Shown piece after piece: positions 1 to 32,000 of a stretch of DNA of 32,000 nt. A program made the position numbers and the translations under genes. The notes under the pieces are model-generated. The model was given only the letters and a program-made list of their open reading frames with translations, did no database searches and was not told the origin of the DNA. The DNA is taken from the NCBI GenBank assembly GCA_963699255.1, contig OY969425.1, forward strand, positions 1,020,001 to 1,052,000. The letters run 5' to 3'. How positions within the stretch are numbered: the stretch's first letter is position 1; every line of letters begins with the position of its first letter. Source of the stretch: an uncultured bacterium. GTDB taxonomy: Bacteria; Margulisbacteria; WOR-1; CAVSGV01.

Positions 1-67
1 AAGACCAGGGCATAAGGATAGGTGGTGCTGCCATTGACCATCATGTTCACTGTTTTTTCGGCCGCGT

Positions 68-3000
68 TCAGGTTCTTCTTGACCCGACCGTTGCAGCTTT
101 CTTCCCCCGGGTCCCACTGCAGGATGGCGGTTTGCAAATTCTTTTCCCCAGCGTTATGGGGTTCTTTATGGTCTTGTATTCATTTCCCACCTGGATCTTG
201 AGATCTTTAAGGCGCTGATCATCATTGACGTTAAAATACAGGCTGTTAAAGACTATCCCTTTATCTTTCATCTTCTGCGCAAGGCTGTTCAGGAATTCCT
301 TCGGATTATCAAGCGCCCACTGCTCGTTCTTTTGGTCCGCCTTTTCAGATTTGGTCCCTATCATGGCGTTCACGGCGGCGGGCGTCAGGTATCCTTCATA
401 GTTTTTGACGAATGCCTGTATAAAATCCCAGCCTATGCTGATGGAGCTTTCGCCCTGAAAGTAATCTTTATCCTTTGCGTGGCACGGCTTATCATCATTT
501 TCAGCGAAGAACGTTCCATTTTTTTTCGCTTCGACTTCTTTCTTGAACAGGATCTCCTTTAATCCTATCACCCTGGTATTATCCACAGCTTCCAGGGCTT
601 TTCGGTTGGCGGGCGTCGGCATTGTTAAAAGGGAATAATGGATAGGGTCCCACAAAAAGTCATATACGAGCTTCTGCCATATGCTCTTACTGCCCTTTTG
701 ACCGCCTTCCTTTGCCGCTTTCCTTTGGGCCTCCTGATCAGCGATGTACTCTCTTTCTTGTTTGGGCTCCGCCTCCTGGGTGACGCGTGAGATAACGTTA
801 TATAGCCGCCTTAAGATAATTAGGACCTGGTTGGCTTCCTCCGTGGCCTCCACATCTTCGGTCTCCCCGTTCTTTAAAATGACCGATTCATTCGCATTTT
901 TGATCATGTCCTCATCAATGTAAAATCTTCCATCCTGCACATAATCCGCCACCCTGTTTATGGCACGAATTTGGTTCGGGTCAAGCTGCTGCTTATAAGG
1001 GCTGTTACTGGCGAGCTTATCCTGCCAGTTGGCCAACGCTCTTAAATAGGCCGGAGATAGATAATCTGTCCCTTCTATCGTCAAAGTTTTGCCTTTCATA
1101 TGTATAGGATTAGGCGCGTAGCCCTGATCAGCAAGATAGAGCATTATGCTGAGTATCGGCAGTTCTTCGACAACTTCATGGTGATCCTTATCGGGATTCA
1201 ATGATATTGTATTTATATTGTCCCCTGATATTATCTTCCATGTCTTTTTGACAACTTTTTTGACAATAGGTTCCCTGACGATCTTATATCCCGGCGCCGC
1301 CTTGTCCTGCTCATTTTTATTTTCCGATATGTGGGACATGTTCGCATTTTCGGAAAGCAGTGACTGGGCCATGGTCCCGTCTATCACAAGATATTCCTTT
1401 TCCTGTTGATCCTTTATGAGCGGGACATCCTTCAGGGACGCGTAATTTTTTGTCATTACCCCCAGAATTTGATCGGCAGCCGATAAAAGGCTGTTTTGAT
1501 CCAGCTTTTCAGCTGAAGAAAGGCCCAATTCATCTATCAGTTGCTGGGCAATGAACCCCCCGAGTTCCGAGATCTTCGCGATCTTCTTCTTCTTTTCCTC
1601 CAGATCCATCTGATTATTTTTGATTATCTGCAAATTGCATCCAATATTGAATTTGATGTTCAATTCCTGTGCGTTCAAATTCATGATCTGACCGTTCACC
1701 TGCTTGTTGATGAAAGCCTCATATTGCTTAAGGTAAGCTTGCATGGCTTTCTCGTCTATCGTTCCCCCATCTTTCTTGGCGGACGCCCGCAACTCTTTTT
1801 CCTTTGCGTCCTTTTGCTTTTCCGCGGCATCTTTTTGCTTCTTTATTTCATTTTTTATGTTGGCACTCTGTGTTTGAATGTTCGCCAGATATTCATCGTT
1901 CTCTTTGCGTGTGCGGTCCAGCTGCCCAAGGACTTCGTCAAGGTTTTCTTGAGATATTTTCTTTATTTCCGCGACTATAGATCCCTGCATATATTTAATG
2001 AGCCCGCCCTGGAAATTTTGAGCGCTGGTTTGCTTCAATAAATCAGATATCACCTGCAGGGCGACATTACAGGCCATTTTCAGGTCCTCATCAGCGGTCC
2101 CCCCTTTATCTTTGTCCACCGTTTTTTCAAGCAATTTGAACGACAGCCCCAGGAACTCGGCCGGCTGGTTCTCTTCCGGGCTCAGATCCGCGTTCTTATA
2201 TCCGGAAATATCATATACAAGGTCCGTATCGGTTTGCGGGTCTTTTCCAAGATGAAGGCAATTGACCAGCAAAGGTTTTAATATGTCCATCTCAAAACAT
2301 TTCGGGACATCCACAGGCCCTGAAAAAGATCCGTTCTCAAAATAGTAGATCTTCAGGTCCCTTACGGCGTCAGCGGAATTCGCGGCTTTTTGGGCCTCCT
2401 GAAAGACCTCATTTATCGCCTTTTTATCATCCGCACAGACAGAGCTTTCGTTTGATATTTTTTTCATAATATCCTGGGAAAGCCCGGCAATGACAAGTTT
2501 TCCATTTAAATATGTTATCGCCGCGGTGTTAAGTCCTTGAATATACGTTATTGTGGCTGGCGCCAGAGTAACGGCTTTTTCAGCGCTCCCCTTTACATAG
2601 ACCAGGATCAGTTTTTTGCCGGCTCCGGTCATCGCTTCCAGGCTCTGCCGCACCTCGCTGACCGAGCTTTGCGATCCGCTCTTTGCAATGGCCGCCTTAA
2701 TGGCCCTGTCACGATCCTCGCAGTCTTTAGGCGAATAGGCCGTAAGGGAAAGATGTTTCAGGATACTGGCGGGCAATCGCCCTCCATACCGCGATAAGAT
2801 ATTTGAAAGTATTTTCTCCGGGTCATCCTTTGTATCGGCCCTGGCCTGCTGGATAATGTCCCTGATATCCTGGTCCTGGGCGAGACACGACAGGAACTCC
2901 TTTAAAAATGGATCGTTCGAAGGATAACTGATATTGACTAAAAGTCCCTCATCCTGCGTCCCGTCGCTGAGGGAATACTTCACTTCCTTGGCAATACCCA

Positions 3001-3634
3001 CCTGGCCGGAAAAGGAATCAGGAAGGACCTGATATGTTAATAGCCCTTTTTCCAGAAGATCCAGGTTCTTGCTGTATTCGCTCCAGAGAAGATCATTGGC
3101 GGGTTCGTCGTAAGGCGTAAGCAATCCCACTTTCCTGGCCAGCAGGCGTTCTCCGAATTTACAGAAATCCTTTTGTCCGGAGTAATAAATCCCGATCTTA
3201 TCTATAAGGCTTTTCAGTTTGGCCAGGTATTCCTGCTGCCCTTCTAGCGTTTCCGGCACAGCGTCCAGAGTTTTGGAATTATCCCCGCCAAAAATATCCT
3301 TTGTGAGCTTTTCGGCGTCCACCGCTCCGCAAACGTTACATATATATGTATCGATATCTCTTTTTATCTCCGCGATCCGGAGGTATCTTTTATAAATGGT
3401 CCTGGCTAACTTTAATTGCTGCGCAAACAAAAGGTCCTTTTTCTCGGCATCGCTCTTATTTTTAAAGTCCGGGTCGGACATCGTAGTCTTCCAGATGGCG
3501 TCAAATTCATCTTTAAAATTATCAACAACAGTCCCGTCTTTGTTCATTGTTGTGTAGAACCTGGCCATTTTAAGGATGAAAGAATCCGCCCTTTTTTTCT
3601 CTATTCCATGCGCCGGATCTTTATAATACTTCAC
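68..3634 (-). CDS. hypothetical protein (1188 aa), soluble, central coiled-coil, no recognisable catalytic motif
   Basis: Uninterrupted 3.57-kb ORF. Its ATG overlaps the stop of the upstream ORF by 4 nt (3631-3634), suggesting translational coupling. Residues ~555-690 (nt ~1565-1972) are heptad-like and K/E/Q/N-rich (EIKKISQENLDEVLGQLDRTRKENDEYLANIQTQSANIKNEIKKQKDAAEKQKDAKEKELRA). No N-terminal signal peptide or TM-length hydrophobic stretch. No family-diagnostic motif seen. Confidence 0.7.
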   Translation of the reverse strand: MKYYKDPAHGIEKKRADSFILKMARFYTTMNKDGTVVDNFKDEFDAIWKTTMSDPDFKNKSDAEKKDLLFAQQLKLARTIYKRYLRIAEIKRDIDTYICNVCGAVDAEKLTKDIFGGDNSKTLDAVPETLEGQQEYLAKLKSLIDKIGIYYSGQKDFCKFGERLLARKVGLLTPYDEPANDLLWSEYSKNLDLLEKGLLTYQVLPDSFSGQVGIAKEVKYSLSDGTQDEGLLVNISYPSNDPFLKEFLSCLAQDQDIRDIIQQARADTKDDPEKILSNILSRYGGRLPASILKHLSLTAYSPKDCEDRDRAIKAAIAKSGSQSSVSEVRQSLEAMTGAGKKLILVYVKGSAEKAVTLAPATITYIQGLNTAAITYLNGKLVIAGLSQDIMKKISNESSVCADDKKAINEVFQEAQKAANSADAVRDLKIYYFENGSFSGPVDVPKCFEMDILKPLLVNCLHLGKDPQTDTDLVYDISGYKNADLSPEENQPAEFLGLSFKLLEKTVDKDKGGTADEDLKMACNVALQVISDLLKQTSAQNFQGGLIKYMQGSIVAEIKKISQENLDEVLGQLDRTRKENDEYLANIQTQSANIKNEIKKQKDAAEKQKDAKEKELRASAKKDGGTIDEKAMQAYLKQYEAFINKQVNGQIMNLNAQELNIKFNIGCNLQIIKNNQMDLEEKKKKIAKISELGGFIAQQLIDELGLSSAEKLDQNSLLSAADQILGVMTKNYASLKDVPLIKDQQEKEYLVIDGTMAQSLLSENANMSHISENKNEQDKAAPGYKIVREPIVKKVVKKTWKIISGDNINTISLNPDKDHHEVVEELPILSIMLYLADQGYAPNPIHMKGKTLTIEGTDYLSPAYLRALANWQDKLASNSPYKQQLDPNQIRAINRVADYVQDGRFYIDEDMIKNANESVILKNGETEDVEATEEANQVLIILRRLYNVISRVTQEAEPKQEREYIADQEAQRKAAKEGGQKGSKSIWQKLVYDFLWDPIHYSLLTMPTPANRKALEAVDNTRVIGLKEILFKKEVEAKKNGTFFAENDDKPCHAKDKDYFQGESSISIGWDFIQAFVKNYEGYLTPAAVNAMIGTKSEKADQKNEQWALDNPKEFLNSLAQKMKDKGIVFNSLYFNVNDDQRLKDLKIQVGNEYKTIKNPITLGKRICKPPSCSGTRGKKAATVGSRRT

Positions 3635-4632
3635 CAGAAGCTGTTCATTCTCCAGGTTTTCGGCGCCCCTCCCGGCTCCGCCATTGTTGCCGGACCGATA
3701 TCGTCCTCCACATCCTTTTCGTTTTGAAGGATGTCCTTTATGTCCCCCTGCGACAGACTTGAGTTGAATTTATTCAGGCATTCCTTTTGCGCGTTTATTA
3801 TATCTTTTAATTGATCATTGCTCTGGTCAATGAAGTTCTCCCCGTATTCGATGAACATATCATTCATTTCTTTCGTACCGATCTGCTGCCCGCCCTTAAG
3901 TGGTTTCTTGCATTGTTCGGCCAGCTGGCCCAGCGCGCCGTAGAGCGGATCTTCGCCGGTAGCAAGCCTTAAAACATATTTTCCCCCGTTTTGGCAATGC
4001 ACATAATTTATATCGGCGTCTTTCACATTGAGACAGGCAACGCCCAGCGGGACATCTGTTCCGTTCACATTGCCTCCCAGCGACACAAAGACCGTTCTTT
4101 CAGTTTTTATGTCTTTCAGCTCCTGCAGGTTATCGTCCATTTTCCGGACATAAGCATCCACCACCTGGCGCGGACTATTATTGTAAGCGGAAAAAGCCCA
4201 CTTTAAAGAAGTCAATAATTGAGGGGTGTCGTCATAATTGATAGCGTATCCCAGGCTCTCGAGCATTACAACAAAGGTCTTTAGTGCGAAATATTCCTCG
4301 ATCCCGGGAGCGTTATTTTCCAGCAGCTTTGAACTGTTCAGGTTGTTCTTAACGCAGTTCATGACCTTCCGCGCAAAGTCCGGGTCGTTCGCGGGAGCGA
4401 TCGGATCAGAGGAGTATCCTGTTTTCTCAAAGGCAAAAGAAATGTACGCGTCAACGGGATCGGTGGAGTTCTTGGATGAATCGATGAAAAGCGCGGAAGA
4501 ATTCTGCGGCGCTGTTATGGGAGAGTAAGAAGATGTCCGGTTCCCTGCCGGCGCTGACTGGTCTTTCGTCCTGCTCCCCTGATATACCGCCCCATTCGTA
4601 CCCGGATCGGTTTTATTGACCTCTAAGCTCAT
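3631..4632 (-). CDS. hypothetical protein (333 aa), S/T/P/N/Q-rich probably disordered N-terminus
   Basis: ORF begins 10 nt after the stop of the 552-aa ORF, with AAGGGAAAA upstream of the ATG, and overlaps the next ORF by 4 nt. The first ~50 aa are low-complexity (TDPGTNGAVYQGSRTKDQSAPAGNRTSSYSPITAPQNSS). No recognisable domain motif. Confidence 0.7.
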   Translation of the reverse strand: MSLEVNKTDPGTNGAVYQGSRTKDQSAPAGNRTSSYSPITAPQNSSALFIDSSKNSTDPVDAYISFAFEKTGYSSDPIAPANDPDFARKVMNCVKNNLNSSKLLENNAPGIEEYFALKTFVVMLESLGYAINYDDTPQLLTSLKWAFSAYNNSPRQVVDAYVRKMDDNLQELKDIKTERTVFVSLGGNVNGTDVPLGVACLNVKDADINYVHCQNGGKYVLRLATGEDPLYGALGQLAEQCKKPLKGGQQIGTKEMNDMFIEYGENFIDQSNDQLKDIINAQKECLNKFNSSLSQGDIKDILQNEKDVEDDIGPATMAEPGGAPKTWRMNSFW

Positions 4633-4642
4633 TTGTTTTCCC

Positions 4643-6301
4643 TTATGAATTCATGATCTGGGACAACCCTTTTATATCTGCCCAATTCTTGTTTTTCATG
4701 TCTTTCAACCAATTTGACAGGTTATTATTCGCATCGTCTGTGATAAGTCCATTAATTTGCGCTTTCAACCACTGGTGCAGCCCCGTGACCTTTGAACTAT
4801 CATTATCTTTGAAACTGATAATTTGATTGATCAGGCCTGTAATTTTCGCTCGCTGTTCATTAAAGGCCTTGCTTTGTGCCGCAAGATCCGAATACTTGGC
4901 TTTTATTGGATTATACCCGTTGAAAGCTTTTCCAATGTCCTTTTCAAGTGATTCGACCGTTGCTGGTGGCTTCGGTTGTTCGTGGTGCTGAGGGTCCGTA
5001 ATCTTGCCATCCTCTCCTTTAAGCTGCATGATCAGTTTTGACTTGTCCGTGTATTTCCCCGACGGCAAATGCAGCAGATAATCTACGCATTTGGCCTTTA
5101 GATCCTGTTCGGACATATAGGCCTTTATTCCTGATAATTTGGAAAGATCATAATCGGTGTTATTGATCTTTTTAGCTTTATTTTCCATCCATTGAGAGAG
5201 GACCGTTTCCAGAGCTTCTGTATTTTCCGGATGGTTTTCCTGGCAGGACAGGTAAAAGTTCTCGGCCGATTTAACGAGATCTGTTTTTGTAGCGTACAGC
5301 TTCGCCAATTCCGCCAGATTGATATACTTATAATCGGCCGGGTCTTCGGCTTTGATCTGCTCGCGGATCTCGATCTGTTTATTGATATCAGAGTTCTCAT
5401 CTTTTGCAAGATCATCCTTTAGCTTTTGGACCTTCGAAGGCTCTGTAACTTTGTCCCCGTCCGGGTCATCCTTCTTCGCCTCTTTTGTAATATATTTCAG
5501 GATGCTCCCTTCACTTATATCCCCTTCGAACTTGGGCAGCTTGACCGTTATCTGGAATGTTTGTTCCTGGACCGTGGTCCCTAATTTGGATATTAACGGA
5601 AGGGAAGCAAGGAATCTGCCTACCGATTCCAGGTCGACAACCGTTGTCTGCCCGTGGAATCTTTGCGTTAAAGCATCATATGCTTCCTGTGTAAGGTAAG
5701 CTTGTAGATCCTTGAATGTTGTATCTTTTGTTATTGGATGGTCGCCGATCTTGCCGCCCACAATCTTATCTCCCGCGTTGATCACCGCGTCCAGGTCAGC
5801 CATCTCAAAGCCTACCGCCGTATTGTAAAGCTTTATCGCGTCATTTTCGTCATTCAAGCCGAAAGCCAACTTATATTTTTTAATGGTATCATTGAACAAC
5901 TTGATGTCTCCCGCGGTTATTTCCTCGTCAGGAGCGCCTTTGGTATTCATCTTCATGAGGATCAGATCGTATAATACCGTGGATATCCCGAGTGTCTTCG
6001 CCTCATTTCTATCGATCATCTTGTCCATCAATATTGCATTTTCATCTATGCCCGTTAAATGATTTTGCGTGACCCACAGGCCAATGAATGTCCTGGCCAA
6101 AGCCATATCGTCCCCGGCGTCATTATTGTTCGGATCCTTCGCCTTGGGATCGTTCTGTCCAGGCTCGGTCTTCTTATCGGATACAAACGCCGAGCCGATC
6201 TGATCAGAAAGCAGATCATACTTTATTTTTTGGCGCAAGCTTATTATCTTCTTTTGATTCTTCTTTTGCCTCAAGGAATTGATCACGAAATTTCTTATCA
6301 T
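4643..6301 (-). CDS. hypothetical protein (up to 552 aa; start uncertain)
   Basis: Long ORF in the same operon. The longest form overlaps the upstream 326-aa ORF by 86 nt. Alternative in-frame starts are TTG at 6238 and ATG at 6106, the latter preceded by GGGGA. No signal peptide, TM segment or known motif. Confidence 0.65.
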   Translation of the reverse strand: MIRNFVINSLRQKKNQKKIISLRQKIKYDLLSDQIGSAFVSDKKTEPGQNDPKAKDPNNNDAGDDMALARTFIGLWVTQNHLTGIDENAILMDKMIDRNEAKTLGISTVLYDLILMKMNTKGAPDEEITAGDIKLFNDTIKKYKLAFGLNDENDAIKLYNTAVGFEMADLDAVINAGDKIVGGKIGDHPITKDTTFKDLQAYLTQEAYDALTQRFHGQTTVVDLESVGRFLASLPLISKLGTTVQEQTFQITVKLPKFEGDISEGSILKYITKEAKKDDPDGDKVTEPSKVQKLKDDLAKDENSDINKQIEIREQIKAEDPADYKYINLAELAKLYATKTDLVKSAENFYLSCQENHPENTEALETVLSQWMENKAKKINNTDYDLSKLSGIKAYMSEQDLKAKCVDYLLHLPSGKYTDKSKLIMQLKGEDGKITDPQHHEQPKPPATVESLEKDIGKAFNGYNPIKAKYSDLAAQSKAFNEQRAKITGLINQIISFKDNDSSKVTGLHQWLKAQINGLITDDANNNLSNWLKDMKNKNWADIKGLSQIMNS

Positions 6302-7196
6302 TACATGCTTTTACAATAGCATCTTTTACCTTGCTGATATTATCTGGAGTTATTTGGAATTTGACTGGATCTTTAACCATTTCTGTAATGATCTGCGTTT
6401 TCGCCGCCTGCGCATTCGGATCTGTCCCTACAGGTAAAGTTTCCAGTTCAACCATTCTGCTTTTCAACGCCGTCTCAGCTGCGCTCTTTTTATCCGCTTC
6501 GGTTATTATATTTTTTGCATTTGAAAGGGTGGGGTCGTCTTCATCAATGCGAAGACTAACTGCTTTGTTATAAGCCTGCCTGATCTGTTCAATGTCCTTG
6601 GATTTAAGAGCTGCTTCAAGCTCGCCCATCGCTGTCTTTTTTTCTTCTGCTGTGCTTCCCTGTTCCAGTTCAATGTCCGGTTTTTCATTTTGCTTTTGAT
6701 CGACAAAGCTTTTGGTTAATTTCTCCGTATCTTTAATTCCCGCCGCGCTGCAAAGCTCGGTAATAAAGGCCTCATTGGATATTTCCGAAAACGGGGTTTT
6801 CTTGTCATCTAATTGTTTCATTAACTGAAGAACATCTATTCCCTTACCTTTTAACGTACTTCTTACCTCTGAGAGGTCATATTTGCCTGTTTCAACAGCA
6901 TCGTTATTAAAGATATCTCCGATCTTATCAATCACTTTTGCCGAAGAAGTATTACTCCTATCGTATTTTCGCATTTCAATTTTGATATTTTCAATATCGC
7001 CTGAGTCCGGCTTGTCGTCGCCTTGCGCTAAAGCTTCTTTGCTCCCGAAGATAAGAGCTATATCTTTCACGTTGTCATTGCAAAAGAATTTGCTCAGCGA
7101 GGCCCCCAGATCATCATATTTGGTTCTGGTCGGGTTGGTCCTTGCTTGCAAGTTTGTCTTTGCATCTACCAATTTTATTCTATCTAAATCTCCCAT
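6216..7196 (-). CDS. hypothetical protein (326 aa), acidic/lysine-rich, first gene of the orphan operon
   Basis: ATG at 7196 is preceded on the minus strand by GGAGGAG and a 7-nt spacer (ggatGGAGGAGataaaaaATG). The ORF is uninterrupted. No recognisable motif. Confidence 0.7.
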   Translation of the reverse strand: MGDLDRIKLVDAKTNLQARTNPTRTKYDDLGASLSKFFCNDNVKDIALIFGSKEALAQGDDKPDSGDIENIKIEMRKYDRSNTSSAKVIDKIGDIFNNDAVETGKYDLSEVRSTLKGKGIDVLQLMKQLDDKKTPFSEISNEAFITELCSAAGIKDTEKLTKSFVDQKQNEKPDIELEQGSTAEEKKTAMGELEAALKSKDIEQIRQAYNKAVSLRIDEDDPTLSNAKNIITEADKKSAAETALKSRMVELETLPVGTDPNAQAAKTQIITEMVKDPVKFQITPDNISKVKDAIVKACNDKKFRDQFLEAKEESKEDNKLAPKNKV

Positions 7197-7230
7197 TTTT
7201 TATCTCCTCCATCCCCGCCCCTTGGCAGGT

Positions 7231-7258
7231 TTTATAAATTAGGGTATATAAAACGCAA
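7231..7258 (-). promoter_or_regulatory. candidate sigma-70 promoter for the orphan operon (TTGCGT-N16-TATAAA on the minus strand)
   Basis: Minus-strand reading is ttgcgt tttatataccctaatt tataaa, about 35 nt upstream of the ATG at 7196. The -35 matches only 3/6 and the -10 matches 5/6. Confidence 0.3.
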
Positions 7259-7446
7259 AAGGCGAAATAGCAGATCTATCGCCTATGTTAATATTTAACC
7301 CTTCACATACATATATTCGTGTTATTAAGCCGAAAACTTGCATGAATTCTCGGTTTTTAGGCGTGCTGATTTTCCGATAAATTGATCTCATATTCCCCTC
7401 TACATAATATATCGTCAAAAATGACCGGAAATTTCATTTGAGAATA

Positions 7447-7483
7447 ATGGCAAATAAAGGCAAAGGATGGCAATTGATGGCAG
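7447..7483. repeat. four direct repeats A(T/A)GGCA(A/G) with exact 10-bp phasing
   Basis: ATGGCAA at 7447, AAGGCAA at 7457, ATGGCAA at 7467 and ATGGCAG at 7477. The array lies in the 390-nt gap between the metallopeptidase stop (7587) and the orphan-operon start (7196). Confidence 0.6.
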
Positions 7484-7586
7484 TGAAAGGGCTTAGGGCG
7501 CAGGATTTAAGGCATATGAAGTTATTGTTTTTACCTAAGCCTTAAGCCGTATGATCTTCAGTCTCTTCTTTTGCCTTCAATCGCCC

Positions 7587-8426
7587 TCATTCCCCTTTTT
7601 CCCTATTATTGAATACTTCATTCTCCAGGAATTCGTAGTTGTTCATCCAGCTGTAATCGCCGTCTTCCGCGGATCTTTGGGCCAGTTTCCTGAACTCCTC
7701 GTTCCTGTCAATGAACCACTCGTAAACCCAGGCGAATTTCTCCAGCGGGTTCTCGTCCCAGGGATTCCTTTTCCTCCTGCCGTCATCAACGACAATCTCC
7801 CCGAACAGGTCCTGGTTCCTGGCAAGTGATTTAAGATTGAACCGCTCCTGCACGTCCTGCCACCTGTCCTTCGGGATCTCCACCTTCCTTGTCGCTATCT
7901 GGTACATCCTGTTCCCGGGCGCGAAATACCTCCTGAATTCCAGCATGTTGTAACCGCTGTCGGCTATGAACCGCATGAACTTCGCGAATTCCAGGTTAAA
8001 ATGGTTGACGGCGTGGCCTATCTCGTGGGTCAGGACCTCGGGGATCTCCTTCAGTGTCAGGTTGTCGAACAGGTATATCCTTTTATTGTCGCTGTCGTAA
8101 GCGCCGCCGGCGTGGACAAGGGTTTTAAGGAGTCTTATCCTTCCTTCCTTGTTCTTCACCACCTGCTTCACGCCTATAAGATGTTGCTTTTGTTTTCGTT
8201 TCTTGAATTTCTTCAGGACATCTTCGATCACAAGAAGTTCGGGGGTGATGAATTTGACGTCCGTGTCAAGGATCTCTATGCCGAATTCCGAAGAAACCCT
8301 TTTTCTTATCGGCATGCCTTCCGGGATCGGGACCGCGTCCGGAACGGTCTTTGGCGCGAGCGGTTGCGTCACCAGAGTGTAATTTATCGGCGAAGTCAGA
8401 ACGCTATTTATGCGCGATATTTCCAT
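7587..8426 (-). CDS. putative zinc metallopeptidase, HExxH gluzincin type (ATLF / MtfA-like)
   Basis: HEIGH is encoded at 8013-8027 (minus strand CAC GAG ATA GGC CAC) within LTHEIGHAVNH. A downstream NPLEKFAWVYEWF segment resembles the E-x-FA third-ligand helix of anthrax lethal factor-like and MtfA-like peptidases. An upstream GGAYDSDNKRIYLF segment is typical of these folds. No signal peptide. Confidence 0.65.
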   Translation of the reverse strand: MEISRINSVLTSPINYTLVTQPLAPKTVPDAVPIPEGMPIRKRVSSEFGIEILDTDVKFITPELLVIEDVLKKFKKRKQKQHLIGVKQVVKNKEGRIRLLKTLVHAGGAYDSDNKRIYLFDNLTLKEIPEVLTHEIGHAVNHFNLEFAKFMRFIADSGYNMLEFRRYFAPGNRMYQIATRKVEIPKDRWQDVQERFNLKSLARNQDLFGEIVVDDGRRKRNPWDENPLEKFAWVYEWFIDRNEEFRKLAQRSAEDGDYSWMNNYEFLENEVFNNREKGE

Positions 8427-8483
8427 AGTTCACCCGAGTGTTTATCGTGTGAAAGAGGGGGAAACTTGCGTCCTCACCCCTGC

Positions 8484-8506
8484 CTCCTCTCCTTATAGGA
8501 GAGGGG
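8484..8506. other. GC-rich stem-loop (9 bp) between argB and the metallopeptidase gene
   Basis: CCTCCTCTCC / GGAGAGGGG pair around a ttata loop. The stem-loop is nested inside a second complementarity, CCTCACCCC (8472-8480) with GGGGTGAGG (8551-8559). No U-tract on either strand. Confidence 0.4.
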
Positions 8507-8559
8507 AGCTACGCAACCAGAACTAGTAGATTTTGAAAACAATAAACTTTGGGGTGAGG

Positions 8560-9414
8560 TTACTTTACCAGCATCGTCCCTATTCCGCGGGTGGTGAATA
8601 TCTCCAGCAGAAGCGAGTGGGGCAGTTTTCCGTCGATTATGTGGACGCGCGCGACGCCGGACAAGATCGCGTCCAGTCCGTAGCTGACCTTGGGTATCAT
8701 CCCGCCGGAGATGGTGCCTTTGTCTATCAGGCCCTGTGCGCTGGAAGAATTTATTTCCGATATCAACTTCCCGTCCTTATCCAGCACGCCGGAAACATCG
8801 GTCATGAGCACAAGCTTGTCGGCCTTCATAAGTTTCGCGATCGTACCGGCGGCAGTATCGGCATTTATGTTGTAGAGCTTGTTGTCCGGCCCTATCCCCA
8901 CCGACGAAATAACGGGTATCTTCCCCAGTTTCAATACTTTCAGGAGTTTAGACTTTTTTATCTTGTCAACTTCGCCCACATAGCCGATATCGACTTTTCC
9001 GTTCACCAGGAGTTTTTTGGCCTTTATAAGGAATCCGCGCCGTCCGGCGAACTGCACAGGCCGTCCTCCGTGCTTCTTAACGATTTTCGCTACTTCGCGA
9101 TTAACTTTCCACAATGCCTTGTCAACAACCTGCATGGTCTCGATCCCGGTCTTGCGGAACCCCATGACGAATTCAACCTTGATCTTCTTTTTCTCAAGGA
9201 GTTTGTTTATCTCTTTTCCGCCCCCATGGACCAGGACGATCCTGATCCCGATCAGGTTGAGAAGCACGATATCCTGAAGGACCTTATCTTTTAATTCCGG
9301 GTCCGTCATTGCCGCGCCGCCGTATTTGACCACAAAAAGCTTCCCGTGGAACTTCTGAAGATATGGAAGCGCCTCTATAACCGCTTCCGCTCTTTTTATT
9401 AAAAATTTATACAT
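8560..9414 (-). CDS. argB: acetylglutamate kinase
   Basis: KLFVVKYGGAAM nucleotide-binding N-terminus, VLVHGGG, NINADTAAG, and an amino-acid kinase fold throughout. Lies in argC-argJ-argB order. Confidence 0.95.
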   Translation of the reverse strand: MYKFLIKRAEAVIEALPYLQKFHGKLFVVKYGGAAMTDPELKDKVLQDIVLLNLIGIRIVLVHGGGKEINKLLEKKKIKVEFVMGFRKTGIETMQVVDKALWKVNREVAKIVKKHGGRPVQFAGRRGFLIKAKKLLVNGKVDIGYVGEVDKIKKSKLLKVLKLGKIPVISSVGIGPDNKLYNINADTAAGTIAKLMKADKLVLMTDVSGVLDKDGKLISEINSSSAQGLIDKGTISGGMIPKVSYGLDAILSGVARVHIIDGKLPHSLLLEIFTTRGIGTMLVK

Positions 9415-9455
9415 TCTCCTCTTTCTCCTCTAGCTCTTCTAGCTCCTCTATTTTA

Positions 9456-10652
9456 CTAAGTGTGATACTCCGCGTTTATCTTCACGTAATCGTACGTCAA
9501 ATCGCATCCCCAGACGGTGGCAGCGCCTGTTCCCTGCCCGAGATGTATATTTATCAGTATCTCCTTGCCCTTAAGGTGTTTTTTCGCGTCATTCTGGTCG
9601 AAAAACACCGCCTTGCCGCCGTTAACGACAAGAAGGCTCCCGATATAGACATTCACCTTGTCCTGTTCGATGTCCGCGCCGGAATAACCCACCGCCGCCA
9701 TGATACGGCCAAAGTTCGGGTCCTCCCCGAATATCGCGGTTTTCACAAGGTCCGATCCGGCCACCGCTCTCGCGGCAAGCTTGGCGTCGTTCATTGATCT
9801 CGCCCCGGCCACCCTCACTTCTATCAATTTGGTCGCCCCCTCGCCATCCCGCGCGATCTCCTTCGCCAGATACACGCAGACAAGTTCCAGCGCCTGCTTG
9901 AAAGCTTTTTCATCACTGCCCTTTAAGGCCCTGTTCTTCGCCATGCCGTTAGCAAGGATAAAAACGCAGTCATTCGTGGAAGTATCCCTGTCAACGACCG
10001 TCATGTTGAACGACTTGTCGACCGCTTCCTTCAGATAAATTTTCAATTTGGATGATGGGATCTCCGCATCGGTCGTTATGAACGCGAAAAGCGTTGCCAT
10101 GTTGGGAGCGATCATACCCGATCCTTTTGCGATCCCGCCTATCGTGATGGCTGCACCGCCCGCTTTCAGCTTTACCGTGATCTCTTTTCTTCTCGTATCC
10201 GTAGTAAGTATCGCGTCCGCGGCCTCCCCTCCCCCTGCCTGCGACAGCTTTTTTGACAGCATCCTGATGCCGTTCAAAATGTTCTTCAATGGAAGTCTTG
10301 AACCGATGGTCCCCGTAGAGGCAACAAGAACATTTTCGCGGTTGATATTAAGCGCGCTCGCGACCGCCTTCGCCATTATCTGGGCGTCCTCAAGCCCCTC
10401 GCTGCCCGTGCAGGCGTTGGCACAGCCTGAATTAGCGATTATCGCCTGGGCTTTGCCGCTCTTTATATGGTCCATGCTCACAAGGATGGGAGCAGCTTTA
10501 ACAGCATTGCAAGTGAAGGTTGCCGCCGCATTCGCCGGAATTTCAGAGTAGATAAGCGCGATGTCTTTCTTGCCGGATCTTTTTATCCCGCAGTGCATCC
10601 CTGAAGCTTTAAAACCTTTCGGTGCCGTTACGCCCCCATTAACTTTTTTCAT
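9456..10652 (-). CDS. argJ: bifunctional ornithine acetyltransferase / N-acetylglutamate synthase
   Basis: Full-length ArgJ pattern, including the self-cleavage region PNMATLFAFITTDA and a C-terminal DLTYDYVKINAEY(H)T. Overlaps argC by 4 nt. Confidence 0.95.
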   Translation of the reverse strand: MKKVNGGVTAPKGFKASGMHCGIKRSGKKDIALIYSEIPANAAATFTCNAVKAAPILVSMDHIKSGKAQAIIANSGCANACTGSEGLEDAQIMAKAVASALNINRENVLVASTGTIGSRLPLKNILNGIRMLSKKLSQAGGGEAADAILTTDTRRKEITVKLKAGGAAITIGGIAKGSGMIAPNMATLFAFITTDAEIPSSKLKIYLKEAVDKSFNMTVVDRDTSTNDCVFILANGMAKNRALKGSDEKAFKQALELVCVYLAKEIARDGEGATKLIEVRVAGARSMNDAKLAARAVAGSDLVKTAIFGEDPNFGRIMAAVGYSGADIEQDKVNVYIGSLLVVNGGKAVFFDQNDAKKHLKGKEILINIHLGQGTGAATVWGCDLTYDYVKINAEYHT

Positions 10653-11659
10653 GGATATATCGGCAGAAGCTTAAGACCCGCCGTTTCCTGCAGTCCGAAC
10701 ATTATGTTCATGTTCTGGAGAGCCTGTCCGGAAGCCCCTTTTATAAGGTTGTCTATCGCGGACAGAACAATGACAGTGTTCGTGCGCTTGTCGTATTTGA
10801 CCGCGATGTCGCAGTAATTCGCCCCGTAAACATTTTTCGTTGACGGCAGCTTCTGGTCAAGCACGCGGATGAAAGGTTTTCCCTTGTAGAAATCCTTATA
10901 GATCCTGGTAAGTTTGGCTTCATCGATAGCTTTGCCCGCCTTCGCATAGATCGTCGATAATATTCCGCGCGTCATCGGGATGAGATGAGGCGTGAACGTT
11001 ATCTTTGCGCCAAGTTCCTGTTCGATCTCCGGGATGTGGCGGTGCGCGGCGACCTTATATGCGGACACCCCTTCGTTGCAATTAGGGAAATGCGTTTCAT
11101 CGGTCAAGGCTTTACCTGCTCCGGATATCCCGGATTTGGCGTCCACAACAATGCTGTTCAGGTCGATCAGTCCTTCTTTTACAAGCGGATAAAGACCCAG
11201 TATCGATGCCGTGGCATAACAGCCTGGATTTGCGACCAGGTCGGCGCCTTTCACATTTTCGATCTCGGGAAGCCCGTATACCGCTTTCGCCAAAAGATCC
11301 TTGCTTGCGTGGTCCATCTTGTACCATTCCTTGAAGACAGCCGCGTCCTTGAAACGGTAATCTGCGCTAAGATCTATGACTTTCGCTCCGGATTTAAGGA
11401 GCTTCGGGGCAATGTTCATCGCCATCCCGTTAGGAAGAGCAAGGAACACGACATCCGCCCCGGACAGCTTGTCAACTTCGGGCGCCTTGTAGGAAAGGTC
11501 CAGCACCCCTTCCAGATGAGGGTATACATCCGATATTTTCTTCCCTTTGTGAGTCTCAGAGGTTACAAAGGCGAGTTCCGCCTCCGGATGGCGCGTCAGC
11601 AACCCTACAAGTATCGTCCCCGTATAACCCGATCCCCCCATTATTCCAGTTTTTATCAT
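10649..11659 (-). CDS. argC: N-acetyl-gamma-glutamyl-phosphate reductase
   Basis: N-terminal GGSGYTG Rossmann motif and catalytic-Cys motif PGCYATA. SD GAGGAGG lies 9 nt upstream of the ATG. Confidence 0.95.
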   Translation of the reverse strand: MIKTGIMGGSGYTGTILVGLLTRHPEAELAFVTSETHKGKKISDVYPHLEGVLDLSYKAPEVDKLSGADVVFLALPNGMAMNIAPKLLKSGAKVIDLSADYRFKDAAVFKEWYKMDHASKDLLAKAVYGLPEIENVKGADLVANPGCYATASILGLYPLVKEGLIDLNSIVVDAKSGISGAGKALTDETHFPNCNEGVSAYKVAAHRHIPEIEQELGAKITFTPHLIPMTRGILSTIYAKAGKAIDEAKLTRIYKDFYKGKPFIRVLDQKLPSTKNVYGANYCDIAVKYDKRTNTVIVLSAIDNLIKGASGQALQNMNIMFGLQETAGLKLLPIYP

Positions 11660-11684
11660 TTAATGAAACCTCCTCGATTTTCGT

Positions 11685-11712
11685 GGAACCTGCGACTAAA
11701 CGTCGCGGTTCC
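11685..11712. repeat. REP-like palindromic element, copy A1 (GGAACC t GCGAC taaac GTCGC GGTTCC)
   Basis: 28-nt imperfect palindrome, 27/28 identical to 22353-22380. Confidence 0.8.
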
Positions 11713-11729
11713 TTACCATTCAATTACGA

Positions 11730-11759
11730 GGAAGCCGCGAAGTTCATTCGCAGGCTTCC
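11730..11759. repeat. REP-like palindromic element, copy B1 (GGAAGCC GCGAA gttca TTCGC a GGCTTCC)
   Basis: Same architecture as 22389-22418 (outer 6-7 bp stem, inner 5 bp stem, TTYA-type loop, single bulged A). Inverted relative to copy A1. Confidence 0.7.
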
Positions 11760-11764
11760 GGGCT

Positions 11765-12304
11765 TTAATGAAACCTCCTCACACGGAACTTTTGGATCTC
11801 TATCGGCTCATCATCCCCTATCCACGCTTTCCGCCTGCAGATAGCTATTTGATTTTCCGGAGTATCCACTCCTTCAAGGTCCGGAAGCAAAAGCCCCCGT
11901 CTTCCCTTGCTGTGCACTATTATACCGTATTTTTTCGGGTCGAGCTCATCGATATTGTCGACCGGCTCCGGCATTGTCAAAACATCGACCGAAATCTCAA
12001 GCTCCGGAATTTCCTCTTTTGTCAGCGGAGGGAACCTGGGGTCTCTTGTCGATGACTCAATCGCATTTGAAATGATCTCTTCCGCCACATTTGCTTTTGT
12101 GGGGAGGAACGTCCCTATGCAACCCCTCAGCTGGCCTCTCTTGTGAAGTGAAACGAACACTCCGGCTTTCTCTTTTAATTCCGCGGGGAGGTCCGGTGGA
12201 GGGACAATCCTTTTCCCCTCGCTTAGGTAAGCTTCTATGGCTTTTCCGGCCAGATCAACTTGCCATGAAGAGTTATTCTTCATGGCTGGCGGGCTTGACA
12301 TCAA
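11765..12304 (-). CDS. AMMECR1-domain protein (AmmeMemoRadiSam system protein A-like)
   Basis: LRGCIGT motif, RDPRFPP, and typical length (~180 aa). The start may instead be the Met at 12283. Confidence 0.85.
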
Positions 12305-13118
12305 AAGTGGCTACCATGTATCCCACGCCGAACGGGCCTTCATATGATAGGACCTCCGGCGTGACATCCAGGCCTTTCAGCGCTCCCATAAGGATCACGA
12401 TCGACCTGAACCCGCATTCCCCCGCGGCCTCGATCAAATTCGGGTCCATGCTCAGTATGCCTTCGGCATCATTTTTACCGGCCAGCCTAACGATCTCCTC
12501 GTCGAATTTTTTCCCTTCGGGGTTGAAGCCCGCCGGGGCATCCGGCGTCAGCCTGTGAGAAAGGTCGCCGCTTGCGATAACAGCCACTTTTTTACCGAGT
12601 TTATCCGAAGCCGTCCTTATGACTTCCCCAAAACTATAAAGATCTTTATACGGAAGAAATGCCAAAGCGATCGGGACTATCGGTTTCTTGAACGAAGCCA
12701 GTGTCGGATAATACAACGGGACGACCACTCCATGATCAAGCAGTGTTTCCGCGATCTGCGATACTTCCATGTTCTGCTTTCTTGCTTCTTTTATGATCTC
12801 ATTGCCGAGAAGCGCATCACCCTTGAAAGAAAAGACGGGTTTATCCGCGCCGAAATATCCAAGGTTACCCTCAAAAATATGGCTGACATAAACCGGTATC
12901 GAGACCTGTGACACGTTCCCGTGAGGAGTGATTATAACAACGGAATCGATATCTTTGGCTTTGAGCCTCTTCCCGACCTCCTCAAGCGCCTTCTTCGTTT
13001 TGCTTACCTCTTTTACACGGGTTCCTCCCACCGCCGGAACTATGACGGGAGGATGAGGCATTATCGCGCCGTAAACTATCGCCAATAAAAACACCAGCCT
13101 TTCAGGACAATTACACAA
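12273..13118 (-). CDS. class III extradiol dioxygenase subunit B-like (LigB/Memo superfamily) protein
   Basis: MPHPP near the N-terminus, ITPHG, and GDLSHRL are the His-containing motifs of the LigB fold. Pairing with AMMECR1 is a known association. The track start at 13118 is TTG; the true start could be further downstream, up to the ATG of MPHPP. Confidence 0.75.
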
Positions 13119-13210
13119 TTAACAATTAAACAATGAACAATTAGTGTGTGCTCCGCACATATTAATAATAATTCCTTAATTGGTCATTGTGTCATTGGTC
13201 ATTGTTAATT
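13113..13210. repeat. inverted arrays of ATTG-type heptamers in a divergent promoter region
   Basis: Left arm ACAATTA ACAATTA AACAATG AACAATT (13113-13145). Right arm TTGGTCATTG TGTCATTG GTCATTG TTAATT (13180-13210), which contains ATTGGTCATT twice (13179-13188 and 13194-13203). Confidence 0.6.
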
Positions 13211-13218
13211 CCCTTTTA

Positions 13219-13227
13219 TGATATAAT
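13219..13227 (+). promoter_or_regulatory. extended -10 promoter element (TGaTATAAT) for the phosphohexomutase gene
   Basis: TG at 13219-13220, then one nt, then TATAAT at 13222-13227, about 80 nt upstream of the ATG at 13306. No good -35. Confidence 0.45.
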
Positions 13228-13305
13228 ACTTTAAATTTAACTTCAAGCCCTTCGCCTTCGCTCAGGACAAGCCTTTCGAAGGAACAGGGTAACAAAAAGG
13301 ACCAT

Positions 13306-14655
13306 ATGACATTAATAATAAGCATCTCCGGTGTTCGCGGTATCAGCGACACAGACCTGACAGACAAAGTCATATCCGATTTCTCGCGGGCATTTGCCGC
13401 CTGCGTAAAAAAAGGGACCGTTGTCATAGGCCGGGACCCGAGGTCTTCCGGCGAAAAGATCAAAGACACCGTTATCTCCGAACTGAACAGATCCGGGCTC
13501 GATGTCGTATATCTGGGAATATGCCCTACCCCGACCGTCCAGCTGATGGTAAAGGAGCTGAAAGCCGACGGCGGGATGATCATTACCGCAAGCCATAATC
13601 CCGCGCAGTGGAACGGCCTGAAATTCGTAAGGCGTGACGGCATATTCCTGAATGCGGATGAAGCGGATGCCCTCATAAAGATCTACGAAAACAAGAAATT
13701 TCCTCCCTCAAATAAGACCGGCGCCATAAAGATCCACAAAGCCCCTTTTGACGCCCACATAAAAAAGGTCCTTGAATGTGTTGATGTCCTGTCGATAAGA
13801 AAAAGGAAATTCAAGGTCGTCATCGATAGTTGCAACGGCGCGGGTTCGAAGATCACCGTGAAGCTCCTTAAAGAACTCGGCTGCGAAGTCATCGAGTTAT
13901 ACACGGACCTGAACAGGACATTCCCTCATAACCCCGAACCGGTCCCCGAAAACTTGAATGACTTATGTTCAAAGGTCAAGGTATCCGGCGCGGACATCGG
14001 GTTCGCGCAGGACGCGGACGCGGACAGATTGGCCATTGTCACAGATAAAGGGATCGCGCCCGGAGAAGAATATACACTTGCGATAGCTGTTGACCACGTG
14101 CTGTCCGGCATACGGCATCCGGTATCAGGTATCAGGGCTCTGGTGGTCACGAATCTATCTACAAGCATGATGATAGATGACGTGGCAAGAAAATATAACG
14201 CCGCGGTCATAAGGACCAAGATCGGCGAGGTCAATGTCGCCGAGGAAATGGTCAAGCAAAAGACTGTTATCGGCGGGGAAGGCAACGGCGGCGTCATGTA
14301 CCCCAGGGTCGGCTACAACCGCGACAGCCTGATCGGCATAGGCATCATCCTTGACGCTCTTTCCGCATCCGGTAAAAGCATTTCTTCCATTATTGACAGC
14401 CTGCCGCAATATTCGATCGTAAAGAAAAAAGTGGATTGTTCATCAAAAGCCGAAGCGGATTCTATGATACAAAAAGTGAGATCGAAATTTTCAGGCGAAA
14501 ACCTTGATCTTACGGAAGGAATAAAGATCCTTTTTAAGAACGCCTGGGTGCACGTAAGGGCTTCAAATACGGAACCGATCATCAGGATCATCGCGGAGGC
14601 AGAAAGCAAGAACAGGGCGCTGGAGCTGATAAATAAGGTAATTGAAATGGATTAA
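13306..14655 (+). CDS. phosphohexomutase (phosphoglucosamine mutase / phosphomannomutase family)
   Basis: Active-site TASHNPAQWNG, metal-binding loop GFAQDADADR, sugar-binding GEGNGG, and phosphate-binding RASNTEP. Confidence 0.9.
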   Translation: MTLIISISGVRGISDTDLTDKVISDFSRAFAACVKKGTVVIGRDPRSSGEKIKDTVISELNRSGLDVVYLGICPTPTVQLMVKELKADGGMIITASHNPAQWNGLKFVRRDGIFLNADEADALIKIYENKKFPPSNKTGAIKIHKAPFDAHIKKVLECVDVLSIRKRKFKVVIDSCNGAGSKITVKLLKELGCEVIELYTDLNRTFPHNPEPVPENLNDLCSKVKVSGADIGFAQDADADRLAIVTDKGIAPGEEYTLAIAVDHVLSGIRHPVSGIRALVVTNLSTSMMIDDVARKYNAAVIRTKIGEVNVAEEMVKQKTVIGGEGNGGVMYPRVGYNRDSLIGIGIILDALSASGKSISSIIDSLPQYSIVKKKVDCSSKAEADSMIQKVRSKFSGENLDLTEGIKILFKNAWVHVRASNTEPIIRIIAEAESKNRALELINKVIEMD

Positions 14656-14657
14656 GT

Positions 14658-14709
14658 CGCAGAGATAAACTCTGCTCTCATTATACAAAGAGCAGAGCTT
14701 GTCTCTGCG
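14658..14709. terminator. long hairpin between convergent genes (candidate bidirectional terminator)
   Basis: CGCAGAGA-taaa-CTCTGCTCT, loop cattatacaa, AGAGCAGAG-cttg-TCTCTGCG. Lies between the mutase stop (14655) and the regulator stop (14717). Confidence 0.6.
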
Positions 14710-14716
14710 GGTCTTG

Positions 14717-15916
14717 TTATCCCTTTAGTTCCCCCAATATCCTCGATTTGGGTATATCAAGAAGGTTTGCCGCCATGTCTTCCGACCCGGTCTTTTTGTG
14801 GAAAATATTCACAAGGCCTTTTTCAACTATATTTTTAAAATCCAACAGGTTCTCCGTCTGCGAGGACTGCAGGTTCTCATAGACCATTTTACTCCCCAGC
14901 TGGATATCCTTAAGTGTAATTTCGCCGCTTTCACAGGCAATGACGGCGTTCTCAATGACGCACTCCAGCTCGCGGTAATTTCCGGGCCAGCCGTAGTCGC
15001 ATATCATCTTTAGAGCATCGAAGCTTATGCCGTCAATAATCTTGCCGTATTTTGCCGAATATCTGTCGATGCAGGCCATCAGGATATCCGGCATGTCTTC
15101 CTTTCTTTCTCTTAAGCCGGGAACGATTATCTTTTCCCAGTCAACGAACGCCTCGCTATCGCCAAGCTCCTGAACGCCGGCTATTACGGTTAAATTCCCC
15201 TTCAACGACTTGCTCTTTATGTAATCCAAAATGCTCGCCCGGTGTTTTTCGTCGGCGGCGCCGAATCTCTCGAAATAAATAATATCCGAGGAAGCAAGGG
15301 CTTCCTGGAGCACCATCCAGAATATGTTTTCAAGGCTTTCCTTCCTGAAAACCAGCATATCGATCGTGGTCAGCTTTCTGCCCCTGCCGGAACAATCTCG
15401 CACGATCCTCACCAGGCTTGAAATGTCTATCCCGGCCTCGGAAACAAAAAGGATGTTCTTTCTGTCTCTTACAGCGAGCTCGAGATTTTTGAACAGCGTC
15501 CTTATCTTATTACCGCTGCCGGAAAGCCACCCGCCGGGCCGGCATGTGATCCTTATTTCGCCCTCCCCGCGCGACAGATTGCTCTTGACCGAGCCAAGCA
15601 GTCTTTCGCTTAAAGCGGGCTTCCTTATGAAATCGGCCACGCCGATCTTAGAGGCTTCTACGGCTTCGGGTATCGTAACAGTTGAAGAGAGCATTATGAC
15701 GGCGGATGCCGGTGACAGCTTTTTTATTTCTTTGTACAAAGAAAGCCCCGACACTTCCTTCATATCGCAGTCAATGACGGTAAGTATGCCGGGGATCTCT
15801 CCGGCCTTTTTTAGAACTTCGCTGCGGCTTGAAGCTGTGTCTATATCATAGGATTCCTTTAGGGTGGACATGACCGCCGGATCGCTGCTTAACACCAATA
15901 TATTGTTTTTTTTCAT
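14717..15916 (-). CDS. NtrC-family response regulator with degenerate AAA+ (sigma-54 activator-like) domain and C-terminal Fis-type HTH
   Basis: Receiver domain (VIDCDM, IMLSS, FIRKP). C-terminal EBP signatures GLRERKEDMPDIL and WPGNYRELECVIENA. HTH AANLLDIPKSRIL. Walker A is replaced by VSEAGIDI (nt 15422-15445), no GAFTGA loop is present, and Walker B DE is replaced by FERF. Confidence 0.8.
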   Translation of the reverse strand: MKKNNILVLSSDPAVMSTLKESYDIDTASSRSEVLKKAGEIPGILTVIDCDMKEVSGLSLYKEIKKLSPASAVIMLSSTVTIPEAVEASKIGVADFIRKPALSERLLGSVKSNLSRGEGEIRITCRPGGWLSGSGNKIRTLFKNLELAVRDRKNILFVSEAGIDISSLVRIVRDCSGRGRKLTTIDMLVFRKESLENIFWMVLQEALASSDIIYFERFGAADEKHRASILDYIKSKSLKGNLTVIAGVQELGDSEAFVDWEKIIVPGLRERKEDMPDILMACIDRYSAKYGKIIDGISFDALKMICDYGWPGNYRELECVIENAVIACESGEITLKDIQLGSKMVYENLQSSQTENLLDFKNIVEKGLVNIFHKKTGSEDMAANLLDIPKSRILGELKG

Positions 15917-15951
15917 GCTTTTATATGGCCTTCATGCCATTATATCATCCG

Positions 15952-18195
15952 CTATGAGACCGGTAAAGTTACCGTCACCGTCGTTCCCTTTGAGCTCTCA
16001 CTTTGAATATCGATCGTCCCCATGTGCTTGTCTATTATGCTGTGTGAAATAGTAAGCCCCAGCCCCGTACCGTAGTGTTTGGTAGTAAAGAAAGGATCGA
16101 AAATATGATTAAGCTGTTCTTTTGGTATCCCCTGACCGGTATCCGCTATCTTTGCTGTTACGGACTTTGACAGCTTATCTGATCCAAGTTCGATCTCCAG
16201 CTGTCCTCCCGCAGGCATGGCCTGCACGGCATTCAAAATAATGTTTGAAAATGCCCTGAGCAGTTGTTCCCTGTCGGCATGAATGTCCGGCACGTCATTG
16301 AATTTCTTTATGATATTTATATTCCCTCTCTCGATATCACCCTTAAAATCCGTCAATATCTCCTCGAACAACTCCTGAATATTGACCTGAGAAAGCTTCA
16401 TTTCCGGCGACCTTGCAAAGCCGAGCAGTCCCTCCACTATCCTGTCGATGCGGCTTATCTCCGTCGGTATGATCTCCTCAAATTTTTTCCTGAAGTCAGG
16501 ATCTTCATATCTGTCATGTAATAGCTGCGAAAAGACCTTCATTGAAGAAAGCGGGTTCTTTATCTCGTGCGCCATTCCGGCAGCCATTGTCCCCAGCGAC
16601 GCGAGCTTGTCAGCCTCGTCAAGTTTATCCTTCGCCCTCTTCAACTCCTCGTATTGTCTCGAGATAGTGGAGTACATCATCGAGTTATCGAAAGCAACGG
16701 CGATCTGGTTCGCCAATATCCTCAAAAGCTCTATATCTTCATCCGTATACATATCCCCCGACAGTTTATATCCAAGGCATATTATCGCGATCAGTTTCTC
16801 TTTTGAGATCACCGGTATCCATACCGCCATCCCCAGTTTCTCAAGCTCATCCCTCAGACCATGGAAAGAGGAGAACGGCCCGGCCTGAGACAATAAAGAA
16901 GGGTGCCTGCCTATTTCGCTTTCCACTTCATCCCTTACAAGGATATCTTTTTTTGCGGAAAGGTAAGTTGCAATGGGCCCGCCCGCGTCGAATTCGATCC
17001 GTTTGTATTTGCCGGCGGTCTTAATGTCGCACGGCGCGCTCTTGAACCTGTTCCTGTTCTCGTCAAGAAGCAGGACTGACATCTCCTTTACTTTTATGTT
17101 ATCAAGAAAATTGGACACTATCAGCCTTATCAGCTCGCTGAGTTTTATGACCGAGGTGATCCCGTGGCTCATATTGAGCAGCGTTTTCTGATAATTATAT
17201 CTGCCTCCGTAAAGCAGCCTGTCCGACAGCTCAAGGATGAATCTATAGACAGGTTGATACAGTATAGACGCGAACAGGGCAAAGAACATGAAAGCAACGA
17301 TGGTCTTATCTCCCAATATATATTCAAGCGGCTGTCCCGAAGCAAGCCCGGCCAGAACATAGAACAGCGTCAATATTGTCGATATCACAAGGTATATCAG
17401 CCCTTTTTGCATCATGAATTCAATGCTTAAAAGCCTGGCTACGCCTATCGCATACGCCGTGGTCGCCAAAAATATAAGCGCAAAAAGAGGGCCGTATCCC
17501 GTGAATCTATATTCGCCAAGCCAGGGCAAAATGAGGCTTGTTATTCCCGCAAAAACAGCGCTTAAAATGACGCCAAAAAGCAGATACCTCGCCTGCATCC
17601 TCTCCCCGCCCAGGGATGAATTGTATTTTCCGATCATATTCGCGATGCCATAGCCGATGTATATGATGAAGTAAGCAAGCAAAAAGCTATACCCGACCCC
17701 GAACACGATCGCGCGCCCCCCTTCGGCCAGGACCGACTCCTTTAGAATAAGATCTGTTGGAAGCATCGCGATCGCCGCTACAGGAAGAAGGAACATAAAG
17801 ATCCTTTGAGTGCCGGACAGATTGCCCGTCCTTTTTGGAAAAACAAAAGTGAAATAATAAAATAAGGGAGCGGCGAACGCCGGCCCTATATAAACAAGCT
17901 TTCCCCAAAGCATGGCGGACAAAGGTGTCAGGGAATATGTGAGCCTTTGGGTCGCGTACGCCCAAAAGGCCAGGGAGATCGATAGCGCGCAAAATGCCAT
18001 GTTTATCTCGCCTTTCCTGTTCTGAAAAAGTATATATAGACCGATGGCGATATCCACGAGTATCACATTGAACGGTATCAAAAGCCGGGTATTCCCGGAA
18101 ACAATTATGTTCACCGATCCGATTATTAGAATGGCCGCCGATATAAAGAACACGCCTTTTGAGAGAACTCCGTTCATATTGATATCACGAAGCAT
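15952..18195 (-). CDS. sensor histidine kinase (polytopic membrane N-terminal domain, GAF-like region, HisKA, HATPase_c)
   Basis: About 300 aa of repeated hydrophobic helices, H-box MAHEIKNPL, N-box ILNAVQAM, G1 DTGQGI, and G2 GTGLGL. Confidence 0.9.
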   Translation of the reverse strand: MLRDINMNGVLSKGVFFISAAILIIGSVNIIVSGNTRLLIPFNVILVDIAIGLYILFQNRKGEINMAFCALSISLAFWAYATQRLTYSLTPLSAMLWGKLVYIGPAFAAPLFYYFTFVFPKRTGNLSGTQRIFMFLLPVAAIAMLPTDLILKESVLAEGGRAIVFGVGYSFLLAYFIIYIGYGIANMIGKYNSSLGGERMQARYLLFGVILSAVFAGITSLILPWLGEYRFTGYGPLFALIFLATTAYAIGVARLLSIEFMMQKGLIYLVISTILTLFYVLAGLASGQPLEYILGDKTIVAFMFFALFASILYQPVYRFILELSDRLLYGGRYNYQKTLLNMSHGITSVIKLSELIRLIVSNFLDNIKVKEMSVLLLDENRNRFKSAPCDIKTAGKYKRIEFDAGGPIATYLSAKKDILVRDEVESEIGRHPSLLSQAGPFSSFHGLRDELEKLGMAVWIPVISKEKLIAIICLGYKLSGDMYTDEDIELLRILANQIAVAFDNSMMYSTISRQYEELKRAKDKLDEADKLASLGTMAAGMAHEIKNPLSSMKVFSQLLHDRYEDPDFRKKFEEIIPTEISRIDRIVEGLLGFARSPEMKLSQVNIQELFEEILTDFKGDIERGNINIIKKFNDVPDIHADREQLLRAFSNIILNAVQAMPAGGQLEIELGSDKLSKSVTAKIADTGQGIPKEQLNHIFDPFFTTKHYGTGLGLTISHSIIDKHMGTIDIQSESSKGTTVTVTLPVS

Positions 18196-18916
18196 TTTTA
18201 AAAAGCTCCTCTATTCTGTCCCGTTCTTCTATTGTGTTCACTCCAAATACCTCGTTTGGGTCCTGGGCTTTATACGCATAGACCTGCAAGCTCCGCTTTG
18301 TGAAAATGCCTATTACATCCGTTAAATAATATTCCTTTTGCGCGTTATCAGGCTTTACTTCGTTCAGCGCATCGAACAGATCCTTTGAATTAAAACAATA
18401 GGTCCCTGTGTTGATTTCTTTTATGGCTAACTCGTCTTTTGTAGCATCCTTTTTCTCCACGATCTTTATGACGCGACCGTCGCTGTCCCTTACGATCCTT
18501 CCGTATGAACCCGGATCAGGCAGTACCGTGGTCATTATCGTTGCCGACGCCGGTTTGTTCTTTTTGTGCCATGAGATAAATTCCTTCAGGGTATCGGTGG
18601 TTATCAACGGCATGTCGCCGTTCAATATCAGAACAATACTATCGCTTATACAAGGCGCGGCCTGAACTGCCGCATGACCGGTGCCCAGCTGTTCCTTCTG
18701 TTCAACAAAAGTTACATTAAAGCCCCGGCATTGCGCCTTAACGATCTCCGATTTATAGCCAACGACAACAAAAACTTCGTCGAGATCCAGTCCTTCCACC
18801 GCCTCAAGTACCCGGACGATCATCGGTTTTCCCAGGACCGAATGGGAAACCTTGGGAAGATCCGATCTCATCCTGACCCCCTTGCCGGCGGCGAGGATAA
18901 TTGCAACTGTTTTCAT
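18185..18916 (-). CDS. glmU: UDP-N-acetylglucosamine pyrophosphorylase domain protein (GlmU N-terminal domain only, 243 aa)
   Basis: LAAGKGVRMRSDLPKV, LGTGHA, LNGDMPLI, YGRIV, EINTG and EYYLTDV match the GlmU uridyltransferase half. The ORF ends where the left-handed beta-helix acetyltransferase domain would begin. Overlaps the kinase start by 11 nt. Confidence 0.85.
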   Translation of the reverse strand: MKTVAIILAAGKGVRMRSDLPKVSHSVLGKPMIVRVLEAVEGLDLDEVFVVVGYKSEIVKAQCRGFNVTFVEQKEQLGTGHAAVQAAPCISDSIVLILNGDMPLITTDTLKEFISWHKKNKPASATIMTTVLPDPGSYGRIVRDSDGRVIKIVEKKDATKDELAIKEINTGTYCFNSKDLFDALNEVKPDNAQKEYYLTDVIGIFTKRSLQVYAYKAQDPNEVFGVNTIEERDRIEELFKNAS

Positions 18917-18924
18917 GTCGAGTC

Positions 18925-18953
18925 ATTATAGTTACAAAAGACGGCCTTGACAA
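18925..18953 (-). promoter_or_regulatory. sigma-70 promoter TTGTCA-N17-TATAAT (minus strand) only 8 nt upstream of the glmU-like ATG
   Basis: Minus-strand reading is TTGTCA aggccgtcttttgtaac TATAAT gactcgac ATG. No SD in the 8 nt, which implies a leaderless or near-leaderless mRNA. Confidence 0.5.
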
Positions 18954-18974
18954 GAAAGATAATAAGTATAATAT
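18947..18974 (+). promoter_or_regulatory. candidate promoter for the RRM gene (TTGACA, then TAATAT at 16 nt or TATAAT at 14 nt)
   Basis: TTGACA at 18947-18952 overlaps the minus-strand -35 within the palindrome CTTGACAAG. The AT-rich -10 candidates lie at 18967-18974. Confidence 0.4.
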
Positions 18975-19040
18975 TTTAAATAGAATACAGGACATTAAAA
19001 TCTCTACTCGCTCTACTCGATTTTTTTAGGGGGTGAATAA

Positions 19041-19310
19041 GTGTCAAAGACATTATACGTTGGGAATCTCCCGTGGCAGATAACAGAAGCGGAACTGACC
19101 ACATCCTTTGAGCCACATGGACAGGTGATTTCCTCAAGGATAGTGACCGAACGTGAGACCGGAAGATCGCGCGGTTTTGGCTTTGTTGAGGTGGAAGATG
19201 CCGACGCGCAGAAAATGATAAAAGCCATGAACGGTTACACTCTGGGAGGAAGAGCTTTAATAGTGAACGAAGCCCGTCCGAAAGAGTCGCGTCCAGAAGC
19301 CTCCAGTTGA
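19041..19310 (+). CDS. RNA-binding protein with a single RRM domain
   Basis: RNP-2 LYVGNL and RNP-1 RGFGFVEV. GTG start is preceded by AGGGGG (19028-19033). Confidence 0.9.
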   Translation: MSKTLYVGNLPWQITEAELTTSFEPHGQVISSRIVTERETGRSRGFGFVEVEDADAQKMIKAMNGYTLGGRALIVNEARPKESRPEASS

Positions 19311-19312
19311 AG

Positions 19313-19897
19313 ATGGATGAGCAAAAGATAATCATAAGGCTGAGGAGCCTGTTGGGCCCATCCAGGTTCAAGCATTCCTTGAGGGTAAGGGAAAAAGTAT
19401 TACACCTCTCACGCTTCCACAAGGTTAGCCGACAAAAAGCAAGCATAGCAGGGCTGCTGCATGATGTCTCAAGGTTCATGGACAGGAAAGGGCTTTTAAA
19501 CCTTGCCAAAAAGATCAAGATGAATATCGATCCGATAGCAAGATTTGAGCCAAAGCTTCTTCACGCTCCTCTCTCCGCTTATATCGCAAGAACAAAGTTC
19601 GGGATAAGGGACCGGCAAATATTGAAAGCCATCAGTTCGCACACGCTCGGCCGGAAAAACATGACCATGCTTGAAAAGATCGTTTATGTCGCCGACCACG
19701 TGGAAGAAGGAAGATCGCACGCGGGTGTGGCTAACGCGAGGCGGCTTGCGGAAACGGATATAAATCAAGCCGTTGTAGCAATATCAAGCTCTATGATAAA
19801 ATACCTGTTAGGTAATGATTTGCCCGTTCATCCAATGACAGTTGAGGTGAGAAATTATTACCTCGTGAAGCATGCACAAAAAAAGAAACTTAGTTAA
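19313..19897 (+). CDS. yqeK: HD-domain bis(5'-nucleosyl)-tetraphosphatase, YqeK type
   Basis: RFKHSLRV, GLLHDV, SSHTLG and YVADHVEEGR follow the YqeK pattern. Linkage to rsfS is typical. The ATG at 19313 is preferred over the track's TTG at 19307. Confidence 0.8.
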   Translation: MDEQKIIIRLRSLLGPSRFKHSLRVREKVLHLSRFHKVSRQKASIAGLLHDVSRFMDRKGLLNLAKKIKMNIDPIARFEPKLLHAPLSAYIARTKFGIRDRQILKAISSHTLGRKNMTMLEKIVYVADHVEEGRSHAGVANARRLAETDINQAVVAISSSMIKYLLGNDLPVHPMTVEVRNYYLVKHAQKKKLS

Positions 19898-20897
19898 GTT
19901 AAATAAAAATCTTTTAAAGTTATTGGCATCCCATCCAAAGGACATATCAGTTCCCCGCCACAAGCCAAAGAGATCAAAGAAAACCCTTTTGATCGTAAGT
20001 CTTATGGTCTTCGTCATTTGCGCGACAACTTTCATCGGCATCGCGACGGCGGTGATCTCCAGGTTCGCCCTGCTCGACGCCTTCCTTACGATGATGTCCA
20101 CGTCCTCGTTTATAGGAGATACAAATCTGCTCGTTGTAGGACTTGACAATGTGGGGGGCTCTCACAGAACGGATACGATAATGGTCATTCATATATCGCC
20201 AAAAGACAAACAGGTGAATGTCGTGTCCATTCCCAGGGACACTATCATGAATATTCCGGGTGTAGGGCTCACAAAAGTGAATCACGCATATGCTTACGGA
20301 GGGATACGTTTAACAAGGACGACCCTTGAAGATTTTCTGGGGATCAAAATACCTTTTACGGTCGCGATAAACATTGACGGGCTCGCAAAAGTAATAGACA
20401 CGCTTGGGGGTCTCACGATAAACGTGGAAAAAAGAATGTATTATGTGGATTACGCGGGAGGGCTTTATGTTGATCTTTATCCCGGCATCCAGCATTTGAA
20501 CGGGCGCCAGGCCCTTGGTTATGTAAGGTTCAGGCATGACTCATCAGGGGATATCGGCAGGATACTGCGGCAGCAAAAATTCATGCAGGCCCTGGCAAGA
20601 AAGATCGTCACAAAAAAGGATGTCCTGAGCGCGCCGAAGGTCATATTATCGCTTCTCTCGAACATTAACACGAACATGAGCGTCCGGCAGATCCTGGGTC
20701 TTTCGCTCGCGATGAGGCAGTCTTTCGACATAGGAAATATAGGGATGACATCGATCCCCGGTGATTCGATCATGATAGACAGGATCTATTATTTGAAACC
20801 GAACACCGCCGAAGTGGAGCGGATAACACGCCAGTATTTGACTTCGGGCATACAAAAAAAGAGGACTCTGGTGAACGGGAGGGATCTGAATAGCTAG
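19872..20897 (+). CDS. LytR-CpsA-Psr (LCP) family cell-envelope glycopolymer transferase
   Basis: N-terminal basic tail plus one TM helix (LLIVSLMVFVICATTFIGIATAVI). RTDTIMVIHI, VSIPRDT, KVNHAYAYGG and ALGYVRFRHD motifs. Confidence 0.85.
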   Translation: MHKKRNLVKLNKNLLKLLASHPKDISVPRHKPKRSKKTLLIVSLMVFVICATTFIGIATAVISRFALLDAFLTMMSTSSFIGDTNLLVVGLDNVGGSHRTDTIMVIHISPKDKQVNVVSIPRDTIMNIPGVGLTKVNHAYAYGGIRLTRTTLEDFLGIKIPFTVAINIDGLAKVIDTLGGLTINVEKRMYYVDYAGGLYVDLYPGIQHLNGRQALGYVRFRHDSSGDIGRILRQQKFMQALARKIVTKKDVLSAPKVILSLLSNINTNMSVRQILGLSLAMRQSFDIGNIGMTSIPGDSIMIDRIYYLKPNTAEVERITRQYLTSGIQKKRTLVNGRDLNS

Positions 20898-20913
20898 GAA
20901 AGAAATAAATCTG

Positions 20914-21237
20914 GTGGAAAGCATATGCGACATTCTGGACGATAAGAAAGCGATCGATATCAACGTTATAGATGTTTCAAAATTCTCTCCGATAACCGAT
21001 CATTTTATCATTGCAACGAGCGGGTCCACCCCGCAGACAAGGGCTCTGACAAGAGCGGTGGATGAAGGGCTGGAAAAGCTCGGCTATATTGTTCCTAAGT
21101 GGCATGGAAAGATCGAGTCTAACTGGCTCATACTTGACCTGGGAAACATAATAGTTCATATTATGGGGGCGGAAGAACGTAAAAGATACAGCCTTGAGGA
21201 GATCTGGGAAAAGACCGCTATCACCTACCATATGTAG
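20914..21237 (+). CDS. rsfS: ribosomal silencing factor RsfS (iojap family)
   Basis: DHFIIATSGSTPQTRAL and WLILDLGNIIVHIM motifs, about 107 aa, GTG start. Confidence 0.9.
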   Translation: MESICDILDDKKAIDINVIDVSKFSPITDHFIIATSGSTPQTRALTRAVDEGLEKLGYIVPKWHGKIESNWLILDLGNIIVHIMGAEERKRYSLEEIWEKTAITYHM

Positions 21238-21293
21238 TAAAACAAAGAGAGAAATATTTGGTTATTTGAAACTGAGATTTGTTTGGGTTTTGA

Positions 21294-21337
21294 GATTTGT
21301 GATTTGGTCATTCTTCGTAAATCGGAAATCGCAAATC
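21294..21337 (+). other. AT-rich stem-loop downstream of rsfS
   Basis: GATTTGTGATTT (21294-21305) pairs with AAATCGCAAATC (21326-21337): 12 bp including one G.U, with a 20-nt loop. Built from GAGATTTG and AAATCG short tandem repeats. Confidence 0.3.
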
Positions 21338-21401
21338 GAGTTGAGTTTAATGTTTGGCTAATGCTGAATTGTTAATGACGAGTAATTGATTGCGAAGCTA
21401 T

Positions 21402-21474
21402 GGGGCCGTAGTTCAGCTGGGAGAACGCTTGACTGGCAGTCAAGAGGTCGGGAGTTCGATCCTCCCCGGCTCCA
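21402..21474 (+). tRNA. tRNA-Ala (anticodon GGC)
   Basis: Hand-folded cloverleaf: acceptor GGGGCCG/CGGCTCC with the G3:U70 alanine identity pair, D arm GTTC-AGCTGGGA-GAAC, anticodon arm CTTGA-CTGGCAG-TCAAG, T arm GGGAG-TTCGATC-CTCCC, and discriminator A. CCA is not encoded. Confidence 0.95.
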
Positions 21475-21605
21475 TTTTATCTAACAAGACTAATTAATAG
21501 CAGTAATAACAGGAAACCTCCCTGCCCCGACCTGGGAAAAAGTGGGAGGCTCCGCCGAGCATAATGCGAGGTGGAGGGAGAAAAAACGGGAGTTTTTTCT
21601 CAGGG

Positions 21606-21692
21606 GGAGCGGTCCCGACTTTGTCGGGACGTTGAAGGGGGCAAAGCCCCCTCAAAGAAAGGTCTTGAGTTCGATCCTCCCCGGCTCCACCA
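21606..21692 (+). ncRNA. tRNA-like element (degenerate tRNA-Ala paralogue, no anticodon loop, encoded CCA)
   Basis: 21660-21689 is 28/30 identical to tRNA positions 21445-21474 (variable loop, T arm and 3' acceptor) and is followed by CCA (21690-21692). GGAGCGG (21606-21612) can pair 6/7 with the 3' acceptor strand. The D-arm position holds an 8-bp hairpin (21612-21630). The anticodon-arm position holds TTGA...TCAA extended into a closed 10-bp GC hairpin with an AAA loop (21632-21655). Confidence 0.5.
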
Positions 21693-21747
21693 ACCTTTCG
21701 GGTTGGAATGTCAAATGACCAATTACAAATGACAAATTAAGGAAAGA

Positions 21748-22386
21748 ATGTTCAATCCTTCAAAAATAATCGCGGTAGGCCTTAATTACCATGATCATGC
21801 CAAAGAAATGGGCATGGTGATACCGGGCCATCCGATCTTATTCATGAAACCCTCCACAGCGGTCATCAAAAGCGGTGACGCAATAATCTACCCGCCACAA
21901 AGCAAGAACGTCCATTACGAGGGTGAACTGGCGATAGTTATCAAGGACAAGATCAGGAATATATCCGGAAAAGAAGTCCGCAAACACATCAGGGGCTATA
22001 CCTGCGCTAATGACGTTACGGCGAGAGACCTTCAGAATATCGACGGCCAGTGGACAAGGGCAAAATCCTTCGACACCTTCTGCCCTCTCGGGCCGAGGAT
22101 CGTCGCGGACCTGGACCCGACAAACTTGAACATCCAGACCAGGGTGAACGGCGTGGTAAAACAAAGCTCAAACACAAAAAACATGATCTTCGATGTTTTC
22201 GAACTGGTTTCGTTTATTTCATCCGTCATGACCATACTGCCGGGTGATATAATAATTACCGGCACGCCTACCGGAGTTGGACCGCTTGAGGTCGGCGACA
22301 CGGTCGAGATTGAGATAGAGAAAATTGGTGTTCTGAAAAATACAGTGACCTTGGAACCTGCGACTAAAAGTCGCGGTTCCAAATAA
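21748..22386 (+). CDS. fumarylacetoacetate hydrolase (FAH) family protein
   Basis: GLNYHDHAKE, PILFMKP, HYEGELAIVI, ANDVTARDLQ, WTRAKSFDTFCPLGP and PGDIIITGTP motifs. The last ~10 codons (LEPATKSRGSK) are encoded by repeat copy A2. Confidence 0.9.
   Translation: MFNPSKIIAVGLNYHDHAKEMGMVIPGHPILFMKPSTAVIKSGDAIIYPPQSKNVHYEGELAIVIKDKIRNISGKEVRKHIRGYTCANDVTARDLQNIDGQWTRAKSFDTFCPLGPRIVADLDPTNLNIQTRVNGVVKQSSNTKNMIFDVFELVSFISSVMTILPGDIIITGTPTGVGPLEVGDTVEIEIEKIGVLKNTVTLEPATKSRGSK
22353..22380. repeat. REP-like palindromic element, copy A2
   Basis: GGAACCTGCGACTAAAAGTCGCGGTTCC, 27/28 identical to 11685-11712. Lies inside the 3' end of the FAH ORF. Confidence 0.8.
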
Positions 22387-22388
22387 TC

Positions 22389-22418
22389 CGGAACCGAGGC
22401 TTTCAGCCTCAGGTTCCG
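22389..22418. repeat. REP-like palindromic element, copy B2
   Basis: cGGAACC GAGGC tttca GCCTC a GGTTCCg. Its architecture matches the reverse complement of copy A2, so A2 and B2 form an inverted pair 8 nt apart. Confidence 0.75.
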
Positions 22419-22436
22419 AAAAGAAAGGATAACTAA

Positions 22437-22766
22437 ATGGATAACATAACATTCGATCACTTCAAGACAATGGACCTGAGGGTGGCCGAGATCAAGGCAT
22501 GCGAGGACATTGAAGGGGCGGACAATATCTACAAGCTGACCGTTGATCTTGGAGAAGAGCGTGTAATAGTCGCGGGCATTAAACAATTTTATTCAAAAGA
22601 GCATCTCATCGGAAAAAAGGTCGTCGTTGTCGCGAACCTTGAGCCGAGGACACTTAGGGGAGTTACCTCCCAAGGAATGCTCCTTGCGGCATCAACGGAC
22701 GACAAATCCTCATTGACGATCATAACTGTCGATAAAGACATCCCCAATGGCAGCAAAGTCTCATAA
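22437..22766 (+). CDS. tRNA-binding domain protein (CsaA / EMAP-II-like OB fold)
   Basis: FxxxDLRVAEIKACEDIEGADNIYKLTVDLGEE...VVANLEPRTLRGVTSQGMLLAA matches the Trbp111/CsaA/MetRS C-terminal domain pattern. Confidence 0.85.
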   Translation: MDNITFDHFKTMDLRVAEIKACEDIEGADNIYKLTVDLGEERVIVAGIKQFYSKEHLIGKKVVVVANLEPRTLRGVTSQGMLLAASTDDKSSLTIITVDKDIPNGSKVS

Positions 22767-23553
22767 ACCGATACAGACTTTTCTTTTTGAGAACCTATCC
22801 CATCATAAAGGGACCTTACATTTCATATCCACAAGGAACGGAGGAATAAGCAAGCCTCCATTTGACACTCTTAATCTGAGTTTCAATGTTTCAGATGACC
22901 CAAAGAACGTGATCCAAAATCGGGAACTTCTGGCCGAAGCCCTGGGGATCGATATCGAAAGCATCACGACCGCAAAGCAGGTCCACAACAACAAGGTCGC
23001 CGTCGTGGCCAGGCATATGCGCGGAAAAGGAGCAAAAAATCAAGGGTCGGCCCTGGAAAATATTGACGCGATGGTCACGAACGTGCCTGATGTATTATTG
23101 ATGATCCAGGTCGCCGACTGCATTCCTCTCCTCTTTTATGATCCCGTTAAAAAAGTCGTTGGAGCCGCCCACGCCGGCTGGCGGGGCACGGTACTAAGGA
23201 TCGCCAAGAATACCGTCAACAGCATGGTAAAGAGATACCGGTCGGATCCTGTTAATATATATGTAGGGATCGGCCCTTCGATAGGTCCCTGCTGTTACGA
23301 GGTCGGCCATGAAGTTGTTCATGAAGTGTCAAGGAACCTTAACGACGCAAAAGATCTGATCAAATTCAAAAACGGCTCCAGTTACTTTGATCTGTGGGAA
23401 GCAAATAAATGGCAGCTTATCGAATCGGGCATTCCACAGTCAAATATCGAGATAGCCGGCATCTGCACGCGCTGCAGCAGTGACACTTTCTTTTCCTCAA
23501 GAGCGGACAAGGGGGTCACCGGAAGGTTCGCAGCGGGTATAATGCTTACTTGA
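22747..23553 (+). CDS. pgeF: YfiH/PgeF family protein (peptidoglycan editing factor / purine nucleoside phosphorylase, DUF152)
   Basis: ADCIPLLFYDP, AHAGWRGT and CTRCSSDTFFSSRAD motifs. Confidence 0.9.
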   Translation: MAAKSHKPIQTFLFENLSHHKGTLHFISTRNGGISKPPFDTLNLSFNVSDDPKNVIQNRELLAEALGIDIESITTAKQVHNNKVAVVARHMRGKGAKNQGSALENIDAMVTNVPDVLLMIQVADCIPLLFYDPVKKVVGAAHAGWRGTVLRIAKNTVNSMVKRYRSDPVNIYVGIGPSIGPCCYEVGHEVVHEVSRNLNDAKDLIKFKNGSSYFDLWEANKWQLIESGIPQSNIEIAGICTRCSSDTFFSSRADKGVTGRFAAGIMLT

Positions 23554-23555
23554 TG

Positions 23556-23584
23556 TTGACTGGGCCTTTTATTTGACCTAGAAT
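23556..23584 (+). promoter_or_regulatory. sigma-70 promoter TTGACT-N17-TAGAAT upstream of ppsA
   Basis: TTGACT at 23556-23561, a 17-nt spacer, TAGAAT at 23579-23584, then AGGAGA (23592-23597) and the ATG at 23604. Confidence 0.6.
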
Positions 23585-23603
23585 CACTCTCAGGAGATAC
23601 GAT

Positions 23604-26003
23604 ATGAGCAAAGATAGATTTATCCGCCGGTTCGAAGAGTTGAGCGCAAAAGACGTTCCCGTTGTCGGAGGGAAGAACGCTAACCTCGGGGAAATGATAT
23701 CGACGCTCAAGGATAAAGGGATCCCCGTCCCGGATGGATTCGCAACGACCTCGGACGCCTATTGGAAATTCAGAGAATTCAACAATATCCCTGACAAAAT
23801 AAAGCCTCTGATCTCCGCGTTCAAGAAGAACCTGAAGATGCTGGAAAAAAGCGGGAAAGCGATACGCAAGCTGTTCCTGGATGCGGAGCTCCCGCCCGAA
23901 GTGAAAGACCAGATCGTCAAAGCCTACCGTGAATTATGCAAACGCTACAATTCGAAAAACGTTGATGTGGCGGTACGCAGCAGCGCGACGGCGGAGGACC
24001 TCCCGGAAGCAAGCTTTGCGGGACAGCAGGAAACATTCCTTAACATATCGGGAGAAAAAGAACTTATTGCCGCCTGCGTCAGGTGTTACGCTTCACTATT
24101 TACCGACAGGGCCATTTCTTACAGAGAAGAGAAGAAATTCAACCAGCTCAAAGTCGCGCTGTCGATCGGCGTACAAAAAATGGTCCGCTCGGACCTGGCG
24201 GGATCAGGGGTCATGTTCTCGCTGGATACGGACACAGGATTCAGGAAGGTCGTAATAATCAACGCTTCCTGGGGGCTCGGAGAGAACGTCGTGCAGGGAT
24301 ACGTCAATCCGGATGAATACATAATCTTTAAGCCGCTGCTGGGCAAACCGGGCCTGAAACCCATCATCGAAAAGAACCTCGGAGAAAAGGAACAGAAGAT
24401 GGTCTACTTGCCTGCCGGCAGGCACGGCGTGAAAAGCGGCGGAAAGAAAACAAAGAACATAGTCACAACACAAAAGGAAAGACTTTCTTTCGTGCTTAAC
24501 GATGATGAAATACTTCAGCTGGCAAAGTGGGCCGTTGTCATAGAAGATCATTACGGCCACCCGATGGACATGGAATGGGCAAAGGACGGCAGGACCGGCG
24601 ATCTTTATATAGTTCAGGCGAGAGCGGAAACTGTCGAATCGAGGAAAGAGGCTTCGATATTCAAGGAATACCGCCTGCTGGGAACGGGAAAGAAACTGGC
24701 GGAGGGTATGGCGGTAGGCGAAGCCATAGTTTCCGGAAAAGCTCAGGTCCTTATGGACGCAAAGGAGATCGATAAATTCGAAGACGGCTCCATCCTTGTG
24801 ACAATGATGACCGATCCCGACTGGGTCCCGATAATGAAGAAAGCAGCCGGCATAATAACCGACCACGGAGGAAGGACCTCCCACGCAGCCATTGTCAGCA
24901 GGGAACTGGGAATACCGGCCATTGTCGGCACCGGCAATGCCACCAGGATCCTGAAGCACGGCCAGGAAATAACGCTCTCATGCGAGGGTGAAAAAGGTTT
25001 TGTCTATGGCGGATATGTGAAATACGAAGCGATCGATCTCGATTTGAAAAACCTGCAGAAGACGAAGACACAGATCATGATGAACATCGGCGATCCCGCG
25101 GCCGGGTTCAGGTGGTGGAGGCTCCCCACGCAGGGGATTGGACTGGCAAGAATGGAATTCATTATCACTAATCACATCAAGATCCACCCGATGGCTCTTG
25201 TCAAATTCAACGAGCTGAAGGATGTAAAAGCTAAAAAACTGATACTTAAGCTTACCCGCGGTTTCAAGGATAAACCGGGCTATTTCGTTGATCGCCTCGC
25301 GAGGGGCATAGCAATGATAGCGGCTTCCCAATACCCTTATCCGGTCATAGTAAGGATGAGCGACTTCAAGACTAACGAATACGCAAACCTCATCGGCGGG
25401 GCGCAATTCGAATCCCACGAGGACAATCCGATGATAGGCTTCAGGGGGGCTTCCAGGTATTATGACGATAAATACAGGGAAGGGTTCGCCCTGGAATGCA
25501 GGGCCATCAAGATGGTCCGCGAGCAGATGGGTTTAACGAATGTCGTTGTCATGATACCTTTCTGCAGGACAGTTGAAGAAGCGGACAAGTGCCTGCTGGA
25601 AATGGAGAAGAATGGCCTTAAACGCCATGAGAACGGCCTGGAAGTGTATGTAATGGCGGAAATCCCTTCAAATATTATACTGGCCGACCAGTTCTCTCAG
25701 AGGTTCGACGGTTTCTCTATCGGCTCGAACGACCTGACACAGCTGACGCTGGGAATCGACAGGGATTCAGCGCAGCTCGCCAAGCTGTTCGACGAAAGGA
25801 ATGAAGCGATCAAAAGATCCATAAGCAGTTTGATCGAGACGGCTCACAAGAATAACGTAAAGGTCGGCATCTGCGGGCAGGCCCCTAGTGATTATCCGGA
25901 TTTTGCGAGGTTCCTTGTGGAAAAGGGTATTGATTCCATATCTCTTAATCCCGACAGCGTGATCGAGATCATCAAGACCGTTTCCGAAGCCGAAAAAAGA
26001 TAA
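23604..26003 (+). CDS. ppsA: phosphoenolpyruvate synthase (pyruvate, water dikinase)
   Basis: N-terminal VPVVGGKNANLGEM, phosphohistidine domain GGRTSHAAIVSRELGIPAIVG, and PEP-utilising C-terminal domain GSNDLTQLTLGIDRDS. Length ~800 aa. Confidence 0.95.
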   Translation: MSKDRFIRRFEELSAKDVPVVGGKNANLGEMISTLKDKGIPVPDGFATTSDAYWKFREFNNIPDKIKPLISAFKKNLKMLEKSGKAIRKLFLDAELPPEVKDQIVKAYRELCKRYNSKNVDVAVRSSATAEDLPEASFAGQQETFLNISGEKELIAACVRCYASLFTDRAISYREEKKFNQLKVALSIGVQKMVRSDLAGSGVMFSLDTDTGFRKVVIINASWGLGENVVQGYVNPDEYIIFKPLLGKPGLKPIIEKNLGEKEQKMVYLPAGRHGVKSGGKKTKNIVTTQKERLSFVLNDDEILQLAKWAVVIEDHYGHPMDMEWAKDGRTGDLYIVQARAETVESRKEASIFKEYRLLGTGKKLAEGMAVGEAIVSGKAQVLMDAKEIDKFEDGSILVTMMTDPDWVPIMKKAAGIITDHGGRTSHAAIVSRELGIPAIVGTGNATRILKHGQEITLSCEGEKGFVYGGYVKYEAIDLDLKNLQKTKTQIMMNIGDPAAGFRWWRLPTQGIGLARMEFIITNHIKIHPMALVKFNELKDVKAKKLILKLTRGFKDKPGYFVDRLARGIAMIAASQYPYPVIVRMSDFKTNEYANLIGGAQFESHEDNPMIGFRGASRYYDDKYREGFALECRAIKMVREQMGLTNVVVMIPFCRTVEEADKCLLEMEKNGLKRHENGLEVYVMAEIPSNIILADQFSQRFDGFSIGSNDLTQLTLGIDRDSAQLAKLFDERNEAIKRSISSLIETAHKNNVKVGICGQAPSDYPDFARFLVEKGIDSISLNPDSVIEIIKTVSEAEKR

Positions 26004-26092
26004 GCCGCGTTAAAATCTTCGTGCAAAATCTTGACATCTGTTCTATAATAGACAGGTTTTTCACAAAAATATTTTAGGAGGTTGGAAATAAA

Positions 26093-28786
26093 ATGGCAAA
26101 GGCAAAGAAAAAAGCATCGGGTAAAAAATATGTCTACTATTTCGGGGACGGGAAAGCTGAAGGGAACGGGCAAATGAAGGACCTGCTTGGAGGAAAAGGA
26201 GCAGGGCTGGCGGAAATGACGAACACGGGAGTGCCGGTCCCCTCAGGTTTTACCATAACCACGGAAGTCTGCAATATGTTCTTTAAGGTCGGGAGCAAAG
26301 TCCCGGCCGAGGTAACAAAACAACAGGCGCAATATACGGAGATGCTGGAAAAGTCCATGGGTGCCAAGCTCGGCGATCCGCGAAATCCTCTTCTCGTATC
26401 GGTAAGGTCCGGATCGAAATTCTCCATGCCTGGCATGATGGATACGATCCTCAACCTGGGACTGAATGATGAGACCGTCCACGGACTGATAACGAAAACA
26501 AAGAACGAGAGGTTCGCTTACGACTGCTACAGGCGCTTCATCCAGATGTTCGGCAACGTCGTTCTGGGTATGGAAAAGAACGAGTTCGAACACATACTTC
26601 AGCATAAAAAGGAAGAGATGGGCGTGATACTTGACACGGACCTCAGCGCGGATGACCTGAAAGACCTGATCTTAAGATATAAAAAGACGGTAAAAGAATC
26701 CACCGGCAAGGATTTCCCCCAGGATGCAAGGATCCAGCTCGATATGGCGCGGGACGCCGTATTTAAATCATGGATGAATCCCAGGGCCATAACCTACAGG
26801 AAGCTGAACGACATCCCGAATAACCTGGGCACCGCCGTGAACGTACAATCGATGGTATTCGGCAACATGGGAGACGATTCAGCCACCGGCGTAGGCTTCA
26901 CAAGGAACCCCTCGACCGGCGAGAACAAATTCTACGGAGAATATCTTACGAACGCGCAGGGCGAGGACGTCGTCGCGGGAATAAGAACCCCGCAGCCGAT
27001 AGCAAGGCTTGAGAAAGAAATGCCTGCGGTCTACAAACAACTCAGGGCGATCACTTTGAAGCTTGAAAAACACTACCGAGATATCCAGGATTTTGAATTC
27101 ACGATACAGAAGGGCAAGCTGTACATGCTTCAGACCAGGACCGGAAAGAGGACCGCTCCCGCGGCCGTGAGGATCGCCGTTGAGATGGTCCAAGATAATT
27201 TCATCACAAAAGAAGAGGCGATATTAAGGATAGACCCGGCTTCCCTCGACCAGCTTCTGCATCCGGTAATAGATCCGAAAGCGAAAGTTAAGGTCATAGT
27301 AAAAGGACTTCCGGCTTCTCCGGGCGCCGCCACGGGTATGGCGGTGTTCACCGCGGATGAGGCGGTAAAAAGAGCCGGCGAAAAGACCATACTTGTCCGC
27401 AACGAGACCTGCCCGGATGACATTCATGGTATGGATGCTGCGCAGGGTATCTTGACCGCGAGGGGCGGAATGACATCTCACGCCGCCGTCGTCGCGCGAG
27501 GCATGGGAAAATGCTGCGTGGCTGGCTGCGAGGAGATCAAGGTTGATGAAAAAGGCAAGAAGTTCTGTATAAAAGACGTTACGGTAAAAGATGGCGACTG
27601 GATCACGCTCAACGGCACTACAGGCGAGGTCATACTCGGCCAGGTACCTACCATTGAACCTTCCTTATCCGGGGAATTCGGCCAGCTGATGAAATGGGCT
27701 GATTCCTTCAGGAAGATCGGCGTTCGCGCGAACGCGGATATTCCGCATGATGCCCATGTCGCGAGAGGTTTTGGCGCGGAAGGGATCGGTCTCTGCCGCA
27801 CGGAACACATGTTCTTCGCGGAAGACAGGCTTCCTCACATGCAGGCGATGATAATGGCGAATACGGAACCCGACCGGCGCAAAGCGCTCGCAAAACTTTT
27901 GCCGATGCAAAAAAGCGATTTCATAGGCCTGTTCAAGGAAATGAAAGGTTATCCGGTCACGATAAGGCTGCTTGATCCTCCGCTCCATGAATTCCTGCCC
28001 AAGAGAGAAGAGCTGATGGTGGAAGTAGCGGTGCTGAAAGCAACAGGCGGCGATAAGGCGAAAATAGCAGAGAAGTCAAAGATCCTTGATAGAGTTGAAA
28101 GCTTGCACGAGCTGAACCCGATGCTGGGACTCAGAGGATGCAGGCTGGGCATTGCGTACCCCGAGATAACCGAGATGCAGGCCCAGGCGATCATCGAAGC
28201 AGCATGCGAGCTCAAAAAAGAGGGTTTGACCGTAGTTCCCGAGATCATGATCCCGCTGGTTGGACTTCTGAACGAACTCAAAAACCAGAAAACTATCATA
28301 AAAAGGATCGCGGAAGAAACAATAAAGAAGCACGGCTGCAAGATAGAATATAAGATCGGCACAATGATAGAACTTCCGAGGGCGGCCGTTATAGCCGATG
28401 AGATAGCGACCGAAGCGGAATTCTTCTCGTTCGGGACAAACGACCTGACGCAGACGACCTTTGGCTTCAGCCGCGACGATGTCGTAAAATTCCTTAACAG
28501 CTACATCGACAAAGGAATCCTTGAAAAAGATCCTTTCGCCACACTTGATCAGAACGGCGTCGGGAAACTGGTAAGGATGGGAGTGGCAGGCGGCAGATCG
28601 GTAAACAAAACATTGAAGATAGGTATCTGCGGTGAACACGGCGGAGACCCGGCATCAGTTGAATTCTGCCACAGGGAGCATCTTAATTATGTAAGCTGCT
28701 CGCCTTACAGGGTTCCGATAGCCCGTCTTGCGGCGGCCCATGCTGCGATAAAAGAGAAAGCCAGGACAGCCTATACGACCAAGTAA
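26093..28786 (+). CDS. ppdK: pyruvate, phosphate dikinase
   Basis: KYVYYFGDG...LLGGKGAGLAEM, GGMTSHAAVVARGMGKCCVAG, LCRTEHMFF and FSFGTNDLTQTTFGFSRDD. Length ~900 aa. AGGAGG at 26076-26081. Confidence 0.95.
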   Translation: MAKAKKKASGKKYVYYFGDGKAEGNGQMKDLLGGKGAGLAEMTNTGVPVPSGFTITTEVCNMFFKVGSKVPAEVTKQQAQYTEMLEKSMGAKLGDPRNPLLVSVRSGSKFSMPGMMDTILNLGLNDETVHGLITKTKNERFAYDCYRRFIQMFGNVVLGMEKNEFEHILQHKKEEMGVILDTDLSADDLKDLILRYKKTVKESTGKDFPQDARIQLDMARDAVFKSWMNPRAITYRKLNDIPNNLGTAVNVQSMVFGNMGDDSATGVGFTRNPSTGENKFYGEYLTNAQGEDVVAGIRTPQPIARLEKEMPAVYKQLRAITLKLEKHYRDIQDFEFTIQKGKLYMLQTRTGKRTAPAAVRIAVEMVQDNFITKEEAILRIDPASLDQLLHPVIDPKAKVKVIVKGLPASPGAATGMAVFTADEAVKRAGEKTILVRNETCPDDIHGMDAAQGILTARGGMTSHAAVVARGMGKCCVAGCEEIKVDEKGKKFCIKDVTVKDGDWITLNGTTGEVILGQVPTIEPSLSGEFGQLMKWADSFRKIGVRANADIPHDAHVARGFGAEGIGLCRTEHMFFAEDRLPHMQAMIMANTEPDRRKALAKLLPMQKSDFIGLFKEMKGYPVTIRLLDPPLHEFLPKREELMVEVAVLKATGGDKAKIAEKSKILDRVESLHELNPMLGLRGCRLGIAYPEITEMQAQAIIEAACELKKEGLTVVPEIMIPLVGLLNELKNQKTIIKRIAEETIKKHGCKIEYKIGTMIELPRAAVIADEIATEAEFFSFGTNDLTQTTFGFSRDDVVKFLNSYIDKGILEKDPFATLDQNGVGKLVRMGVAGGRSVNKTLKIGICGEHGGDPASVEFCHREHLNYVSCSPYRVPIARLAAAHAAIKEKARTAYTTK

Positions 28787-28787
28787 T

Positions 28788-28858
28788 CCCGACCAGAGTG
28801 TTGGGGTAAACCCCAACCAGGGTGTTGGGGTAAACGCCAACCAACGCATTGGAGTAAT
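28788..28858 (+). repeat. three tandem 23-24-nt hairpin-forming repeats immediately after the ppdK stop
   Basis: Units start at 28788 (CCCGACCAGAGTGTTGGGGTAAA), 28811 (CCCCAACCAGGGTGTTGGGGTAAA) and 28835 (CGCCAACCAACGCATTGGAGTAAT). Each is an internal CCCCAAC/GTTGGGG palindrome, progressively degenerate. Confidence 0.75.
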
Positions 28859-28950
28859 TCCTTTGGCGAATAAATAGGAATGCCCTGAAGTTTCATTGAC
28901 AGGTTTTTGGCTATACAACAGCAATAATTTAAGCTGCGAATAAGAAATAC

Positions 28951-28979
28951 TTGACAAGATTTCAAATCTCCGCTATAAT
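28951..28979 (+). promoter_or_regulatory. perfect-consensus sigma-70 promoter TTGACA-N17-TATAAT
   Basis: TTGACA at 28951-28956, a 17-nt spacer agatttcaaatctccgc, and TATAAT at 28974-28979. Lies upstream of the dgt-like, dnaG and rpoD genes. Confidence 0.7.
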
Positions 28980-28996
28980 TCCATCTTTGCGACTAA

Positions 28997-29018
28997 ACCC
29001 CAACCAATGTGTTGGGGT
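28997..29018 (+). repeat. fourth, dispersed copy of the CCCCAAC/GTTGGGG hairpin repeat in the predicted 5' UTR
   Basis: aCCCCAACcaatgtGTTGGGGt is near-identical to the unit at 28811. It lies ~10-30 nt downstream of the predicted TSS and before the preferred ATG at 29046. Confidence 0.75.
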
Positions 29019-29045
29019 AAAGATTGTTTTCTTCCGGGGGGCCTA

Positions 29046-30077
29046 ATGCTAATCCGCAAAGAAACAGAAGAAAGGGAAGACAAATTCCTTTCTCCTTACG
29101 CAGTAAGATCAAAGAACTCCAAGGGCAGGGACCGAAAAGAAAAAGAAGACGACATAAGGATGTGCTTTCAGCGCGACAGGGACAGGATCCTACACTCCAA
29201 AGCCTTCAGAAGATTAAAACATAAGACCCAGGTGTTCATTTCGCCCGTAGAGGACCATTACAGGACAAGGATGACCCACACTTTAGAGGTTTCTCAGATC
29301 GCCCGGACGATCGCGAGAGGCCTGTGCTTGAACGAGGACCTGACCGAAGCGATAGCACTGGGACATGACCTGGGACATACTCCGTTCGGACATGCCGGAG
29401 AAGATGTTTTGAACGATATCCTGAAGAACATCGACGTCGCGCCGAAAAGATGTTTTTTGCATAACGAACAGAGCGTAAGGGTCGTGGAAGTGCTGGAAAA
29501 AGGCGGCAAGGGGCTTAATCTTACCTGGGAAGTAAGGGACGGGATACTCCATCATCCGCAGAAAGACAAACAGCTGCCTGCGACTCTCGAAGGCCAGGTC
29601 GTGAGATACAGCGATCACATCGCTTATATCAGGCATGACATTGAAGACAGCATCCTGGCCGGTATAATAACCGGGAAAGACCTGCCCAAAAAACACACGG
29701 CAGTTCTCGGGAAGAACATCCTTGACACGATAATCCCTAACATCATCAAGAAAAGCAGGAATAAGAATAAGATACAGATGGACAAGAATATCGAAGATGC
29801 GATGAATGGTTTATATGATTTTCTTTATAATAGAGTTTATACAAGCTCCACGGCTAAGGGAGAAGAAAAAAAGATCCCTTATCTCCTGACCCAGCTTTTC
29901 AAGTATTACCACGATAACCCGGAAATGCTTCCATATTATAAGAGCGGCATGAAGGAAGTGGAGATCGTACAGAGCATAATTGACTTCATCGCCGGGATGA
30001 CCGACAGATACGCCACGAACAAGTTCACCGAGATCTTTGTGCCGAACGAATGGCACGTGAACATGGGAGCAAGATGA
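29046..30077 (+). CDS. dgt: dGTP triphosphohydrolase-like HD-domain protein
   Basis: RDRDRILHSKAFRRLKHKTQVF, DHYRTRMTHTLEV and LGHDLGHTPFGHAGE motifs. The track start at 29007 lies inside the repeat hairpin, so the ATG at 29046 (MLIRKETEE...) is preferred. Confidence 0.85.
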   Translation: MLIRKETEEREDKFLSPYAVRSKNSKGRDRKEKEDDIRMCFQRDRDRILHSKAFRRLKHKTQVFISPVEDHYRTRMTHTLEVSQIARTIARGLCLNEDLTEAIALGHDLGHTPFGHAGEDVLNDILKNIDVAPKRCFLHNEQSVRVVEVLEKGGKGLNLTWEVRDGILHHPQKDKQLPATLEGQVVRYSDHIAYIRHDIEDSILAGIITGKDLPKKHTAVLGKNILDTIIPNIIKKSRNKNKIQMDKNIEDAMNGLYDFLYNRVYTSSTAKGEEKKIPYLLTQLFKYYHDNPEMLPYYKSGMKEVEIVQSIIDFIAGMTDRYATNKFTEIFVPNEWHVNMGAR

Positions 30078-31855
30078 TATTAAGCTCAACTATCGATGAG
30101 ATAAGGAACAAAGCAGATATACTCCAGATCGTTGGAGAATATGTCCCTCTTAAGAAAAGAGGCAAGAATTACATCGGGCTCTGCCCTTTCCATTCGGAAA
30201 AAACCCCGTCCTTTACCGTAAGCCCGGACAAACAGATATTCCACTGCTTCGGCTGCAACGAGGGGGGTAACATCTTTTCCTTCCTAATGAAAATAGAGAA
30301 TATCAGCTTTGCCGAATCCGTGGAACTTTTAGGCGAACGAGTGGGTATAACGGTACAGAAAACAGGCGCGTCTCCCGCGCTGCAAAGCGAAAAAGAAAAA
30401 TACCTCGAAATAATGGAACTTGCGAAAAAGTTCTACAGGGAAGCCCTGGAAGGCCCTGAAGGTGAGCCCGCCAGGGAATATCTGAAAAAAAGAGGCCTCA
30501 CTGATGATTCCGTGAAGGCATTTGAACTTGGTTTTTCCCCGAATAAGTGGGATTCACTCCTGAATTTTCTTTTTAAGAGGGGCGTTGACCGCAAAGACAT
30601 GGAAAAGCTGGGGCTGATAATCGAGAGAGGGGACAAAAGCGGACACTACGACAGATTCAGAGGAAGATTGATGTTCCCGATATGCAATTTAAGAGGGCGC
30701 GTCACGGGTTTCGGGGGCAGGATAATACCCACGGGCACGTCGACCAGCGAAGAAGCAAAATACATAAATTCGCCGGACTCCCCTGTTTACAACAAGGGAT
30801 ATTCGCTTTACGGGTTAAGCGTGACAAAGGACGAGATAAAGAAAACAAGAACGGCAGTCCTGGTGGAAGGCAACGTTGATCTGGTCTCCTGCTGGCAGTT
30901 CGGGATCAAGAACGTGGTTTGTCCTTTAGGCACGGCACTTACGCAGAACCAGGCGAAAATAATACACAGGTTCGCGGATAATGTGATCCTCGCTTTTGAC
31001 AGGGACAGCGCCGGAAACGCCGCAACGGCAAGAAGCGTTGAAATATTGAAAGACGAGGGATTCAGCGTGAAAGTTTCCGGCTTCGAAGGCGGGAAAGACC
31101 CTGATGAAGCGCTTAAAGCCAAAGGGGCGGAGAGTTTCATCAGGTCCCTTAACGACTCAGCCCCATGGATGGAATACATGATCCTGAATACGCTTTCAAA
31201 ATATAACCTGAATGAAATTGAGAACCGGGCAAAGGCAGCCAGGGAGGTTGCCCTGATAATCGCTCAGGAGAAAGAAGAGCTGGTCCAGAAGGGATACATA
31301 AATCTTGCGGCGAGCAAGTTGGGTTTCAGCGCTGATGAAATATCATCCGAAGTCAAGAGGCGCGGGTTCTACGTGAAAAAAGGCGGATCAACATCTTTGA
31401 ACACAAGCGTTGAGAAACCTTCTTCAAAGGCCGAAAAAGCCGAAGAGTGCCTGATAAAACTCTCAGTGAACAACAAAGAAATAATGGATATGTTTAAACG
31501 ATCCATAAGCTGGCAGGAATTTACCGGCAAGAACACCAGGATAATCGCCGAGCTTCTTCAAGTCACGGACTTTGACCAGAAAGATATAACGCATTTCTTG
31601 CTGGAGACCCTGCCGGACGAAGATTCAAAGAAACTGTTCTCAAAGATAATGGTGGGCGATTACCCGGCGGAGAACCTGGAAAAGGTGGCCGGAGACTGCA
31701 TAAATACGATAAAATCCCTTGCTCTTAAAATGAAAATGGCCGGTCTTCGCGAGAAGATAATGGCAGCGGAAAAAGAAGGCAAACTTGAGAACGTTTCCAT
31801 GCTACATAAGGAATTTAACGGCCTGAACGAGACATACAGGTCCTTATCGGTTTAG
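30074..31855 (+). CDS. dnaG: DNA primase
   Basis: Zinc-ribbon CPFHSEKTPSFTVSPDKQIFHCFGCNEGGN and Toprim region VLVEGNVDLVS...AFDRDSAGNAA. The ATG at 30074 forms an ATGA overlap with the dgt stop and follows GGGAG. An alternative ATG lies at 30050. Confidence 0.95.
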   Translation: MILSSTIDEIRNKADILQIVGEYVPLKKRGKNYIGLCPFHSEKTPSFTVSPDKQIFHCFGCNEGGNIFSFLMKIENISFAESVELLGERVGITVQKTGASPALQSEKEKYLEIMELAKKFYREALEGPEGEPAREYLKKRGLTDDSVKAFELGFSPNKWDSLLNFLFKRGVDRKDMEKLGLIIERGDKSGHYDRFRGRLMFPICNLRGRVTGFGGRIIPTGTSTSEEAKYINSPDSPVYNKGYSLYGLSVTKDEIKKTRTAVLVEGNVDLVSCWQFGIKNVVCPLGTALTQNQAKIIHRFADNVILAFDRDSAGNAATARSVEILKDEGFSVKVSGFEGGKDPDEALKAKGAESFIRSLNDSAPWMEYMILNTLSKYNLNEIENRAKAAREVALIIAQEKEELVQKGYINLAASKLGFSADEISSEVKRRGFYVKKGGSTSLNTSVEKPSSKAEKAEECLIKLSVNNKEIMDMFKRSISWQEFTGKNTRIIAELLQVTDFDQKDITHFLLETLPDEDSKKLFSKIMVGDYPAENLEKVAGDCINTIKSLALKMKMAGLREKIMAAEKEGKLENVSMLHKEFNGLNETYRSLSV

Positions 31856-31882
31856 CATGAAGTAATATATATACTTCATGCT
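31854..31882 (+). terminator. AT-rich perfect hairpin after dnaG (weak terminator candidate)
   Basis: AGCATGAAGTA-atatata-TACTTCATGCT followed by only TTT. Confidence 0.35.
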
Positions 31883-31935
31883 TTAGTGAAATTTATTGCG
31901 ATTCTTCGCGATAATATGAACGAATGGAGGATTTA

Positions 31936-32000
31936 ATGAAAAAAGAAACGGATTATAAAAGTCTTAAAAATATCGGGGAGAAGAAAGGATATCTTACTCC
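31936..32000 (+). CDS. rpoD: 5' end of probable RNA polymerase sigma factor RpoD (truncated by window edge)
   Basis: GGAGG (31926-31930), a 5-nt spacer (attta, 31931-31935), then an ATG. Translation MKKETDYKSLKNIGEKKGYLT contains the G-K-K-G-Y-L-T motif typical of sigma-70 region 1.1. Position right after dnaG matches the conserved dnaG-rpoD order. Only 21 codons are visible. Confidence 0.55.
   Translation, partial: MKKETDYKSLKNIGEKKGYLT

Follow-up and report, generated by a model that had tools for sequence, protein, structure and literature searches.

Two fast-diversifying genes read as four open reading frames at a fixed locus of an uncultured WOR-1 bacterium

Introduction

Four long open reading frames (ORFs) that lie in a row on one strand, overlapping or nearly touching, and that resemble nothing in the family databases raise the question of whether they encode the subunits of one system or whether the boundaries between them are something other than gene boundaries. 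They are found at one edge of the window, the 32,000-nucleotide stretch analysed here (contig OY969425.1 of assembly GCA_963699255.1, positions 1,020,001 to 1,052,000) from an uncultured bacterium of the WOR-1 lineage of Margulisbacteria, on the minus strand at 6216-7196 (326 aa), 4643-6301 (552 aa), 3631-4632 (333 aa) and 68-3634 (1188 aa, with a GTG start codon). An initial annotation, made from the sequence alone, had described them as a tightly coupled operon of four orphan proteins. The ORFs themselves, the geometry of their junctions (an 86-nt overlap, a 10-nt gap and a 4-nt overlap) and the Shine-Dalgarno sequence GGAGGAG ahead of the 326-aa ORF (7204-7210) are all reproduced, as is the lack of hydrophobic runs of transmembrane (TM) length in the four ORFs in a Kyte-Doolittle scan. 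Their orphan status also holds, with no significant Pfam, NCBIfam, PADLOC or PHROG matches in profile scans and no PDB sequence matches to any of the four. The count of four genes fails: the interval holds two genes, termed A and B, and the 86-nt overlap, the 4-nt overlap and a supposed fifth gene starting at nt 44 are frameshift junctions within them.

Gene structure of the locus

The two genes, the junction between them and the three sites at which the reading frame is lost are as follows.

4643-7196, minus strand: gene A, a single gene of about 850 aa that the assembly reads as the 326-aa and 552-aa ORFs
4633-4642, minus strand: the A-stop/B-start junction (10 nt), with a Shine-Dalgarno-like AAGGGA before the B ATG that overlaps the A stop codon
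1-4632, minus strand: gene B, a giant gene of which the N-terminal ~1,544 codons lie in the window and the rest past nt 1
6216-6220, minus strand: frameshift site 1, where a surplus T at 6218 (GTA[T]GATC) makes the TGA stop of the 326-aa ORF
3655-3673, minus strand: frameshift site 2, one base missing in GGGAGGGGCGCCGAAAACC, the exact base being inferred
126-145, minus strand: frameshift site 3, where the T-run at 136-138 is short by one T

The short-read Logan contig L001 (4.3 kb) differs from the window over 4,263 nt in a single position, the T at 6218, which it lacks, and it encodes gene A uninterrupted as one 850-aa protein (P0005). The relatives likewise carry one A ORF each (640-862 aa), and tblastn of an 836-aa homologue against window A switches from frame -2 to frame -3. 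Gene B is divided in the assembly into the 333-aa ORF, the 1188-aa ORF and the run-off ORF, which are collinear pieces. Among relatives, B is a full-length single ORF of 2,424 aa in L002, 2,654 aa in L005 and 2,405 aa in L018, reaches at least 2,186-2,536 aa in L003, L007, L011 and L016, and forms an uninterrupted giant ORF in every relative except L013. The protein P0008, a 2,654-aa single ORF, is collinear with the window across three frames: its residues 2-253 map to frame -1 (the 333-aa ORF), residues 277-1410 to frame -3 (the 1188-aa ORF, with homology extending upstream of its GTG) and residues 1389-1447 to frame -2 (the run-off ORF). The 2,424-aa ORF of L002 is also collinear with window B.

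Sites 2 and 3 are placed by alignment with relatives and by ORF repair. At site 2, P0008 homology leaves frame -1 at 3736 and frame -3 begins at 3658, and L001 matches the window down to 3666, where it ends, adjoining the site. At site 3, an added T gives KRILQTAILQWDPG, the P0008 counterpart of which is KRILQNAIGQWEPG. One base added within 3655-3673, together with one T at 136-138, yields a stop-free ORF of 1,544 codons from 4632 to nt 1. The 10 nt at 4633-4642 are the only true intergenic junction in the four-ORF interval, and the A-B spacing is likewise short in L002, L018, L007 and L011. The public annotation lists the ORF pieces as separate proteins, with four database entries for the two genes.

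Origin of the frameshifts

The three indels may be assembly errors or real inactivation. If the frameshifts are real, A and B would be recently inactivated pseudogenes of a fast-turnover locus and the four ORFs their decay fragments, which is quite possible although not what we would expect; the system would then be non-functional in the window genome, and the A-B copy carried here may indeed be dead. Three indels fall within 7.1 kb as against none in ~22 kb of flanking genes, dead alleles are frequent at loci that turn over in arms races, and the pieces are called as separate proteins in the public annotation. Because the indels cluster though homopolymer density is equal in locus and flanks, uniform sequencing error is unlikely (P ~1e-4). 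Against decay, one of the three indels is missing from the independent short-read contig, which is otherwise 100% identical and whose end at 3666 beside site 2 hints at read heterogeneity; neither nonsense mutations nor further disruptions occur across ~2,400 codons; disruption by indels alone is what errors in a long-read consensus typically produce, and the single contig of 1.77 Mb suggests a long-read assembly. Frame-disrupted homologues had initially been named as a sign against a functional system, and that sign applies in reverse: the disrupted copy is the window's own, and the relatives are intact, the B of L013 excepted.

Two further readings would make the junctions functional. Programmed ribosomal frameshifting or phase variation could switch the expression of A and B, and the concentration of indels in the A-B locus, the location of sites 2 and 3 within short homopolymer runs and the polymorphism of site 1 between two assemblies of the same sequence would suit such a switch. 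It is nevertheless very improbable, given that the runs, at only 2-4 nt, fall far below known phase-variable tracts, that site 1 is not a repeat, that neither a slippery heptamer nor a stimulatory structure was identified and that no relative is frameshifted at these sites. Scarcely any weight can be given to four separate proteins (326, 552, 333 and 1188 aa) acting as a translationally coupled multi-subunit system, even if the ORFs are long and their overlaps look like coupling junctions. Relatives have two genes, the homology of their single ORFs spans three of the four junctions, that is, each one save the 10-nt gap, and the tails and heads at these junctions are out-of-frame sequence, as in the tail ...GKRICKPPSCSGTRGKKAATVGSRRT that runs into a stop. 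More generally, ‘tightly coupled’ overlapping ORFs in single-contig metagenome-assembled genomes may be frameshift scars.

Synteny, variability and selection

The initial annotation overlooked three features of the surroundings, namely a strongly conserved HExxH protein next door, the hypervariability of the locus, which is extreme, and the run-off of the cluster past the window. The first of these forms the upstream boundary of the variable stretch.

7587-8426, minus strand: gene H, 279 aa, a soluble protein with an HExxH motif (HEIGH)

The gene order argB, H, A, B is found in at least nine relatives, a conservation of position that the initial annotation had proposed to check, and past B a signal-peptidase-I-like gene follows in L005 and L002, the two relatives sequenced beyond B. 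H retains 70-88% protein identity in all relatives, with HEIGH invariant across all homologues, and the flanking genes show 84-96% protein identity. Between the window and L018, nucleotide identity of 83-90% is kept over a 13-kb flank as far as the end of H, beyond which it collapses. Protein identity falls to ~43% in A, over part of its length, and window B shares 33-38% identity with the B of L005 and 22% with that of L002, while no similarity is detectable to the B of L018, L003, L007, L011 or L016. Modules are shared in mosaic fashion among the window, L002 and L018. Window B has an inserted segment.

2330-2587, minus strand: inserted B module of ~85 aa, absent from the orthologue P0008 (tblastn gap between 2597 and 2365)

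At 40% identity (E = 4e-5), this module recurs in P0009, an unrelated protein of 391 aa. A and especially B diverge or are swapped extremely fast, in mosaic fashion, within a lineage-specific slot, and the locus offers a clean natural case of extreme allelic turnover in which the flanks retain ~85-90% nucleotide identity, B is unalignable and the promoter elements are invariant.

The initial view that these are genuine coding sequences and not junk is borne out by the retained position and by the ratios of substitution. In the alignable parts, A has a dN/dS of 0.17-0.40 and B one of 0.16-0.25, as compared with 0.03-0.15 for the flanks, and values of 0.16-0.40 mark A and B as real genes. The dS of A (1.0-2.8) exceeds that of the flanks (~0.55), suggesting an exchange of old alleles through recombination. 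The locus is not mobile or viral in origin, its genomic context is chromosomal, and collections of phages, plasmids and viral contigs hold no relatives. GC content, which had been thought too noisy to call the cluster foreign, is somewhat below that of the arg genes, but the GC3 of B (0.55-0.58) is in the native range, low values being confined to the 5' third of A (GC3 0.385).

Database searches with the proteins themselves found little. Only two real relatives emerged when 5.8 billion proteins, and exhaustively 1.84 billion representatives, were searched. With the 1188-aa ORF as query, exhaustive phmmer found P0008 and two marginal partial matches, and a word-index search found the query alone; the word-index search with the 850-aa A protein found P0007, and that with a profile of 11 A proteins only P0007 and P0004. 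Anchoring on the conserved neighbours H and ArgJ recovered the family where these protein searches failed, and is a practical route to families that such searches miss.

Region upstream of A

Conserved elements precede A even at loci whose A and B proteins barely align.

7197-7586, minus strand: AT-rich putative regulatory region between H and A
7391-7436, minus strand: P1-like element upstream of A, TGAAAT-N16-CGATAT..GTAGAGGGG
7311-7344, minus strand: P2 element upstream of A, invariant CATGCAAGTTTT..ACGA.ATAT
7261-7283, minus strand: leader hairpin, as folded

The region also contains ATCAG repeats. The 12-mer CATGCAAGTTTT occurs once per locus, always in the same position, and the forms TGAAAT-N16-CGATAT and TGCAAG-N17-CGA(A/T)(T/A)AT are conserved across loci; the bipartite elements stand before A in all of them, with a second copy ahead of B in L016. 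These elements may correspond to the ECF consensus, a bipartite motif of an ‘AAC’-type -35 element and a ‘CGT’-type -10 element with a spacer of 16-17 nt that a cognate ECF sigma factor would read, and A and B may be expressed from such ECF-sigma-like putative promoters. A generic scan for sigma-70 promoters and terminators gave chance-level results only, and the leader region has no Rfam matches.

Domains and predicted structure

No known domain is detectable in window A, in window B or in P0008, the closest orthologue. The clues to function come from other alleles and from two regions of the window proteins.

5394-6116, minus strand: conserved core of A (~residues 360-600), with the motif LFDLID..G..DG.IT..EI..F
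1526-2020, minus strand: two long helices of the 1188-aa B fragment (residues 539-621 and 628-703), by DSSP on the AlphaFold2 (AF2) model, pLDDT 50-68

When the A proteins of the window and L002 are made into a profile, it matches the A of L008, L003, L016, L005 and L011 only in the core (also alignment A3). The core motif may be EF-hand-like, and one member of the A family gives a weak EF-hand_5 match. The coiled coil that had been proposed in the 1188-aa ORF is matched by long helices at residues 539-703, which the P0008 alignment covers too, but the confidence of the model is low, and the helix pair is probably a coiled-coil hairpin. Structure prediction and a Foldseek search had been suggested as a check, and gave little, the AF2 models, run on alignments of two sequences only, being unusable (pLDDT 46 for A and 37 for B) and the A model having no PDB match by Foldseek at E below 3.

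Among the relatives, LysM occurs in the same slot in the B of L002 and L018 and is the only match in PDB sequence searches with four full B proteins, and SH3_3 is found weakly, below the Pfam cutoff, in the A of L005 and L007. Neither LysM nor SH3_3 exceeds the Pfam threshold in window A or in the N-terminal part of B that the window covers, and the LysM and SecA-like features of other alleles lie in the C-terminal half. A SecA-like ATPase is present in the B of L016, where Walker A and DEAD motifs are intact, and also in L007 and L011. SecA_DEAD (PF07517) has no match in the window pieces or in full-length P0008, and hhalign against the SecA-like region of L016, L007 and L011 gives a probability of 0.1% for the window clade. 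A degenerate SecA P-loop in P0008 (…GTLSGESGK…) was considered and rejected by both hmmsearch and hhalign. Near the C-terminus, the B of L005, L002 and L018 bears Gly/Ala-rich amphipathic hydrophobic stretches; by the Kyte-Doolittle scan the A proteins all lack TM segments and the B of L005 has a single weak one. No secretion genes are located near the locus.

Proposed role

On balance it is probable that A and B are two co-transcribed genes at a fixed slot, diversifying rapidly and broken in this copy by three 1-nt indels. As to what the pair does, our best guess, held with low confidence, is the interaction of a rapidly diversifying pair of proteins with the cell wall or with other cells. 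Soluble and lacking a signal peptide, the two would act at the cell envelope or at the wall or membrane of another cell after export by a non-classical route, and a giant protein with its partner would form an effector system, or one akin to an adhesin, that is shaped by arms-race or balancing selection. Of the roles first entertained for the ORFs, an effector or surface function is still live and the coupled four-subunit form is not.

The slot might alternatively be an anti-phage defence hotspot, in which A, B and a protease component H form a novel system and strains differ in the occupant. A fixed position with differing content between genomes that are ~85-90% identical would be expected of such a hotspot, and some B proteins do carry an ATPase/helicase-type (SecA_DEAD) domain next to a metalloprotease-like gene, but this reading is unlikely. 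The window proteins have no significant match in PADLOC-DB v2 (best E-values of 0.015-0.026, over short stretches), nuclease, methylase and mobile-element genes are absent, and the LysM and SH3_3 modules suggest peptidoglycan and not nucleic acid. Because all occupants keep the H-A-B order, the A core domain and the promoter elements, they are one orthologous system and not mixed insertions.

Comparison with known systems

By its predicted motif, H is weakly metalloprotease-like. It has the ...RIYLFDNL...EIPEVLTHEIGH motif typical of the M48-type or minigluzincin metallopeptidases (Ste24/HtpX-like; DUF6782; PHROG 87), but differs from M48-type enzymes in being soluble without TM helices, and all scores lie under the curated cut-offs. 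These include DUF6782 (E = 1.4e-4, 21.6 bits, cut-off 27) and M48 (13.4 bits, cut-off 20.3); the match to the phrog_87 metallo-protease is weak (E = 1.6e-7), and similarity to Ste24p around the HExxH motif is weaker still (E = 0.3).

Hypervariable loci at fixed positions under recombination or balancing selection are known for surface antigens and for polymorphic toxins or effectors. With these the A-B locus shares an abrupt passage from conserved flanks to alleles that cannot be aligned, mosaic modules (window, L002 and L018), a dS inside the locus above that of the flanks and a dN/dS below 1. It differs in that no conserved N-terminal trafficking domain, recognisable toxin domain, immunity gene or secretion-system linkage was found.

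The giant proteins of Omnitrophota, of 10-147 kaa, bear a divergent SecA_DEAD with or without SecA_PP_bind and no SecA scaffold or wing, and TM helices or signal peptides occur in 94% of those catalogued (West-Roberts et al. 2023, bioRxiv 10.1101/2023.11.21.568195; Nielsen & Lui 2026, bioRxiv 10.64898/2026.06.07.730766). The B proteins differ in length (~2.4-2.7 kaa, below 10,000 aa), the A and B proteins of the locus are all but devoid of TM helices and signal peptides, window B and its orthologue P0008 have no SecA-like domain, and T2SS and pilus genes are absent from the flanks. The arginine pathway would fit an Omnitrophota host without being diagnostic of one, and the window contains no rRNA gene or taxonomic marker. 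Like B, the Omnitrophota giants are very long and fast-evolving, have largely unannotated N-terminal regions and belong to uncultured bacteria with small genomes; the B of L007, L011 and L016 shares the divergent SecA_DEAD, with or without SecA_PP_bind and without the SecA scaffold or wing, and cell-wall-binding modules (LysM, SH3_3) are present in the locus proteins of some relatives also. A bolder proposal, which we regard as doubtful, is that A, B and H constitute a new system of an uncultured sediment lineage, in which a giant without signal peptide and its partner occupy a fixed slot, possibly under an ECF-type promoter, as ancient recombining mosaic alleles (LysM, SecA-like ATPase, novel modules) for strain-specific contact or attack, a compact, TM-less counterpart of the Omnitrophota giants. 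If A and B do mediate cell-cell or cell-wall interaction, they would offer a ‘small’ and tractable stand-in for the far larger, intractable giants found in uncultured bacteria with an episymbiotic or predatory habit.

Gene structure of the locus

The four minus-strand ORFs of the initial annotation are present at the positions claimed, with overlaps and gaps as stated, and the GGAGGAG Shine-Dalgarno sequence preceding them is confirmed at 7204-7210. As read in the window, they are:

6216-7196, minus strand: ORF of 326 aa
4643-6301, minus strand: ORF of 552 aa
3631-4632, minus strand: ORF of 333 aa
68-3634, minus strand: ORF of 1188 aa, nominal GTG start

Profile searches of Pfam, NCBIfam, PADLOC and PHROGs gave no meaningful match for any of the four products, so their orphan status holds, and a hydropathy scan bears out the lack of TM-length segments. 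The proposed four-gene operon is not upheld by comparison with related sequences (L001, P0007 and P0008), which point to two genes, A and B, split by frameshifts; nor is the four-subunit, translationally coupled system, the ORFs being fragments of these two genes.

In an exact-sequence look-up, the 326-aa protein shares a 90% cluster with both a 543-aa version of the following ORF and P0005, an 850-aa protein from the Logan contig L001 (4,263 bp; run ERR10755942). This contig equals the window at every base but one, an extra T in the window at 6218 (GTA[T]GATC) that creates the TGA stop closing the 326-aa ORF. The 86-nt overlap with the 552-aa ORF is thus a frameshift scar. P0007, an 836-aa A homologue (43% identical), is likewise a single ORF, aligning to window frame -2 and then to frame -3. 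By these alignments, the 326-aa and 552-aa ORFs are read as one gene, A.

The 1188-aa ORF had essentially a single relative in an exhaustive phmmer search, P0008 (2,654 aa), and tblastn with this protein is collinear with the window over three frames: residues 2-253 correspond to the 333-aa ORF, residues 277-1410 to the 1188-aa ORF, with homology extending upstream of the nominal GTG start, and residues 1389-1447 to the ORF leaving the window at nt 1. At its 3' end the 1188-aa ORF runs into out-of-frame sequence (ending in GKRICKPPSCSGTRGKKAATVGSRRT before the stop); one T added to the T-run at 136-138 yields KRILQTAILQWDPG, where P0008 has KRILQNAIGQWEPG. With this T and one base in 3655-3673 added, 4632→1 becomes a single stop-free ORF of 1,544 codons. 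The 333-aa, 1188-aa and run-off ORFs are thus best read as pieces of one giant gene, B, and the sole genuine intergenic junction among the pieces is the 10-nt gap from the A stop to the B ATG.

A conserved slot among relatives

With the highly conserved 279-aa HExxH protein encoded upstream of A (H; 7587-8426, minus strand) and a 91%-identical ArgJ cluster member as baits, 17 related loci were recovered. Wherever sequence suffices, argB leads, in some loci followed by an extra gene, then come H, a single A ORF (640-862 aa; 1,317 aa in L013) and one uninterrupted giant B ORF (2,424 aa in L002, 2,654 in L005 and 2,405 in L018; no less than 2,186-2,536 in L003, L007, L011 and L016). The sole departure is L013, where the 1,317-aa A is followed by a 392-aa ORF and then by an ORF that runs off after at least 1,378 aa. 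A signal-peptidase-I-like gene follows B in the two complete cases, and only the window carries a frame-disrupted copy. The extra gene encodes 650-811 aa (L003 7503-9938, L007 1187-3139, L009 8029-9981) and is TPR-rich in L003 and without domains in L007; its presence between argB and H in some relatives indicates plasticity at the locus's upstream edge too.

Origin of the frameshifts

Several observations favour an artefact, or heterogeneity, as the source of the frameshifts. The independent, otherwise identical L001 assembly lacks one of the three; all are 1-nt indels, with no nonsense mutation in ~2,400 codons; and the window comes from a 1.77-Mb single contig, probably a long-read assembly. 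The short-read contig L001 also stops exactly at window position 3666, at a G-run beside the second inferred site, as might be expected if length heterogeneity there had caused a branch in the assembly graph. Genuine inactivation of A and B in this genome appears somewhat doubtful. It would account for three indels in 7.1 kb against none in ~22 kb of neighbouring genes, a contrast that uniform error is unlikely to produce (P about 1e-4) because homopolymer and GATC densities are equal in the locus and its neighbours. Both lines of evidence would be accommodated by mis-polishing of a strain mixture at such a hypervariable locus.

The region between H and A

The H-A spacer (7197-7586, minus strand; 390 nt) is AT-rich and holds elements far better conserved than the A and B proteins:

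7391-7436, minus strand: TGAAAT-N16-CGATAT…GTAGAGGGG
H-A spacer, minus strand: ATCAG repeats, three or four copies
7311-7344, minus strand: invariant CATGCAAGTTTT-N13-ACGA(A/T)(T/A)AT, the 12-mer itself at 7333-7344
7261-7283: leader hairpin, z-scores -1.5 to -4.4 across loci, sequence varying by locus

The 12-mer CATGCAAGTTTT occurs exactly once, at constant position, in 13 of 18 loci, and the conserved elements lie at the same position upstream of A in L001-L003, L005-L007, L009-L011, L014-L016 and L018; L016 has a second 12-mer copy immediately upstream of B. In their bipartite shape the elements resemble ECF-sigma promoters; they may serve as a dual promoter of ECF type or as a site bound by a regulator. 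Transcription of A and B thus appears to start from one or more conserved promoters of their own.

Stem-loops, often followed by a T-rich run, lie between the second promoter-like element and the A Shine-Dalgarno sequence in the window, L018, L002, L008, L005 and L003. They match nothing in Rfam, and the leader stem-loop may be an attenuator or operator. Just upstream of the conserved promoter-like element at 7391-7436, the window carries four copies of a 10-nt tandem repeat (7443-7482; TTGCCAT-containing on the minus strand), none being seen in relatives.

Genomic setting, divergence and constraint

The neighbourhood consists of ordinary chromosomal genes, namely argB/J/C, AMMECR1, LigB, phosphomutase, a histidine kinase and response regulator, PEP synthase, PPDK and dnaG. 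The response regulator (14717-15916) combines a receiver with an AAA+ lid domain, and no sigma-54 activator ATPase core could be detected in the stretch separating the two; the precomputed Pfam list is identical for the L005 and L018 orthologues. GATC occurs ~8-9 times per kb across the whole window, inside and outside the locus, roughly twice the random tetramer expectation of 3.9 per kb. The 5' third of A (6216-7196) has the lowest GC and GC3 in the window (GC 0.40; GC3 0.385, compared with a GC3 of 0.53-0.69 in other genes), for which a recombination-imported segment is one possible cause.

Conservation falls sharply at the end of H. Between the window and L018, ~13 kb of flank is 83-90% identical in nucleotides, whereas past H, A aligns only in patches (65-74%) and B nowhere. 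H is 70-88% identical among relatives as a protein. A is ~43% identical to that of L002 and L018 over part of its length, and in more distant loci only a ~200-aa core (window 5394-6116) can still be recognised. Window B shows 33-38% identity to that of L005 and 22% to that of L002 over ~450 aa, and neither BLASTP nor hmmsearch detected similarity between window B and that of L018, L003, L007, L011 or L016. Sharing is mosaic: the L018 and L002 B proteins have in common only a C-terminal LysM-plus-hydrophobic region. An ~85-aa module of window B (2330-2587; residues 350-435 of the 1188-aa ORF) has no counterpart in P0008 and is 40% identical to the N-terminal part of P0009, an unrelated 391-aa protein whose C-terminus resembles a formylglycine-generating-enzyme/sulfatase-modifying domain, evidence of module shuffling.

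By the Nei-Gojobori method, flanking genes show dN of 0.02-0.06 and dS of ~0.5-0.6. A shows dN of 0.42-0.47, dS of 1.0-2.8 and dN/dS of 0.17-0.40, and B against L005 a dN/dS of 0.16-0.25, these locus ratios being rough with dS near saturation. Both sequences thus evolve under constraint, which bears out the earlier view that the coding sequence is real. That dS is in excess within the locus points to old alleles swapped by recombination, beyond mere post-split acceleration. In argB (window 8560-9414 vs L018 11237-12091), identity is 84% with saturated dS (3.9); the adjacent argJ and argC show 91% identity and a dS of ~0.6. The identity of argB to its L002 counterpart is 96%. This pattern points to occasional recombination tracts reaching from the variable locus through H into argB.

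Functional hints and comparison with known systems

Sequence searches recognised no domain in window A and B or in P0008. AF2 models built on two-sequence alignments were unusable (pLDDT 46 and 37), and Foldseek with the A model gave no PDB match with E below 3. Among relatives, LysM occurs in B of L002 and L018, SH3_3 lies below threshold in A of L005 and L007, and B of L016, L007 and L011 contains a divergent but genuine SecA-type ATPase region, with an intact Walker A (DTGDGKT) and DEAD motif in L016 (PDB SecA E = 5e-12; NCBIfam SecA E = 5e-21). All three B proteins with the C-terminal part available have Gly/Ala-rich amphipathic hydrophobic stretches near the C-terminus. A degenerate SecA P-loop suspected in P0008 was unsupported by hmmsearch and hhalign.

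With low confidence, we infer that A and B would form a pair of rapidly diversifying proteins, exported by a non-classical route, that acts on a cell envelope, whether the cell's own or another's. That the slot is a defence hotspot is a weaker alternative, as all occupants share gene order, the A core and promoter elements, and the PADLOC search was without match. Phage, plasmid and viral-contig collections contained no relatives.

Long proteins of Omnitrophota, with unannotated N-terminal regions and a divergent SecA_DEAD, have been linked to cell-wall attack (10.1101/2023.11.21.568195; 10.64898/2026.06.07.730766). Those proteins exceed 10 kaa, whereas the present ones reach ~2.5 kaa, have neither TM helices nor signal peptides, and are not flanked by secretion or pilus genes. 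The locus is hypervariable and lineage-restricted, pairs A with the giant B under conserved regulation, and is fragmented by frameshifts in its window copy; its proteins belong among the fast-evolving long proteins known from uncultured bacteria, a loosely defined class.

Follow-up and report, generated by a model that had tools for sequence, protein, structure and literature searches.

The window, by which we mean the whole 32,000-nt stretch of DNA analyzed here, holds at positions 21523–21692 a gene-less copy of an undescribed family of folded elements of about 200 bases. In our best reading, the family is specific to Margulisbacteria and targets tRNA and tmRNA genes for insertion at their 3′ ends, and its copies are either miniature elements or the retained right arms of tRNA-targeting islands. 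For the window copy itself, we lean toward a tRNA-targeting integrative element of miniature size, with selection acting on its folded core. Full-text searches of the literature found no description of such elements, and Rfam 15 returned nothing but tRNA at gathering score in the window or at related loci. Whatever its role, this is a structured family that is absent from Rfam and unannotated.

The element behind tRNA-Ala(GGC)

The features of the locus are collected in Table 1. The original prediction described a tRNA-Ala(GGC) without an encoded CCA, followed by hairpins and a second copy of the tRNA 3′ end. Both ARAGORN and Rfam recognized this tRNA, which is the "target" of the window's element, with TTTTA directly after A73 and no encoded CCA. 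It contains G3:U70, as read from the sequence; the predicted absence of a G·U pair therefore holds for the pairing drawn for a second, tRNA-shaped module, but not for tRNA-Ala itself. A repeat search agreed with the second copy: the direct repeats 21445–21474 and 21660–21689 are identical at 28 of 30 positions, including a 23-nt exact run, and CCA continues the second copy only. Both substitutions of the tail fall in the T-stem 5′ strand. The anti-tRNA segment is complementary to AGGTCGGG at 21445–21452, comprising the variable loop and T-stem 5′ strand of the adjacent tRNA-Ala.

Table 1. Features of the tRNA-Ala(GGC) locus, in window coordinates
Feature	Positions	Strand	Basis or remark
tRNA-Ala(GGC), intact	21402..21474	+	ARAGORN; Rfam RF00005, 64.9 bits
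AT-rich spacer/trailer between tRNA-Ala and the element	21475..21522	+	Unalignable between elements
Anti-tRNA segment CCCGACCT	21526..21533	+	Reverse complement of AGGTCGGG
Conserved purine-rich single strand GGGAAAAAGUGGGAGG	21534..21549	+	Almost invariant in alignments A2 and A4
Helix P1, CUCCGCC...GGUGGAG, tip insert of variable length	21550..21576	+	Covariation
Helix P2, GGAGAAAAAAC-GGGA-GUUUUUUCUCA, GGGA loop conserved	21577..21602	+	Covariation
Junction GGGGGAGCG, consensus GGGGGAGCAG	21603..21611	+	Seen beside every tRNA type
P3-P4 two-hairpin cassette, GUCCCGAC-UUU-GUCGGGAC then UUGAAGGGGGC-AAA-GCCCCCUCAA	21612..21655	+	Model R2
Tail repeating the tRNA-Ala 3′ part from variable loop to A73 (28/30 identical), plus encoded CCA	21660..21692	+	Repeat search
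CCAACC-UUUC-GGGUUGG hairpin, overlapping the CCA	21690..21706	+	Sequence and fold
AT-rich heptamer array, AATGTCAAATGACCAATTACAAATGACAAATTAAGG...	21707..21747	+	Dispersed repeat

Most of the predicted hairpins were present, namely those at 21550–21576, 21578–21601, 21612–21630, and 21632–21655, whereas that at 21517–21549 is not a conserved helix; its 3′ strand belongs to the conserved purine-rich single strand. The CCAACC/GGTTGG hairpin at 21690–21706, also predicted, was confirmed in sequence and fold, and comparable hairpins overlapping the CCA occur after tmRNA copies. The + strand from 21512 to 21706 folds with −96.8 kcal/mol (z = −4.4 versus dinucleotide shuffles).

The spacer resembles the native tRNA-Ala trailer of a relative (G003) weakly in local alignment (p ~0.03 versus shuffles); in contrast, the flank after the tail has no native look. 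No terminator consensus was found between tRNA-Ala and the element. The heptamer array lies directly 5′ of the FAA-hydrolase start codon; it occurs in about 15 copies in this genome and in many in relatives, and it stands upstream of the element at locus L081 and at genome position 1054 kb. The gene order around the window copy is housekeeping in character: RsfS, tRNA-Ala, the element, FAA hydrolase, a tRNA_bind protein, PgeF, and PPDK. The insert of about 215 bp contains no ORF, and the immediate neighbors include no recombinase, as the original prediction had stated of mobile-element genes in general.

A conserved core and its leader cassette

BLAST against 40 relatives matched window positions 21525–21696 to loci other than tRNA-Ala. 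From 12 BLAST-matched stretches, a covariance model with 138 positions and helices P1, P2, and P4 was built (R1), and the conserved core of about 130 nt was placed at window positions 21523–21664. R1 detected the core in 24 of 146 Margulisbacteria genomes, patchily distributed and with one to five copies each; G125 carries four, G104 up to five (four to five in the two), and G021 three. Tandem arrays of elements exist, and G029 has identical copies at two tRNA-Gly genes. An exact-pattern scan of reference genomes gave matches solely in Margulisiibacteriota/WOR-1/Saganbacteria assemblies, and also in eight unlabelled JGI metagenome contigs, several of which duplicate loci of those genomes. A viral origin of the core was rejected, as the same scan gave no match in viral contigs.

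Among 28 aligned copies, paired cells amounted to 96.2%, and double-sided changes occurred in 18 of 27 base pairs, which was reached by none of 500 shuffles; slid registers of the alignment gave nothing near the observed covariation. The changes are spread over all three helices: P1 has double-sided changes in four of its six pairs, with 92.8% of cells paired; six of the 11 pairs of P2 are compensated, with 96.8% of cells paired; and P4 is compensated in eight of 10 pairs. Core pairs include 24 G·U against five A·C, indicating that the tRNA-sense strand is the folding strand. Unpaired motifs are conserved as well, namely GGGAAAAGAUGGGAGG, the GGGA loop of P2, and GGGGGAGCAG, and a small P5 hairpin is often present at the 3′ side of the core, before the tail. 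These data demonstrate that the tRNA-sense strand of the core is under selection for its fold. R1 is a working model, suitable for annotating Margulisbacteria genomes and for locating the boundaries of islands.

A coding role on the opposite strand, as an alternative recombinase C terminus in the circular form, was also considered, and was dismissed because six copies have stops in all three frames. At the G015 junction built in silico, an opposite-strand frame is open for about 62 codons, this strand being simply A-poor. Given the six copies with stops in every frame, the A-poor strand, and hairpin indels that are not multiples of three, the core is not coding.

The P3-P4 part of the core recurs by itself. 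The cassette motif, GGGGAGYRG-hairpin-CGUUGA(G)GGGG-loop-CCCCUCAA, is present at about eight sites in this 1.77-Mb genome, and its hairpin 1 shows compensatory changes. A covariance model of the cassette (R2) gave 10 matches at about eight distinct sites in this genome and more in relatives, mainly within this bacterial family. Lone cassettes precede the mature 5′ ends of tRNA-Met and tRNA-Phe by 25–32 nt, and others lie before tmRNA in G021 and within the 23S-5S spacer, directly 5′ of 5S rRNA; they also open the 5′ UTRs of recA, hup-like, and tautomerase genes, immediately 3′ of a −10-like AATGAATATT. The lone copies before tRNA, 5S rRNA, tmRNA, and recA indicate that P3-P4 is a transcript-leader module and not, as first proposed, a D arm and an anticodon arm remodelled into compensated stems.

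Nor did the rest of the cloverleaf drawn at 21606–21692 hold up. ARAGORN made no call there, and no Rfam tRNA match appeared even at E values up to 10. The presumed acceptor 5′ strand, GGGGAGC, is the conserved scaffold motif GGGGGAGCAG, which is present whichever tRNA is the neighbor. A tmRNA or permuted-tmRNA reading of the module was rejected, with scores of 13 and 11 bits against a gathering threshold of 47; the 13-bit alignment spans the tmRNA model end to end but skips 276 of its positions. The true tmRNA lies at genome positions 1534080–1534436 and scores 172.7 bits. A T-stem-like helix between GGGGGAG and the C-rich T-stem strand of the tail is the minimum-energy pairing in the window, yet it is not cognate-specific (371 versus 362 ± 9.6, permutation p ~0.2), and the acceptor helix originally drawn is a different pairing. 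The tRNA decoy or mimic preferred at the outset is not supported in the form drawn: its parts are a generic cassette and an invariant junction motif, and the T-stem-like pairing of that motif showed no tRNA-specific covariation. Overall, the original prediction was partly supported: its sequence features are real, but the cloverleaf is not supported.

Insertion behind tRNA and tmRNA genes

The element is an insertion, for which close relatives provide precise empty sites. In G003 and G004, tRNA-Ala(GGC) is followed after 11–25 nt by the same FAA-hydrolase gene, where this genome has about 270 extra bases. Similarly, a TPP riboswitch directly follows tRNA-Glu(TTC) in G002, whereas at L076, L078, and L081 an element and a duplicated GATTCCCCGTGGGGCTA(TTTT) lie between tRNA-Glu and the TPP riboswitch. 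At these three orthologous loci the spacers, of 8, 33, and 80 nt, cannot be aligned, while the core persists, its P1, P3, and P4 showing compensatory changes. Retention of the core in this manner while the spacer decays indicates that purifying selection acts at these sites.

An intact tRNA or tmRNA gene on the same strand ends 23–155 nt upstream in about 21 of the 28 copies. The neighbors are tRNA-Glu (CTC, TTC), tRNA-Ala (GGC, three times), tRNA-Gly (GCC, TCC, CCC), tRNA-Gln, tRNA-Tyr, tRNA-Met, and, in G002, tmRNA; two further neighboring tRNA genes had no ARAGORN call. At about 17–20 other loci, a direct repeat of the neighbor tRNA's 3′ part stands behind the core; it usually measures 14–34 nt, in one case 60 nt, and sometimes extends into the trailer or terminator. 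Downstream of this genome's tmRNA are two tandem 254-nt units, each containing a P3-P4 cassette and closing with a copy of the tmRNA 3′ end. A reverse-transcribed origin of the CCA-bearing tail fits only the window and G002, and was discarded; elsewhere the CCA is in the gene and not in the tail. That, together with repeats that enter the trailer or terminator (up to 34–60 nt), points to copying at the DNA level.

The other flank is matched to the same gene. Directly 5′ of the conserved GGGAA, 8–15 nt are the reverse complement of the neighboring tRNA, the target being the variable loop and T-stem 5′ strand, the T-loop, or, once, the 3′ strand of the T-stem together with the acceptor strand. 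The tmRNA-linked copy of G002 has CCCACGTCCG, the complement of CGGACGTGGG in tmRNA. For 19 elements, the longest complementary runs summed to 170, versus 109 ± 6.4 with permuted tRNAs, and none of 20000 permutations reached 170. Where tail and tRNA differ, the anti-segment fits the tRNA better than the tail. Comparing the window copy at tRNA-Ala with that at the G002 tmRNA, we found that the cores are 81% identical while both flanks are switched. In G029, each tail has the T-loop variant of the tRNA at its own locus. Spacers between tRNA and element are unalignable between elements; terminator hairpins lie between tRNA and core at L059 and L060, and other spacers are too short for a promoter. 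A −10-like TAGAAT/TAGAAA is conserved about 13 nt before the anti-segment at L078, L081, and genome position 1054 kb.

One copy belongs to a much larger element. In G015, core and tail end a 12.6-kb island at tRNA-Glu that is bounded by a 19-nt repeat. The island's first gene, adjoining tRNA-Glu, encodes a large serine recombinase (LSR), whose frame ends in the antisense tRNA and whose product is 67% identical to this genome's LSR at tRNA-Glu(TTC); all four LSR genes of this genome adjoin tRNA genes. At genome positions 1054160–1053965 (minus strand), an insertion of about 43 kb at tRNA-Glu(TTC) ends with GGAATCGAAC-AGAGT-AGGGCTA-TTTTTTT. Beyond this end stands the native gene, which at the empty sites of G004 and G001 is the immediate downstream neighbor of tRNA-Glu. 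This end is a core-less version of the same junction. Placement at an island end is thus demonstrated for one copy (G015), and L052b, L054, and L082 resemble it, while about 21 of the 28 copies are mini-elements. The conserved island-end sequence upstream of the core at L077, L082, and L054 had no Rfam match. The spacers of mini-elements, considered as remnants of the left end of an LSR island, showed no similarity to it, and this idea was abandoned. No LSR was found in G125 or G021, which carry four and three cores, respectively. In G000, G125, G104, G021, and G029, we found no IS110-type DEDD recombinase (PF01548), no TnpB-type nuclease (PF07282), and no reverse transcriptase (PF00078).

Among the three original explanations, att-like repeats come closest to this evidence. 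The empty sites, the more than eight other tRNAs plus tmRNA, the tandem arrays, and the G015 island all speak for attachment sites, whereas the conserved, covarying core shows that the copies are not meaningless scars.

Competing explanations and known systems

In the explanation that we favor, each copy combines three parts: 8–15 nt in antisense to the T-arm region of the neighboring tRNA, the folded core of about 130 nt, and a direct repeat of the 3′ part of that tRNA. The direct repeat would represent the attL and attR of site-specific integration into the region between the T-loop and the 3′ end of the tRNA gene, probably carried out, in at least some lineages, by the tRNA-targeting LSRs that are abundant in the phylum. 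The core may then be the terminal right-arm module of LSR islands. Its transcription outward across the attachment site is probable, given that the cassette forming its 3′ half is one ordinarily found in transcript leaders. Once the element is circular, such a transcript would enter the recombinase gene in antisense orientation, the recombinase gene of these islands having its end within the antisense tRNA; from an integrated element, the transcript would continue into host DNA. The mini-elements could be either islands without cargo or non-autonomous passengers mobilized in trans. The core may act as a transcript running outward or in antisense, as part of the architecture of the recombination site, as a guide, or as a host RNA.

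Several observations fit this explanation poorly. A simple att model leaves the anti-tRNA segment unexplained, as well as its better match to the tRNA than to the tail, and one conservative crossover would not give the G029 tails with the T-loop variants of their own loci. The native-looking trailer follows the first tRNA copy and not the tail, which is the opposite of the classical attL/attR expectation. Furthermore, the window copy has no nearby recombinase, and G125 and G021 carry multiple copies without a detected LSR. Long-term conservation at fixed loci, finally, could equally mean a host function.

Such a function would be that of a small RNA of about 170–200 nt, tied to its tRNA and modulating the maturation or turnover of that tRNA. 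It would arise either from a promoter of its own or as read-through of the tRNA gene; its 5′ antisense segment would base-pair to the T-arm region of the cognate tRNA or its precursor, while its tRNA-like 3′ end (acceptor 3′ strand, sometimes CCA) would engage RNase P, RNase Z, or the CCA-adding enzyme. The strongly covarying sense-strand fold suits such an RNA, as do the persistence of the core at orthologous loci with decaying spacers, an anti-segment that tracks the tRNA rather than the tail, and a 3′ half formed by a cassette usual in transcribed leaders, the 23S-5S spacer included. The −10-like hexamers at L078, L081, and genome position 1054 kb would also agree with it, as would the lack of a terminator consensus from tRNA-Ala to the window's element. 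However, it would be unusual for a housekeeping regulator to occur patchily, in 24 of 146 genomes, and beside a different tRNA from lineage to lineage, and the same loci are empty in close relatives. Terminator hairpins separate tRNA and core at L059 and L060, and the T-loop of a mature tRNA is poorly open to antisense pairing. We therefore regard a tRNA-linked small RNA as unlikely, though worth keeping in mind.

It is rather improbable, in our estimate, that the core is a programmable scaffold on which the 5′ antisense segment and the 3′ sense tail specify the tRNA gene, either as a guide RNA or as a folded single-strand site that programs recombination. Each segment would base-pair with a different strand of the tRNA gene, one on either side of the crossover, in the manner of the loops of bridge RNA or seekRNA, or of the folded attC and CTX attP(+) strands, and the core would bind protein. 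A conserved scaffold flanked by two target-specific segments, opposite in polarity, is what such a guide would look like; the fold is strand-specific, and both flanks were re-targeted between the closely related cores at tRNA-Ala in the window and at tmRNA in G002. Nevertheless, genes for IS110-type recombinases, TnpB, and reverse transcriptase were not found in the five carrier genomes searched, LSRs are not known to use guides, the tail is explicable as duplicated target, and the distance from the anti-segment to the tRNA varies widely. If true, one family would re-target at least nine tRNA and tmRNA genes, an undescribed nucleic-acid-guided targeting without the known guide-dependent enzymes (IS110, TnpB, and reverse transcriptase were not found). 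By contrast, we give hardly any credence to a decaying tandem tRNA-Ala duplicate or to chance hairpins beside a tRNA fragment. The 28/30 repeat by itself would fit decay, and this genome has other short loci in which a tRNA, an unrelated insert, and a 3′ copy succeed each other, but the tRNA 5′ half has left no trace, and homologous, covarying copies of the core stand at 28 or more loci beside many different tRNAs. This recurrence and covariation refute the decaying duplicate that the original prediction had listed as its third alternative.

tRNA genes are classic landing sites of mobile DNA, and the pieces left behind are normally taken as inert scars. Here, a covarying 130-nt module persists at tRNA sites across a whole uncultivated phylum and is tailored on both sides to its tRNA. 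If it is recombination or control machinery, it would represent a new way for integrative elements to handle the attachment site; if a guide, a new programmable targeting principle; and if a host RNA, a new class of tRNA-linked regulator.

Compared with guide RNAs, the family shares with the bridge RNA (seekRNA) of IS110/IS1111 a structured noncoding stretch of about 130–180 nt at an element end and two short target-matching stretches of opposite polarity. Unlike in the bridge RNA, these stretches lie at the RNA ends and not in internal loops, no Rfam or sequence similarity was found, and PF01548 was not detected in five carriers. The omega RNA of TnpB/IscB and the retron ncRNA differ likewise in that PF07282 and PF00078, respectively, were not detected in the five carriers searched. 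Integron attC and CTX attP(+) resemble the core in being strand-specific, in conserving helix structure beyond sequence, and in lying at element boundaries, but the core has long, strictly conserved single-stranded purine motifs, and dependence on an integrase or Xer would be hypothetical here. The tRNA-like domain of tmRNA, too, has a T-arm, an acceptor 3′ strand, and CCA at its 3′ end, and it gave a weak Rfam alignment; the module nevertheless scored 13.1 bits against the threshold of 47 and has no tRNA-specific acceptor 5′ strand, and its similarity results from the copying of tRNA-Ala. As a functional analogy only, lambda sib and antisense control of transposase also place a structured element across the attachment site from the recombinase gene, so that their linkage depends on the integrated or excised state. 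The selected fold here, however, is on the strand opposite the recombinase mRNA, and the likeness is wholly inferential.

Closer in form are the CIMEs of streptococcal ICEs and MITEs, which are likewise small, gene-less, multi-copy, and bounded by the recombination-site repeats of a larger family. The present elements differ from them in that their ends are not fixed but change with the neighboring tRNA, and mobilization in trans is only a candidate; an autonomous relative of the mini-elements was seen once (G015). With LSR elements such as phiC31, Bxb1, A118, and SPbeta, the likeness lies in the G015 island, which starts with an LSR running into the antisense tRNA, and in the four LSR genes of this genome, which adjoin tRNAs; the window copy, on the other hand, has no nearby LSR, and none was found in two multi-copy carriers. 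The attP sites of LSRs are about 50 bp long and need no folded arm of 130 nt.

Islands and prophages in tRNA 3′ ends are bounded by attL/attR direct repeats that begin in the T-loop or the anticodon loop and extend as far as the 3′ end. The framework for such insertions in tRNA and tmRNA genes is reportedly that given by K. P. Williams in Nucleic Acids Res in 2002. The present family agrees with such islands in that the element lies directly 3′ of an intact tRNA or tmRNA, the tail copy starts in or before the T-loop, empty sites are precise, and one 12.6-kb member has a recombinase. It departs from them in that most copies are gene-less, about 150–300 bp long, and built around a covarying folded core, in that an extra inverted piece of the tRNA is present, and in that one related core serves at least nine tRNA species.

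The two-hairpin cassette and the heptamer array

The cassette of about 50 nt that forms part of the core, the conserved folded element behind tRNA and tmRNA genes, was found also on its own, with its two hairpins laid out as GGGGAGUAG-hairpin-CGUUGAGGGG-loop-CCCCUCAA. It was located 25–32 nt upstream of tRNA-Met, tRNA-Phe, 5S rRNA and tmRNA genes, the 5S rRNA case lying within the 23S–5S spacer of one related genome (G002) and the tmRNA case in another (G021). Furthermore, recA, hup-like and tautomerase genes have 5′ UTRs that open with the cassette, which is immediately preceded there by a −10-like AATGAATATT. The cassette looks like a portable promoter-plus-leader unit.

A dispersed AT-rich array of CAAATGA-type heptamers, with the end AAATTAAGG, occurs in the window, at about 15 other sites of the genome and in many relatives. 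It adjoins tRNA genes and sits immediately 5′ of start codons, and probably represents a promoter or an UP-type region.

Coordinates of the features described (genome, the source genome; window, the analyzed stretch)
Feature	Sequence	Position
Two-hairpin cassette	genome	233599, 911400, 911491, 1534587, 1534841, 1762956; 1547569(-), 1209710(-)
Two-hairpin cassette, further loci	L083-L094	
AT-rich heptamer array	window	21707-21740
Tandem units behind the tmRNA gene	genome	1534437-1534944
tRNA + insert + 3′-end copy loci, and tRNA-Met fragments	genome	1461219-1461400, 1565128-1565330, 635364-635650, 942100-947100
Stretch behind tRNA-Glu(TTC)	genome	1053965-1096801
tRNA-Glu(TTC) inversion	genome	1096730-1099025
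tRNA-Glu(TTC) inversion	G003 contigs C109, C5	
Two cores of L052	G125:C25	15062-17483

Other 3′-end copies and the tRNA-Glu(TTC) region

Behind the tmRNA gene, at a site outside the window, stand two 254-nt units in tandem. Each terminates in a CCA-bearing copy of the 3′ end of tmRNA, and a hairpin, CCATGAAGT...ACTTCATGG, begins at each CCA; the final copy is diverged and carries no CCA. Further short loci consist of a tRNA (tRNA-Gln(TTG), tRNA-Met or tRNA-Gly(CCC)), an insert of 75–105 nt and a tRNA 3′-end copy, the inserts being unrelated; the tRNA-Gly(CCC) locus has a tandem 87-nt unit. At two of them the copy fits another isoacceptor, the tail behind tRNA-Gln(TTG) being similar to tRNA-Gln(CTG) and that behind tRNA-Gly(CCC) to tRNA-Gly(TCC/GCC). 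A region near 942–947 kb is also bounded by tRNA-Met 3′ fragments.

About 43 kb, beginning about 2 kb past the window end, separates tRNA-Glu(TTC) from the gene found immediately behind it in the relatives G004 and G001. Besides tyrosine-recombinase-AAA genes, the stretch contains a serine recombinase adjoining the tRNA and a conserved island-end sequence that it shares with locus L082 and with G015, a relative whose core and tail close a 12.6-kb island. Relative to a TPP-riboswitch gene, tRNA-Glu(TTC) is inverted in G003, G004, G001 and this genome versus G002 and loci L076 and L081, with one breakpoint at the tRNA 3′ end.

Unusual tRNA and core arrangements in relatives

At L018 (G003:C5), a copy of the tRNA-Ala 5′ half, GGGGCCGTAGTTCAGCTGGGAGAACGC, lies just upstream of tRNA-Ala(GGC), followed by a CCCGATGGAATCGGGG hairpin where the anticodon arm would be. 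At L032 (G008) and L059 (G106), ARAGORN made no call for the target tRNA, which ends in ...CCGGGGAGCCA; this gene may be split by an intron. The L052 locus carries two cores 2.2 kb apart, with a Nudix-like ORF of 255 aa between them and a second tRNA-Tyr 3′ copy preceding the second core, a layout that resembles a cassette array.
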